Shown here: positions 1 to 64,000 of the stretch, one piece after another
Layout of the letters: the number at the start of each line of letters is the position of its first letter
Numbering within the stretch: position 1 is the first letter of the stretch
NCBI GenBank assembly: GCA_046292385.1
Contig: JBKBRF010000010.1
Span: forward strand, 32,001 to 96,000
Reading direction: 5' to 3'
Length of the DNA stretch: 64,000 bases
Source of the DNA: Armatimonadota bacterium
GTDB lineage: Bacteria > Armatimonadota > SYMT01
Program-made: the position numbers and the translations under genes
The notes under the pieces: model-generated
Seen by the model: the letters and a program-made list of their open reading frames with translations, nothing else
What the model was told of the DNA's origin: nothing
Databases searched by the model: none

Positions 1-224
1 GCAAGTTGAAGAGCTGCGTGCGCTGCCTCTTCTGGAGCGGCCAGTCCTTTGAGGCGGAAGGCCTGCAAAAGGAAGGGAGCTTCAAAGCCGCGGAGGCTCG
101 CTACACGGAGGTCGCTCAGGTCGACACGAAGCAGCTGCGGCGCTGGTTGGCCGAGGCGCGAGACGTGCAGTGGGACTATAAGAACCTGGTACGTCGAAAG
201 GGTCAGCTGGAGCGACTGAAATAG
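1..224 (+). CDS. DUF1801/YdhG-like protein, C-terminal part (5'-truncated by window edge)
   Basis: Open frame from the edge; LFWSGQSF...EGSFKAAEARY...QWDYKNLVRRKG resembles this family; stop just before the AraC gene. Confidence 0.6.
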   Translation, partial: KLKSCVRCLFWSGQSFEAEGLQKEGSFKAAEARYTEVAQVDTKQLRRWLAEARDVQWDYKNLVRRKGQLERLK

Positions 225-234
225 AGGTGCGACG

Positions 235-1053
235 ATGCTCTACCGCTCGTACACGCCGGCGGCGCCGCTCCATCACCTTATCGAGTGGTACTGGTACAGC
301 TCGGGCGCTCCCCTTCACGCCCGCGGGCGCGTGCTGCCGAGCGGGACGATGGAGCTGGTGGTCAACCTTCGCGACGACGAGATCCGGATCTTCGATCCTT
401 CCCGGAAGGACGAGCCCCGCCGTTTCACCGGCGCCGTGATCTCCGGAGCTTACAGCCGGCTTTTCGAGCCGCAAGTCCACGAGTCGGTCCTGGGGGTCCA
501 TTTCAAGCCGGGAGCCGCCGCATCGCTCCTCGGAGCTCCCGCGGGCGAGCTGGCCGACCGCCACGTGGAGCTGGAGTCTCTCTGGGGGCCGGCCGCCAGG
601 GAGATCCACGAGCGGCTCTGTGAGGCGGCCACTCCGGAAGCGCGGATCGCACTGCTGGAGACGGCGCTTCTCGAGCGATTGCACCGGGCGCCGGAGCGTC
701 ACCCGGCCGTTCCGGCTGCCCTCGCGGCGCTGGAAGCGGCGGACGAAGCGGTGAGCGTTCGACGCATCGCCCGGGACCTCGGTCTCTGCCACCGGCGCCT
801 CATCCAGGTATTCACGTCGGCGGTCGGCCTGACGCCGAAGCGGTATCAGCGGGTGCGCCGGTTTCAGCGAGCCCGGAGACTGGTGCGCCCCACGGCATCC
901 CCCGACTGGGCGCAGGTCGCCCTGGAGTGCGGCTACTTCGACCAGTCGCACCTGATCCGCGACTTCCGGCAGTTCACCGGCTTCAGCCCGGGAGAGTTCC
1001 AGCGCTTACAGAACGAGAACCTCCTGCCGAGCCACCTCACGCAGGTCCCGTAG
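235..1053 (+). CDS. AraC-family transcriptional regulator
   Basis: C-terminal HTH motif WAQVALECGYFDQSHLIRDFRQFTGFSP; N-terminal VLPSGTMELV. Confidence 0.9.
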   Translation: MLYRSYTPAAPLHHLIEWYWYSSGAPLHARGRVLPSGTMELVVNLRDDEIRIFDPSRKDEPRRFTGAVISGAYSRLFEPQVHESVLGVHFKPGAAASLLGAPAGELADRHVELESLWGPAAREIHERLCEAATPEARIALLETALLERLHRAPERHPAVPAALAALEAADEAVSVRRIARDLGLCHRRLIQVFTSAVGLTPKRYQRVRRFQRARRLVRPTASPDWAQVALECGYFDQSHLIRDFRQFTGFSPGEFQRLQNENLLPSHLTQVP

Positions 1054-1157
1054 GTCAACTTTTTCCAATTCGGCCTGCGATCCAGCTCCTATGATGGCGG
1101 CAGCGCGCGGGGCAGTCGGATCCCGCGCCGCTTCGTGAGAGGAGTCCAGGTGAGCTC

Positions 1158-1661
1158 ATGTTGGACACGCGTTTTCGCGCTGCACGCTTGCTGGGGGTGC
1201 TGTTGATGGCCGGATACATGGCTGGGCATTTCGGACCGTCCTCCGCCGCGCAGGCGGATGAGCCCGCAGCCGGGAAGAAACCGGTCTTCCGCCCTGCTGG
1301 GGTGCGCTATCAGGTGAAAGAAGTGGAACGCTCGGTGGCGTTCTACACGCAGCACCTCGGGTTCAAGGTGGAGCGACAGGGGGGCACGGCGTTCGCCAGC
1401 GTCTCGAACGGCGCGCTGACCCTCTGGCTCAGCGGACCCGGCTCGTCCGGCTCCCGGCCGCTGCCGGACGGGCGGGTGCAGACGCCGGGGGGCTGGAACC
1501 GCATCGCCCTGGAAGTGGAGGACCTGCAGAGCTGCGTCGCGGAGCTAAAGCAGGCGGGCCTGCGGTTTCGGAACGCAATCGAGGTAGGCCCCGGCGGGAA
1601 GCAGATCCAGCTAGAAGATCCGGACGGCAACCCGGTGGAGCTGTTCGAGCCCAAGCGCTGA
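1158..1661 (+). CDS. VOC/glyoxalase-family protein with N-terminal signal-like segment
   Basis: VRYQVKEVERSVAFY and GGKQIQLEDPDGNPVELFEP motifs. Confidence 0.85.
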   Translation: MLDTRFRAARLLGVLLMAGYMAGHFGPSSAAQADEPAAGKKPVFRPAGVRYQVKEVERSVAFYTQHLGFKVERQGGTAFASVSNGALTLWLSGPGSSGSRPLPDGRVQTPGGWNRIALEVEDLQSCVAELKQAGLRFRNAIEVGPGGKQIQLEDPDGNPVELFEPKR

Positions 1662-1827
1662 CCGGTCCGTGCCGCGGGGTGAGCGCCACGGAGTACCGCC
1701 TCGCGGCGCCGGCTGCCGGCGCCCCCTCGCGCCGGTAAACGCGGGGATCGACCGCTGGACGGGACGCGGATCCCGCCTCCACGCGCGAAGCGTGGTGCGG
1801 GATCCGGCCGCCCCCTGGCCGAGCGCG

Positions 1828-2343
1828 CTATCCCAGCCGGCGCGTCACCTCGACGAGCTGGTCCAGGGCCTTGCCCCATCCCTCGTGGAAGCCCATCGCC
1901 TCGTGCTGCTTGCAGGCGCTGGGATCACCGTGCATCGCCACCGCCGTGTATCTCGTCCCGCCACCGTGCTCTTCCAGCGAGATGATCGCCGTCATCAGGA
2001 GCCGGCTGCACTCGGCGGAGTCGTCTTCGGGCGGGCCCGCCGGCCGGAAGCCGGGCAGCAGCGCGTTGGTCCAGACGAGCCGCTCGTTCTCGACCACCTC
2101 CAGGTAGCAGCCCACCTCTTCGAACTTCTCTCCCTCCGGCGAGCACATCACGGTGCGGAAGATCCCGCCCGGTCGGAGGTCGAGCTCGCACTCCGCCGTG
2201 CTCCAGGGCGCCGGGGTGAACCACTTAACGAGATGCTCGGGCGTGGTCCACGCCTTCCAGACGAGCTCGCGCGGCACGTCGACGACACGTTCCAGGCGGA
2301 GGTCGAGATTGGAGTCGAATTCGGATCGGTAAGGGCGGGTCAT
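1828..2343 (-). CDS. SRPBCC/Aha1-domain protein
   Basis: [36 protein letters not shown] at 2343 overlaps the ArsR stop. Confidence 0.9.
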
Positions 2344-2678
2344 CAACGCTGCTCCTTGAGGTCGTTCAGGTAATCGTCCAGCTGATCGAGGCGGCGCTCC
2401 CAGTGGGCGCGCTGTGCTGCCATCCAATCCTGCGCCGCCTCCAGCGGCTCCGGGGTAAGCTGGTAGGTCCGCACCCGGCCGCGCTTGCGTGAGCGCACCA
2501 GGCCGCACTCTTCCAGCACGCCGAGGTGCTGAGAGAACGACGGAAGCGCCATGGGAAACGGCCGGGCCAGCTCGGTCATCGCGGCGGGGCCGCGGCTGAG
2601 CCGTTCGAGCACCGCCCTCCGGGTCGGGTCCGCCAGGGCGTGGAACACGCGGGTCAGGTCTGCGGATTGGTTAGGCAT
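2343..2678 (-). CDS. ArsR/SmtB-family transcriptional regulator
   Basis: [14 protein letters not shown]...[13 protein letters not shown]; typical ArsR-SRPBCC pair. Confidence 0.9.
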
Positions 2679-2966
2679 ACGCCTAACTATATCGCGAGAT
2701 ACTCAGGCGAACACCTAAGCTTCATTCGAAATGGACAGGCGAGCTGTAAGCCGTTCCTCAGGCCGCCGCCTGCTCCACCCGCACCGCCAACACCTCGCAG
2801 CCTGCATCGGCCCCTGACCGCGGCACCACATGAACACGGCAGGCACGAGCTCTCCCACCGATCACGAATCTACTGTGACACCAGAGCGGCCCCTCTCCCG
2901 GTAGGAAAGGGGCCGCTCTAACGTGTGATACCGGTTATTTCGTTCAGACTGGATCGGCCAACCCGA

Positions 2967-5455
<2,489 letters not shown>

Positions 5456-5478
5456 GATAACAAGCGAAAAAAGAGACG

Positions 5479-5850
5479 CTACCGGCATTCGGAGCAGAGG
5501 CCGAAGACTTCGGTGTGGTAGCCCGCCACCTGAAAACCGGTCTCATCCAGAGCCGCCTGGACCGCCTCGACGGCCAGCGGCACCTCCACGTCGATCAGCT
5601 TTCCGCACTGGCCGCAGACCGCATGGTCGTGCCGATCGGTCCGGCGGTCGTACTGCGCCACGTCGCCCACCCGAATCTCGCGGATCATGCCTTCTTCCGT
5701 CAGCGCACCCAGGTTGCGGTAGACGGTGGCATACCCGATCCCGGGCAGCACCCGCTGCACCCGCTCGAAGACCTGCGCCGCGGTGGGATGGTCGTGCGAC
5801 CGCTCGACGATTTCCAGAATTGCCTGCCGCTGCTTCGTCTGTCGGACCAT
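5479..5850 (-). CDS. fur: Fur/PerR-family repressor (FurA-like)
   Basis: HPTA, ATVYRNL, HDHAVCGQCG and CSEC motifs; directly upstream of katG. Confidence 0.9.
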   Translation of the reverse strand: MVRQTKQRQAILEIVERSHDHPTAAQVFERVQRVLPGIGYATVYRNLGALTEEGMIREIRVGDVAQYDRRTDRHDHAVCGQCGKLIDVEVPLAVEAVQAALDETGFQVAGYHTEVFGLCSECR

Positions 5851-5864
5851 CAGACCACCCTAAT

Positions 5865-5883
5865 GAGATCGAGTTTCATTATC
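5865..5883 (-). promoter_or_regulatory. Fur-box-like autoregulatory site
   Basis: Minus strand GATAATGAAACTCGATCTC, 14/19 to the Fur consensus, just upstream of the fur start. Confidence 0.6.
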
Positions 5884-5956
5884 TTCATGACCAGTATACT
5901 CCGGATCTGGGCTGTTGACCACCACCACCGCGGCGACTTGCGATCCACGCGGAGCG

Positions 5957-6097
5957 GTCATCCTGAGCCGCGCAGCCGAAGGCGAGCCATCCCCGAAGAA
6001 GCGGATGACCGGACCATCGATCACCGTCCGGCACTTCAACCGAGGCACCATTCCGCGAATCGGTCATTCTGACCGCAGGGAAGAATCTCGGCAGCCG
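5957..6097. repeat. REP-like repeats, GTCATYCTGA...GAAGRATCTC family (copies at 5957 and 6063; another at 41421-41456)
   Basis: GTCATTCTGACCGCAGGGAAGAATCTCGGCAGCCG versus GTCATCCTGAACGAAGGTGAAGGATCTCGGCAGCCG at 41421. Confidence 0.6.
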
Positions 6098-6271
6098 TCC
6101 GGGTCCGGAGCACGCCTGCTCGTGACGAGGCTTCCGCCGTCGGGTAGGCTTCGCACGCGCGTCAGGCCCCACCGCGGCGAGGAAGGGGGCGAGGGTGCGG
6201 ATCACCAACGATCCTCTCGGCGGGCAGATCCCCGATCGATGGCCCGACTGCTCCCCCACGGCACTTACCCC

Positions 6272-6571
6272 ATGCAGTTCACCTTCAGCGGCGAGATCTG
6301 GTACTGGCGCGGGCCCTCCCCGTTTCACTTCGTGACGGTCCCGCCGGAGGAGTGCCGCGAGCTGAAGGCGCTCTCCGGGCTGGTCACCTACGGCTGGGGC
6401 ATGATCCCGGTGACCGCCCGGGTCGGCGCGACGGTCTGGAAGACCTCGCTCTTTCCGAAAGACGGGAGCTACATCGTGCCGCTCAAGGACAGCGTGCGGA
6501 GCGCGAACGGGTTGGAGCCGGGCGACCCGGTGACGGTGCAGCTCGAGCTCCGGCGCAGCGCCCGCAAGTAG
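6272..6571 (+). CDS. DUF1905-domain protein
   Basis: MQFTFSGEIWYWRGPSPFHFV...WKTSLFPKDGSYIVPLK. Confidence 0.8.
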   Translation: MQFTFSGEIWYWRGPSPFHFVTVPPEECRELKALSGLVTYGWGMIPVTARVGATVWKTSLFPKDGSYIVPLKDSVRSANGLEPGDPVTVQLELRRSARK

Positions 6572-6632
6572 TCTTCCAGGGTGCGCACGGATCGGGCCGC
6601 GATCGCGAGGTCGGACACGGCGGCTCCCCCGG

Positions 6633-7445
6633 TTAGATCGTCGCGGCGGTGAAGCCGCCGTCGACGACCAGGTTGTGCCCGGTCACGAATGAGGCGGCGC
6701 GAGGCGAGGCGAGGAAGACGACCGCACCGGCCAGCTCCTGCGGGTCGCCGAAGCGGGCCAGCGGCGTGTGGCCGATGATCTGCCCGCCGCGCTCCGTGTA
6801 GCCGCCGTCTTCCGTAAACAGGAGCGCGCGGTTCTGCTCCGCCGGGAAGAAGCCGGGGCTGATCGCGTTCACCCGCACCCCGTGCGGAGCCCACTCCCGC
6901 GCCAGGAACTGCGTGAGGTTGAGCACCGCCGCCTTGGCCGCGGAGTAGGCGACCACCCGCGAGAGCGGCGTCATGCCGGAGAGGGAGGCGATGTTGATGA
7001 TGCTCCCCTTCCGGCGGCGCACCATCGCCTCTCCGAAGACCTGGCTCGGCAGCAGCGCGCCGCCGATCAGGTTCAGGTCGAAGACCTGCTGCCACGCCTC
7101 CAGGGGGAGCGCGGAGAAGTCGGCGCCCGGCGGCAGCGTCGCCTCCGCGCGGTTGCCGCCCGCCGCGTTGACCAGCACGGTCGGCGCGTCCCACGCGTCC
7201 GCCACGGCGTCGCGGACCCGCGCCAGCGCCTGCCGGTCCCGGGCATCGGCCGCCCAGAACCGCGCCTCTCCCCCCGCCTCGACGATCCGGCGCACCCGCT
7301 CCTCGCCGCGCTCGGTGCTGCGGCCGACTACCGCCACGCGCGCGCCGGCGGCAGCCAGGGCCTCCGCCATCACGCCGCCCAGCACGCCGGTCGCGCCTAC
7401 CACCACGGCGACCTCCCCGTCCAGGCGAAAGAGCTGCGCGCTCAT
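6633..7445 (-). CDS. SDR oxidoreductase, probable D-mannonate/fructuronate reductase
   Basis: GATGVLG, NAAGGN, YSAAK catalytic motif; overlaps the uxaC stop. Confidence 0.85.
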   Translation of the reverse strand: MSAQLFRLDGEVAVVVGATGVLGGVMAEALAAAGARVAVVGRSTERGEERVRRIVEAGGEARFWAADARDRQALARVRDAVADAWDAPTVLVNAAGGNRAEATLPPGADFSALPLEAWQQVFDLNLIGGALLPSQVFGEAMVRRRKGSIINIASLSGMTPLSRVVAYSAAKAAVLNLTQFLAREWAPHGVRVNAISPGFFPAEQNRALLFTEDGGYTERGGQIIGHTPLARFGDPQELAGAVVFLASPRAASFVTGHNLVVDGGFTAATI

Positions 7446-8872
7446 GGCTGGGGCACCTCGGACGCGGCCGGGATCTCCAGCCCCAGGTAGCTGCGGGCGT
7501 TGTGGTAGCAGATGTTCTCGATCATGGGACCTACCAGGCTGTCGTCATTCGGGATCTCTCCCCGCTCGATGTCCCGGCCGATCAGGTCGCACAGGACCCG
7601 CCGGAAGTACTCGTGGCGCGGAAAGGAGAGGAAGGAGCGGGAATCGGTCAGCATCCCGATGAAGCGGGAGAGGAGCCCGCAGTTGGAGAGGGCGTTGAGC
7701 TGCCACTCGATCCCTTCCCTGGTATCCAGGTACCACCAGCCGGAGCCGAACTGCATCTTGCCGGGAGTGATGCCGTCCTGGAAGTTGCCCGCCATCGTGG
7801 CGAAGACGTAGTTGTCGGTCGGGTTGTTGTTGTAGAGGATCACCTTCGGCAGCGAGTCTTCCTGGTCCAGCCGGTCGAGGTACGCCGCCAGCGACTGCGC
7901 CTGCGGCCAGTCCCCGATCGAGTCGAAGCCGGTGTCCGGACCGATCAGACGGTAGCCGCGGCTGGCGGCGTTCCGGAGCGGGCCCAGGTGGAGCTGCTGC
8001 GTCCATCCCCGCCGGGCGTTCAGCCGCCCGAAGAAGAGCATCAGGTGCGCGGCAAAGCGGCCGTGCTGCTGCGAGTCCGCCGCCCTGCCGGCGCGCGCCT
8101 GCGCGAAGATGGCGGCGGCTTCCCCCTCGCCCGGGAAGTCGGCGTAGGCGTGGCTCAGCCCGTGGTCGGAAAGGCGGCAGCCCAGCTCGTGGAAGTACGC
8201 GTGCCGCTGCTCCAGCGCCCGCTCCAGCGCCGCCAGGGAGTCGATCTCCGTGTCACTCGCCGCTGCCAGGCGGTCGACCCAGGCGTTGAATAGCTCCGGC
8301 TGGTGGACCTGCAGCGCCTTATCGGGGCGGAAGGCGGGATAGACCCGCGTGTCGAGGTCCGATTCCACGATCTCGCGGTGGAACGCCAGGTCGTCCGCGG
8401 GATCGTCCGTGGTGCAGAGCGCGGCGACCCGGAACCTGCGGAGTATCCCGTGCGTCGAGAGGTCGCCGGATTGCAGCTGCGCCCGGGTCTCCTCCCAGAT
8501 CTCCGGCGCGCTGTCCGCGTCGAGGAGCCGGTCGATCCCGAAGTAGCGCTTCAGCTCCAGGTGGGTCCAGTGGTAGAGCGGGTTCCGCAGCGTGTGCGGC
8601 ACGGTGCGGGCCCACGCCAGGAACTTCTCCTCGGGCGGCGCGTCGCCGGTGCAGAGGCGCTCCGGGACGCCGTTGGCCCGCATCGCCCGCCACTTGTAGT
8701 GGTCGCCCTCCAGCCACGCCTCGTACAGGTCGTGGAAGCGGCGGTCGCGCGCGATCTCCCCCGGCGGCAGGTGGTTGTGGTAGTCGATGATCGGCAGCGG
8801 GGCGGCTCGCTCGTGATAGAGCCGGCGCGCGGTCTCGCTGTTCAGGAGGAAGTCTTCATGGATGAACGACAT
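7442..8872 (-). CDS. uxaC: Glucuronate (uronate) isomerase
   Basis: IIDYHNHL, GDHYKWRAMR, NPLYHWTHLEL, TDSRSFLSFPRHEYFRR; true start MSFIHEDF at 8872. Confidence 0.95.
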   Translation of the reverse strand: MSFIHEDFLLNSETARRLYHERAAPLPIIDYHNHLPPGEIARDRRFHDLYEAWLEGDHYKWRAMRANGVPERLCTGDAPPEEKFLAWARTVPHTLRNPLYHWTHLELKRYFGIDRLLDADSAPEIWEETRAQLQSGDLSTHGILRRFRVAALCTTDDPADDLAFHREIVESDLDTRVYPAFRPDKALQVHQPELFNAWVDRLAAASDTEIDSLAALERALEQRHAYFHELGCRLSDHGLSHAYADFPGEGEAAAIFAQARAGRAADSQQHGRFAAHLMLFFGRLNARRGWTQQLHLGPLRNAASRGYRLIGPDTGFDSIGDWPQAQSLAAYLDRLDQEDSLPKVILYNNNPTDNYVFATMAGNFQDGITPGKMQFGSGWWYLDTREGIEWQLNALSNCGLLSRFIGMLTDSRSFLSFPRHEYFRRVLCDLIGRDIERGEIPNDDSLVGPMIENICYHNARSYLGLEIPAASEVPQP

Positions 8873-9067
8873 GGAGCCCCTTTCTCGCCTCCGGGGAGCA
8901 TCCGAGCGCTGCCCCCCGCCAGACCGGTCTATCCCGGCCGGCGGCAATTCCTTCCGGGCCCGAGATAATTGAACCCGAAAGAGGCGCAGCCGCCGGCCGG
9001 CAGGAACCGCTGGCTCGCCCGGCCAATCACCAGTGGGTTTGAAAGATGAGGCAGGAGGAGCAGGTTG

Positions 9068-11017
9068 ATGCGGATCTGGAGCTGGGTGTTGCTGACCGCG
9101 GCGGTGGGGGTACTTTCTGCCGCGGCGGGCGGGGCGCAGGAATCGCCGGAGCGGAAGGCGGCTCATCCGCTCGACCCGCTCACCGCGGGCGAGATCCGGG
9201 AGGCGTTCCGGGTGCTGAAGGCCGATCCGCGCGTGCCGAAGGGGGCGTTCTTCCCCACGCTGCTGCTGCAGGAGCCTCCGAAGGAGGCGGTCCTCGACTG
9301 GCGCGAAGGGCGGCCCCTGCTGCGCCGGGCCTACGCGGAGATCTTCGACCGCCCAGGCAACCGGGCGTTCGAGGCCGTGGTCGACCTCGGCTCCGGCCGG
9401 CTCGTCTCCTGGACCCCCCGCCCCGGCATCCAGCCCACCACGTTCGCGGACGAGTACGAGGCGATCCCCCCGCTGGTCCGGGCCGATCCCCGCTGGCAGG
9501 CGGCGATGAAGAAGCGGGGCATCGACGACCTGGAAGCGGTGCACCTGGAGCCGTGGGCCGGCGGCGACGAGCCGGTGCCAGGCGTGCCGAAGGAGACGCG
9601 CCTGTTCCGGGTGCTCTCCTTTTACCGGGGCGATCTCCCCAACCCGTATGTCCGCCCGATCGAGGGCGTCGTCGTCGCGGTCGACGCGAACCGTCTCCGC
9701 GTGGTCGAGGTGACCGACACCGACGTCGCCCCGGTCGTGCGGGAGACCGGCAGCGCGGACGCCGACGCGTCCACCCGGCCGCCGCTGAAGCCGCTGCGGG
9801 TCTCCCAGCCGGACGGGCCCGGGTTCACGGTGCGCGGCGGCGAGGTGCGGTGGCAGAACTGGCGCTTCCACTGCTCCCTGCACCCGCGCGACGGCCTGGT
9901 GCTGCACACCGTCGGCTACGAGGACGGCGGGCAGGTCCGGCCGATCCTCTACCGCGCCGCCCTGAGCGAGGTGTCGGTGCCGTACGGACTGCCGAACCGG
10001 AACTGGGCCTGGCGCCGCGCGTTCGACCTGGGCGAGTACGGCTTCGGCCGCTACGCCAGCCGCCTGCAGGCCGGCGTCGATGTGCCGGAGAACGCGGTGC
10101 TGCTCGACAACGTGCTGGCGGACGATACCGGCGACGTGACCGAAGCTCCCGCCACGATCGGCATCTACGAGCGGTACGGCGGCCTGCTCTGGAAGCGGGT
10201 CGATCCCGAAAGCGGCGAGCCGGAGGCGCGGCCCGCCCGCCAGCTCGTGGTGACGAGCAACGCCTGGATCGGCAACTACGTCTACGGCGTGAGCTGGATC
10301 TTCCAGCAGGACGGCTCCATCAACGTGGAGGTGGAACTGACCGGCACGATGCTGCTCCGCGGCGTGGCGAACCCGCGGCAGGGCTCCGAGTACGGAACGC
10401 TGGTGGCGCCCAACCTCTCCGCGCCGTTCCACCAGCACTTCTTTAACTTCCGCCTCGACTTCGACATCGACGGCCGCGCCAACTCCGTGATGGAGATGGA
10501 CGTCACCTCGGATTCGCGCAGTCCGAACGGGATCCGCATGAAGGAGACGATGCTCCGCAGCGAGCGCGGCGCGCGGCGCGACCTGAACCTGAAGCGGGCG
10601 CGGATGTGGAAAGTCGCCAACGCGGAAGGCGGCGGGATGGAAAGCCGGCCGGGCTACTTCCTGATGCCCCACGGCGGCGCCGTGCCGTACGGAGCGCCGC
10701 GCCTGCGGGCCCGCGCCGCCTTCGCGGACCACGCACTCTGGGTGACCGCGTTTGAAGAATCGGAGCGGTACGCGGCCGGCGCCTACCCGTACCAGGGCCG
10801 CAGCGGCGAGGGACTGCCGGCGTGGATCGCCGACAACCAGTCGCTGGAGCACCAGGACGTGGTGCTCTGGTACACCGTCGGCGTTACCCACATTCCCACC
10901 CCGGAGCAGCACCCGGTGATGAGCGTGGACCGGGCCGGCTTCCGCCTGATGCCGGGCGGGTTCTTCACCCGCAACCCGGCGCTCGACGTGCCACCCGCAC
11001 AGGTCGGTGGCGACTGA
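9068..11017 (+). CDS. Secreted copper-containing primary amine oxidase
   Basis: Signal peptide, HPLDPL, AFDLGEYG (catalytic Asp), GNYVY (TPQ Tyr), HQH and THIP copper ligands. Confidence 0.9.
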   Translation: MRIWSWVLLTAAVGVLSAAAGGAQESPERKAAHPLDPLTAGEIREAFRVLKADPRVPKGAFFPTLLLQEPPKEAVLDWREGRPLLRRAYAEIFDRPGNRAFEAVVDLGSGRLVSWTPRPGIQPTTFADEYEAIPPLVRADPRWQAAMKKRGIDDLEAVHLEPWAGGDEPVPGVPKETRLFRVLSFYRGDLPNPYVRPIEGVVVAVDANRLRVVEVTDTDVAPVVRETGSADADASTRPPLKPLRVSQPDGPGFTVRGGEVRWQNWRFHCSLHPRDGLVLHTVGYEDGGQVRPILYRAALSEVSVPYGLPNRNWAWRRAFDLGEYGFGRYASRLQAGVDVPENAVLLDNVLADDTGDVTEAPATIGIYERYGGLLWKRVDPESGEPEARPARQLVVTSNAWIGNYVYGVSWIFQQDGSINVEVELTGTMLLRGVANPRQGSEYGTLVAPNLSAPFHQHFFNFRLDFDIDGRANSVMEMDVTSDSRSPNGIRMKETMLRSERGARRDLNLKRARMWKVANAEGGGMESRPGYFLMPHGGAVPYGAPRLRARAAFADHALWVTAFEESERYAAGAYPYQGRSGEGLPAWIADNQSLEHQDVVLWYTVGVTHIPTPEQHPVMSVDRAGFRLMPGGFFTRNPALDVPPAQVGGD

Positions 11018-11115
11018 CCGCCGGCCAACGGCGAGCCGCCGCCGAACCCGCTCGCACCCCCGGCTTCCCGATCGATCTGGAGTTTCCAGTATCATAGGAG
11101 AGAGGTGCGGTGCCG

Positions 11116-11406
11116 ATGAGCCTGACGATCGAACTCAGCCCCGAAGAACAAGCTCGGCTGGCGGATGCCGCCAGCCGAGAAGGGCTCGCCCCGGAGGAGC
11201 TCGCACGGAAGCTCCTCTGCGAACACCTGGCCCCGGCAGCGGAAGGATCGCCTCCGGACGATCCGACGCTGGCACTCTTTCGGCAGTGGGAGGCCGAAGG
11301 CGCCGCACGTACCGCGGATGAAGCACGCGGGGAAAACGAGCTCTGGGAGCAATTCCAGACGAACGTCAACGAGACTCGCGCAGCGCTGGGGATGAGGAAG
11401 CTCTAA
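11116..11406 (+). CDS. Putative antitoxin upstream of a PIN toxin
   Basis: MSLTIELSPEEQARL...EGLAPEELAR RHH-like start; 3 nt before the PIN gene. Confidence 0.65.
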   Translation: MSLTIELSPEEQARLADAASREGLAPEELARKLLCEHLAPAAEGSPPDDPTLALFRQWEAEGAARTADEARGENELWEQFQTNVNETRAALGMRKL

Positions 11407-11409
11407 CTC

Positions 11410-12279
11410 GTGCAGCGGGTCATCGTTCTCGACACCTTCCCCCTCAGCAGCACCGGCAAGCTCAGCCCACCGGCTTCCGTCGTGCCGACCGCCCTCGACC
11501 TTTGCCATCGTTGGGTCCGGGATTGCGTGGCAGCGGGACATCGGGTCGTAGCTCCGGCCATCTCCTACACTACTCACCGTGAGATTCTTGTCGGGATGCG
11601 CAGATTCTCCCCGGGGTGTGCTCCTAGGGAGCCCGGAAGCGCTGCCGGAGGCAGGGCGGGAGGGCTTCACCTGTGACCACCCCTGCGAGGGGTGGTCGCT
11701 TGAGCCGCCCGGAGCGGCCCGTGAACCGTCACCTCGCCGCGGACGCCCCACTCGGACGCGGAACGTAGGGCGTCGGGGAACTCGCCCGCAGCGCCCGCTA
11801 GCGGAGGCGAAGCCGGAGCGTGAAAGGGCCGCGGAGGGCCACCCACGCGGGAGGGCCGCTCCGGGTGGGGAGGGCGCGGGGTGGAACCCCGGAGCGATGA
11901 CGGTCTCGCCGAGAGAGTTTCTCTCCCGCCGTCTTGAGTTTGGCTGCGGCGTCAGCCGCGCTGTGATGTCGTGCGTGAGCTGGAGCGTCTCAACGCTACC
12001 GCGCAGATTACGCGTCTCCGCGCGTTCTGCCACGCCGATCCGGACCGCTACCTCTCACTCACGGACGCAGACCTCGAACACGCTGCCAAACTCTGGGGAC
12101 AGGCGCGGAATGCCGGCACGCCCACGGCCAGCCTTGAGGCCCTGGACGGCGACGTGATCCTCGCCGCTCAAGCACTGTCGCTCCAGGTACCGGTCGAGCG
12201 CCTGGTGATCGCTACAACCAACGTGGCCCACCTCTCCCGCTTCGCGCCCGCGGACCTCTGGACGAACATCGACCCGTGA
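11410..12279 (+). pseudogene. PIN-domain (VapC-like) toxin interrupted by a 396-bp insertion
   Basis: 5' part VIVLDT...RVVAPAISY; 3' part VVRELERL...LDGDVILAAQA...IATTNVAHL; joining 11567 to 11964 gives an in-frame 157-codon ORF. Confidence 0.85.
11568..11963. mobile_element. Non-autonomous hairpin-rich element, copy 1 (396 bp)
   Basis: Ends CACTACTCACCG / TCAGCCGCGCTG shared with 40540-41356; disrupts the PIN ORF; no transposase. Confidence 0.8.
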
Positions 12280-12385
12280 ACCTGAGAGTTCCGGGCGGGA
12301 AGTCACGGAGCCCGATACGCCCGCAGCCGCGCCCGGTGATCGGACGCGGCTGCGTGGTGCGGTATGCGGTTGCCGGCAGGGGCGG

Positions 12386-13708
12386 TTAGCCCTTCCGCAT
12401 CTCCAGGCCGCGCATGGTGCCGGTGCTGGTGGCGAAGCGGTCCGCCTCCAGGCCGAAGCGCTGGAGGATGTTCACGAAGAGGTTCGGCAGCGGGTAGTTG
12501 CGCTCCCGGTCGAAGGCGAGGTGCTGGCCGTGCCGGAAGCCGCCGCCCGCGAAGAGGACCGGCAGGTTGGTGGTGACGTGCCTGTTGGCGTCGCCCATGT
12601 TGCTGCCGTAGAGGACCATCGTGCGGTCGAGCAGCGTCTCCCCGCCTTCCGGAGTCGACTTCAGGTCCGCGAAGAGCCCCGCGAGGAGCTTCATGTGCTC
12701 CGTGTCGATCTGCTCCAGCTCCGCCAGCTTCTGCGGGTTGCGGCCGTGGTGGGAGAGGTTGTGGTAGCCGTCCGAGACGGTCTTGCCGTCCACCACGATG
12801 GCGGGCGAGGCGACCCCGTCGAGCATCAGCGTGATATTGCGGGTCGAGTCGGTGGCGAAGGCGAGGTGCGCCAGGTCGTAGATCAGCCGCACCTTCTCCA
12901 TGTACTCGCGGGAGCTCGGCGGGTCGACCGGCGGCGGCACGTTCACCACCGGGCGCGGCTTCTTCTCCCACTCGGCCGACTGCACCAGCCGCTTCTCCAG
13001 CTCGCGCACGCCGGTGAAGTACTGGTCCAGCCGCTCGCGGTCCCGCGCGCCGACGGTGCTCTGCAGCCGCTTCGTCTGGTCCGCCACGCTGTCCATCACG
13101 CTCTTGCCGAGCGCCAGCCGGCGGGACTGCGCCTTGATCTCCTCCGGAGAGCCGCCGAGGAAGAGCTTCTTGAAGACCGCGGTGGCGCTCGTCTCGCACG
13201 GCAGCACCACGCCGCCCGCGGTGCAGGAGAGGCTGTTGCGCGCGCCGCGGGCGTTGACGCCGAGGGTGAGGGAGGGGAAGCGGGTCAGGTGGCCGATCCG
13301 CTCCGCCACGTACTGGTCGAGCGAGATCGTGTTCCGGAAGTTGCTGCTCGCCGGGTGGGGCGCAGCGGTGAGGAAGCAGACGTCCGCCGGGTGGCCGCCG
13401 TCCACGTCCGGGTGCCACACGCCGCTGAAGACGGTGAAGTCGGAGCGGAAGTCGCGCAGGTGCTCCAGGTAGGGAGAGAGCGCGTAGCCCTGCCCGGTCG
13501 AGTCGGCCGCCGGGAAGAACCGGTCCGGCAGCACGCCAAGGTTGTTGCAGATGCCGAAGAACCGGCGCGGCGCCTCCGCGGCGGTCTCCGCGCGGGCAAA
13601 GGCGGGCGACATCGCCTCCAGGAGCGGCAGGCCCAGAAGGACCCCGGCTCCCCGCAGGAAGTGACGCCGGGAGAGTGCGCTCGGCGTGCAGGCGTGTACA
13701 CGTTTCAT
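12386..13708 (-). CDS. DUF1552-domain protein with twin-arginine-like leader
   Basis: [47 protein letters not shown]. Confidence 0.85.
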
Positions 13709-13712
13709 GCGA

Positions 13713-16370
13713 CTACTTGCTCCTGAATAGCGGGCTGGCGACAACCGCGTGGATAAGGGACCTTACCCCATATCCGCCGGGCTTCGCACGGTCCAGGATG
13801 CGCTCCACTTCCGGCCTGTCGCCAAACCGGACCGGCGCTCCCGTGGAATAAGTCACCAATTGCGACACCAGGTTGCGCGCAATCTGGCGCTCGTCCTGAA
13901 GCAAGAGGCGCTTGAGCTCCCGCACGTCTTGGAACGGCCGTCCGTCCGGAAGCGCGCCGGAAGAGTCGACCGGCAGCTCCGCGCGGAAGACGAACGGCTG
14001 CCCGTTCTTGCCGCGGCCGGGCACCCGCGGGCCGGCCTCGCCCAGGTCCCGGTACTTCTCCCGCCAGCCGCCGAAGATGTCGAAGCTCTCCAGCGCGAAA
14101 CCGGGAGGGTCTATCTTCACGTGGCACGGGCGGCAGGAGGCGTCTGCGCTGTGCTTCGCGAGCTGCTCGCGGATCGTGGTGGCGCCGCGGATGTCCGGCT
14201 CCACCGCCGGGATCGACGGAGGCGGAGGCGGCACCGGCTGGCCCAGGATGCGCTCCGTCACCCAGGCGCCGCGCAGCACGGGGGAGGTGGTGGTGCCGTT
14301 CGCCGTCACCTTCAGCACGCTCGCCTGGGTGAGCAGTCCGCCCCGCACGCTGTCGGGCGGCAGCGCCACGCGCCGGATCGGGGAGCCTTCCACCGCCGGC
14401 AGGTCGTAGTGCTCCGCCAGCTTGGCGTTCAGCATGGCGAAGTCGGAAGCGACGAGATTCCGGGCGGGCAGGTCGCCCCGGATCAGCTCTGTGAAGAAGG
14501 CGCGGGTCTCCGCCACCGCCGACTCGGTGAGGAGGTCGTCCAGGTAGTAGTCCGGATAGAGGATCTCATCCGGCGAGGTGAGGTCGACCTTCCGCAGGTC
14601 GAGCCAGTAGTCAAGGAACCCCTCCACGAACCGCGCCGCGCGCGGATCGGCGAGCATGCGGTCCGCCTGCTCCGCCAGCTGCTTCGGGTCCTTCAGAGCG
14701 CCGCGGTCCGCCAGCGCGCGCAGGGCGGGGTCCGGCTGTGTGTTCCAGAGGAAGTAGGAGAGCCGCGAGGCGAGCGCGTGGGCGTCCAGCGGCCCGGGCC
14801 GCTCCTCCAGCGTCAGGAAGCCGGGAGAGCAGAGCACGCCGGTGCAGGCGGTCAGGAGCGCCTCGGTGAAGTCGGCCCCCTCCTCGCGCGCGGTGTGGAA
14901 GAGCTTCACGAACGGCACCGCGTCGGCTTCCTGCACCGGCCGCCGCAGGGCGCGCTCGAGGAAGCGGCGCACCAGCCGCTCCCCGTCCCGGGCCGGGTCG
15001 TGCGGGACGATCTCCACGTGGCCCCGGTCCGAGTCTTTCAGCGGCAGGTCGCCGGAGAGCAGGCGCTGGGCCGGCGTGGGCCAGCTCTCGTAGAGCGGGC
15101 CTTCCACCTCCAGCCAGTGGTAGGCGACTCCCGGCTGCCCCTCCGGCGTGGCGAGCGGGTTGCGCCAGTTGGGCGGGCGAGAGCGGAAGAGGCGGGCCGG
15201 GTCGGGCTGGATGCTCTCGCCCTCCAGCAGGTGCACCTCCAGCTCGCCGACCGTCGACTCCGGTCCGTAGTCGAGCGTCCCCAGCTTCCGGAGCTGCTGG
15301 GTCACCCCCTGCGGGAGCGCCGCGTAGAGGCTGACCGGCTCCTGCGTCCGGCCCGCGGAGAGGCTCGTCAGGCTCGGCCGCCACCAGCGCTGCTCGCTCT
15401 CCGGGTGCGCCCAGAAGGTGTGCGCCCGCAGCCGCAGCCGGTAGCGGCCGGAGAGCGGAGCGCGGAACCGGTCGAAGCGCGGGTTCAGCGGCTCGTAGGC
15501 GCTGGCGACCACCCCTACCGATTCCAGCTCTCGCTGGACCGGATCGCTCTCCCCCACCGTGACGGGGCCGCGGCCGCGCGGCTCCCGCGCCGCGGGATCC
15601 GCGGCGCTGTTGAGGAGCATGTAGGTGGCCCGCTCCGGCGCCTCGCCGGGCCGTGGGCCGAGCGATCGCTGCTCGCGGGCGTAGTAGCGGTGGGTGGTCG
15701 TCTCCGGACGGGCCGCCGTCTTCACCATCGCCTCCCGCAGCGCGTAGCCGGCGGCGTTCAGGTAGCGGCTCATCTGGACGTGGGAGATGTCGAGCGCCTC
15801 CCCCACCTTGTTGAAGCGGGCCAGGGTGCCGTCTTCGGGCAGCATCTCCCGGAGCTGGAGCCAGGGGGTGTCGAGGAAATCGCGGACCGTGTTCTCGTAC
15901 TCGTAGCGGTTCATCCGCCGCCAGGCGGCGCGCCCCTCGCGCCGCACCCGCTCCGCCTCGACCGCCAGGAGCGGGGCGCTCAGCTCCGAGACGAACTTCC
16001 GGCGCGCGGCCGCGGTCGGCTGCGGCGCTCCTTTCGGCGGCATCTCACCCGCGGTGACGCGGTCGACCACCTTTACCCACTTCTCGAAGCTCCGGGGGTC
16101 GTCCGGCCGGAACGCCGCCGTGAGGTCGAGCCCGCCGCTCGGGTTCGTCTTTCCGTGGCATCCGGCGCAGCTCTGCTTCAGGAAGCTCTGCGCGGAGGCC
16201 GGCAGCGCCCGGGCGGCCGCGGCGTTCGGAACGCTGCTCCAGCCGACGGAGGCGACCAGCGCCAGCAGCGACCCGCCCGCGCCGGCGAGCACGGCGAGCG
16301 GGCGCCGCCACGGCGACGCCGGCCGCTGCCCCGCCCGACAGCGGTATCCCCGATGACTGCGTGGGATCAA
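13713..16370 (-). CDS. DUF1592/1588/1585 (PSD) cytochrome c-type protein
   Basis: CAGCH and CRPCH heme motifs, [32 protein letters not shown] start at 16370 after AGGAGG. Confidence 0.85.
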
Positions 16371-16781
16371 TTCGGTCCCTCCTGTCCGGCCCGGCGCCCG
16401 GCTGCGGAGCGTTCCTCTTCCGAAAGCACTGAATCCCACTTCGACGAGCCAGAGCAAGTTCCTCTCACCGCCGCCACCGTGCCGAGGAAGCCGGTGGTTA
16501 ACAAACTCGAAACCGGAACTTCCGCCTCCCGATACAGGCGGGTAACAGCGCCGCAATCAACCGCTGCTAACCTTCAGAAAGACGAGCGGCCTCAAGCAGC
16601 GGAGCGGGCGCGCCGGCAGGCGGTGCGCCCGCTCGCTTCCTCTCCAGGTGAGCTGTATTTCCGAGGCGAAGATTATAGATTTTTTTTGTTAGCAGGTAAC
16701 CCCCTCGCAACCCCCGAATGAATAGTCCAACCGTGGGGAGCTAGTAGGCGCTCTCCAACTCGAGCAACAGGAGATCCTGTC

Positions 16782-17537
16782 ATGCAGCTCAGCAAGCGGA
16801 CCGGCTCGCGTACGGGTTTCACCCTGATCGAGCTTCTGGTCGTGATCGCCATCATCGCTATTCTCGCCGCAATCCTCTTCCCCGTCTTCGCGCAGGCCCG
16901 CGAGAAGGCCCGCCAGGCCACCTGCCAGTCCAACCTCAAGCAGATGGGCAACGCCTTCACGATGTATGCCCAGGACTACGATGAGACGCTGCCCTACAAC
17001 TACCACTACAACTCGGCGCGCAACATGCTCTGGTGGTGGGAAGACGACCTGCAGCCGTACGCCAAGAGCTACCAGATCTTCGTCTGCCCCTCCGCGGACC
17101 CGAAGATCGTTTACAACTGGGGCCGGGACCACGCGCTGTTCAACGCCTGGCCGCGGAACCTGGTCACTACCTACGTCGGCAATACCGCCGGGTTCTACGG
17201 GTCGACCTGCAGCGTGCTCAAGGCAAGCGGCAGCTGCACCCCTCCGCTGATGAGCAACTGGGGCGGCGACACGAACACCTCGCCCCTCGCCTCCATCGAT
17301 GACGTCGCCGGCACGCTGCTCGTCACGGAAGGCTGGTCGAAGGAGATCTGGGACGTGGTCCAGACCACCTCGTGGGTCGGCCGCGCGGGCGCCAGCCAGC
17401 CGTGGGATACGAAGAACCCGTCCACGATCGAAGGCCGGCACATGGGCCACAACAACGTTCTGTTCGTCGACGGGCACGTCAAGGCGACCAAGACGATCGG
17501 CCTGAAGCCCTCCGTGTGGACCCGCGAGACCGACTGA
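16782..17537 (+). CDS. Prepilin-type N-methylation / DUF1559 / H-X9-DG protein
   Basis: [44 protein letters not shown]-terminal [13 protein letters not shown]. Confidence 0.9.
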
Positions 17538-17600
17538 TCCGCCGTCTCCGGCCCGGGCGGCCCACGCGTCTGCCCGGACCGGAGCGCACCGTGCACTACT

Positions 17601-17921
17601 ATGGCAAGACTTCGAACCGCGGCCCTTCTCTGGGCCTTAGCCGCCAGCGCTCCGTTCCTGTCCGGGTGCGCCGATACCACCCCACCGCCGCCATCGAGTC
17701 CGGAGATGGTCCCGCTCTCCGGCTCGCGCCCACCCCAGGGAGAGTACCGCAAGGCAGGCGGACAGCCGGGGTCCATGCCCCCCGGAGGCATGCCTCCCGG
17801 CGGCATGCGTCCCGGGGCGATGCCTCCCGGCGGAATGCCTCCAGGCGGGATGCCCCCAGGTGGGATGCCGCCGGGAGGCATGCCTCCCGGCGGGATGCCT
17901 CCCGGCGGGATGCCCCGTTAG
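17601..17921 (+). CDS. Small lipoprotein with (MPPGG)n tail
   Basis: Lipobox LSGC; low-complexity C-terminus. Confidence 0.7.
   Translation: MARLRTAALLWALAASAPFLSGCADTTPPPPSSPEMVPLSGSRPPQGEYRKAGGQPGSMPPGGMPPGGMRPGAMPPGGMPPGGMPPGGMPPGGMPPGGMPPGGMPR
17775..17918 (+). repeat. 15-bp tandem repeat, 9 units plus a partial one, encoding MPPGG
   Basis: ATGCCNCCNGGNGGN units with third-position variation. Confidence 0.9.
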
Positions 17922-18081
17922 CGCTCTTCCGGGCGTCACCGTTCCGGCTGGCGCCCGGGAGCCTCCGACAGAATGGAAGGGGAGGAGGAAACATGCCGGC
18001 GGTGCTGCTGGTCTCCCCTCCCCCTCCCTTCCTCCTGGCCGCTTGAGACGTTCGACTCCGTCACTCCGCACCACAGCTCGC

Positions 18082-19287
18082 ATGCTAGCTCGCACCCGCA
18101 GTATCGTGAGAGCGTCCTGGCCGCTCGCCGCGTTTCTCCTCGTCGCCTGCGGGTGCGGGGGGCTTCGCACTGCGGGCAAGGGCTCCGAACTGGCGGCGGT
18201 CCCTACCCCGGAGTTGGAGCGGCGAGCGTCGACGGCGCCGCAGGCCGCCGTCTTCCGAGAGCTGGCGCACCGCATGCTTCAGGAAGAGCGGCTGCGCGAG
18301 TGCGAGAGCTACCTGCAGCGGGCGCTGGAGCTGGAGCCGCGCAGCTCGGATGCCTATAACCTGCGCGGGATGCTCCGGGCCACCGAGGGCGCGGCGGAGG
18401 CCGCCGCGGACGACTTTCGGCGCGCCGCCGAGCTCGCTCCGGACAAGATCGGCCCGCACCTCAACCTGGGCCGGCTGCTGATCTCCCAGCGCCACTACCA
18501 GTCCGCCGCCGCGGAGTTCGAGAAGGCGCTCGCCCTCCATCCCGCCAGCGCGGAAGCAGCCCGGTTAGCGGGAGACGCCCGCCGCGAAGGCGGCCCTTCA
18601 CTGCTTGCCAAGCGCCACTATCGCCGGGCGCTGGAGCTCCGGCCGGACGATACGGCCGCCCACGCGGGACTCGGGGAGGTGCTCACCAACACCGGCCGCT
18701 TCGCGGAAGGACGCGAGCACCTGCGCCAGGCGCGTGCGCTGGGGGACGCCAGCGCGCGCACCCAGGGCTATCTCGGCCTCGCCTGCGCTCTCGGGATCGA
18801 GAGCCCGGCGGACGCCGGCGAGGCGCTGCAGCACCTCGAAGCGGCGCGCGCCGGGGGTGACACCGGCTCCCACGTCGTCTACGGGCTCGGTCTCGCCTAC
18901 CTGGCTGCGGGAAAGCACGGGGAGGCGGAGCGGGTGCTGAGAGAGGGAATCCGCCGGTTCCCGGACGTTTCGGGCCTCCACTACACGCTGGCCGATCTCT
19001 ACGCCGCCACGGGCCGCGCCCGGGAAAGCCGGAGTGCTCGCAGCCGCTCCGCCGCTCTGACCGCGGTGCGGCAGGAGGAGGAACGCCTCCTCGGGGAGAT
19101 CGCCGGCCGGCCCCAGGACGTGGAGCCGTACCGGCGCTACGGCGCCTGGCTGCTGCGGCGCGGGGAGCGGGCGCGGGCGAAACCGGTGCTCGCCCAGGCA
19201 CTCCGGCTGGCGCCGGACGATCCCGCCCTCCAGCGCGATCTGCGCCTCGCCTCCGGAGAACCGGACCCTTCCGCTAACCCTCGATGA
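18082..19287 (+). CDS. TPR-repeat lipoprotein (start approximate)
   Basis: LLVAC lipobox; repeated ALELxP / HLNLG / AHAGLG TPR motifs. Confidence 0.8.
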   Translation: MLARTRSIVRASWPLAAFLLVACGCGGLRTAGKGSELAAVPTPELERRASTAPQAAVFRELAHRMLQEERLRECESYLQRALELEPRSSDAYNLRGMLRATEGAAEAAADDFRRAAELAPDKIGPHLNLGRLLISQRHYQSAAAEFEKALALHPASAEAARLAGDARREGGPSLLAKRHYRRALELRPDDTAAHAGLGEVLTNTGRFAEGREHLRQARALGDASARTQGYLGLACALGIESPADAGEALQHLEAARAGGDTGSHVVYGLGLAYLAAGKHGEAERVLREGIRRFPDVSGLHYTLADLYAATGRARESRSARSRSAALTAVRQEEERLLGEIAGRPQDVEPYRRYGAWLLRRGERARAKPVLAQALRLAPDDPALQRDLRLASGEPDPSANPR

Positions 19288-20951
19288 GCCTTCTTCCCCG
19301 CCTCCTGATTCCCATCCTGCTGCTCGCCGGCGGCTGCGAGGTAGTGCGGCCCCGCGCCGCTCCCGCGCCGGCGCCGCGCGAAGGCCTGTTCCAGGAGGTC
19401 TCCGCCGCCGCCGGCGTACGGTTCCAGCACACCGAGAAGCCAGCTGGCCCCGATCCGGCAGACATCCTCCAGACCACCGGGGCGGGCTGCGCCGTCTGGG
19501 ATTACGACGGCGACGGGTGGATGGATCTTTACCTGATCGACGGCGTGCACGCCGCCGGGGGTGGAAACCGCCTCTATCGCAACCGCGGCGACGGCACCTT
19601 CGAGGATGTCACGCAGGCGGCGGGTGTCGCCGGCCAGGGATACGGGATGGGCTGCGCGGTGGGCGACTACGACGGCGACGGCGATCCCGATCTCTACCTC
19701 GCCAACCACGGGCGCAACCTCCTCTACCGGAACAACGGCGACGGGACCTTTACCGACGTGACCGACGCCGCGGGAGTCGCCGCGGGCGGCTGGAGCGCCG
19801 TCGCCGCCTTCCTGGACGTGGAGGGAGACGGCGATCTCGATCTTTACGTCGGCCGCTACGCGCACTTCGACGGGGAGAGCCAGCGGTTCTGCGAGACGGC
19901 CGGGGTGACGGGAAGCTGCAACCCGTCGCAGTATCCGCCGGAAGCAGACCTGCTCTACCTGAACGAGGGGAACGGCCGCTTCCGGGACGGAACCCGTGCC
20001 GCGGGCCTCTCCGAGAGCTCCGGCCGGGCGCTGGGAGTGCTGGTCGACGACTACGACGCGGACGGACGGGCCGACCTGTTTGTCGCCAACGACGGAACCG
20101 CCAACTTCCTCTACCACAACGAGGGTGGGGGGCGCTTCCGGGACGTCGCCATCCCGGCCGGCGTCGCCTACGGCTTCGGCGGCCGGGCGGAGGCGTCGAT
20201 GGGCTGCGACTGGGGCGACTTCGACGGGGACGGGCGACTGGACCTCCTGATCGGCAACTTCCAGGGCGAGACGAGCGCGCTCTACCGGAACCTGGGAGAG
20301 GGGCTCTTCCGCTACGCCACCGGGGCGGCCGGACTGGCGGAGGTAACGACCGACGTCCTCACCTTCGGGGCCGGCTTCTTCGACTACGACCGGGACGGCG
20401 ATCTCGACATCGCCCAGGCGAACGGTCACATCCATTCCACACTCGAAAGCATCGACCCGGACGCGCGGTTCCAGCAGCCGCGCCAGCTCTTCCGGAACGA
20501 GGGCGACGGCCGCTTCCGCGATGCGAGCACGGAAGCCGGCCCCGGCTTTACCGCGCCGACCGTAGGCCGCGGCCTCGCCTTCGGCGACCTCGACAACGAC
20601 GGCGACCCCGACCTCCTCGCCAACAACAACGGCCGGCCTGCCGCCCTGCTGCGCAACACGCTGGCGAGTGGGAATCACTGGCTCGGGGTGCAGGTGACCG
20701 GAGCTCCGAGCGGCGCGACCGAGCTGGGCGCCCGCGTCACCGTAGAAGCCGGCGGTCGCACGTGGACCCGGGCGGTGCGGACATCCTATAGCTACGCGTC
20801 AGCGAACGACCCGCGGGTTCTCTTCGGGCTCGGGCCGCACGGGGGCGAGGTCACGGTGCGAGTCGCCTGGCCGGACGGAAGCACGGCGGAGCGAACCGGG
20901 GTCCGGCCTGACCAGTACGTCACTATCAGTCCCTCCCCGCCGGCGGACTGA
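19284..20951 (+). CDS. CRTAC1/ASPIC-UnbV FG-GAP repeat lipoprotein
   Basis: Repeated DYDGDGxxD and YRNxGDGTFxDVT; NHWLG...LFGLG ASPIC domain; LAGGC lipobox. Confidence 0.9.
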   Translation: MSLLPRLLIPILLLAGGCEVVRPRAAPAPAPREGLFQEVSAAAGVRFQHTEKPAGPDPADILQTTGAGCAVWDYDGDGWMDLYLIDGVHAAGGGNRLYRNRGDGTFEDVTQAAGVAGQGYGMGCAVGDYDGDGDPDLYLANHGRNLLYRNNGDGTFTDVTDAAGVAAGGWSAVAAFLDVEGDGDLDLYVGRYAHFDGESQRFCETAGVTGSCNPSQYPPEADLLYLNEGNGRFRDGTRAAGLSESSGRALGVLVDDYDADGRADLFVANDGTANFLYHNEGGGRFRDVAIPAGVAYGFGGRAEASMGCDWGDFDGDGRLDLLIGNFQGETSALYRNLGEGLFRYATGAAGLAEVTTDVLTFGAGFFDYDRDGDLDIAQANGHIHSTLESIDPDARFQQPRQLFRNEGDGRFRDASTEAGPGFTAPTVGRGLAFGDLDNDGDPDLLANNNGRPAALLRNTLASGNHWLGVQVTGAPSGATELGARVTVEAGGRTWTRAVRTSYSYASANDPRVLFGLGPHGGEVTVRVAWPDGSTAERTGVRPDQYVTISPSPPAD

Positions 20952-21144
20952 TCGCCCCCTACTTCCCTCCCGCGGGCACGGAGACCGGGCATTCATCTTC
21001 CGGAAGCACCGAGTCCCACCTCGATGGCGCGGCGCAAGCTCCTCTCACCACCGACGCCACGCTCCCGAAAGGGTATTCCGGTCTCGCCCGCGTAGCTTTG
21101 GCGCGAAAGCCCTGCACGGGACCGGGGCTCACCGGAGATATGAG

Positions 21145-21711
21145 ATGGAAACCGAAGCCGACTACCTCGAGCCGCCACTGCGGAAGCTGCCGGTCGACCT
21201 GGAGACGCTCGCGGAGTTCGCGACCGAGGGGGAGGATTACCTGGACGACTCCTATGCGCGCGTGGGGTACTTCGACACCCACACCGGCGCGGTCCACATC
21301 GTCTATCGCCAGGCCCTCAGTTGTATCGAGGACGAGCTCGATCCGGACGAGCTGGACGAATGGGGTCAGGCGGATCTCCAGATTGCCGGAGAGATCCTGT
21401 CGGACAGGGACGGGCGGTACGAGGCGATCGATCGCTGGCATTCGTCCGAGGAGTTCCGCCTGATGGAGCAGTTCGCGGAGGAGACCACCGATCCACGCGC
21501 TCGCGCGGCCCTCCTGAGCGCACTCAGCGGACGCAAGCCGTTCCGTCGGTTCAAAGAGGCGGTCTGCGACTGGCCGGGACTCCGCGACACCTGGTTCCTC
21601 TTCCGGGACCATGCGCGCCGCCAGCGCGCCCGGCGCTGGCTGCAGCAGCTCGAGATCGACGCGGAAGACGCCTCACAGCGCAAGCTGGACCCGCTGCCGG
21701 AGCGGTGGTAG
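21145..21711 (+). CDS. UPF0158-family protein
   Basis: YFDTHTGAV, FRLMEQF, ALSGRKPFRRFKEAV. Confidence 0.75.
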   Translation: METEADYLEPPLRKLPVDLETLAEFATEGEDYLDDSYARVGYFDTHTGAVHIVYRQALSCIEDELDPDELDEWGQADLQIAGEILSDRDGRYEAIDRWHSSEEFRLMEQFAEETTDPRARAALLSALSGRKPFRRFKEAVCDWPGLRDTWFLFRDHARRQRARRWLQQLEIDAEDASQRKLDPLPERW

Positions 21712-21736
21712 GCCCGGGCTGCGGGCTCCGAAACCA

Positions 21737-21773
21737 CGAGGCCGCTCCACCGATGGGACGGAGAGCGGCCTCG
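21737..21773. terminator. Hairpin between convergent genes
   Basis: CGAGGCCGCTC ... GAGCGGCCTCG inverted repeat. Confidence 0.5.
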
Positions 21774-21802
21774 CTGCGAGTTGGGAGCGGTGGGACTGGT
21801 GC

Positions 21803-22708
21803 CTACTCGGCTTCGCAAACCACGCGGAAGCCCGCAAAGGGGGCGTCCGCCAGCCACCAGCGGCTCTTGGGGAACTGCGGATCGGTCTCCTGCCAGCGCG
21901 GCTCCCAGCGACGGCGCATGTCCGGAGACAGGCCGGCCAGCCCGTCGCGGAAGGTGCCGCCGCAGAGCACCGCCTTGCCTTCCAGGTCGGTCGCCCACTC
22001 GCCGGGGTTGCCGACCATGTCATGCAGGCCGAGCTTGTTCGCCGCCTTCTTGCCGACCGGATGCGTTACCTTGCCGCTGTTGCCGCCCCACCAGGCGATC
22101 TTGTCGGCCGTGGCGCGGTCCGGCTTCCAGGTTTCGCTCTCGCCGGCGCGGCAGGCGAGCTCCCACTCCGCCTCCGTGGGGAGGCGGTACTTCTTGCCGG
22201 TCGCCTCGGAGAGCCAGCGGCAGTACATCGTGACGCTCAGGAAGCTGACGTTGATGACCGGATAGCTGTTGTGTCCCCAGCCGAGGTCCGGCAGGATGTA
22301 GCTCTTACTCGGCCGGGCGATCGCGTCGGCCGGGAATTCGGTCTGGTCGTACGCGGGAGAGGCGGGGCCGCTCGCGATGAAGACGTCGTAGGCTTCCCAC
22401 GGGGTCTCCGTCTTCGCCATGTAGAACGGCTTTACCGTGACGCTCTTGTCGCCCACCTTGACCGTCCCACCCGGCACGGCGACCATCGGAAGCTTGACCG
22501 TCGACTCGGGAAGCGCCTGCACGAACGACTTCAGCTTCCCCGCAGGCGCCTGCGCGGCGGACGTTTGCGCCGGAGCGGTTAGAATGACTCCTGTGATGAG
22601 CACCCCCACCGAGAGCAGGGCCCCCGCGACCGGACGACCGGCCTGGAGCCGGCTGCGCTTCCACTTCTCGTTCCCCCTCGGGGTCTGCCTGCTGGCGTTC
22701 AGCCTCAT
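21803..22708 (-). CDS. FGE-sulfatase (SUMF1/PvdO-like) domain exported protein
   Basis: YRLPTEAEWELACRAG, NKLGLHDMVGNPGEW, GFRVV; start uncertain. Confidence 0.85.
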   Translation of the reverse strand: MRLNASRQTPRGNEKWKRSRLQAGRPVAGALLSVGVLITGVILTAPAQTSAAQAPAGKLKSFVQALPESTVKLPMVAVPGGTVKVGDKSVTVKPFYMAKTETPWEAYDVFIASGPASPAYDQTEFPADAIARPSKSYILPDLGWGHNSYPVINVSFLSVTMYCRWLSEATGKKYRLPTEAEWELACRAGESETWKPDRATADKIAWWGGNSGKVTHPVGKKAANKLGLHDMVGNPGEWATDLEGKAVLCGGTFRDGLAGLSPDMRRRWEPRWQETDPQFPKSRWWLADAPFAGFRVVCEAE

Positions 22709-23633
22709 GGTTACCTCGTCTGCGGCCGCGCCGCCTTCCGGCGGGCTCTCCCGCTTCACCTATACGCAATATCACATGGGCGTGGACGCCCGTCTGGTTG
22801 TCTACGCCCCGGATCAGGCGACCGCGGAGCGGGTCTGCGCCGCCGCCTTCGCGCGGATCGCCGAGCTCGATACTATCATGAGCGACTATCGCCGGAATAG
22901 CGAGCTCAACCGTCTCTCAGCACGCGCGGGCGGCCCGCCCATCCGCGTCTCGCCGCACCTCTTCCGCGTGCTTCAGCGCGCCCAACTGGTGGCGCGTCAA
23001 TCGGGCGGCGCCTTCGACGTAACTATTGGACCGCTAATCGGCCTGTGGCGCAAGGCGCGCAAGTCCGGAACGCTCCCGGCTCCCGACGAGATCGCCCGCG
23101 CTCGCCGCCTCGTCGGCTGGCAGAAGCTCCACCTGGACGAGCGCGCGCGCACCGCTCGCCTGGAGCTCCCGGGCATGCAGCTCGACCTGGGCGGCATCGC
23201 CAAGGGGTACGCCGCCGACGTGGCCCAGCGCACCTTCAAGGAGCGCGGCATCCTCCACGCGCTGGTGGAGATGGGAGGCGACATCGTGGTGAGCGGCGCG
23301 CCTCCCGGCACCGAGGGGTGGACCATCCGCGTCCCGAATGCCGGCACCGACCGCGGCCCCGCGGAGCTGCATCTCACCCACCGCGCCATCTCGACTTCCG
23401 GCGATACGGAGCAGTTCGCGATCATCGGCGGGCGCCGCTACTCGCACATCGTCGACCCGCGCACCGGCATGGCGCAAACCAACCGGGTCCAGGTCTCCGT
23501 GATCGCCCCGAACGGCCTCACCTCCGACCCGCTCTCCACGGCCCTCACCATCCTGGGCGAAGAGGACAGCAGCCGGCTGCGGGAGAGCTACCCGAAAACC
23601 ACCACCTACGTCCGGGTCCTGCCTCTGGACTAA
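22584..23633 (+). CDS. apbE: FAD:protein FMN transferase (start between 22584 and 22707)
   Basis: HMG, SELNRL, GAFDVTIGPL, LDLGGIAKGY, ISTSG, YSHIVDPRTG, DPLST. Confidence 0.9.
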   Translation: MTPVMSTPTESRAPATGRPAWSRLRFHFSFPLGVCLLAFSLMVTSSAAAPPSGGLSRFTYTQYHMGVDARLVVYAPDQATAERVCAAAFARIAELDTIMSDYRRNSELNRLSARAGGPPIRVSPHLFRVLQRAQLVARQSGGAFDVTIGPLIGLWRKARKSGTLPAPDEIARARRLVGWQKLHLDERARTARLELPGMQLDLGGIAKGYAADVAQRTFKERGILHALVEMGGDIVVSGAPPGTEGWTIRVPNAGTDRGPAELHLTHRAISTSGDTEQFAIIGGRRYSHIVDPRTGMAQTNRVQVSVIAPNGLTSDPLSTALTILGEEDSSRLRESYPKTTTYVRVLPLD

Positions 23634-23649
23634 CGGAGCCGCTGGAAGC

Positions 23650-23770
23650 GGGAGAGCTGCGCCGGTTTTCAGGTTATCAAGTTGCAGGTTGCAAGTTTCC
23701 GAGCCGGAAGCCCGGCGCTTAGCTTGTCAACCTGCTAACCTGCCAACCTGCAACTTCAGGCAGCTCTCCC
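23650..23770. repeat. Long imperfect hairpin of short (CAGGTTG/CAACCTG) units between convergent genes
   Basis: GGGAGAGCTGC ... GCAGCTCTCCC arms enclosing inverted 7-8-mer arrays. Confidence 0.65.
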
Positions 23771-23780
23771 ACTCAGTTCC

Positions 23781-25166
23781 CTAGTATTCCCGCTTGACCG
23801 TGACGCCCGGCTGCGGCTTCGGATAGTGGCCGTTGGCATCCGACGGCAGCGGCGCGGGGGAGTTGCGGGTCAGCTTGTCGAGGCCCGGAGCGAACTCGTG
23901 CTCGTGGTTGAGCATCTCGTCGAAGGTGACCTCCTGGCCCGTGTGCGCCGCCATGCGGCCCATGCTGGTCGCCACGCTCGCCTCCACGCCGCGCTTCACC
24001 TCGTTGTAAGGCTTATCGTTGCGGATGGCGCTCATCAGCGCGTCCCACTCGTTCTGGTACGGGTTGCTGTTGTCCTTCGACTCCCAGACCAGGTTGGCGG
24101 GGTTGATGTTGTGGCCCTTGTAGATCGCCGAGGGCGCGCCGCAGTCGTTGGCGCGGGAGGCGATCGCGATCCCCTTGCTGCCGTGGAGGTAGCTGGAGTA
24201 GATCCCCTGCGCGCCGTGCACGCAGCGGCCGTCGAAGTAGAACTTCGTGCCGTCCCCGAAGGTGTACTCCACGGAGTAGGTGTCGAAGTTCTGGTCCACG
24301 AACGGCACGCCGTCCTTGGTCGCCTTGAAGTGCCGCCCGCCCAGCCCCTTCGCGCGGACCGGCCAGGAGTTCTTCATCCACGCGAGATGGTCGATGATGT
24401 GGATGTAGAAGTCGCTGTAGTTGCCGCCGCTCGCCCACAGGAAGCTGTGGAAGCGCCGGATCTGGTAGTCCAGGTCGCTCATGTTCGCCGGCTTGGGGGT
24501 CGACTCGAAGAAGCCGGCCGGCGCGTGCATGCGGTAGCCGCGCATCAGGATGATGTCGCCGAGCTCGCCGTTCTGAACCCGCTGGTGCAGCTCCTGGAGC
24601 GGGCGGGCGTGGCGGGACATGAGGCCGACGCCGCATTTCAGCTTCTTGGCCGACGCCTGCTCCGCCAGCTGGATCATCCGCTTGCTGGTGGGGCCGTCCA
24701 CCGTGACCGGCTTCTCCATGAAGACGTTGAGCCCCTTGGAGATGGCGTACTGGAAGTGGACCCACCGGAACGCCGGCGGGGTGGTGAGGATCACCACGTC
24801 TCCCGGCTTCAGGCTGTCCATCGCTTCCTTGTAGGCGTCGAAGCCGATGAAGCGGCGGTCCTGCGGCACGTCGACCTGCTTCTCCGCCGCCTGGCTCAGG
24901 CCCGCGTAGCTGGCGTTCAGGCGGTCCTGGTAGGCATCCGCCATCGCCGTCAGCTTGACCGGCCCCTGCTTGCTCGTGGCAAGGGCGTTCATGGCGGCGC
25001 CGCTGCCGCGGCCGCCGCAGCCCACGAGGGCTACCTGGACTTCTTCGCTGCCCTGCGCGTGGACGGCAGGGATCGCCACTCCGGCGAGGGCGCCGGCGGC
25101 GGCCACGCCCCCGGCGGTCTTCAGGAGGTCGCGCCGCGAAGGCAATGCGTTCTCATTCTGGTTCAT
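23781..25166 (-). CDS. Tat-exported Gfo/Idh/MocA oxidoreductase
   Basis: SRRDLLK Tat motif, GCGGRG, VFMEKP, HIID. Confidence 0.9.
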   Translation of the reverse strand: MNQNENALPSRRDLLKTAGGVAAAGALAGVAIPAVHAQGSEEVQVALVGCGGRGSGAAMNALATSKQGPVKLTAMADAYQDRLNASYAGLSQAAEKQVDVPQDRRFIGFDAYKEAMDSLKPGDVVILTTPPAFRWVHFQYAISKGLNVFMEKPVTVDGPTSKRMIQLAEQASAKKLKCGVGLMSRHARPLQELHQRVQNGELGDIILMRGYRMHAPAGFFESTPKPANMSDLDYQIRRFHSFLWASGGNYSDFYIHIIDHLAWMKNSWPVRAKGLGGRHFKATKDGVPFVDQNFDTYSVEYTFGDGTKFYFDGRCVHGAQGIYSSYLHGSKGIAIASRANDCGAPSAIYKGHNINPANLVWESKDNSNPYQNEWDALMSAIRNDKPYNEVKRGVEASVATSMGRMAAHTGQEVTFDEMLNHEHEFAPGLDKLTRNSPAPLPSDANGHYPKPQPGVTVKREY

Positions 25167-25689
25167 CGGTGATCTATTCCTCGAGTGCCGAAGCCGCGGA
25201 CGACTTCGCGATTGGCAGGGATCAAGAGGCCATTGCCAACAGGTTCATTCGACGGAGGCCGAACGTCCTCCGTCCACGTCACCCCGCCGGGGAGCGCAGG
25301 GAGGGTGGGCTCCTTCGCTACAACGCTGCTATTTCGCCGCCAGCGAACGAGCTTCCTGTCTCACACGCCGCGCCCGGCCCGGGCGGACCGGCGCGCCACT
25401 GCTCTGACAACCAGAATACGAGTTCCGTTCCTAGCGCGAATGCAGTGATTTCGCGGCTTTTGACGCTCGCACCGTCCGGCTGGCGCCGGCTCCCTCGACC
25501 CTCGACGGAACGTTCAGGTTTGGCAGCCTCCCCCGGGTGAGCATCACCCTTCTAAGGAGACGTCCAGCCGGTTCCGATCAACACCCGGAACCGCCGCTGG
25601 TTTTCACAGTCCTGCGCCGCGCCAGCGATCCGCCTCGCCAGCGCTCATCGGGCGGTGGGGCCGTGATCATCCCATCTGGTCCCCCACCC

Positions 25690-27189
25690 ATGAGCAGCTA
25701 TCAGAATCGGTCTCTCGAGGCACCCGCCGCCACCGGCATTCCGGGTCTGGATCAGATCCTGCGCGGCGGTTTTCCGCGAAACCACCTCTACCTGGTGGAC
25801 GGTCACCCGGGGACGGGCAAGACCACCCTCGGGCTTCGTTTTCTCCTGGAAGGAGTGCAGCAGGGGGAGGCGTGTCTCTACATCACGCTCTCCGAAACCC
25901 GGCGAGAGCTGCAGGGCGTGGCAGCTTCACACGGTATCTCGCTCGACGGTCTGGAGGTCTTTGAGCTGGTGGCCTCGGAGGAGACGCTGCAGGGAGACCG
26001 CCAGTACACCATGTTCCACGCCGCGGAAGTGGAGCTGAGCGAAACGACCCGCGAGGTGCTGGCGGAAGTCGAGCGCGTAAAGCCGGCGCGGATCGTCTTC
26101 GACTCGCTCTCGGAGATGCGTCTGCTGGCGCAGAACTCGCTCCGCTACCGAAAGCAGATCCTGGCGCTGAAACAGTTCTTCGCCGGCCGGGACATCACCG
26201 TGCTGTTCCTCGATGACCGCACCGCGGACATGACCGACCGTCAGGTCGAGAGCATCGCGCACGGGGTGTTGACCCTGGAGCAGATCCCGCTGGCTTACGG
26301 CTCCGATCGACGCCGCCTGCGTATCCGCAAGCTGCGAGGGGTCGACTTCCATGGAGGTTACCACGACTTCATCATCGAGCGAGGCGGGCTCGCCGTCTTC
26401 CCTCGCCTGGTAGCGGCGGAGCATTCGCAGGAGTACACCCGAGAGCTCGTGAAGAGCGGCATCCCGGAGTTGGATCAGCTCCTGGGCGGTGGGCTCAACC
26501 GGGGGTCGAGCGCGCTGCTGCTCGGACCGTCCGGCGTGGGGAAATCGAGCATCGCGACACAGTACGCCTCGGCCGCCGCCGACCGGGGAGAGCACGCGGT
26601 CGTCTTCTCGTTCGAAGAAATGATCGAGAGCTTTTGCGATCGCTCCAAAGCGTTCGGGATGAATCTGGAGAGACATCTCGAGAGCGGGCAGCTCGAGGTC
26701 CGGCAGATCGACCCCGCGGAGCTCTGCCCCGGCGAGCTGGTCCACGCCATCCGGGAGGCGGTGGAGACCCGCGGCGCTACCGTGGTGGTCCTCGACAGCC
26801 TGAACGGCTACCTCACCTCGATGCCGGAAGAGCAGTTCCTGCTGGCGCAGCTCCACGAGCTGCTGACCTATCTCGCCAGACAGGGGGTGCTGACGATCCT
26901 GGTGGTGGCGCAGCACGGCCTCGTCGGCACCATGCACTCCCCCGTCGACACGAGCTATCTGGCCGACTCGGTGATCCTCCTTCGGTTCTTCGAAGCAGAG
27001 GCGGCGGTTCATCAGGCGATCTCCGTCATGAAGAAGCGGCGCGGCCGGCACGAGCGGACGATTCGCGAGCTCACTTTCGAGAACGGCATTCACGTCGGCC
27101 CCCCGCTGCTGAACTTCCACGGGGTTCTAACCGGCATCCCCCAGGTACTGGCGCGGCGCAAGCCCACCCCCGAGTTGGACGAGCTGTGA
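25690..27189 (+). CDS. KaiC-like double RecA-domain ATPase
   Basis: Two Walker A motifs GHPGTGKT and GPSGVGKS; KLRG and KKRRG; SYLAD at the KaiC phospho-site position. Confidence 0.9.
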   Translation: MSSYQNRSLEAPAATGIPGLDQILRGGFPRNHLYLVDGHPGTGKTTLGLRFLLEGVQQGEACLYITLSETRRELQGVAASHGISLDGLEVFELVASEETLQGDRQYTMFHAAEVELSETTREVLAEVERVKPARIVFDSLSEMRLLAQNSLRYRKQILALKQFFAGRDITVLFLDDRTADMTDRQVESIAHGVLTLEQIPLAYGSDRRRLRIRKLRGVDFHGGYHDFIIERGGLAVFPRLVAAEHSQEYTRELVKSGIPELDQLLGGGLNRGSSALLLGPSGVGKSSIATQYASAAADRGEHAVVFSFEEMIESFCDRSKAFGMNLERHLESGQLEVRQIDPAELCPGELVHAIREAVETRGATVVVLDSLNGYLTSMPEEQFLLAQLHELLTYLARQGVLTILVVAQHGLVGTMHSPVDTSYLADSVILLRFFEAEAAVHQAISVMKKRRGRHERTIRELTFENGIHVGPPLLNFHGVLTGIPQVLARRKPTPELDEL

Positions 27190-28787
27190 GCGGACTCAGC
27201 AGCGAAGACCGGGTGCTGGTGCTCACCCCCACCCGCCAGGACGGAGAGCTGACGCGGAGCATCCTCACGGGTGCCGGCCTCTCCTGCGAGCTGTTCGCTG
27301 ATCTGGGAGCGCTCTGCCGGACTGCACAGACCGAGGGCGCCGGAGCCGTCGTCCTCACCGAGGAAGCGATCTCTTCCCCGGAGATGACCTGCCTCACGGC
27401 CCTACTCGAGCGGCAGCCGGCCTGGTCTGAGCTGCCGCTCCTGGTACTTACCTACGGCGGAATGGACTCGCCGGGCGGAGAGTGGGCACTTGACATTCTC
27501 CCGGGAGCGGTGCTGATCGATCGCCCGGTGCGGATCGCCACGCTGGTCAGCGCCGTACGCTCCGCCATCGCCTCCCGGCGGCGGCAATACCAGATCCGCG
27601 ACCACCTGGACGAGCGGGCGAGACAGGCGGAAGCGCTCCAATGCGTTACCAGTGACCTCCGGGATGCCTCCCGGTCGAAAGACGACTTCCTGGCGATGCT
27701 CGCCCACGAGCTCCGGAACCCCCTGTCGCCTATCGCCGCCGCCGCACAGATCCTTGGCAGCCATTGCCCCACCGATCCCGTCATCGCCCGCCAGCGAGAG
27801 GTGATCGTCCGCCAGACCGGGCACCTCACCCGGCTGCTGGACGACTTGCTCGACGTCTCCCGGATCACCCGCGGCAAGGTGGAGCTCCAGCGCCAGTCCC
27901 TCGATCTGCGGACGGTAGTCAGCCAGGCGCTGGAAGCAGCGCAGCCGCTCATCCAGGCAGCGGGCCACGAGCTGTCGCTCCAGCTTCCACCTGAGCGCGT
28001 TCCCGTGGAAGGAGATGACGTGCGCCTCTGCCAGGTGGTGACCAATCTCTTGACTAACGCGGCCAAATACACGGAGCCGGGCGGGCGCATCGTGGTCCGG
28101 CTTATCTGCCACGAGGACCACGCTTTGCTCACCGTCCGCGACACCGGACGCGGCATTGAGCCGGACCTGCTGCCGCGGGTGTTCGACCTGTTTCGGCAGG
28201 GCGCGCGGGGCCTCGGGCGGGAACAGGGAGGGCTCGGAGTGGGCCTCACGCTGGTCCAGCGCCTGACGCGGATGCACGGCGGAACGGTGCAGGTCCGAAG
28301 CGAGGGGCCGGGCCGCGGCAGCGAGTTCGAAGTGTGGCTCCCCCTGGCCGCGGCTGCGACGCCACCCGAGGAGATGCCGGCACCGGCGCGCCGGCGGGGA
28401 GACCGTGCCAGTGTCCGACGGGTCTTGATCGTCGACGACAATCGAGACGCCGTTGAAACCGCCGCCGAGCTCGTGAGCCTCTGGAACTACGAAGTCCGGA
28501 CCGCCGGAAGCGGGTTCGAGGCGCTGGCGGCGGCCGCCGAGTTCCGGCCGGACGTGGTGCTGCTCGACATTGGCATGCCGGTGATGGACGGCTTTGAGGT
28601 GGCGAGGCGACTCCGGGAGCATCCCGCCACCAGCGCCTCGCGGCTCGTCGCGCTGACCGGCTACGGCCAGGAAGAGGACCGGCAGCGGACCGCCGCCGCC
28701 GGCTTCTCGGACCACCTCACCAAGCCGCTCGAGCCGGCGCTGTTAGAGCGGCTCCTCGCCGGCGGTAGGGACGACCTACCAGCCTGA
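27186..28787 (+). CDS. Hybrid sensor histidine kinase/response regulator
   Basis: LAHELRNPL, NLLTNAAKY, DTGRG, GLGVGL, receiver LLDIGMP; GTG overlaps the KaiC-like stop. Confidence 0.92.
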   Translation: MSGLSSEDRVLVLTPTRQDGELTRSILTGAGLSCELFADLGALCRTAQTEGAGAVVLTEEAISSPEMTCLTALLERQPAWSELPLLVLTYGGMDSPGGEWALDILPGAVLIDRPVRIATLVSAVRSAIASRRRQYQIRDHLDERARQAEALQCVTSDLRDASRSKDDFLAMLAHELRNPLSPIAAAAQILGSHCPTDPVIARQREVIVRQTGHLTRLLDDLLDVSRITRGKVELQRQSLDLRTVVSQALEAAQPLIQAAGHELSLQLPPERVPVEGDDVRLCQVVTNLLTNAAKYTEPGGRIVVRLICHEDHALLTVRDTGRGIEPDLLPRVFDLFRQGARGLGREQGGLGVGLTLVQRLTRMHGGTVQVRSEGPGRGSEFEVWLPLAAAATPPEEMPAPARRRGDRASVRRVLIVDDNRDAVETAAELVSLWNYEVRTAGSGFEALAAAAEFRPDVVLLDIGMPVMDGFEVARRLREHPATSASRLVALTGYGQEEDRQRTAAAGFSDHLTKPLEPALLERLLAGGRDDLPA

Positions 28788-29018
28788 GCGGGAGCCACTC
28801 GGCGCCTCGGCGGCCGCTCCACGAGCATGGGGAGCAGGGACCTGTCACGGCTCAGGCGCGCGCCGAGTCCCGAAAGCTCATCCTACACTCAAATCAGACA
28901 CTCCTACCCAGGCATTTGAGTTTTCCAGATGATTGTTGCCGGATACCCTGGAGATAAGGGTCCGGCAGCCTCTCACCCGCAAGCCCCGGCGAAGCCACCG
29001 GACCTGGGGAGAGTCGAC

Positions 29019-29603
29019 ATGCGTCCCCGTCGAAGGCTTCCGCAGCGGTCCGAAGCCGAAGTCCACCGGCTGGTGCTGGAGCACCGCTCCCTGGTGGAGT
29101 GGACCGTCAGCCGCTACCTGTGCCAGCACTCGCTGCTCGGCGCGGAGCGGGAGGATCTCGTCTCCTGGGGCCTGATCGGCCTGCTCGCCGCGGCGAGAGC
29201 GTTCGACCCCGGCCGGGCGCGGCAGTTTTCCACCCTGGCCGTCGTGTCGATCGAACGGCAGGTGATCCGCGGCGCAAGACGGGCACGCCGGGGACAGGCC
29301 TCGCTGGTGAGCTTCGACGCGCCGCCGTCCGCCGCCGGAACGGGCGGCCCCTCGTGGGAGAGCGTGCCGGACGAGCGGAGCGATCGCGAGCTCGCCCGGG
29401 TGGAGCGAAGCGCGCTGCTGCGGGAGGCGATGGACCAGCTCTCGCCGGATCAGCGCGCGCTGATCCAGTCGCACTTCTTCCAGGGCCGGTCGCTGACCGA
29501 CCTCGCGTGCGAGGCCGGGCTCCCTTACTACACGCTCGCAAACCGCCTCCGGGCGGCGCTCCGCGTGCTCCGCGCCAACCTGGAGGACGCCTGGGCTCCC
29601 TAA
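29019..29603 (+). CDS. Short sigma-70 family factor with group 3-like region 2
   Basis: EDLVSWGLIGLLAAARAFDPGR..FST; region 4 LSPDQRALI. Confidence 0.75.
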   Translation: MRPRRRLPQRSEAEVHRLVLEHRSLVEWTVSRYLCQHSLLGAEREDLVSWGLIGLLAAARAFDPGRARQFSTLAVVSIERQVIRGARRARRGQASLVSFDAPPSAAGTGGPSWESVPDERSDRELARVERSALLREAMDQLSPDQRALIQSHFFQGRSLTDLACEAGLPYYTLANRLRAALRVLRANLEDAWAP

Positions 29604-29607
29604 AAGA

Positions 29608-29638
29608 TCCGGCGGCGGGTAAACAACCCGCCGCCGGA
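29608..29638. terminator. Bidirectional hairpin terminator
   Basis: Perfect 13-bp stem TCCGGCGGCGGGT/ACCCGCCGCCGGA between convergent stops. Confidence 0.7.
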
Positions 29639-29650
29639 CAAGCTTCGACC

Positions 29651-30928
29651 TCAGCGGGTCTTGGCCGGGATGCTGAAGAGGTGCTTCTCGCTGCGGAGGA
29701 GGAGCGAGTCTCCGGCGGGCACCGGGGAGGCGACGATCCGCTCGCCCATCACGTTCTCGCTCAACAGCTCGAACTTCTCTTCCACGCGCGCGGCGAAGAC
29801 GGTGCCGTCTTCCCGGGCGGCGTAGAGGATGCCGTTGGCGATCACCGGCGAGGAGTAGAAGCTGCTGCGGTGGCGCGGGAACTCGCCTTCCCAGAGCGTC
29901 TTGCCGGTGGCGGGATCGACGCAGACCACGCCGCCGCGGTGCCGCAGCAGGTAGACCTTGCCCTTGTACTCCACCGGCGTGCTGCAGAAGACGCCCACGT
30001 CGTCCCGCTCCCAGGCGCGGTGCGTGGCGGTCACGTCGCCGCTGCCGCCCAGCCGCACCCCGAAGAGCGACGCCTGGCCCGGCCGGTCATCCCGCCCCAC
30101 CGGCAGCACGACCATGTCGTCGTGGATCACCGGGGACGCGATGGCGGGCCAGTTCTTCATGGCTTTCGGGTTGAAGCCGCCGCACGACCAGAGCAGCGCA
30201 CCGTTCTCCGCGGAGTGCGCGGTCAGGTGGTCCGACCCCCACAGCAGGAGCGCCGGCTTACCCTGGTGCCGGAAAAGGACCGGCGTGGTGTAGCCGTTGT
30301 CGTTCTCCGCCGGCACTTCGTAGTTGCGCGGCTGCAGCCAGCGCTGCTCGCCGGTCTTCTTATCGAAGGCGGCCACCCACGACTCGCCGTGGTGCATCCG
30401 GGTGATGATCACCTGGTCTCCCGCCAGCATCGGCGAGCTGCCGGTGTCCCAGTAGAGCTCTTCCGGTCCGAACTTCTCGTCCAGGTTGATCTGCCAGCGG
30501 ACCTGGCCGTCCAGCCCCAGCGCGGCCAGCCGGCCGCTCCGGAACCGCGCGAAGAGCGACTCCCCGTCGGTCACGGGCGAAGCGTTGCAGCTGGAGGCGA
30601 GCGTCCGGTGCCGCGGCGGGCTCTCCGGTCCGAGCTTCGTGAGCCACAACTGCTTGCCGCTGCGGTCGAGCGCCAGCACCGCGTCCTGGCCCTCCGCCGG
30701 AGTGGTGAGGTAGATCCGGTCGTTCGCCACGATCGGCGTGGAGACGCCCATGCCGGGGAGCGCCACCTTCCAGCGGGCATCTTCCGGGGTCCACTGCGTC
30801 GGATAGCTGCCGCGCGTGGTGCTGCCGCTGGAGGAGGGGCCGCGCCAGGCGGGCCAGTCGCCCGGCTTCGGGGCCGCCATCGCCGCGGCGGCGAGCAGGG
30901 CGCTGAGGCTGAGAATCGCGATCTTCAT
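29651..30928 (-). CDS. Secreted PQQ-binding-like (BamB-type) beta-propeller protein
   Basis: Signal peptide, DWPAWRGP, repeated SSP/TP and GxxLW motifs. Confidence 0.85.
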   Translation of the reverse strand: MKIAILSLSALLAAAAMAAPKPGDWPAWRGPSSSGSTTRGSYPTQWTPEDARWKVALPGMGVSTPIVANDRIYLTTPAEGQDAVLALDRSGKQLWLTKLGPESPPRHRTLASSCNASPVTDGESLFARFRSGRLAALGLDGQVRWQINLDEKFGPEELYWDTGSSPMLAGDQVIITRMHHGESWVAAFDKKTGEQRWLQPRNYEVPAENDNGYTTPVLFRHQGKPALLLWGSDHLTAHSAENGALLWSCGGFNPKAMKNWPAIASPVIHDDMVVLPVGRDDRPGQASLFGVRLGGSGDVTATHRAWERDDVGVFCSTPVEYKGKVYLLRHRGGVVCVDPATGKTLWEGEFPRHRSSFYSSPVIANGILYAAREDGTVFAARVEEKFELLSENVMGERIVASPVPAGDSLLLRSEKHLFSIPAKTR

Positions 30929-31203
30929 GGGGCTCCCTCTCCTGCGTCTGGACACCACTCTCGCGAAGTAGAGGCGGAGTCATCGCTCAACCGGTTCGAG
31001 CAGCGTTGGCGCGCCAACGCTGTGGTTCGATTCGCGGGCCGACCGGCCGCGTCCTTCCTCTCCTACGACACTCCAACGTATGGCAATTCCTCCGCAGGAA
31101 TTATGGGCTCTCCGGCCGGTGCGGACCCGGGAGCAGCCGGGGGGAGCGGGCGTGGAGCGTCGCCCGGACGGCATGCCGCGCTCGCGGCAGGAGAAGGCAT
31201 CGA

Positions 31204-32271
31204 TCAGTCCGGTGAGGAAAACGCCGCTTTGGCGTCCAGGCTGAGTCGCCGATTGCCGCCGCGCTCCCGGATCTGCAGCTTGCCCCCGTCGTACTCCACC
31301 CGCTCCACGCCCTCGAAGCCTGCCGGCGTGCGCGCCAGGAACGCCGCGTAGCTGCGCGTGGCGCTCTCCCCGGCGTCGAGGTAGGTGTAGAGCGGCAGGT
31401 CGAAGATCCGCCCCTTCTTCACCAGCACCGGGAACGGCTGATGCAGCCCCGTGGTCCCGAACTCCAGCCCGCGCAGCGCCGGCCGGCCGTTCTCCACGTG
31501 ACGCCAGGCGTTGAACCAGGGGTAGTCCGCCGCCGGCCAGAGGTAGCCGATCAGCCGGCCCTGCTCCGGTGCGACCGCCGTGGTCCAGCCGTACCGGCCG
31601 GGCACCTCGAACGAGACGACGTTCGGGTTCGGGTCGTCCGCCAGCCGGCGCAGGTCGACCCGCTTCCCTTCGTGCAGCGCCCCCGGCCAGCGGACGGTCG
31701 GCTCCTCCGGGTTCGGCAGCGGGCTGCTCTGCATGAAGCCGCGCCGGGCGCCGGCGTCGACCCGTGTCTCGAGATCGAGGAACGGCGCGCCGATAGTCGG
31801 ATGCTGGACGATGTTGAAGATCCGGCCCAGCTTGTTCCGGTTGGTCACGGTCTCCCGCACCAGTACCAGCGGAGCGGAGTCCAGCATCCGGATCCGGCGC
31901 GTCACGGAGAGCCCGGCCAGCGGCAGCTCCGCCGCCATCTCCGCCTCGACGCCGCCGTCGGCGCGCACCGGCCCGCGGGTGAGCTTCCACTCCACTTTGG
32001 AGGCCTCGCCGTGGAACGGCATCCCGTGCTTCGCCTCCGCCTCCGTGGGCGGACCCCAGCGATCGAGGCAGAGGAAGTGCCCCATCCCCTGCAGCGGGTT
32101 GACCTGGTCGCCTGCCAGGCGGAAGTCGGTGAGCGTGCCGCCCTGGAGCGCCACCGTCAGCGAAGCGGCCCGGCTCTCCAGCCGTATCCCCGGCACTTTC
32201 GACGCCCTTGTCGAGCTGGGCACAGCGACGAGACCGAGGAGCAGCAGACCCCCTAACGCGACGTGTTTCAT
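31204..32271 (-). CDS. Secreted hypothetical protein, galactose mutarotase/aldose epimerase-like
   Basis: Signal peptide; MPFHGEA, VQHPT, GLEFGTTG. Confidence 0.6.
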   Translation of the reverse strand: MKHVALGGLLLLGLVAVPSSTRASKVPGIRLESRAASLTVALQGGTLTDFRLAGDQVNPLQGMGHFLCLDRWGPPTEAEAKHGMPFHGEASKVEWKLTRGPVRADGGVEAEMAAELPLAGLSVTRRIRMLDSAPLVLVRETVTNRNKLGRIFNIVQHPTIGAPFLDLETRVDAGARRGFMQSSPLPNPEEPTVRWPGALHEGKRVDLRRLADDPNPNVVSFEVPGRYGWTTAVAPEQGRLIGYLWPAADYPWFNAWRHVENGRPALRGLEFGTTGLHQPFPVLVKKGRIFDLPLYTYLDAGESATRSYAAFLARTPAGFEGVERVEYDGGKLQIRERGGNRRLSLDAKAAFSSPD

Positions 32272-32363
32272 CCGCCAACACCTTCCCGGCGGCATCCGCA
32301 TGCGCCGCTGGCGCTCTGTTCCGGAGTTTCCGGCCAGCCTCCTCCGACCCGTTGCGAACCGAG

Positions 32364-32633
32364 CTATCGTCCAAACCGCTGCAGCGAGCGGGCCTTCGCC
32401 TTCGCGGCCTCTTCCTCGCGGCTCTTGGGCGGCGCGGTCGTCTCCAGCGACGCGAGCAGCTCGCGGGAGAGGCGGGCGATCTCGTCGACCGCGCCCCGGA
32501 AGGCGGCTTCGTTTGCCTTCGAGGGGGCGTTAAAGCCGGTGATCTTACGGACGAACTGGAGCGAGGCGGCGTGGACCTCGTGGTCGGTCACCGGCGGCTC
32601 GAAGTTGAAGAGGGGTTTGATGTTCCTGCACAT
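32364..32633 (-). CDS. DUF2277-domain protein
   Basis: MCRNIKPLFNFEPP...ASLQFVRKITG. Confidence 0.85.
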   Translation of the reverse strand: MCRNIKPLFNFEPPVTDHEVHAASLQFVRKITGFNAPSKANEAAFRGAVDEIARLSRELLASLETTAPPKSREEEAAKAKARSLQRFGR

Positions 32634-32774
32634 GTCTCTGCTCCGAAGAATAGGTCGCCGGCGCGCCGGACCGCCGGCTTTCTGACCGGAGGCGGGCGGA
32701 GAACGCGGGCGAATAACGAGAGCTCTACGTGCGGGCCTCAATTGCTTGCCGCAGCGCAGCGTCGGTTCCGCGGA

Positions 32775-32992
32775 TCCGCCCCCGCGCCCTAGTCGGCCGA
32801 TCCACCGCGTGTGTGGCCCTCCCTCAGCCCTTTCACACTCCGCTTCGCTCCGTTAGCGGGCTGGTCCGGGCGTGCAGCCCGGTTCGCTTGTCCCCGCGTT
32901 CGAAAACTGCGTCTCTGACGTGGTGGCGGTTCACGGGCTGAATCGGCCGCCGTCGAGCGACCACCCCCGTCGCCCGGGGGTGGTCACAAGTG
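32775..32992. repeat. Diverged copy of the internal module of the 11568/40540 element, without recognisable ends
   Basis: CCTTTCACACTCCG...GGTTCACGGGC...GCGACCACCCC..GGGGTGGTCACAAGTG. Confidence 0.7.
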
Positions 32993-33167
32993 CTGTCCTC
33001 CGGCGCAGCCTTCGGCTGCCCCTCCGGACGCCCCGGGTGCGAGCTACGCCAAGCCCGGGAGCCTGGAGACCAAGCCGAAGGCTGCGGCAGGCATCGGCAG
33101 TCGCCGCCGGACAGTGCACACGCCGCGGCGCACGCGTGGGACATGCGCCGCGGCTCGTGCGACTGGC

Positions 33168-33629
33168 TTACGCTCCGGGGCAGCCTTCCGCCATCGCGGA
33201 GGCGGCGGCCTGCTGGAGCTCCTCCGGGGAGAGCTGCTTCACGGTGGTGGCGATCGACCACTTGTGGCCGAACGGGTCGACGAGCACGCCGTACCGGTCG
33301 CCCCAGAACTGGTCCGCCAGCGGCATCACCACCTGGCAGCCGGCGTCGACCGCCCGCTGCCAGGCGGCGTCGCAGTCCGCGACGTGGAGGTGGACCGAGA
33401 CGGTGCTGTTCCCGAGCGACTGCGGGCTGAGGGCGCCGAAGTCGGGGAATTCATCGACCAGGAAGACCGGCGAGCCGCCGATCATCACGCAGCCGTGCAT
33501 CACCTTGCCGTCCGGTCCCTTGATGACGTTGGGGTCGCCGTCGCCGAACGCTTTCGCGTAAAACGCGGCGGCCTCCTCGGCGTTGCGGCAGCAGAGATGG
33601 GGGATGATGCGGGTCGTAGCTTCAGACAT
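33168..33629 (-). CDS. VOC/PhnB-family protein
   Basis: AAAFYAKAFG, PLADQFWGDRYGVLVDPFGHKW. Confidence 0.9.
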   Translation of the reverse strand: MSEATTRIIPHLCCRNAEEAAAFYAKAFGDGDPNVIKGPDGKVMHGCVMIGGSPVFLVDEFPDFGALSPQSLGNSTVSVHLHVADCDAAWQRAVDAGCQVVMPLADQFWGDRYGVLVDPFGHKWSIATTVKQLSPEELQQAAASAMAEGCPGA

Positions 33630-33812
33630 GAGTTCTCCTCCGTAGCGTGTATCGTTGGTTTGTCGGGTCGCGCTCAACCGCGCGAGGTCTTCGCCGAGCG
33701 GGCGGTGCCTCTGCCGCTCAATAGAGGGTGCGTATCGTTCATCGCTCCGCTCGCGGAGCAGGTCTGACGGGCGTTAAGTGAGTACCGCCGCGTTCCCGGT
33801 CCGGTATGCCTG

Positions 33813-33864
33813 AGCCCGCGCAGGCGGGCTTCGCTCTCTGTAGCCTCGACTTCAGTCCGAGGCT
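33813..33864. repeat. REP-like repeat, GAAGCCCGCCTGCGCGGGCT family (also ~51558-51607 and ~49028-49079)
   Basis: AGCCCGCGCAGGCGGGCT palindrome plus a second small hairpin; three intergenic copies. Confidence 0.65.
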
Positions 33865-33893
33865 CGAATCTGGCGTCACTTCACGCCACGGCT

Positions 33894-34256
33894 TCAGCCC
33901 TGCTGCGGGAGCAGGGCGCTGATGTCGAGCACGGGCCGGATCTCGACGGTGCCCTTCTTCGCCATCGGGATCCGCTCGGCGATCGAGATCGCCTCGTCCA
34001 GGTCCTGCGCGTCGATCATGTAGAAGCCGCCAAGCTGCTCGCGGGTCTCCGCGAACGGCCCGTCGGTCACCAGCCGCCGGCCCTCGCGGACACGGACACT
34101 GGTGGCGGTAGCGACCGGGTGCAGCGGCGAGGCGGCGAGGAACTTCCCGGCGCGGTGCAGCTCGTGGGCAAGCTGCGACGACTCCCGGTAGCACGCCTCC
34201 CGCTCCTCCGGGTTCATGGCATCCTCGGCGCCGTAGATCAGCAGTAGGTACTTCAA
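33894..34256 (-). CDS. YciI/DGPF-family protein
   Basis: TDGPFAETREQLGGFY. Confidence 0.9.
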   Translation of the reverse strand: MKYLLLIYGAEDAMNPEEREACYRESSQLAHELHRAGKFLAASPLHPVATATSVRVREGRRLVTDGPFAETREQLGGFYMIDAQDLDEAISIAERIPMAKKGTVEIRPVLDISALLPQQG

Positions 34257-34275
34257 CGGTTCAACTCCACTCTTC

Positions 34276-34572
34276 TCAGCCGCCGGCGATGGCGCCGACG
34301 ATCATCAGCGGCTCCGTGCCCGCGGCCACCGCCTCCGGCAGCAGCGTCTCCGGCGGCTCGTGGGAGAGGTCTTCCTCGCAGGCGAAGAACCGCACGAAGT
34401 CCCGGCGCCGCTTGGTGACGTGGTCGCGGATCGGACCGCGCAGCACCGGGTACTGCGCCTCCAGCGCGTCCAGCACGGCGCCGAGCGTGACCGGTCCTTC
34501 GACCTGCAGCTCGACCTCCCCGTCGACCCGCGCGAGAGTCCGCAGGTGGTACGGAAGCGTGACCCGGATCAT
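34276..34572 (-). CDS. MoaD/ThiS ubiquitin-like protein
   Basis: Beta-grasp size, ends IAGG; ATG overlaps the upstream stop. Confidence 0.85.
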
Positions 34573-35684
34573 GGCAGGGTCTGGACCTCCACGGAGAGCA
34601 CCGCCGGCAGGTCGCGCACGATCGGGGCCCAGTTGTCGCCGCCGTCCGGAGAGCAGTAGACCTGGCCGCCGGTGGTGCCGAAGTAGACGCCGCCGGAATC
34701 GAGCGAGTCGACCGCCATCGCGTCCCGCAGCACGTTGACGTAGCAGTCCTTCTGCGGCAGCCCCTTGGTCAGCGGCTCCCACTCGTGGCCGCCGCTCCGG
34801 CTGCGGTAGACGCGCAGCTTGCCGTCCGGCGGGAAGTGGTGGGAGTCGCTGGTGATCGGCACCACGTAGATCGTCTCCGGCTCGTGCGCGTGGACGTCGA
34901 TCGGGAAGCCGAAGTCAGTCGGCAGGTCGCCGCTCACCTCGCTCCAGGAGTCGCCGGCGTTGTCGCTGCGCATCACGTCCCAGTGCTTCTGCATGTAGAG
35001 CACGTCCGGCCGGGACGGATGGAGGGCGATCCGGTGGACGCAGTGTCCCACCTCGGCGTTCGGATCCGGGATGTACTCGGACTGCAGGCCGCGGTTGATC
35101 GGCTTCCAGGTCTGCCCGCCGTCATCGGTCCGGAAGGCGCCGGCCGCGGAGATGGCGATGTAGATCCGGTCCGAGTTGGTCGGGTCCTGGATGATGGTGT
35201 GGAGGCACATCCCGCCCGCGCCCGGCTGCCACTTGGGGCCGGTGCCGTGGTTGCGCAGGCCGGAAAGCTCCTGCCAGCTCTTGCCGCCGTCGGTGGTGCG
35301 GAACAGCGAGGCGTCTTCCGCCCCCGCCAGCACCGTGTCCGGATCGGTGAGCGACGGCTCCAGGTGCCAGACCCGCTTGAACTCCCACGGGTGCTGCGTG
35401 CCGTCATACCACTGGTGCGTGCCGGGCACGCCGTCGTAGACGAACTCGTTGCCGACCGCCTCCCACGTCTTGCCGCCGTCATCCGACCGCTGGATCATCT
35501 GCCCGAACCAGCCGCTCGACTGGGAGGCGTAGATCCGGTTCGGATCGACGGGCGAGCCCTTCAGGTGGTAGATCTCCCAACCCGCAAAGTGGGGACCGCT
35601 CACTTCCCACTGCTCGCGCTTCCCATCCGAGGTCAGGATGAAGGCGCCTTTCCTCGTGCCGACCAGTACCCTAACTCCGCTCAT
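34569..35684 (-). CDS. BNR/Asp-box (sialidase-like) beta-propeller protein
   Basis: Repeated SxDGGxTW Asp boxes; VLVGTRKG start; GHCVH; no signal peptide. Confidence 0.85.
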
Positions 35685-35774
35685 CACACCCTCCTTCCGC
35701 AGCGCGGCCCGCCCTTCCGGAGCGATCGCCGCCGACTCCTGGCGGTTACCCGCCGATTAAGCAAGCACCGTCCG

Positions 35775-36257
35775 TTACTTCACGCGATAGTAGTTCGCCC
35801 ACATGAAGGCATGCCAGTCGCCGTCCTCCCCCTGGAGCTGGGAGGTGAGCGTGCGGTGGTCCGGCCCCTTGAGCTGGATCACGTCACGGTACTTCGCCAT
35901 CTGGCCCGGGCGCGCGAAGTCCGGCCCCTCGGCCTCCAGGGTGAGCACCGTCTCGCTCTCGTCCAGCGTCCCCTCGTAGACCCAGAGGTGGGTCATCATG
36001 GAGCCGATCCAGGTGCCGACGAACTTCTGCCGCTGCGGGTCGTACCCCAGCGTCATCTGCATCGTGGCCGCGCCGCCGCCCGGCATCTCGCCCCGCCCCT
36101 CGCACTGGACCCAGAGCCCGCCGAGGGAGCGGACGCTCTCCCGGCCTTCCGTCTTCGTCTGCGACTGATCCGGGCCACAGTCCGCCACCGCCTCCATCGT
36201 CCAGTCGCCCAGCAGCGCCTCCAGCCAGCGGTGCTCCTTCTGCGGTTCTGCCTGCAT
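35775..36257 (-). CDS. DUF1579-domain protein
   Basis: PQKEHRWL, LGYDP..KFVGTWIGSM. Confidence 0.8.
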   Translation of the reverse strand: MQAEPQKEHRWLEALLGDWTMEAVADCGPDQSQTKTEGRESVRSLGGLWVQCEGRGEMPGGGAATMQMTLGYDPQRQKFVGTWIGSMMTHLWVYEGTLDESETVLTLEAEGPDFARPGQMAKYRDVIQLKGPDHRTLTSQLQGEDGDWHAFMWANYYRVK

Positions 36258-36315
36258 CGCTCTCTCCTCGCTTTCGTCCCGCCCCGCTCCGCCCGAACCG
36301 GGGTACTTCACTTGC

Positions 36316-36344
36316 TAGTCGAAGGGCGGAGCGCCGGATCGACA
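36316..36344 (-). promoter_or_regulatory. Predicted ECF42-dependent promoter
   Basis: TGTCGA-N17-CGACTA upstream of the DUF1579 gene. Confidence 0.75.
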
Positions 36345-36379
36345 CTCCGCCGGAAAAACTTTCTGCGGCAGGAGCGCCG

Positions 36380-36793
36380 CTACTTCTGCTCCGCCGCCGC
36401 ATGCTCGCGCATCCGCTCGATCGCCTCGCTCGGCCCGAAGTCCTCCAGCTCGAAGTACTGCCGGAGCTCCAGCTCCACCTCGCCGTCCCCGTCCAGGGCC
36501 GGCCACCGCCGCGCCCACTCGATCGCCTCTTCCTTCGAGTTGACCTGGATGACGGTGTAGCCGGCGATCAGCTCCTTCGTCTCCGCAAACGGACCGTCGG
36601 TCACCGTGGGGACGCCGCCGGAGAACTTGATCCGGGCGCCCCTGGAGCTGGGATGCAGGCCATCGCCATCCAGCATCACCCCGGCCTTCATCAACTCCTC
36701 GTTGTACGCCAGCATCGCCGAGAGAAGCTCCTCGCTCGGGAGCTCCCCCGCCTCCGTCTTCGCGTCCGCCTTACGGATGATCATGAACCGCAT
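36380..36793 (-). CDS. YciI/DGPF-family protein
   Basis: TDGPFAETKELIAGY. Confidence 0.9.
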   Translation of the reverse strand: MRFMIIRKADAKTEAGELPSEELLSAMLAYNEELMKAGVMLDGDGLHPSSRGARIKFSGGVPTVTDGPFAETKELIAGYTVIQVNSKEEAIEWARRWPALDGDGEVELELRQYFELEDFGPSEAIERMREHAAAEQK

Positions 36794-36885
36794 CGTCGCC
36801 CCTCTCTCTCCTCGAACGCCTGGCAATCAAACTTGTGTTTGCTCTCAGGCGATATTATAGACGAGCGGATCGCTCGTCCGTTACG

Positions 36886-36914
36886 TAGTCGAAGAAAAAC
36901 CCGTCGGATCGACA
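36886..36914 (-). promoter_or_regulatory. Predicted ECF42-dependent promoter
   Basis: TGTCGA-N17-CGACTA, same motif and spacing as 36316-36344. Confidence 0.75.
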
Positions 36915-36957
36915 AGCAGCGAGTTTTTTTCTCGCCGGAGGCAGCTTGGTTGGTAGG

Positions 36958-38211
36958 CTAGCGCCCGTCCAGCTCCCGGAGACGCGCCTCCAGGAAGCGG
37001 CGCTCCGGCTCCTGGCGGGCCAGGGCGAGCGCGGTCCGGTAGGCGGCCGCCGCATCTCCGGTCCGGCCGAGGCGCCGGAGGAGATCCGCGCGGGCGGAAT
37101 GCGCAAGGTGATAGTCGGCCAGATCACCCTGTGAGAGGAGGGAATCGATCAGGGACAGGCCTGCTTGTGGACCGTCCCGCATGGCAACCGCCACGGCGCG
37201 GTTCAGCTCCACCACGGGCGAGGGTACCGCCCGCGCGAGGAGCCCGTAGAGGCCGGCGATCTGCGCCCAGTCGGTCTCCTCCGCGGAGGGGGCCGAGGCG
37301 TGAACCGCGCCGATCGCGGCCTGGAGCGAGTAGGGCCCGAGGGTCGGCGCGGAGAGCGCCCGCTCCGCGAGGGCGGTGCCTTCCGCAATCTGCTCCCGAT
37401 TCCAGAGGGAGCGGTCCTGGTCCGCCAGCAGCACCAGGTCCCCTTCCGGCGTGGTGCGGGCGGCCCGGCGGGAGTCGTGGAGCAGCATCAGCGCCAGGAG
37501 CCCGATCGCCTCCGGGTCCGGCAGCAGCTCCACCAGCAGCCGGCCCAGCCGGATCGCCTCGGCGGAGAGGTCGTGGCGGACCACCGCCTCCCCGGACGAG
37601 GCGGAGTAGCCCTCGTTGAAGACGAGGTAGACCACGTGGAGCACGGCGTCGAGCCGGTCCGGCAGGTCGGCGCGGGTGGGAATCTCGTAGGGGATGCGCG
37701 CGACCCGGATCTTGTTCTTGGCGCGCACGATCCGCTGCGCCAGGGTGGCGGTCTGCGTGAGGAAGGCGCGGGCGATCTCCTCCGTGGTGAGGCCGCAGAC
37801 GGTCCGCAGCGTCAGCGCGATCTGCGCGTCCGGAGAGAGCGCCGGGTGGCAGCAGGTGAAGATCAGGCGGAGGCGGTCGTCCGCCACGCCCTCTTCCTCT
37901 TCCCACGGCGCGGGGTCCTCCGTAAAGGTCTCCGCCTGCTCCGTGAGCTCTGCGAGCTTGGTATCGAGCCGCGCCCGCCGCCGGGCCGCGTCGATCCCCC
38001 GGAAGCGCCCCGCGGAGATCAGCCACGCCCGGGGATTGGCCGGCACGCCGGAGCGGGTCCACGCGTCGAGCGCCGCCATGAAGGCGTCCTGCATCGCCTC
38101 CTCGGCAAGATCGAAGTCGCCGAGGAGGCGGATCAGCGTGGCGAGGATCCGGCGCGACTCCGCCCGGTAGACGCTGTCCAGAACCCCCCGAACCCGCTCT
38201 GCCGCCGCCAC
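36958..38211 (-). CDS. ECF42-type sigma factor with C-terminal TPR extension
   Basis: GDFDLAEEA, DDRLRLIFTCCHPAL, LVFNEGY, QDRSLW; DGPF neighbours. Confidence 0.92.
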   Translation of the reverse strand: MAAAERVRGVLDSVYRAESRRILATLIRLLGDFDLAEEAMQDAFMAALDAWTRSGVPANPRAWLISAGRFRGIDAARRRARLDTKLAELTEQAETFTEDPAPWEEEEGVADDRLRLIFTCCHPALSPDAQIALTLRTVCGLTTEEIARAFLTQTATLAQRIVRAKNKIRVARIPYEIPTRADLPDRLDAVLHVVYLVFNEGYSASSGEAVVRHDLSAEAIRLGRLLVELLPDPEAIGLLALMLLHDSRRAARTTPEGDLVLLADQDRSLWNREQIAEGTALAERALSAPTLGPYSLQAAIGAVHASAPSAEETDWAQIAGLYGLLARAVPSPVVELNRAVAVAMRDGPQAGLSLIDSLLSQGDLADYHLAHSARADLLRRLGRTGDAAAAYRTALALARQEPERRFLEARLRELDGR

Positions 38212-38294
38212 GAGCGCTTACCTCTTACGAAGCCGAAAGCGTGAACCCGAAGCTCTCCGTGGCGAGGACGTGCCGGAAGCACCAGGTCGCCAGC

Positions 38295-38381
38295 GAGCAG
38301 GAGCAAGAGTAAGAGCAGGAGCAGGACCTCCCGCTCCCGGAGGGTTCGGCTTTAGCCTTTAGCCTTCTGCCTTTAGCCTTT
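38295..38381. repeat. Short tandem 6-mer (GAGCAG) and 7-mer (GCCTTTA) arrays
   Basis: Directly visible, intergenic. Confidence 0.7.
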
Positions 38382-38679
38382 AAAAGCCCATCTTGTCCGC
38401 GAAGAGGTCGTCTTCCGAGAGGTCGCCCGGCTCGAGGGGGCGCCAGTTGCCGTTGCCGAGGTAGACCAGGATGGTGCCGCAGCCGCCGCACTTGGCGCGG
38501 CTCTCGTAGCCGGTGCCGACCGGCGGGCACTTCGGCTCTCCGGTGACCTTGCAGCGCGGCCGGAGCGGCTTCTGGCACACGGGGCAGCGGCCGAAGATGG
38601 GGGGCGCGTCGCCCAGCATCTCACTCGGCTTCTGCTCCTGGATCTCTTCGATCAACGGCTTCTCGATCACGGTGCTCAT
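38380..38679 (-). CDS. Small Cys-rich putative zinc-ribbon protein
   Basis: CPVC and CGGC pairs; GC3-rich codons. Confidence 0.65.
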   Translation of the reverse strand: MSTVIEKPLIEEIQEQKPSEMLGDAPPIFGRCPVCQKPLRPRCKVTGEPKCPPVGTGYESRAKCGGCGTILVYLGNGNWRPLEPGDLSEDDLFADKMGF

Positions 38680-38908
38680 GCGCGACTTCTCCCTCACTGC
38701 GAGCCAATCGGGCTTCGACTTTCCCATCTTACCATTTGGGCCGGACAGGCGGGAGCGCCCTTCCTCAATCTCACCTCTCCCGCCGGTTTGCGCGGGCTCT
38801 GCCGCCGGGAACATCCCCAGTTCGGGCGACAGATCGAGGCGCTCGGGCGAATGATAGAACAGATCGACCAGAGAGCCGCGGCCGGCGCGGCAGCAGAGCG
38901 GGGACGGC

Positions 38909-40510
38909 ATGGACAGACTCCGGCGGCAGATTCACGAGGCTGAGTTCACCAATTCGTTTGTCGACGAGCTTCCGGGCGAAGAGTCCGGCAGCAAGCTGCC
39001 GCGCCAGGTGCCCGGCGCCTGCTACTCCCGCGTGAGCCCGACGCCGGTCGCCGACCCGCGCCTGCTCGCCTGGTCCCGGGATCTCGGCGACTACCTCGGC
39101 CTGGAGCAGCCGGCGGAGCGCGGACCCAGCGTCGACGTCCTGGGCGGGAACCTGGTGACGCCTTCGATGAAGCCGTATGCCGCGCGGTACGGCGGTCACC
39201 AGTTCGGCTCCTGGGCGGGACAGCTCGGCGACGGCCGCGCGATCACGCTGGGAGAGGTGGAGGCGACCGACGGCTCCCGCTGGGAGATCCAGCTCAAGGG
39301 CGCCGGCATGACCCCCTACTCCCGGCACGCGGACGGGCGCGCGGTGCTGCGGTCGTCGCTCCGGGAGTTTCTCTGCAGCGAGGCGATGCACTGGCTCGGC
39401 GTGCCGACCACCCGCGCGCTCAGCCTGGTAGCGACCGGCGACACGGTGATCCGCGACATGTTCTACATGGGCGACCCGCGCCCGGAGCCGGGCGCCATCA
39501 CCGCCCGGGTGGCCCCCACCTTCATCCGCTTCGGCAACTTTGAGATCATGACCGCGCGGGAGGAGCTGGAGAACCTCCGGCTGCTGGCGGACTACGTGCT
39601 GCGCCACTTCTACCCGGAGCTGGGGGAGCCGTCCGAGGAGAGCTACGTCGCCTGGTTCACGGAGGTAAGCCGGCGCACCGCCGTGATGATCGCCCACTGG
39701 ATGACGGTCGGCTTCGTCCACGGCGTGATGAACACCGACAACATGTCGATCCTCGGCGTCACGATCGACTACGGCCCCTACGGCTGGATGGAGCCGTACG
39801 AGCCGGGGTGGACGCCGAACACCACCGACTTCGCCACCCACCGCTACGCCTTCGGGCAGCAGCCGCAGATCGCGCTCTGGAACCTCTGGATGCTGGCGCG
39901 CGCCCTCACCCCGCTGGTGAGCGACGTCGCCGGCCTGGAGGCGGGGCTGGAGACCTACCGCTCCACCCTGGCAGAGACGCACCGCGCGATGCTGCTGCGG
40001 AAGCTGGGGCTGCAGCCGACCACGGTCGAGACGGACGACGCGCTCCTGGAAGCGCTGGAGGCGGGGCTGGTCGCCGCCGGAGTCGACATGACCCTCTTCT
40101 TCCGCACCCTCTCCCACGCCGCGCCGGCCGCGCTTGCCGATCCCGGTGCCCAGCAGGCGGAGTTGGAGCGGGTGCTCGAGGCGAGCGCTTACCCCGAATC
40201 GCCCGGCGGACCCGATCGCCTGCGGGAGTGGCTGCGGGGCTACACGGAGCGACTCCGGAGCGAAGGCCGCTCGCCGGAGAGCGTCCGCGAGGGGATGCTG
40301 GCGGCCAACCCGAAGTACGTGCTCCGCAACTACCTGGCGCAGAACGCCATCGACGCCGCCACCGCCGGCGACCTGGCCCCGCTGCACCGCCTGCTGGAAG
40401 TGCTCCGCCGCCCCTTCGACGAGCAGCCCGAGCACGACGACCTCGCCGCCCGCCGCCCGGAGTGGGCTCGCACCAAGCCCGGCTGCGCCACGCTCTCCTG
40501 CAGCTCTTGA
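38909..40510 (+). CDS. selO: Protein adenylyltransferase SelO/YdiU
   Basis: YGGHQFG..QLGDGRA, LKGAGMTPYSR, HGVMNTDN, IDYGP, C-terminal LSCSS. Confidence 0.95.
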   Translation: MDRLRRQIHEAEFTNSFVDELPGEESGSKLPRQVPGACYSRVSPTPVADPRLLAWSRDLGDYLGLEQPAERGPSVDVLGGNLVTPSMKPYAARYGGHQFGSWAGQLGDGRAITLGEVEATDGSRWEIQLKGAGMTPYSRHADGRAVLRSSLREFLCSEAMHWLGVPTTRALSLVATGDTVIRDMFYMGDPRPEPGAITARVAPTFIRFGNFEIMTAREELENLRLLADYVLRHFYPELGEPSEESYVAWFTEVSRRTAVMIAHWMTVGFVHGVMNTDNMSILGVTIDYGPYGWMEPYEPGWTPNTTDFATHRYAFGQQPQIALWNLWMLARALTPLVSDVAGLEAGLETYRSTLAETHRAMLLRKLGLQPTTVETDDALLEALEAGLVAAGVDMTLFFRTLSHAAPAALADPGAQQAELERVLEASAYPESPGGPDRLREWLRGYTERLRSEGRSPESVREGMLAANPKYVLRNYLAQNAIDAATAGDLAPLHRLLEVLRRPFDEQPEHDDLAARRPEWARTKPGCATLSCSS

Positions 40511-40539
40511 GACCTATTCTTTTTCGACACAGAGGGACA

Positions 40540-41356
40540 CAGCGCGGCTGATGCCGCAACCAAACTCGAGGCGGCGGAGGAATGCTCGGTTAGTCGAGAC
40601 CGTCATCGCTCCGGGAGTCCACCCCGCGCCCTCCCCACCCGGAGCGGCCCTCCCGCGTGGGTGGCCCTCCGCGGCTCCCCCGTTCGGGGGACAAGCCTTT
40701 CACGCTCCGGCCTCCCCTCCGCTAGCGGGCGCTCCGGGCGTGCTCCCCGGCGCGCTGCGTTCCGCGTCCAAGAGGGGCGTCTGCAGCGAGACGACGGTTC
40801 ACGGGCCGCTCCAGGCGGCTCAAGCGACCACCCCTCGCAGGGGTGGTCACAAGTGAACCCCTCCAGCCCTGCCTCCGGCAGTGCTTCCGAGCTTCGTAGA
40901 TCTCCACGCCCTGGGGGCGCAAAGCTGGTCGTGCTGCACCGGCTCGAGGCAACCCGTCGGCTGCCGACCGTGCCCAGACCGAAGGCGCCCGCAGGGCGCC
41001 AGTTGTGACCACCCCTGGGCGCAGGGGTGGTAGCTCGAAGAGTCGGGAGGCAGCCCGTGAGCTCCCCTGTCGACGCGGTAACGCTTCCTGGCGCGGGAAG
41101 AGCTACACGGGGCGGACTCCCGCAGCGGCCTGCTAACGGAGCGCAGCGGAGTGTGAAAAGGCCGCGGAGGGCCTTCGTCGCGGGAGGGCTGCCTCCCGGC
41201 ACAAGGGCTCGGGGTCGGGTTACGGGATCGAGGCTGCAGCTCGAAGAGAAGCAAAAACACCACACAACTGGCACCCTCCGGCTCCGCGAGGCCCAGGCGC
41301 GCGATGCCCGCCAGCAAAACCTGCGCATCCCGGCCAGATTCCCGCGGTGAGTAGTG
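40540..41356. mobile_element. Non-autonomous hairpin-rich element, copy 2 (817 bp, opposite orientation, extra inverted internal module)
   Basis: Ends CAGCGCGGCTGA / CGGTGAGTAGTG; splits a repeat whose intact twin is at 41523-41568. Confidence 0.8.
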
Positions 41357-41513
41357 CAGAAGGACCAACAGAGGGAACACAGATCCGGACAGAATTGGGC
41401 CGTCTTCGCGCCCATCCCCAGTCATCCTGAACGAAGGTGAAGGATCTCGGCAGCCGCGCTGAGTAGGGCCTCGTGCTCCCACCCGGGGACCGCCAAACGA
41501 GCGAGCCCCAGCG

Positions 41514-43121
41514 TCAATCCTTTCTGTGCTCCTCTGTCGGTTCTTCTGTGTCCCTCTGTGTCGAAAAACCAAGAGCCGACCGGAGCTTCCAGACCTCCAT
41601 CCGGACCAGCCGCGCCTCCCCACCCCGCGAGTAGACGGAGATCCCCTGGCTCTCCGGGCGGGGGAAGATCAGCTCCGAGAGCACCGTCTCGCCGTCGTTG
41701 CCGAAGACCTCCACGGAGGAGCGGTCGACGAAGAGGTGCAGCTTCACGCGGCGGCCCCGGAGCGGCATCGGACCGCCGCTGCGGCCGGCGAAGCCCTGGT
41801 TGAAGTCGCTCTTTCCGGAGCGGGTGCGGTCGACGAAGAGCTGCTTCGTTCCCGCGTCGTAGCCGACCCGCGTCTCCTCGCCCTCGCCGGCCCGCACGGT
41901 GAGCCCGACTTCCGCTGCGCCGCCCAGCTCGAGCTCCGCCACGATCTCCACGGCGTCGCCCCACGCGGATCGGTCGAGCACGAGCGGCTTCTCCGGGGTG
42001 AGCCCAGTGGAGCGGACGGTGTGCTTCTCCCCGCGGAGCGAGCGGAGCTGCGGCACCGGCTCCTGCACCATGCGCAGGCCCTCCGGCGTGCGGCGGAGCT
42101 TCAGGGCACGCGGCAGGGTGAGCACGTTGCGCCAGGGGTGGGTCGGCACGTCGTTGGCGTACTGCCAGTTGCTCATCCAGCCGATCCAGTAGCGCTCGCC
42201 CCGCTTGCCGGTGATCCCGGACCAGGAGACCGCCGCGTAGTTGTCGCGACCGTAGTCGGCCCAGAGGATCGTGGAAGGCGGGTTGTCGTTCCGGAACGTC
42301 GTGCCGTCGAACTCGCCGATGAAGTACTCCCCGCCGGAGCCGCCGTTCACGTGGCCGTTGCCCATCCCCACGTGGAGCACCCACTTGCTCTTCCCGGGCT
42401 CCCCCTCGATCGGGAGCGGGAAGAGGTCCGGGCACTCCCAGTTCGCCTTCACCGTGTCCGGCACGCCCGCCGGACCGAACTCGCTCAGCAACTCCCAGCG
42501 CTTCAGATCGGGCGAGCCGTAGAAGCGCAGGCGACGGTCCGCCGCCTTCACCACCGCCATCACCCAGCGGCGGGTCGGCGCGTGCCAGAAGACCTTCGGG
42601 TCGCGGAAGTCTTTCTCCCACGGGATTACCGGGTTGCCCGCGTACTTCGTCCAGGTGCGGCCGTTATCCAGGCTGTACGCCAGGCACTGGCTCTGCATCT
42701 CGTCCGCCGGCCGGTGCCCGGTGTAGATGGCGACCATCGGCGGGTTCTCCTTCGTGCCGAACCCGCTGGTGTTCCGCTCGTCCACCACCGCGGAGCCGGA
42801 GAAGATCATCACGCCGTCCGCCTCCTGCAGCGCCACGGGCAGGTGCTCCCAGTGGACCAGGTCCCGGCTCACCGCGTGCCCCCAGCTCATGTGGCCCCAC
42901 TGGTTGCCGAACGGGTTGTACTGGTGGAACAGGTGGTACTCGCCGCGGTGGTAGACCAGCCCGTTCGGGTCGTTCATGAAGTTGCGGACCGGGCTGTAGT
43001 GGTAGCGCGGCCGGTAGGTCTCCCGCATCAGCGGCTCCGCGCCCGGCTCGGCGGGCTGCCCCAGCGAGGCAGCCTGGCACAGGCAACCGAGCAGCAGTCC
43101 CAGGGCGATTATCTTCAACAC
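41514..43121 (-). CDS. GH32 glycoside hydrolase (levanase/beta-fructosidase)
   Basis: FMNDPNG, WGHA, FSGS, FRDP, WECP motifs; GTG start at 43121 with signal peptide. Confidence 0.92.
   Translation of the reverse strand: MLKIIALGLLLGCLCQAASLGQPAEPGAEPLMRETYRPRYHYSPVRNFMNDPNGLVYHRGEYHLFHQYNPFGNQWGHMSWGHAVSRDLVHWEHLPVALQEADGVMIFSGSAVVDERNTSGFGTKENPPMVAIYTGHRPADEMQSQCLAYSLDNGRTWTKYAGNPVIPWEKDFRDPKVFWHAPTRRWVMAVVKAADRRLRFYGSPDLKRWELLSEFGPAGVPDTVKANWECPDLFPLPIEGEPGKSKWVLHVGMGNGHVNGGSGGEYFIGEFDGTTFRNDNPPSTILWADYGRDNYAAVSWSGITGKRGERYWIGWMSNWQYANDVPTHPWRNVLTLPRALKLRRTPEGLRMVQEPVPQLRSLRGEKHTVRSTGLTPEKPLVLDRSAWGDAVEIVAELELGGAAEVGLTVRAGEGEETRVGYDAGTKQLFVDRTRSGKSDFNQGFAGRSGGPMPLRGRRVKLHLFVDRSSVEVFGNDGETVLSELIFPRPESQGISVYSRGGEARLVRMEVWKLRSALGFSTQRDTEEPTEEHRKD
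41523..41568. repeat. ACACAGAGG-type repeat, intact inverted partner of the split copy (40520-40539 + 41357-41383)
   Basis: Reverse complement TTTTTCGACACAGAGGGACACAGAAGAACCGACAGAGGAGCACAGA. Confidence 0.75.
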
Positions 43122-43388
43122 GATAGGGCTTGTCCTTTCCTGACAACCCGATCCAGCAGCACATTTCGGTCGGGAGGGGCTTGAGCCGGCCCGACTGCAC
43201 TCCCGTCGCTCCATCACCGGAGCGGGCCCGCCTATCAACTGGCGCCAGCGATTCCGTGCACGCGATGAATGGATGATCTTCTGCTTTGACAATGGCTAGA
43301 AGGTTGCCCTCGTTCGCTTGGTGAATGAGCGGTTATGAACCGGTGCCAAAGTAGACGCATCCGGTTGCGGTCTCGACTCGGAGGCGCT

Positions 43389-45155
43389 GTGTCTCTCTCG
43401 AAGCTACGCCGTGCGTTCGTCCTACTCCTCGCGCTCTGCACATTCGGGGCTTATCCGCTTCCGGCTCAGGCCGAGATCCGCGAGGCGGAAGATTCACTCG
43501 TGGACCGCCGCGTGGAGCGACTACTCGGCTCCTTCGGCAATTCCAAGCTGGGCCTGCCGGCCAAGCTTCAGGACGACCGCTCAGTGTACTTGCTAATCAC
43601 CGCCGGCGGCGCGTTCGTGGAAGCGCTGGCACTTGCACGTCCCGCCATTCCCCCTCGGGACCTCGCCGCCGCCCTGGTGAGGTCGGCGGGGACTGAAGCG
43701 GGGACGACGCCAGTGGAGTGGTCGGCCGAGGAAGAATACTCCGCGGCCCGGCTGAAGGTGAGCACTGCCGGCTTCGGCAAGACTTCCGGAAGCTCCACGG
43801 CGCCGGTGGGCCGGCTCACGGCAGGTTTCAGAGCGGCGGGTTTCAGCCCGCACGTCCTCTTCCGCACCCCAAAGCACACAGAGGCCGGCGCGCTCGACTT
43901 TCCCTCAGCGGAGACTCGCAGCTTTCGGATGTACAACGCTTCCGCCGCCCGGCCAGATCTTCAATCCAGCGTACATGCGAGAATGTCAGGCGCGGATGTT
44001 CTCTCCATGCTGTTCTTCGTGGGGTTCGTGCCCGTGGTGGGAATCCTCGGCATGGCGACGGCCATCCTTCTTGCGCGGCGGGCAAGCCTTCCGATCGAAA
44101 CGCGGCGAAAGCTTTATCCCAAGCTCGCTGCCTTCCCTACCTTTATCGCCATCCTGCTCCACGCGCCGCTGACGTTCTTCTACCTGCAGTCTTCTTCGCC
44201 GCGCGTCGTGGTAGACCTCTGGTTCGGGACGTCGGGCGTCGTTGCGCTGGCACCTTTCCTGATGCTCCCCATCCTACCGATGGCACTACTTCTGCCGGTG
44301 AGTAATGCGGTAGAGCGAAAGCTGTTCGGCCCTGCCGAGGAGGTGGCTGCGGTTGAGCCGACGGCGGTTGAGAAGGAGACGGCGCGGCGCTTGATGGTCT
44401 GGTCAATCGTCCCCTCAGCTCTCGGGATCGCTCTCCTGTTGGGGCGTCATCTCTTCCTGCCGCGGAACAGTCCGCTGCAGACGGTCTGCATGGTGGCCGC
44501 GTTTGCCATCATCTTTCTCGGTCCACACGTAGTTCGCCGGCTGCTGCGCGTGGAGAACGCCACCGTCGAGGAAGCGGAGCCGGAGCTCCGGGAGCGGGTG
44601 GAGCGTCTCGCGGGGGAGATGGGCGTGCGGGTGCGGCAGGTAGTCGTAGACGTTAGCACTGCGGGGCGGACCTACGTGAGCGCTCTGGTGATGCTCAACG
44701 GGCGTATCGTGCTCTCGCGGAAACTGGTAGAGACGCTGTCTGAATCCGAGCAGGCTTTTATCCTCGCCCACGAGATGGCGCACCTCCGCCGCCAGCACAT
44801 TCCGCGGAGGCTCGCCCTCACTCTGGTCAGCGCGGCGATGTTCGTGCTTCCGATCAGTCTCGGGCTGATTGGCCGCTTCCCGTTGCCGAACGGGCTGATT
44901 CTCGTCAGCGGCCTCGGCGGGATGTTGCTGTACTTCGTCGGGACCCGCTGGCTGAGCCGCCGGCAGGAGCTGGAAGCCGACCGCCTGGCGGTAGAGACCA
45001 CGGGTGATCCCGTCGTGGCGGAGCGTGCCCTGCTCCTGATGATGCAGCACTCCCCACTGCCGTTCGTGCACGAAGTGGAGGATCTCTCCACACACCCGCG
45101 GCTCTCCCGCCGGCTGGAGCTTCTCCGCGCCGCCGGCAGCGCAGCGCCGAGGTAG
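43389..45155 (+). CDS. Multi-pass membrane M48 metallopeptidase
   Basis: HEMAH, ELEAD, STHP motifs; several TM segments. Confidence 0.85.
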   Translation: MSLSKLRRAFVLLLALCTFGAYPLPAQAEIREAEDSLVDRRVERLLGSFGNSKLGLPAKLQDDRSVYLLITAGGAFVEALALARPAIPPRDLAAALVRSAGTEAGTTPVEWSAEEEYSAARLKVSTAGFGKTSGSSTAPVGRLTAGFRAAGFSPHVLFRTPKHTEAGALDFPSAETRSFRMYNASAARPDLQSSVHARMSGADVLSMLFFVGFVPVVGILGMATAILLARRASLPIETRRKLYPKLAAFPTFIAILLHAPLTFFYLQSSSPRVVVDLWFGTSGVVALAPFLMLPILPMALLLPVSNAVERKLFGPAEEVAAVEPTAVEKETARRLMVWSIVPSALGIALLLGRHLFLPRNSPLQTVCMVAAFAIIFLGPHVVRRLLRVENATVEEAEPELRERVERLAGEMGVRVRQVVVDVSTAGRTYVSALVMLNGRIVLSRKLVETLSESEQAFILAHEMAHLRRQHIPRRLALTLVSAAMFVLPISLGLIGRFPLPNGLILVSGLGGMLLYFVGTRWLSRRQELEADRLAVETTGDPVVAERALLLMMQHSPLPFVHEVEDLSTHPRLSRRLELLRAAGSAAPR

Positions 45156-45176
45156 CAGGCCAATGGTACCCACCCC

Positions 45177-46064
45177 CTACCCCTTCAGCCCGCCGAGGGC
45201 GATGCCGTCTACGAAGTACCGCTGCGCCAGCAGGTAGACCACCAGCACGGGGAGCACCACGAACGAGGCGCCGGCCATCAGGAGCGGCCAGCTCATCACG
45301 TAGTGCCCGGCGGAGAGGGCGGAGATGGCGAGGGGCAGGGTGCGCATCTCGTCGCTCTTCACCACGATCAGCGGCCCGAGGAAGTCGTTCCACGCGCCCA
45401 GGAAGGTGAAGACGGCGAGGGTGGCGACCGCCGGCTTCGCCAGGGGGAGCATCACCTGCCAGAAGACCCGGTACTCGGTGGCGCCGTCGATCCGGGCGGC
45501 GTCGAGGTAGTCGTCCGGGATCGTCAGCATGTACTGCCGGAGAAAGAAGATCCCGAAGGCGCCGGCGAGGCCGGGGACCACCAGCCCGGGGTAGGTATCG
45601 AGCCAGGCGAGCTGCTTCAGGAGCAGGAAGGTGGGGATCATCGTCACCTGGTACGGGATCATCAGCGTCGCCAGGAGCCCCATGAAGAGGACGTTCCGGC
45701 CGCGGAACTCGTACTTGGCGAAGCCGAACGCCGCCAGGGAGTTGAGGAGCAGGCTCCCCACGGTGATGCAGACGCTCACCACCACGCTGTTGAAGAAGAA
45801 GCGGCCGAACGGGGCGATGGTCCACGCCGCCGGGTAGTTCTCCCAGCGCAGCGGCCAGGTGAAGAGCCGCGGCGGGAAGGCGAACGCCTCCGTGTCGGTG
45901 CGGAGCGAGGTGAGCACCATCCAGACGAACGGCAGGATCATCGCCAGGCCGCCGAGCATCAGCACGACCCACAGCACGCCCCGGCCGAGCTTCACCAGCG
46001 GCGAGCCGCCCGTGACGGCTCCCCCCTCGCCGCCGCGGGGCTGCAGGTGCTTCAACGTCTTCAC
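45177..46064 (-). CDS. Carbohydrate ABC transporter permease
   Basis: DAARIDGA loop, WNDFL. Confidence 0.92.
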   Translation of the reverse strand: MKTLKHLQPRGGEGGAVTGGSPLVKLGRGVLWVVLMLGGLAMILPFVWMVLTSLRTDTEAFAFPPRLFTWPLRWENYPAAWTIAPFGRFFFNSVVVSVCITVGSLLLNSLAAFGFAKYEFRGRNVLFMGLLATLMIPYQVTMIPTFLLLKQLAWLDTYPGLVVPGLAGAFGIFFLRQYMLTIPDDYLDAARIDGATEYRVFWQVMLPLAKPAVATLAVFTFLGAWNDFLGPLIVVKSDEMRTLPLAISALSAGHYVMSWPLLMAGASFVVLPVLVVYLLAQRYFVDGIALGGLKG

Positions 46065-46942
46065 TGCCACGTCTTCAGCCTCCGCTCGTAGAAGTGTCGC
46101 TGGAGCAGCGTGAGGACCAGGATGATCACGAAGAGGAGCACCGCCATCGCGGAGGCGTAGCCCATCTCCAGGTTCCGGAAGGCGCTCTGCCACAGGTAGA
46201 AGAGGTAGACGCGGGTGCGGTCGAGCGGCCCGCCGTTGGTCATGATGTAAACGCTCTGGAAGACCTGGAACCCGCCGATCATCCCCATCATCGTGAGGAA
46301 CATGGTGGTCGGCGTGAGCAGCGGCCAGGTCACGAATTTGAAGGTCTGCCAGCCGCCGGCGCCGTCGATCTTCGCCGCCTCGTGCACCTCCTCCGGGATC
46401 GAGCGCAGCCCCGCCAGGTAGATCAGCACCCCGAAACCGAGGCCGTGCCACACGCCGACCGCCGCCACGGAGGGCATCGCCAGGTTCGGATCGCTGAGCC
46501 ACCCGGGGCCGGCGAAGCCGAGCCAGCGCAGCCCGGCGTTGATCAGGCCGTACTCCGGATTGAGCAGCCACTCCCAGACGAAGGCGACGGCCGCCAGGCT
46601 GGTGACGTGCGGCAGGAAGTAGATGGCGCGGGCGAAGGAGCGGCCGACAAACCACTTCTGGTGCAGCGTCACCGCGATGGCGAGGGAGAGCGCCAGGCTG
46701 GTCGGCAGCGTGAGCAGCACGTAGATCGCGGTGTTCAGCAGGGTCGACCAGACCAGCGGGTCGTCCTTCAGCCGCGCGTAGTTCTCCACCCCGATGTAGC
46801 GCGGGGAGCCGATCGCGTCGAACTGGGTGAAGCTGAGCGCGATTCCCCAGAGGCACGGGATCACCACGAACATGCCGATGATCAGCAGCGCCGGGGCGAC
46901 GAACTCCCACCCCCACGCCTGCTGCGTGCGCCGCGGCTTCAT
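46061..46942 (-). CDS. Carbohydrate ABC transporter permease
   Basis: EAAKIDGAG, MGYASA. Confidence 0.92.
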   Translation of the reverse strand: MKPRRTQQAWGWEFVAPALLIIGMFVVIPCLWGIALSFTQFDAIGSPRYIGVENYARLKDDPLVWSTLLNTAIYVLLTLPTSLALSLAIAVTLHQKWFVGRSFARAIYFLPHVTSLAAVAFVWEWLLNPEYGLINAGLRWLGFAGPGWLSDPNLAMPSVAAVGVWHGLGFGVLIYLAGLRSIPEEVHEAAKIDGAGGWQTFKFVTWPLLTPTTMFLTMMGMIGGFQVFQSVYIMTNGGPLDRTRVYLFYLWQSAFRNLEMGYASAMAVLLFVIILVLTLLQRHFYERRLKTWQ

Positions 46943-48336
46943 TGCGCCTCTCCCTCGGGCGCCTCTCCCGGCGGCGTCTCGCCCCGCGCGATCGCCTCGG
47001 ACCGCTTCATCTTCGCGATCTCCGTATTGATCTTCTCCGCCGCGGTCCGCAGCGCCACGGCGGGGTCGACCTTCTCCAGCAGGGCACGATCGACCGCCTC
47101 CTGCAGGTGGAGCATCATGCGGTCGCTGTACGGGTTACAGAACTCCACCGTCGTCCAGCCCTGCTCCAGCACCTGCGGGATCCAGCCGCACTTCTCCTCG
47201 AACTCCTCCGCGGTGTCGATGCCGGGGATCTTGCCCTCCGCGCCCGTCACCTCCCGGAACTTCGGAGAGCGCAGGGCGGACCACCGCGCGGGCGGCGCCA
47301 CCCACAGGAACTGCCAGTACTTCTCCAGCGCCTCTTTGCTGCTCAGGAACTTCGCGAGCTTCCAGGCCGCCTCCGGGTGCTTCGTGTCGCGGCTCAGCGC
47401 CCAGTAGCAGGAGGTGCTGACCGAGCTGGCGTGCTTCCCCCGCGGCACCGGCGCCACGCCGAAGCGGAGGCGCGGCGCGTTCTTCTTGAGGGAGGGGGTG
47501 CGCCAGCTTCCGTCGATATACATCGCCACCTTGCCGGCCTCGAAGAACTTATCCGGCCCAAGACCGCCGCGTTGGGAGTTGGTCCGCGTCAGCGTGTAGC
47601 TCTGCATCAGGCTGCGGTAGAAGCTCAGCGCCTCCGCCGCCTCCGGGCTATCGAGGGTGGAGCGCTCGCCGTCCTCGGACCAGAACTTGCCGCCGGCCTG
47701 GTAAACGAACGGCCGGAACGTGGCGGCGCCCCAGGCGAAGTCGATCCCCACCACGTCCGCGTGGCCGTCTCCGTCGCGGTCCTTGGTCAGCTTCTTCGCG
47801 GCATCGTGGAGCTGCTTCCAGGTCCAGGTGGAGTCCGGATAGAAGATCCCGGCCTCGTCGAACAGGTCCTTGTTGAAGTAGAGCCCCTGGATGTTGATGT
47901 CCTGGGGAATGCCGTAGGTCTCCCCGTTGTACTTCAGGCTCTCCCAGAGGATCGGGATGAAGTCGCTCCGGTCGACCCCGTCCGGCCCGTCGATGAACCG
48001 GTCGAGCGGCAGGTTCAGCCCCCGCCGGAACCAGCCCATCGTCGACTCGATGTTCAGCCGGATCACGTCCGGCGCGATGCCGCCCGCGTGGGAGAGGAGG
48101 ATGCGGCTGTTGTAGTCCTCGAAGTGGTGGAAGCGGACGCGGAAGCCGGGGTTCTGCCGCTCGAACTCCGGGATGTAGACCTTGGTGTAGAGGTCGTTCT
48201 CCCACGGCATCCCCCAGACGCTCATCTCCAGGTGGATCTCGCGCCCACCGCCCGGCGCGGCCGCGGGAGCATTCCCCGTCAGGAGGAGGCGCAGGATCAG
48301 GAGCGCCAGCGCTCCCAGGGTCAACAGGCGGATCAT
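46939..48336 (-). CDS. Sugar ABC transporter substrate-binding protein
   Basis: APDV, YGIP, LYFNKDLFDEAG, GKVAM. Confidence 0.9.
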   Translation of the reverse strand: MIRLLTLGALALLILRLLLTGNAPAAAPGGGREIHLEMSVWGMPWENDLYTKVYIPEFERQNPGFRVRFHHFEDYNSRILLSHAGGIAPDVIRLNIESTMGWFRRGLNLPLDRFIDGPDGVDRSDFIPILWESLKYNGETYGIPQDINIQGLYFNKDLFDEAGIFYPDSTWTWKQLHDAAKKLTKDRDGDGHADVVGIDFAWGAATFRPFVYQAGGKFWSEDGERSTLDSPEAAEALSFYRSLMQSYTLTRTNSQRGGLGPDKFFEAGKVAMYIDGSWRTPSLKKNAPRLRFGVAPVPRGKHASSVSTSCYWALSRDTKHPEAAWKLAKFLSSKEALEKYWQFLWVAPPARWSALRSPKFREVTGAEGKIPGIDTAEEFEEKCGWIPQVLEQGWTTVEFCNPYSDRMMLHLQEAVDRALLEKVDPAVALRTAAEKINTEIAKMKRSEAIARGETPPGEAPEGEAQ

Positions 48337-48565
48337 CGTCCGTTTCTCCGGGCTCCCCTGCCGGACTTCAGCGGAGACAGGCAGCGGGCTGGCGACGCCA
48401 GACCGCCCGGCAGGAGTCCCTCCCTTTTGGCTCTCGATCGATGAGTCTCCTTGTTATCGTGCCTGTACGTGCGCCGCGCGGCCAGTTCGAGGGCAGGAAG
48501 CGCCCCCCTCGGCTCCGAAGCAGGGAGAGAGAGACCGAACGGGATTTGGCAGAGGAGATGACCGG

Positions 48566-49015
48566 ATGGAACCGGATTACGAGGCGATGCTGCAGGTCGC
48601 CATCGAAGAGGCGCGGCTCGGATTGGCGGAAGGCGGTATCCCGATCGGCGCCGCCCTCTTCAAGGCGGACGGCACCCTGCTCGGCCGGGGCCACAACCGC
48701 CGGGTGCAGGAGGGCGACCCCTCCGTCCACGGCGAGACCGACGCCTTCCGCAAGGCGGGTCGCCAGCGGAGCTACCGGGACAAGATCATGGTCACGACGC
48801 TTGCCCCGTGCTGGTACTGCAGCGGCCTGGTACGGCAGTTCGGCATCGGGACGGTGGTGGTCGGCGAGTCGGTCACCTTCCAGGGCGGGATCGACTGGCT
48901 CCGAGAGCTCGGCGTCCGCGTGATCGACCTCCACTCCGAGGAGTGCGTAAGGATGCTCGGCGACTACATCGCCGCCCACCCCGAGGTCTGGAACGAGGAC
49001 ATCGGAGAGGAGTAG
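48566..49015 (+). CDS. Nucleoside/cytosine deaminase (CDA fold)
   Basis: HGE and PCWYC zinc motifs, WNEDIG. Confidence 0.9.
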   Translation: MEPDYEAMLQVAIEEARLGLAEGGIPIGAALFKADGTLLGRGHNRRVQEGDPSVHGETDAFRKAGRQRSYRDKIMVTTLAPCWYCSGLVRQFGIGTVVVGESVTFQGGIDWLRELGVRVIDLHSEECVRMLGDYIAAHPEVWNEDIGEE

Positions 49016-49268
49016 GGGCCCGAGCCACCGGGCGGTTGAAACCACGGCAACAACAGCACGAAGTCCGCCTTCGCGGACTCAGGTGGGCTTGAGTCGGGCG
49101 TCCGGAGGACGCGTGGCCGCAGGCCGACGAGCGAGGTATTTTAATGCCTCGCTCGCCCGCCGGATGCGGAACAGCCCTGCGGCGCACCCGAAGAGCCTCC
49201 CGCCCGGCACGATCTACCGCCAGGCGGTACGGGCCCGCCGCTACGCAATACGCAGCACGGAATACGTC

Positions 49269-50375
49269 CTACTGCACCTGCATCGGCATTACGACCATCA
49301 GGTAGTCCTCGCCGTCGACGGGGCGCACCACGGCGGGGCTCAGCGGCTCGCTCAGCTCCAGGAAGACGCCGTGGCTCTCCACCACACCCAGGACGTCGAG
49401 CAGGTAGTTGACGTTGAACGCGATGGCGATCTCGTCGCCCTCGCGCGCCACCTCTACCTCTTCGTGGGCCCGGCCCAGCTCGCCGTCCGCGGTCACCAGC
49501 AGGCTCTCGCCCTCGGCGGCCACCACCACCCGGTCCTTCGCGGCGGCGGCTCGGGCGACGATGCGCGCGCGGCGGAGCGCCGACTGGAAGTCTTCCCGCT
49601 CCACCGTCAGGCGGCGGGTGTAGCCGGAGGGGATCACCCGCTCGTAGCGGGGGAACTGCCCCTCGATCAGGCGGGAGATCAGGATCATCGTCTCGGTGCG
49701 GAACTGGATCTGGTTCTGGTCTACGCGCACGTGGAGCGGCTTCTCGCCGTCGTCCGCCAGCACCCGCATCAGCTCGTTCATCGCGCGGACCGGGACGATC
49801 ACCGTGGTGTCGCCGCTCGCTTCGGTCACCTTCGCGGTCCGCACCGCCAGCCGGTGGGTATCGGTCGCCGCCAGCCGCAGGGTGCCGTCCTGCACGATGA
49901 AGCAGACGCCAGTGAGGATCGGGCGGGTGTCGTCGTCGGAGGCGGCGAGCGCGGTCTGCCGGATCATGTCCTTCATCAGGGGCTGCGGAAGCTGCAGCGT
50001 CACCGCGCCGCCCACCTCCGGCAGCGCGGGGAAGTCCTCCGCGGTCAGGCCGTGGATCCGGTACTCGGAGCGGAGGCAGCAGATCAGCAGGTTGTCCTGG
50101 TCGTCGCCCGCCAGAGAGACGTCCGCCTCCGGCAGCGCGCCCACGATCTCGCCGATCGTCTTCGCCGGGACGGTCAGGGAGCCGGGCTCCTGCACCCGCG
50201 CGGGCACCAGCACCTCCACTCCCAGCTCCAGGTCGGTCGCGGAGAGCTTGATCGAGTCGGTGCCCGCCTCGATCAAGACGTTCTTCAGCACCGGCAGCGT
50301 GGTGTGGGTGGAGACGGCGCGGCTGACGACCTGCAGTCCTTCGAAGAGATCCTTACGCGGGATCGTGAGCTTCAT
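49269..50375 (-). CDS. dnaN: DNA polymerase III beta sliding clamp
   Basis: ATDLE, RPILTG, ATDTHRL, LIEGQFP.Y, FNVNYL, VVMPM. Confidence 0.96.
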   Translation of the reverse strand: MKLTIPRKDLFEGLQVVSRAVSTHTTLPVLKNVLIEAGTDSIKLSATDLELGVEVLVPARVQEPGSLTVPAKTIGEIVGALPEADVSLAGDDQDNLLICCLRSEYRIHGLTAEDFPALPEVGGAVTLQLPQPLMKDMIRQTALAASDDDTRPILTGVCFIVQDGTLRLAATDTHRLAVRTAKVTEASGDTTVIVPVRAMNELMRVLADDGEKPLHVRVDQNQIQFRTETMILISRLIEGQFPRYERVIPSGYTRRLTVEREDFQSALRRARIVARAAAAKDRVVVAAEGESLLVTADGELGRAHEEVEVAREGDEIAIAFNVNYLLDVLGVVESHGVFLELSEPLSPAVVRPVDGEDYLMVVMPMQVQ

Positions 50376-50447
50376 AATCTAACCTCCGTAGAGTGGATGA
50401 CCGGATGAAGGGGCCCTCGGAGAGGGCGGGGTGTGGGGCAGAAGGGG

Positions 50448-50732
50448 CTATTCCCGGATCCCGAGGACCAGCTGTCCCGGCGCTTCCGGCTCCCGCTCCG
50501 AGAGGTCCAGCTCCCGGCGCAGGTGAGCGAAGGCGGCCTGGAGGAACGCCTCACCGGGCTCGGGCTGCGCCTGGGCGGAGGTGAGGAGCTGGAGCGCCAC
50601 GCGGACCGTCTCCACCTCGTCCCGGCACGCAGAGCACCGCAGGAGGTGACGCTGGATGCGGTCGCAGAGCTCCTCCGGGAGCTCGCCGTCCAGGTAGTTC
50701 CCGGCCAGCGCCTGAATATCCGCGCACTTCAT
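50448..50732 (-). CDS. Soluble zf-HC2 anti-sigma factor
   Basis: YLDGEL, HLLRCSAC (HxxxCxxC); overlaps the sigma stop; no TM helix. Confidence 0.85.
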   Translation of the reverse strand: MKCADIQALAGNYLDGELPEELCDRIQRHLLRCSACRDEVETVRVALQLLTSAQAQPEPGEAFLQAAFAHLRRELDLSEREPEAPGQLVLGIRE

Positions 50733-51289
50733 GCCTCGTCCTCCTCGTCCGCGCGCTCCAGGCTCTGAAGCGCGTCCCGCAGCGCCCGGCGGGCCCGCTG
50801 GTGGAGGGAGCGGAAAGCGGTTTCCCCCTTTCCCACCACCTCCGCGGCCTCTCTGGCGGAGAGGCCCTGCACGTCCCGCAGGATCAGCGCCACGCGGTAC
50901 TCCTCCGGCAGCCGGTCCAGCGCCTGCTCCACCAGGATCCGCACGGAAGTGCGGTCCATCTGGTCCGCCGGCGTCAGGAGCGCGGAGGCGTCTCCCACTT
51001 CGTCCAGCGGCAGCGTCAGCACGCGGGGCCGGCGCAGCCGGTCCAGGCACAGGTTCCGGGCAATGCGGAGCAGCCAGGTCTCGAAGCCGCCCTGGAGGTC
51101 CGGCGCGAAGCGGAAGGCGCGCAGGAACGTGTCCGTCACCACCTCTTCCGCTTCTTCCCGGCTCCGGAGCAGCGCGTAGGCGAGTCCGAAGACCCGGTTC
51201 ACGTACCTCCGGAACAGCAGCTCCAGCGCCGCCGCGTCCCCCTGCCGGATCCGCTCGACCCAGTACTCCTCACCACAGCCGGGGATCAT
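50729..51289 (-). CDS. ECF sigma factor
   Basis: AEEVVTDTF, WLLRIARNLCLD, LPEEYR..LILR. Confidence 0.9.
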   Translation of the reverse strand: MIPGCGEEYWVERIRQGDAAALELLFRRYVNRVFGLAYALLRSREEAEEVVTDTFLRAFRFAPDLQGGFETWLLRIARNLCLDRLRRPRVLTLPLDEVGDASALLTPADQMDRTSVRILVEQALDRLPEEYRVALILRDVQGLSAREAAEVVGKGETAFRSLHQRARRALRDALQSLERADEEDEA

Positions 51290-51490
51290 CGGTCCCCTGC
51301 CCTACACCAGGCCAGACGTACGTGGAGCTGGAAATGCATCGCGACTTTCGGAGACTCTTTTCCCAGGAGGGAAGCGCCGCCGGAGAGGGGTGCCGGGGGC
51401 GAGGGAATCCTACCCCACCCGAGGGAGACTCGCCAAACGCGGTGGAGGAGGAAGAAGGGGCAACCGGTGCCAGTCCGTTGAGCGGCGGTT

Positions 51491-51695
51491 TCCGAACGAA
51501 CGGGAAGGCGCGAACAAAGGGGAGGACGCGAAGCTCGGATGGGGAAGCGGTGGCCCGCGCGCGAGTGAACTCGGCGCTACACAAAGCGAAGCCCGCCTGC
51601 GCGGGCTGGGAACCCGGTACCCGACGCTCCTCAGTTCCCCGGTCAGGTTCCCTTCGCGTCCTTCGCGTGACTTCGCGCCTTCGCGTTCGTTCGGA
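51491..51695. repeat. Nested repeat: inverted CTTCGCG-type arms enclosing a REP hairpin
   Basis: TCCGAACGAACGGGAAGGCGCGAA at 51491 pairs with TTCGCGCCTTCGCGTTCGTTCGGA near 51695. Confidence 0.65.
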
Positions 51696-51710
51696 TTCGT
51701 CCCCAGCGTG

Positions 51711-52163
51711 CTACTTCGGCCGGGCGAGCTGGAAGGTGCCGACGTACCCCTCGCTGGTATAGAAGCCGAGGAACTCTTTCTCGTTGGCGCGGCCGATCCA
51801 GTCGTAAACGCCGCCGTCCTTCGGGCCGAGGTCGACCGTCCCCTTGAAGAGCACCGCGCCCCCGGCCTGGCGGCCGGCCATCTTGATGCGGTACTTGTAC
51901 GGCTGCCCGGCCTCGCCTTCGAAGGTCGCATCCCACTCGCCTGGCTTCGACTCTTCGACCTTGCAGGTGAGCGGCAGGCGGATCGCGGCTTCGGGGCGCT
52001 TGGGGGCGCCCTCGGGCGCGTAGAGACCCCAGGTGCCGGTCCAGTCGCCGGCGATGGCGGGCGCCTTCGGCTGCGGCTTCTCCTGGCCGAGCCCGTAGGC
52101 GGCGGCTCCGGCCGCGGTGCTCAACGCGACGGCCGCCAGCAAGATCGTTCGACGCATCGTCAT
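51711..52163 (-). CDS. Secreted hypothetical protein
   Basis: Signal peptide; IAGDWTGTW beta-rich domain. Confidence 0.7.
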   Translation of the reverse strand: MTMRRTILLAAVALSTAAGAAAYGLGQEKPQPKAPAIAGDWTGTWGLYAPEGAPKRPEAAIRLPLTCKVEESKPGEWDATFEGEAGQPYKYRIKMAGRQAGGAVLFKGTVDLGPKDGGVYDWIGRANEKEFLGFYTSEGYVGTFQLARPK

Positions 52164-52294
52164 CCCCCTCTCTTACCCCGCCGCTGCAGGCTGTTTTCAG
52201 AACCCCACGTCGAAGGGACGGAGCCTGGAAAAGTCCGGCCCCGTCCCCACGAGACCTACACCCTACCCCCTAAACCCTACGCCCTCGCGAAGCG

Positions 52295-53563
52295 TCAGCG
52301 AGCCTTCACGTCGTAGCAGAGCATGAAGTCCTGGTCGCGCAGGAGCAGCTTGCCGCCGGCGATCACCGGGTGAGCCCAGGCGTTCTTGTTCGACCGCTGC
52401 GGCTCGAAGCGGCCCTTCTCCACATACTGGCTCGGGTTCGCCTCCACCAGCGCCACCGGGCCGCTCTGGCTGCGGCAGTAGAGGTTACCGTCCGCGTAGA
52501 CCACGGAGCCGTTCCCGCCGACGCTGCGGTTCTGCCACTTCGTCTCGCCGGTCTTGAACTCCACACACGTCAGGGTGCCGGGATCGTCGAAGCCGTAGAG
52601 GTATCCGTCGACCAGCACCATGCCGCCGTGCTTGTTCTTCATGTCGCGGGTGAAGTAGACCTCTTCCGCGGAGACCCCATTCGGGGTGCGCGCCAGCTTC
52701 ACCAGCCCGCCCCCCACGTTGTACGCGGCGGCGGCGAAGAGCATGTTGTCCTGGAAGACCGGCGTGGCGATGTTCGCCGTACCGCTGGCCGGGCGGTTGT
52801 AGCGCCAGAGGAAGCGGCCGTCCTCCGCGGCCACGCCCACCACGCCGCCGTGCAGGAACTGGATGTACTGCCGCACGCCGTCCACCTCGGCCGCAATGGC
52901 GGAGGCGTAGTGGGCGGGGTCGCCCTGGGGCACCTGCGACCGCCAGATCACGTTCCCGCTGTTGCGGTCGAGCGCCACCAGGGTCGCCTGCGGGCCGCCC
53001 GGGGTGACGATCACCTTCTGACCGTCGACCAGCGGCGACTCGCTGTAGCCCCAGTTGGGCACCGCGCCGCCGAATTCTCGCACCAGGTTCTTCTGCCAGA
53101 CCGGCTTGCCGTCGGCGGTATTCAGACAGACGACGTCGCCGCTCACCCCGAGGACGTAGAGGCGGTTGCCGACGACGGTGGGAGTGGAGCGAGAGCCTTC
53201 GCCATAGCCGACGTCGTGGTTCGCGGCGGCAATGCGGGTGCTCCAGACCGGCTGCCCGGTGCGCTCGTCCAGCGCCCACACCACCTCGTCATCGCCGCGG
53301 TAGCCCATGCCGTAGATCCGGCCGCCGGCCACCGAGGGGGTCGCGTAGCCGCCGCCGAGACCCTCGGACTTCCAGAGCAGTCGAGGGCCGCCCTGCGGCC
53401 AGCTCTTCAGGAGACCGGTCTCCCGGGAGATCCCGTCGCGGTTGGGGCCGCGCCACTGTGCCCATTCTCCGCCGCGCTCCTGGGCAGAGACGGCGACGGC
53501 GGCGGCGCTGAGGGCCGTGAGCAGAAGGACCCGGCGGGTCAGGGGCGCAGAGCGGAGGGTCAT
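52295..53563 (-). CDS. Secreted PQQ-binding-like beta-propeller protein
   Basis: EWAQWRGPNRDG, SESP, WAHPVI. Confidence 0.88.
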   Translation of the reverse strand: MTLRSAPLTRRVLLLTALSAAAVAVSAQERGGEWAQWRGPNRDGISRETGLLKSWPQGGPRLLWKSEGLGGGYATPSVAGGRIYGMGYRGDDEVVWALDERTGQPVWSTRIAAANHDVGYGEGSRSTPTVVGNRLYVLGVSGDVVCLNTADGKPVWQKNLVREFGGAVPNWGYSESPLVDGQKVIVTPGGPQATLVALDRNSGNVIWRSQVPQGDPAHYASAIAAEVDGVRQYIQFLHGGVVGVAAEDGRFLWRYNRPASGTANIATPVFQDNMLFAAAAYNVGGGLVKLARTPNGVSAEEVYFTRDMKNKHGGMVLVDGYLYGFDDPGTLTCVEFKTGETKWQNRSVGGNGSVVYADGNLYCRSQSGPVALVEANPSQYVEKGRFEPQRSNKNAWAHPVIAGGKLLLRDQDFMLCYDVKAR

Positions 53564-53659
53564 GAGGTTCTCTCTCCTGAGGAGTGTTAGAGGTGGGACG
53601 CGTGCGGCTTCTCCGTCGTTCGGTCGTCCGGCGGGCCGTCCGGTTGCAGGAATCTTTTG

Positions 53660-56600
53660 TTACTCGCTGCGAAGGGCGCTCATCAGCGGCCCACGCAAGG
53701 CCAGGGCGGTGGCGAGCCAGGTCCACAACAGGCCGGTGAGCAGCACGGCAGCGAGCGTGAGCGAGAGCGACACGTACGGCACTTCCGCACCCGGGGACCG
53801 GAGCGCCGGGAGCACGGCGAGGACTGCCGCGGCGATGCCGACCAGCAGCCCCAGCCCGAGCAGCAGGGAGTGCTCGCTGAAGATGAGCCAGCGCAGCGCC
53901 CGCCCGCGGAACCCGACCGCCCGCAGCACTGCCAGCTCGCTCCGGCGCTCCAGCACGTTCCGCAGCACGATGACGCCGAGACCCAGGCTGCCGAGCAGCA
54001 GGCCCAGCCCGCCGAGCGCCGCGAAGATCGAGAGATAGGTGTTCTCGACGGTGCCGAACAGCGCCAGTCGCTCCGGGGCGGGGGTCAGGTCGAGCCCTGC
54101 GTCGGTCAGCCCGTAGGCCAGCTCTTCCGCCACCGCCGGAGCCTGCTCGCGCGGCGCGTCGACCAGGAAGACCCGGTAGCCGCCGGACGACGGAAACGCC
54201 TCCGTAAAGTGAGCCTCGGAGATGAGGAGCCCGCCCTGCAGGATCGAGTTGGAGAGCACCCCGACGATCCGCAGCGTCCGCGGCTGCCCGCGGTCGTCGA
54301 GCATCACCACCGTGCCGCCGAGCCCCTTGCCGAGCGACCAGACGACGGTATTCACGTCGCCCACCGCCGGGATCTCGCCGTCCGGAAGCGTCCGCTCCAG
54401 CACGCGCCACGGGTCGCGCGGGTTGCCGTCGACCTGCGAGAAGGTAAACGCCTTCCGCTCCGCCAGCGCCGCCGGCTGCACGCCCAGGATGCGCGGGGTC
54501 TGGGCGCGGTTCAGGTTGAGGCAGGTCGCCTCGTCCCCCTCCCGCATCCGGAGCTGCACCAGCTGCGCGCCGGCCAGCTCCTCGCCGTCCAGCCCGAACT
54601 CGTCCCGGCCCGCCGCGCTGCCGAGGTCGTGGTAGACCGGCAGCGCCGTCTCTCCGTAGAAGGCAAAGCCGCCAGTCCCGGACGACCGCTCCTCCGCGTG
54701 GGCGAACGGGTCGTGCCGGTTCGCACCGACCGCGATCACGAGGAAGCTCCCGCAGGCGAGCAGCCCCACCGCCGCGAGGCTGCGGCCCCGGCGCCGGACG
54801 GTGTTGCGGATCCCGAGCCCGGAGAGCGAGAGCCCGCCGGGGTTCGCCCGCTGCTCCAGCCGCGCGAAGAGGGTGCGGCACACCGCGATCCCCGCGATCA
54901 GGAGCAGCCCGCCCGCCCCGAAGAAGTAGCCGGCGGCGCTCTGCGGCGTCGCTCCGAGCGCGAGCCCCGAGAGCGCGGCGGCGCCGAGGACGCAGACGAC
55001 CGCCGTCGGCACTCCGGGAGCGCCTCGTCTTGATCCGGGCTTCTTCGCGGGCTCCGGCTCCAGCTCCGCGCCGGACGCCAGCAGCGCCCGCGCGGGAACC
55101 TGCGCCTGGCGCCGGGAGACGAGCCAGATCGTGAGGAGCGAGACCAGGAACCCGGCCGCGGCCCCGCCCACCAGCGTGAGCGGCTCCACGTGGAAGCGCA
55201 GCGGCGACTCCGCCACCGCCCCGCGCCAGACGGTCGAGAGCCCCAGGATCACCGCCTGCGTGTAGAGGACCCCCAGCGGCGCGCCGAGGACCGCCGCCAG
55301 CAGGGCGATCCCCGCCCCCTCCGCGAGGAGCAGGCGCCGCACGCGGGCCGGGGTGAACCCGAGGGCCAGGAGCACGCCGACCTCCTCGGAGCGCTGCTCC
55401 ACGCCGAGGCCGAAGAGCAGCGCCGCCAGGATGAGCGCCGCCGCGATCAGGAAGAAGCTAAAGCCGAGGAAGAGCTGGCCGAAGTCGAGCGCCTGGCTCG
55501 CGGCGTTCAGCGCGTACTGCCGCACCGGCGTAAAGAAGAGCCCCAGCGTGGAAGGCCCAAGCTCCTGCCGCAGGCGGTCCCGCGCCGCGTCGAGGCCGCC
55601 GCCGGCCGGGTCGAACCGCAGCGCCGTCAGGCTGCCAAACCGGTTCTTCCACATTTCCTGCCCCGCGGCGAGCGTGACGAACGCCTTCGGCGTGCCGCGG
55701 TAGCGGTCCCAGTAGGTCTCGTCCTTGTCCCGGATGCGGTCGAGGTTCACCGGGATCCCGGGCTCCCAGTCCCGGCAGTTCTCCGCGTCCGAGACGCCGG
55801 GGAAGTCCGGCATCAGCGTGCGGTCCGCCGCCGCCCCCGCGATCGGCACTACCTCCCGCACGCGGAAGGTCTTCGCGCGCTCCTCGAGCTGCCGCATCGG
55901 CCCCACCACGAAGTAGCGCAGCGTCACCTCGTCGCCCGCGCGGGCCTGGAGGTCGTCAGCGAGCCATTCGTTCAGGACGATCTCGTCGTCGCGGAGGTCC
56001 GCCGGTCCCGGCGGTGCTTCCATCGCGGCGACCATCGAGTACGGCGTCGCCCGGCCGCCGGCACGCAGCTCGTTCACGAAGTACGTAAGCACGCCGCGCG
56101 CATCCGGCACCGCCTCGCGGGCGATCTGCCCCACCGAGTCATCCAGGAAGACGCGGTCGGTCCGCAGCTCGGCCCGCTGCGTGCCGGAGACGCTGCGCAC
56201 CTCCAGACTGCCGTCCGCCAGCTCCCAGTGACGCGCCAGCGCCTGCCGCGCCTTCTCGCTCGCCGCGGTGGAGACCTCCGCGCCCCCGACCAGCAGCACG
56301 TTGGCGCGGCCTTCCAGCTCGATCTCCCGCTGCAGCCGCTCCAGCGGCACGAAGGCGCTGTACGGCGGGATCTGGTTCGCCTCCAGGCTGAAGCGCCCGA
56401 ACTCCGCGTCGCTCGCGATGGCGGAAACCGGCAGCCGGATCGCGATGGCGGCATCGTCGGTCTTGGAGAGCGGCGCGTCGCGGGAGAGCAGGCTCGGCTT
56501 CTCCACCCGAAGCAGCACCTCGCTGCCGACCTTCGCGCCGAGCTTCCACGCGAGCCGCTCGTTCAGCACCACGCTGTCCGGCTCCGCGCCCGCCGGGGCG

Positions 56601-56965
56601 CGCCCGCCCGGAGCGAGCGCCCAGAACCGCTCGTCCACCCCCGCCACCTGCACCTGGGCGGCGCGCCTCTCGCCCTCGCCGGAAGCGGTCCCCCGCAGCA
56701 GTACCACCGGCGCGGGCGTGGCCCCCAGCTCCGCCGACAGCTCGTCCGCCAGCACCGCCCGGAAGAAGCGGTCGCCGCCCGCCAGCACCTGCGAGACCCC
56801 GCCAATGCGAGAAAGCGCCAGCTCCGTCAGCGAGTGGCGAACCGAGTCCCCCACGGCCAGCGCGCCCACCAGAATGGCGGTGCTCAGGATCGCGCCGAGC
56901 AGCACGCCGAGGTGAGAGCGCCAGTGGAAGCGGAGACCGCGCAGGACGAGCGTTCGAAAAGTCAT
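53660..56965 (-). CDS. Large duplicated FtsX/MacB-type ABC permease
   Basis: Two FtsX motifs EQRSEEVGVLLALGF and ERRSELAVLRAVGF. Confidence 0.88.
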   Translation of the reverse strand: MTFRTLVLRGLRFHWRSHLGVLLGAILSTAILVGALAVGDSVRHSLTELALSRIGGVSQVLAGGDRFFRAVLADELSAELGATPAPVVLLRGTASGEGERRAAQVQVAGVDERFWALAPGGRAPAGAEPDSVVLNERLAWKLGAKVGSEVLLRVEKPSLLSRDAPLSKTDDAAIAIRLPVSAIASDAEFGRFSLEANQIPPYSAFVPLERLQREIELEGRANVLLVGGAEVSTAASEKARQALARHWELADGSLEVRSVSGTQRAELRTDRVFLDDSVGQIAREAVPDARGVLTYFVNELRAGGRATPYSMVAAMEAPPGPADLRDDEIVLNEWLADDLQARAGDEVTLRYFVVGPMRQLEERAKTFRVREVVPIAGAAADRTLMPDFPGVSDAENCRDWEPGIPVNLDRIRDKDETYWDRYRGTPKAFVTLAAGQEMWKNRFGSLTALRFDPAGGGLDAARDRLRQELGPSTLGLFFTPVRQYALNAASQALDFGQLFLGFSFFLIAAALILAALLFGLGVEQRSEEVGVLLALGFTPARVRRLLLAEGAGIALLAAVLGAPLGVLYTQAVILGLSTVWRGAVAESPLRFHVEPLTLVGGAAAGFLVSLLTIWLVSRRQAQVPARALLASGAELEPEPAKKPGSRRGAPGVPTAVVCVLGAAALSGLALGATPQSAAGYFFGAGGLLLIAGIAVCRTLFARLEQRANPGGLSLSGLGIRNTVRRRGRSLAAVGLLACGSFLVIAVGANRHDPFAHAEERSSGTGGFAFYGETALPVYHDLGSAAGRDEFGLDGEELAGAQLVQLRMREGDEATCLNLNRAQTPRILGVQPAALAERKAFTFSQVDGNPRDPWRVLERTLPDGEIPAVGDVNTVVWSLGKGLGGTVVMLDDRGQPRTLRIVGVLSNSILQGGLLISEAHFTEAFPSSGGYRVFLVDAPREQAPAVAEELAYGLTDAGLDLTPAPERLALFGTVENTYLSIFAALGGLGLLLGSLGLGVIVLRNVLERRSELAVLRAVGFRGRALRWLIFSEHSLLLGLGLLVGIAAAVLAVLPALRSPGAEVPYVSLSLTLAAVLLTGLLWTWLATALALRGPLMSALRSE

Positions 56966-56973
56966 GCTGGAAA

Positions 56974-57915
56974 TCAGGCGTTCTGCGACAGGTGCCCCAG
57001 GAACTCGTCCAGCGTCGCCGCGGTGGCAGCCACGCGCTGAAGCTCCCGAAGCCGCTCCTGATCTCTGATCTGGTCGAGCCGATCGGAAACGGTAGCAGGG
57101 AGTGTTCCAAAGCGGGCCGTCAAAGTCTCAACCAGAGCATCGCGGAATCCACGCATGACACCGATTCGCTCTACACTTGTGACGTAAGGCATCACCTGCT
57201 CCTCCTCGTACTCCGCGATCTCGGTTTCGAACCCGAGCTCCAGCTCCTCCGGCAGCGCCATCATCCAATCGATGAAACGGAAGACCTCGATGATCTGTTC
57301 CCGGGTGAAGCCGCGGTGGTACAGTCCTTTTACGATCCGCAGCTTCCACTGAAGCCTCGATTGGGGGTCGTTTCGGGTCGACTGCGTGCGCAGGTGCGCC
57401 ATCACCACGGCAGCAAACAGGTTCCGGCTGCTCTCCAACTCCGCCCAGCGAGCCTCCCAATCGAGCAGCTTCACGACCGGGAACTGCAATCCGGCGCGGC
57501 AGCCCCAGAGGTGGTGCTCGAACCGATCCGGACGCCAATCCGGCTGTGTGTCGCCAAGAACCCCGATGCTCACGACCGGGCGCTGGTACCGGTCGAACAG
57601 CCGGTAGTTGTAAACATACATCCGCCGGGCGAAGCCGGCGTCGGGCTGGCTCTGGACCTCGACGTGGATCAGGACCCACGCTTCCTCGCCTGAGAGCAGC
57701 CAGACCTTCGCGAGCTTGTCGACCACGCGCGGGCCCACCTTGGCGCGACGGACGACCCTCTCCAGCTCCTTGTCCAGAAAGGTATACCCGCGCACCCAGT
57801 CGACTTCTGCGGCGGCTTCCGGAAAGAAGAGCCGGAAGAAGCCGGGGAACTCCAGCTCCAGAGCCTCTTTCCAGGGTCCGTCCAGCTCGTCCGCACGCAC
57901 GCGTTGCCGGGCCAT
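56974..57915 (-). CDS. Rpn/YhgA-like PD-(D/E)xK nuclease (transposase_31/DUF4351-like)
   Basis: DGPWK, VDKL, LIHVEVQ, RMYVYNYR, FIDWMM, MPYVTSVER. Confidence 0.8.
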   Translation of the reverse strand: MARQRVRADELDGPWKEALELEFPGFFRLFFPEAAAEVDWVRGYTFLDKELERVVRRAKVGPRVVDKLAKVWLLSGEEAWVLIHVEVQSQPDAGFARRMYVYNYRLFDRYQRPVVSIGVLGDTQPDWRPDRFEHHLWGCRAGLQFPVVKLLDWEARWAELESSRNLFAAVVMAHLRTQSTRNDPQSRLQWKLRIVKGLYHRGFTREQIIEVFRFIDWMMALPEELELGFETEIAEYEEEQVMPYVTSVERIGVMRGFRDALVETLTARFGTLPATVSDRLDQIRDQERLRELQRVAATAATLDEFLGHLSQNA

Positions 57916-57933
57916 CTCGTCTCCTCGCTCCGG

Positions 57934-58707
57934 CTACGACGGCTCACTCGGCGCCGGCACCAGTCTCCCATTCTCCAGGGCGAGCACGCGCGACATGCGG
58001 CGGGCCAGGCTCATGGCGTGGGTGATGACGACGAGCGCCACGCCTTCCTCGCGGTTCAGCTCGACCAGGAGGTCGGCGAGGTTTTCCGCGGACGCGCGGT
58101 CGAGCGCGCCGGTCGGCTCGTCGGCGAGGAGCAGCGGCGGCTCGTTGATCAGCGCGCGCACCACGGCCGCCCGCTGGCGCTCGCCGCCGGAGAGTTGGCC
58201 GGGGCGGTGGTCCAGCCGCGCTCCGAGGCCGACCCGCTCCAGCAGGCGCCGCGCGCGGGCTTCCGCCGGCTCCCGCCGCTTCTCCGCGCCGCCCGCCAGG
58301 GTCGGTACGAGCACGTTCTCCAGCACGGTGCACTGCGGCAGCAGGTGGTGGAGCTGGAAGATGAAGCCGATCTCGCGGTTGCGCAGCGCCGCCAGTGCCT
58401 GTTCGTCGAGCGAGGTCACGTCCCGGCCCCCCAACCGCACGGTGCCGGCGGTGGGACGGTCGAGCGTGCCGATGATGTTCAGCAGCGTGCTCTTGCCGGA
58501 GCCGGACGGCCCCACGATCGCCACCGACTCGCCCGGCGCGACACGGAGGTCGACTCCGGCCAGCACCCGGGTCGCGTCGCCCGACGCGGCGGTGTAGCTC
58601 TTCTCGACCCCGGCCAGCACCCGGGTCGCGTCGCCCGACGCGGCGGTGTAGCTCTTCTCGACCCCGGCCAGCTCGACCAGTGAACTCCCGCTCGAGGCGT
58701 CACTCAC
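57934..58707 (-). CDS. ABC transporter ATP-binding protein (LolD/MacB-like)
   Basis: GPSGSGKS, LSGGE, LLADEPT. Confidence 0.93.
   Translation of the reverse strand: MSDASSGSSLVELAGVEKSYTAASGDATRVLAGVEKSYTAASGDATRVLAGVDLRVAPGESVAIVGPSGSGKSTLLNIIGTLDRPTAGTVRLGGRDVTSLDEQALAALRNREIGFIFQLHHLLPQCTVLENVLVPTLAGGAEKRREPAEARARRLLERVGLGARLDHRPGQLSGGERQRAAVVRALINEPPLLLADEPTGALDRASAENLADLLVELNREEGVALVVITHAMSLARRMSRVLALENGRLVPAPSEPS
58556..58663. repeat. Perfect 54-bp in-frame tandem duplication
   Basis: LAGVEKSYTAASGDATRV encoded twice by identical DNA. Confidence 0.9.
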
Positions 58708-60019
58708 GTCCGTACCCCGTTTCTTCCTGAACTGTATCCAGCCGGACCCAGCGCCGCGACTTCAGCTCGAACCGGGGAAGTGTGCCGGGCGGGACCAGCT
58801 CCACCGGCACCCGCAGGTTGAACGCGGCCCGCAGCGCCGCCTCCACCTCCCGGGCGAGCTGCGCGGGGGCCTCGCAGCCGGGTGCCGGCTCCAGGTGCAT
58901 CCGCACTTCCGCCATCGCCTCCCGCGTGTAGACCTCCACGCGGTACTCCGCCACCAGGTCGAAGCGCCGCACCGTCTCCTCGAACGCGCTGGGGAAGAGG
59001 TTGACGCCGCGCACCACCACCATCTCGTCGGTGCGGCCGCGGATGCCGCTCTCCAGCGCCAGGTCGTACCGCCCGCAGGCACACGGCACGGTGTCCGACC
59101 GGCGGACGCGGTCGCCGGTCCGGTACCGGAGCAGCGGGGACCCCTTGCGGCCGAGGTTGGTGAGCACCAGCTCGCCTTCCTCGCCGGGGCCGGCATGGGC
59201 GCCGGTCTCGGGGTCGATCACCTCCGCGATGTAGCCCGACTCCAGCACGTGGAGCACCCCCTCGCGGGCAGGACACTCGTAGGTGACCGGGCCGACCTCG
59301 GTCATCCCGTGGTGGTCCTTCAGCCGCGCGCCGGGCCAGAGCGCTTCGATCCGGCGGCGCGTCGAAGGGATGCCGGCCCCCGGCTCCCCGGCCACGACGA
59401 TTGTCCGGACCGAGCTCTCGGAGAGGTCGATCCCCTCCTCCCGCGCCGCCTCGCCCATGCGGAGCGCGTAGGTCGGCGTGCAGCAGAGCGCCGTGACCCG
59501 GTTGTCCAGGATCGCCTTCAGCCGGGCGCCGGTGCTCATGCCGCCGCCCGGCAGGCAGAGGCAGTTCAGCCGGGTGCCGGCTTCGAAGGCGGTCCAGAAG
59601 CCGAGGAACGGCCCGAACGAGAAGGCGAAGAAGATCCGGTCTTCCGCGGTGAGGCCGGACGCGCGGAAGACCTCCACCCAGTTCTCCACCATCCAGCCCC
59701 AGCAGTCGTTCGTATCGAGCCACCGCATCGGGGTGCCGGTGGTGCCGCTGGTCTGGCTGAAGCGGGTGTACCGCTCCAGCGGGTAGGTCAGGTTGCTCCC
59801 GTAGGGCGGATGAGCGCGCTGGTCGTCGACCAGCTCCGCCTTGGTGGTGAACGGCGCGCGCGCGAAGAACGCCGCCAGGTCCGGAACCCCGCCCGCCAGG
59901 CCGGCCGGCTCCAGCTTGCGCGTATAGAAGCGGTTGGACGGTACCAGCTCCGCGACCAGCTCCTGCAAGAGCAGGAGCTGCCGCGCCTCGATCTGCTCCC
60001 GGTCCGGGAACCCCGTCAT
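58700..60019 (-). CDS. Phenylacetate-CoA ligase (PaaK-like) adenylating enzyme
   Basis: TSGTTG, GMTE, RYRTGD, GRTDEM, GVNLFP. Confidence 0.88.
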   Translation of the reverse strand: MTGFPDREQIEARQLLLLQELVAELVPSNRFYTRKLEPAGLAGGVPDLAAFFARAPFTTKAELVDDQRAHPPYGSNLTYPLERYTRFSQTSGTTGTPMRWLDTNDCWGWMVENWVEVFRASGLTAEDRIFFAFSFGPFLGFWTAFEAGTRLNCLCLPGGGMSTGARLKAILDNRVTALCCTPTYALRMGEAAREEGIDLSESSVRTIVVAGEPGAGIPSTRRRIEALWPGARLKDHHGMTEVGPVTYECPAREGVLHVLESGYIAEVIDPETGAHAGPGEEGELVLTNLGRKGSPLLRYRTGDRVRRSDTVPCACGRYDLALESGIRGRTDEMVVVRGVNLFPSAFEETVRRFDLVAEYRVEVYTREAMAEVRMHLEPAPGCEAPAQLAREVEAALRAAFNLRVPVELVPPGTLPRFELKSRRWVRLDTVQEETGYGRE

Positions 60020-60588
60020 TGCGTCTTCGGCTCTCCCACCGGGGCGGCGTGGGCGCTCTTCGCGGGCGCGTGCGCCCCCGGTGGCGGCGGCATCGGCCGG
60101 TAGCGCGTCACCAGGAAGCCGCCCATCGCCGCCAGCCCCAGACCCAGGAAGAACGGCCAGCGGATGGCGGAGACGCCGCCGGCCGGCGGATGCATCGCCA
60201 TGGCGACAATCGCGTTTACGATCGGCGCGCCGGCGAAGACGATCGCCATCACGACCGCCGGCGAGCCTTTGGCTCCAAAGGCGAGGAGCACGCAGAACGC
60301 GCCGATCGCCCCGACGATCCCGGCGATGAGCGACCAGGTCATCCCGCGCATCGGCATCTGCCAGGACGCACCGTTGATCAGCAGCACCACCAGCGGCGCC
60401 AGCACCGCGGTGAGGAAGTAGGCGATCCCCACGAAGAGGAACGCCTTGTAGCGTCCGTTCACCGGGTCGCCCATCGCGGTCTGCCCCGTGTGCAGGAAGA
60501 CTCCGTAGACGCCCCAGGAGGCGACGGTCATCAGGGCGAAGATCAGCCAGGTCATCCCCGGCTGTGAAGATTGCTCGGTCGGCGGCAT
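60016..60588 (-). CDS. Conserved small membrane protein (EamA/DMT-like)
   Basis: About 5 TM segments, WGVYG, VFAGAPIVNA. Confidence 0.7.
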   Translation of the reverse strand: MPPTEQSSQPGMTWLIFALMTVASWGVYGVFLHTGQTAMGDPVNGRYKAFLFVGIAYFLTAVLAPLVVLLINGASWQMPMRGMTWSLIAGIVGAIGAFCVLLAFGAKGSPAVVMAIVFAGAPIVNAIVAMAMHPPAGGVSAIRWPFFLGLGLAAMGGFLVTRYRPMPPPPGAHAPAKSAHAAPVGEPKTQ

Positions 60589-60640
60589 GGAAACTCCTTC
60601 GGACTCTCGATCTTTCGCGCCGCGGCGGGCGCGCTCCGGC

Positions 60641-61102
60641 TCAGGCGCGGACGCCTTCCCCCTCGCTCTCCGGCGGCGCCGTCTCGATCTGTTCGGCGAA
60701 GACGGGCGGGATCGGCACCGCCTTCATGGTGCGGGTCTCCGGATCGAGACAGACGCAGACGGCGGTCACCGACCCGCGCGCCACCTCGAGCGGCGCGTCC
60801 CCGCTCAGCTTGCGGAAGCGGAACTCGTAAGTTAGCGACTTCTCCCGCTTCTCCCGCACCCGGAGGTGGACCTCCACCCGGTCCTCGAAGCGCAGCGGCG
60901 CGCGGTAGTCGCAGCTGACGTTCACGCGCGGCCAGCCGAGGGTGCGCCCCTCGTGCTCGAAGTGGACAGAGAGCCCCAGCGAGCGGAGGAAGGCGTGCTC
61001 CGTGACCTCCATATAGCGGAAGAAGTTGGCGAAGTGCATGATCCCGGCCATGTCGGTCTCCGAGAACTCCACCGTCCGGACCAGCCGGAACTCATGCGCC
61101 AT
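60641..61102 (-). CDS. Hot-dog acyl-CoA thioesterase (4HBT/YbgC family)
   Basis: ETDMAGIMHFANF, YRAPLRF. Confidence 0.9.
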   Translation of the reverse strand: MAHEFRLVRTVEFSETDMAGIMHFANFFRYMEVTEHAFLRSLGLSVHFEHEGRTLGWPRVNVSCDYRAPLRFEDRVEVHLRVREKREKSLTYEFRFRKLSGDAPLEVARGSVTAVCVCLDPETRTMKAVPIPPVFAEQIETAPPESEGEGVRA

Positions 61103-61261
61103 CCCTGCCTCTTTCTACTCTCCGCCGCCGAGCCATTCCGCAGGGAGGTTGGGCACGCGCGCGCCGCCCCCCTGCCCGGAGTGGGTTGAGACTGGATTGA
61201 GCGAAGGAGCGGAGGCCCCGCGGCGAGAAGTGCTCTCCAGTATCTCTCCCCGGAGCTCCCG

Positions 61262-62404
61262 ATGCCGACCTCTCACCCCCCGATCTCCCGCCGCGGCGTC
61301 CTCGGCGGCCTGGCCGGCCTGGCGGCCCTTGCCACGCCCTCTCCCGCCGCGGCCCAGCGCGGCCGGTCCGGGCGCCACGCCTTTCTCGTCCTGATCGACG
61401 GGCTGCGCTGGCAGGAGGTGTTCCGCGGCGCCGACGAGACGCTCCTCTCCAAGGAGGCGGGAGGCGTGGGCGATCCGGACGCACTGCGGCGGGAGTTCTG
61501 GCGCCCCACCGCGGCCGAGCGGCGTCAGGTGCTGATGCCGTTCCTCTGGAGCACGGTCGCCTCCCGCGGGCAGATCCTCGGCAACCGGGACCGCGGCAGC
61601 CAGGCGCGGGTGACCAACGGCTTCCACTTCTCCTACCCCGGCTACAGCGAGATGATCGTGGGGTACCAGGACCCGCGCATCGACAGCAACGACAAGCGCC
61701 CCAACCCCAACGTGACGGTATTCGAGTGGCTGCACGGCAAGCCCGGCTTCCGGAACCGGGTGGCGGCGTTCGGGATGTGGGACGTGGTGCCCTACATCGT
61801 CAACCAGGAGCGCGCCGGCTTCTACGTCAACGCCGGCTGGGACCCGGTCACCGTGGGCAAGCTCTCCGAGGAGCAGAAGCTGATCAACCGCCTCAAGGCG
61901 GAGCTGCCCCGCCACCCGTGGCGCGACTACCCGTACGACGCGCTCCCCTTCCGAGCGATGATGGAGTACGTCAAGGCGAACCGCCCGCGCGCGGCGTGGC
62001 TCACGCTGGGCGAGACCGACGAGTGGGCGCACTCGCGGCGGTACGACCTCTACCTCGACGCCGCTCGCCGCACCGACGGCTTCCTGAAAACGCTCTGGGA
62101 GACGCTGCAGTCGATGCCGGAGTACCGGGACCGCACCACGCTGCTGGTCGCCGTCGACCACGGCCGCGGCCGCACCGGCAAGGACTGGACCTCCCACGGC
62201 AACGACATCCCCGGCGCCGACGAGATCTGGCTCGCCGCGCTCGGCCCGGAGATCGCCCCGCTCGGTGAGCGCGCCCACATCGGAGAAGTCACCCAGGCCC
62301 AGATCGCCGCCACCCTCGCCGCCGCCCTCGGCCACGACTACCATGCCGAGATCCCCAAAGCCGCCCCACCCATCGCGGAGCTGTTCAAAACTGGAACGGG
62401 ATAG
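61262..62404 (+). CDS. Tat-exported alkaline-phosphatase-superfamily protein
   Basis: SRRGVL, IDGLRWQE, SYPGY, TDEWAH, VDHGRG. Confidence 0.8.
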   Translation: MPTSHPPISRRGVLGGLAGLAALATPSPAAAQRGRSGRHAFLVLIDGLRWQEVFRGADETLLSKEAGGVGDPDALRREFWRPTAAERRQVLMPFLWSTVASRGQILGNRDRGSQARVTNGFHFSYPGYSEMIVGYQDPRIDSNDKRPNPNVTVFEWLHGKPGFRNRVAAFGMWDVVPYIVNQERAGFYVNAGWDPVTVGKLSEEQKLINRLKAELPRHPWRDYPYDALPFRAMMEYVKANRPRAAWLTLGETDEWAHSRRYDLYLDAARRTDGFLKTLWETLQSMPEYRDRTTLLVAVDHGRGRTGKDWTSHGNDIPGADEIWLAALGPEIAPLGERAHIGEVTQAQIAATLAAALGHDYHAEIPKAAPPIAELFKTGTG

Positions 62405-62429
62405 AAGCCAAAGCCCGGGAGCCCGGAGA

Positions 62430-62700
62430 CGACAGCGGCGACCGAGCACTCCAGCGAGGTTCCCCTGGCGGGGAAGCGGTGGCGAGCCACCGCACTCCAC
62501 AGACTTCACCGAGGCAGTCTCCCTTTCGGCCAGAGGGAGTGCCTCCCGGGCCGGCTTGTGGAGTGCGAATGCTTGTCCCCCGAACGGGGGGCTTGCTTTC
62601 GCGCCCCGCGCCAGCGGGGCATCCGGAGCCGGCTCCTGATTTCGCCAACAGGCTCTGGCGAGGGGTGGCCACTGGAGCGGCCAGTGAATCGCCGCGACGC
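62430..62700. repeat. Intergenic palindromic repeat cluster
   Basis: AAGCGGTGGCGAGCCACCGCACTCCA hairpin, inverted TGGAGTGCG, GCTTGTCCCCCGAACGGGGG. Confidence 0.6.
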
Positions 62701-62775
62701 AGAAGCCGTTCTCGACAAGCGAGAGAACCTCACTAGACAGCAGGACCCAACCCATCCCACCGCCAACGGGTCCCC

Positions 62776-64000
62776 ATGCGCCCGCTTCTCCTCCTCGCCT
62801 TCCTCTGCGCCGCCATCCTCGGCGGCGGTGCGGCTGCCCAGCGAGAGCGGCCTGCCCGCCCGAACCTGCTCGTCATCCTGGCAGACGACCTGGGCTACGG
62901 CGATCTCTCCAGCTACGGCGCGGCCGACCTGAAGACGCCGCACCTCGACGCGCTGGTGGCAGACGGGATGCGGTTCGACCGCTTCTACGCCAACTCGCCG
63001 GTCTGCTCGCCCACCCGCGCCTCGCTCCTCACCGGCCGGTATCCGGACCTGGTCGGCGTGCCGGGGGTGATCCGCACGCACGCGGAGAATAGCTGGGGTT
63101 ACCTGTCTCCGGAGGCGGAACTGCTCCCCAAGAGCCTGAAGCGCGCCGGCTACCACACGGCGCTGGTCGGCAAGTGGCACCTGGGGCTCACCCCGCCGAA
63201 CACGCCGACGGACCGGGGATTCGACCACTTCCACGGCTTCCTGGGCGACATGATGGACGACTACCTGGACCATCGCCGCCACGGGATCAACTACATGCGC
63301 CTGGGCCGCCGCGAAATCGACCCGCCGGGGCACGCGACCGACCTCTTCACCACCTGGGCGATCGACTACCTCCGCACCCGCGCCGGCACCCGGCAGCCGT
63401 TCTTCCTCTATCTCGCTTACAACGCGCCGCACGTGCCGATCCAGCCGCCGGACGCCTGGGTCGACCGCGTGAAGGCGCGGAACCCGGGGATCGACGATCG
63501 GCGCGCTCGCCTCGCCGCGCTGGTGGAGCAGATGGACGACGGCATCGGGAAGGTGATCGACGCGCTGAAGCAGTCGGGCGACTACGAGAACACGCTGATC
63601 GTCTTCACCAGCGACAACGGCGGCCAGCTCAGTGCCGGGGCCTCGAACGGGCCGCTCCGCGGCGCGAAGGAAGACGTCTACGAGGGCGGCATCCGCGTGC
63701 CGGCGTGCGCCGTCTGGCCCGGGAAGATCCGGCGCGGCAGCCGCTCGGACCGCGTGGCGCTCACGATGGACCTCTTCCCCACGCTCTGCGAGGCCGCCGG
63801 TGTGAAGCCGCCCGCCCCGGTCGACGGCGTCTCCCTGATCCCGGAGTTGACCGGCACCGGCGTCCCAGCCGCGGAGCGGACGCTCTTCTGGGTCCGGCGG
63901 GAGGGCGGAGCCCGCTACGAGGGGAAGACGATCCACGCCGTCCGCCGCGGCGATTGGAAGCTGGTCCACAACAGCCCGTTCGAGCCGATGCAGCTCTTCA
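62776..64000 (+). CDS. Secreted arylsulfatase-family sulfatase (3'-truncated by window edge)
   Basis: Not in the ORF track (no stop). ATG 62776: signal peptide, PNLLVILADDLGYGD, CSPTR formylglycine motif, GKWHLG. Confidence 0.92.
   Translation, partial: MRPLLLLAFLCAAILGGGAAAQRERPARPNLLVILADDLGYGDLSSYGAADLKTPHLDALVADGMRFDRFYANSPVCSPTRASLLTGRYPDLVGVPGVIRTHAENSWGYLSPEAELLPKSLKRAGYHTALVGKWHLGLTPPNTPTDRGFDHFHGFLGDMMDDYLDHRRHGINYMRLGRREIDPPGHATDLFTTWAIDYLRTRAGTRQPFFLYLAYNAPHVPIQPPDAWVDRVKARNPGIDDRRARLAALVEQMDDGIGKVIDALKQSGDYENTLIVFTSDNGGQLSAGASNGPLRGAKEDVYEGGIRVPACAVWPGKIRRGSRSDRVALTMDLFPTLCEAAGVKPPAPVDGVSLIPELTGTGVPAAERTLFWVRREGGARYEGKTIHAVRRGDWKLVHNSPFEPMQLF

Follow-up and report, generated by a model that had tools for sequence, protein, structure and literature searches.

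The results presented here confirm that a segment interrupting a PIN-like gene in an Armatimonadota genome is a real gene-less mobile element, built around a large, undescribed RNA-like fold. The DNA analysed, referred to as the window, is a stretch of 64,000 nt (G000:C10:32001-96000) from genome G000, whose assembly comprises 7.04 Mb in 91 contigs and is 98.45% complete. The original prediction of a non-coding, non-autonomous and mobile element is supported by sharp ends, unrelated flanks and the absence of a conserved ORF. The element may be moved in trans by conservative site-specific recombination, with an IS110/IS1111-type enzyme as the likeliest supplier.

Copy 1 occupies positions 11568-11963 on the plus strand, exactly where it had been placed, and is recognized by BLAST and end alignments as the short form (396 bp), which consists of a left tail, one type-A core and a right tail. 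It begins CACTACTCACCG and finishes TCAGCCGCGCTG, and its nearest other copy is 89% identical. The left end and tail (11568-11622, plus strand, from the alignment of 27 left ends) open with the terminus (C/T)ACTACTCACCG, followed in most copies by a subterminal hairpin, GAGAATCT ... AGATTCTC. The structured core is read on the plus strand at 11620-11900 (alignments A1 and A2, below), and the right tail (11900-11963, plus strand, from the alignment of 26 right ends) holds a 3' hairpin, a small hairpin GCGGC-NNNN-GCCGC and the terminal GCTG. Copy 2, at 40540-41356 on the minus strand, is bounded by the two ends of copy 1 in reverse complement, also as predicted. Sequence and nhmmer matches identify it as a long form of 817 bp, in which a left tail, an inverted type-B core, a spacer, a type-A core and a right tail follow one another. 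Its type-A core and right tail lie at 40540-40899 (minus strand; nhmmer match C10:72540-72899, profile positions 57-396) and its type-B core, head-to-head with the A core, at 40992-41216 (plus strand; nhmmer match C10:72992-73216). The family has a third core in the window, solitary and lacking the conserved ends, at 32766-33039 (minus strand; nhmmer match C10:64766-65039, profile positions 54-327). Elsewhere in the window, a single Rfam match to CRISPR-DR28 at 51585-51608 (35.4 bits, E 0.012, just above threshold) is a solitary GC-rich hairpin, with no array in the search.

Copy 1 divides a toxin-like gene. Homologue alignment delimits an N-terminal half of 53 aa (11410-11567, plus strand) and a C-terminal half of 104 aa (11964-12279, plus strand), and the two halves adjoin in a single ORF in seven of seven homologous loci of other Armatimonadota. 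The claim that copy 1 splits a PIN ORF is upheld by this contiguity, with an amendment to the restoration by exact removal: the window has ...Y|D... at a point where ...Y-[Y/F]-E... stands in each of the seven homologues. These have an additional Tyr/Phe at the junction, and the ORF obtained by exact excision of copy 1 is shorter by this residue, through a loss of three bases or because the lineage was already shorter there. Neither half alone has a Pfam match, and three intact homologues score as PIN at 21-23 bits across the junction, just under the cut-off of 23.6. A 98-aa ORF at 11110-11406, with a weak NikA-like match (E 0.08), stops three bases before the start codon of the split gene and is probably its antitoxin partner.

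The second insertion interrupts one of two mutually inverted arms of short tandem repeats. Flank comparison places the outer part of the interrupted target arm at 40518-40539, its inner part at 41357-41384 and the intact partner arm, which stands in for the empty site, at 41521-41568. Removal of copy 2 restores the repeat as predicted, the joined flanks matching the intact arm as well as 33 such arms in the genome, which a search with the arm word found mostly as inverted pairs. About seven right flanks enter arms of 8-9-nt tandem units (...TCTGTGTCCCTCTGTGTCGAAA), arrays of AACCTG-type heptamers hold three insertions, and the other insertions lie in unrelated DNA with the same target word each time. 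Of the two things suggested as checks, an empty site was not seen in the contigs, as distinct from reads, of three soil metagenomes, and a circle junction was not seen in the assembly. The locus is present at 2-6x in these metagenomes, where one 228-nt contig (run X3) spans the right junction and no joint skipping the element occurs among the contigs on 10800-12800. A search of the assembly for a circle junction gave nothing beyond one chance match.

The ends of the element are conserved, asymmetric and sharply bounded. Profiles of the ends gave 30 hits per end in the 7.04-Mb genome, from which 27 left ends were used (two were discarded with E>0.1 and one without terminal bases) together with 26 right ends (one was discarded with E 0.34 and three without the terminus). 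The two ends co-occur at about 25 further loci, with flanks that are unrelated from copy to copy and boundaries that are sharp to the base; the outcome named beforehand as contradicting the element, ends that do not co-occur with sharp boundaries, was not observed. The left flank is CTG in 22 of 27 cases and TG follows the right end in 25 of 26, against a genome background for CTG of ~0.02 per position. Position by position, the flanks carry T at -4 (20/27), C at -3 (25/27), T at -2 (26/27), G at -1 (24/27), T at +1 (25/26), G at +2 (26/26) and either T or A at +3 (15 and 7 of 26). The target word is TCTG|TG, and insertion is in one orientation. The element starts (T/C)ACTAC and, in 21 of 26 copies, terminates in CTG. 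The target TCTG|TG and the joined ends GCTG|TA have CTGT in common, so the join can be placed anywhere within four bases, and the alternative junction reading, a short core with a CTGTG-type target, is recovered from the flank counts as a CTG/CTGT core within TCTG|TG.

The repetition of CTG on both sides is not a target duplication. In nine elements with both ends known, the left-flank triplet differs from the terminal triplet; flanks vary to CTA, TTG or ACG and termini to CTC, CTT, CCG or TGG, with no matching non-CTG pair. This independent variation agrees with the predicted lack of duplication and rules out a 3-bp duplication of the DDE kind. A DDE-type MITE was rejected as well, because the ends are unrelated to each other and the CTG of the flank varies independently of the terminal one. 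As predicted, the element also lacks long terminal inverted repeats; the two ends share only the 5-nt ACTCA/TGAGT, located 4 and 24 nt from the ends, and each has a subterminal hairpin. A group I or group II intron was discarded for want of an Rfam match and for boundary bases that do not fit general splice-site rules. That bases are conserved to the left as well as to the right of the join speaks for recognition of the DNA as a duplex around a crossover.

The ended copies are a subfamily of a much larger population of cores. Copy 1 has 67 BLAST matches in the genome, and a profile of seven short copies produced 163 hits at 119 loci, 126 of these hits spanning most of the central core; the ~126 cores far outnumber the ended subfamily. 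The long form measures ~790-820 bp, with a spacer of ~90 bp and a type-B core that is inverted, diverged and ~70% identical to A. As read from the alignments, the left tail is the inverted tail of the B core and is homologous to part of the A tail. Shortened forms of 544, 608 and 637 bp have kept both ends and lost inner parts. Wherever two inverted cores adjoin in the genome, 25 cases in all, they are arranged head-to-head. The conserved termini are missing from many pairs and from about 85 single cores, and alignment revealed no definable ends for the pairs without conserved ends or for those of the related genome G005. On contig C40 (13661-39991), eight minus-strand cores lie between genes along 26 kb, at intervals of 1.4-5.9 kb. 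Nearest-neighbour identity among 25 ended copies is 81-96%, so the activity may be old; the assembly contains no identical copies, but copies that are nearly identical would have been collapsed in it. None of the 12 long copies contains a conserved ORF or a DEDD recombinase gene, in keeping with the prediction of an element without a transposase.

The body of the element is an RNA-like fold of ~280-330 nt with strong covariation over four genomes of one family. Alignment A1, of 41 cores from G000, has 46 consensus pairs, 15 of which have changed on both sides. Alignment A2 combines 34 cores (18 from G000, 11 from a related MAG and five from metagenome contigs) in a 69-pair structure, and here both sides have changed in 40 pairs. 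The proportion of paired cells in A2 is 87.0%, compared with 75.2% in shuffled alignments (0 of 500 reach the observed value) and 37-46% when the structure is slid by 1-3 columns; the covariation score is 0.329, compared with 0.139 and 0.075-0.094, respectively. G-U/U-G cells number 211 against 55 A-C/C-A cells, and one U-G pair is retained in 33 of 34 sequences. The excess of G-U over A-C and the retained U-G pair indicate that the fold belongs to the left-to-right strand of the A core, the strand on which the structure was predicted and which that procedure favours. Some cores carry optional extra hairpins on hairpin tips, a feature common among structured RNAs. The fold is far better conserved than the tails and contains an unpaired conserved word, TTGTGA/CTGTGA, that resembles the target. 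No Rfam family matches either copy at gathering score; with E raised to 10, only three sub-threshold matches appear, all of them trivial.

A covariance model of 181 positions found the fold in four of 151 sampled genomes of the phylum, all in the family of the window (G000 and three of six others), and in none of 144 outside it. Since only 17 candidates were scored per genome, the copy numbers are lower bounds. A first exact pattern had no match in 185,579 species genomes; a looser exact pattern recovered one related MAG only, together with eight metagenome loci, four of which are real cores. The three related genomes carry the fold without the ends described here. G006 has same-strand tandem runs of cores between unrelated genes, and G005 has mostly head-to-head pairs. 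Two loci of G005 have distinctive neighbours. In G005:C2:546000-556000, same-strand cores at 3269-3479 and 6411-6621 of the stretch flank ~2.9 kb with a lower-GC3 gene for an AbiJ N-terminal domain (E 6e-43), which may be a defence-gene islet between two repeats. In G005:C3:828000-840000, two tandem cores lie between the cas6e-like gene and cas1 of a CRISPR-Cas locus, and two more lie ~4.6-5.5 kb away, beyond cas1.

How the element moves can be approached from its junctions. Two-sided conservation, a common four-base word, fixed orientation, no duplication and a taste for repeats and hairpins are marks of conservative site-specific recombination. It is tentatively proposed, by analogy and as a plausible rather than a probable account, that a non-autonomous element is moved in trans by an IS110/IS1111-type (DEDD) enzyme. 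The element is one core, or a head-to-head pair of cores, between two different tails of ~50-60 nt that would carry the mobility signals. It inserts in one orientation between TCTG and TG, and the CTGT shared by the target and the joined ends (...GCGCTG + TACTAC...) would fit excision as a circle. Recombination would be conservative and free of duplication, at the short common core, with the recombinase supplied in trans. The fold could take part in this recombination as an RNA, or could be cargo or a cis-acting signal. An IS110/IS1111-type agent is the likeliest because such elements swarm in G000 and, in Pseudomonas putida, are known to mobilise an orphan small-RNA module; the marks listed above match their behaviour.

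The swarm is seen mainly at contig ends. A 20-nt motif from the non-coding tail of an IS1111-like element occurs, always in the same orientation, at 61 of the 182 contig ends (for example C68:1-420, C76:1-460 and C16:1-600), and an assembled relative at C6:73159-76602 has subterminal inverted repeats. Beyond the shared part of the IS1111-like element the tails differ among copies, which suggests variants with different targets. Seven contig ends, C40:61400-62940 among them, share another IS right end, formed by the final part of a DEDD-type transposase gene (...CATAGAATCTCCA). On C6 the same sequence, CATAGAATCTCCA, precedes the long non-coding tail, which may point to a transposase module and an RNA module that are separate, as they are in ISPpu9. 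The shared contig ends indicate that DEDD elements are the dominant mobile DNA in G000 and that their interiors are largely missing from the assembly. Hairpins or repeats are likewise the targets of the resident IS110-family elements, whose inserts have a short word on either side. On C91 (the whole contig is 1413 bp) TCA/CA stands on each side of an IS110-type element that lies in a different repeat, ...GTCATCCTGAACG...GTGAAGGATC...CGGCAGCCGCGCTG. The last 11 bases of this repeat equal the right terminus of the IS110-type element, and the repeat also occurs within an arm pair at window positions 41415-41463.

IS1111-like elements are also found inside the structured repeat itself, with a core within 700 nt of 13 of the 61 motif-bearing contig ends. 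Of the breaks, seven fall in the long-hairpin loop (profile positions 116-122) and four at positions 281-306; in one copy the loop of the right-end hairpin is broken. The sites include C68 130-180, C76 200-240, the right end at C2:197861 and a loose end at window position 11685 (run X2).

Counting against a DEDD enzyme are the lack of a parent IS with the same ends, of IS1111-type subterminal repeats and of any guide-like match. DEDD genes (IS110 family, PF01548) were assembled at two loci, on C91 and C6, and these share no sequence with the element ends. The search for a DEDD or Y1 HUH gene between the same ends, proposed at the outset, found none: the 12 long copies contain neither, and the two DEDD and five Y1 loci have no ends or repeats in common with the family. 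The absent parent IS is weak evidence, however, because many contigs stop inside shared repeats. Seven copies have no match of at least 6 nt to the repeat-arm target, a length limit that shorter or split guides could escape, and no loop-like set of columns distinguishes the ended subfamily from the remaining cores; there is thus no sign of a guide or bridge function.

Comparison with known systems places the element near the IS110 family. The orphan ssr9 of ISPpu9, an IS110-family element of Pseudomonas putida, has IS-like end boxes and two core dinucleotides, of which the IS contributes one and the target the other; it sits in REP sequences, and circles of ssr9 alone form (PMC12288879). Orphan ssr9 resembles the present element in being a gene-less, RNA-type module with two different end boxes, in having a core word at the left flank and the right end (one from the target, one from the element), in causing no duplication and in residing in repeat or hairpin targets, ssr9 being moved in trans. 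There are three differences. The ssr9 boxes are shared with a resident transposase-bearing IS, whereas no such parent is seen here; the core word is AG in ssr9 and CTG(T) here; and the body here is ~300 nt, multi-helix and often head-to-head double, with ~100 occurrences without ends. The wider group of IS110/IS1111 elements with a bridge RNA or seekRNA shares duplication-free, oriented insertion at a short core in repeats or hairpins and a long, structured non-coding part (PMC11208160, PMC11187229). Unlike these elements, the one described here has no DEDD gene, no IS1111-type subterminal repeats and no detected match to target or donor. Bridge RNAs, at ~180 nt, are smaller than the present fold. 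IS1111 elements are described as having 11-13-bp subterminal inverted repeats with 7- and 3-nt extensions, and the peak seekRNA of 82 nt is also smaller than the fold (PMC11187229).

Movement as single-stranded DNA by a Y1 HUH enzyme, as for PATEs of the IS200/IS605 kind or for REPIN/RAYT systems, with insertion 3' of TCTG, would be a rather unlikely alternative. The subterminal hairpins, and perhaps the whole fold, would then be read as folded DNA, in which G-T wobbles are possible too, and the pair would offer an active strand on either side, as in REPINs. IS200/IS605-derived PATEs share asymmetric ends, subterminal hairpins, insertion beside a short word and the lack of duplication with the present element, which has a hairpin near each end and a fixed orientation to a 4-nt word in the left flank. 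The target here is also conserved 3' of the join, and the TG at +1/+2 in 25 of 26 right flanks would be unexpected if only the 5' word were read. Nor does the genome contain a Y1 or TnpB gene matching the element; TnpB (PF07282, PF01385) was not found at all. There are five Y1_Tnp-like genes, a point in favour of a HUH enzyme, but the two clear ones have other hairpin repeats of their own on both flanks, and none of the five loci has cores, ends or hairpin motifs of the family nearby. At C51:24420-27761, a 145-aa Y1 transposase-like gene lies between the hairpin GCGAGGGGTTGAAAACCCCTCGC and its inverse, in a RAYT/REP-like arrangement that has no relation to the element. The orientation of the element relative to local GC skew is 11 versus 14, thus without bias, in a 91-contig assembly where the skew is weak (median absolute 0.009). 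In its inverted-pair design the element is reminiscent of REPINs, which are high-copy, non-autonomous, inverted folded pairs, with singlets too, moved in trans by a putative single-copy RAYT enzyme (PMC3116915, PMC3337134). REP units are described as hairpins of ~20-40 nt (PMC3733652), whereas the unit here is a multi-helix fold of ~300 nt, the two halves of the pair resemble each other at only ~70%, and the RAYT-like genes of G000 are accompanied by other repeats.

Movement by a tyrosine or serine site-specific recombinase whose gene lies elsewhere, in the manner of Tn554 or IS607 and with CTGT or its inner bases as the overlap, is improbable. It would account for a core common to target and donor, for fixed orientation and for the lack of duplication and of inverted repeats, and the genome has 18 tyrosine-recombinase and two large serine-recombinase matches, some at contig ends with shared repeats. 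However, comparison of positions placed none of these genes near any copy, and none shares its ends. To our knowledge, there is no precedent for a non-autonomous family of ~25 copies moved by a recombinase of either type.

Doubtful to the same degree is the reading in which activity resides in the fold itself, as a new transposon RNA (guide- or bridge-like, or a ribozyme) working with an unrecognised protein, with the tails only marking the cuts. In its favour are conservation of the fold in four genomes, the changes on both sides of 40 of the 69 pairs, the near-invariant U-G pair, better conservation of the fold than of the tails and the resemblance of the unpaired TTGTGA/CTGTGA word to the target. 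A weaker point is that small contigs of one RNA library, compared with 10800-12800, touch conserved parts of the cores of relatives, and only short bits of them. Set against these points, the unpaired word is identical in cores without the present ends and so cannot set the target of the ended subfamily. No gene recurs next to the fold in the four genomes: clustering of the ORFs within 3 kb of the 119 loci returned only common families (DUF1501, pentapeptide, ABC, histidine kinase), and the neighbours of cores in the related genomes G004, G005 and G006 are unrelated. Neither a sigma-70 promoter consensus nor an intrinsic terminator is present in or beside the two copies, and the cores show no orientation bias to neighbouring genes (32 versus 28, from crude gene calls). 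Multi-copy structured RNAs such as HEARO and the IscB omega-RNA likewise combine a large conserved fold with many copies per genome and a link to mobility. The present fold differs from them in having no Rfam match and in occurring in a genome without TnpB; Y2 and IscB signatures were also absent, but the controls for both were silent, so that little weight attaches to this. A search for reverse transcriptase (PF00078), whose control was positive in three genomes, gave no candidate in the 98.45%-complete assembly, which counts against a retroelement of the group II intron or retron type. It is, on balance, a long shot that the fold is a new mobile-element RNA acting in recombination, with the head-to-head pair as its basic unit, the ended subfamily as its one lineage with recognizable ends and target, and the IS1111-like swarm in the hairpin loops as a second layer of parasites.

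It is highly improbable that the copies are not mobile and arose by segmental duplication or recombination between repeat arrays: no identical copies, empty-site allele or circle were seen, but ~25 loci with unrelated flanks, base-sharp boundaries and one target word, and a gene split where all seven homologues are continuous, already contradict it.

Finally, site-specific, non-autonomous elements that cause no duplication are rarely documented, one studied precedent being orphan ssr9 (PMC12288879). With a clean target logo, a split gene and deletion derivatives, the family makes the mechanism directly testable. The IS1111-like elements, which carry different non-coding tails and sit at different hairpins of the fold, are a natural system for the choice of safe targets by RNA-guided IS elements. 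The body of the element is a large, strongly covarying fold absent from Rfam and, if transcribed, would be a new class of structured RNA or a new transposon RNA.
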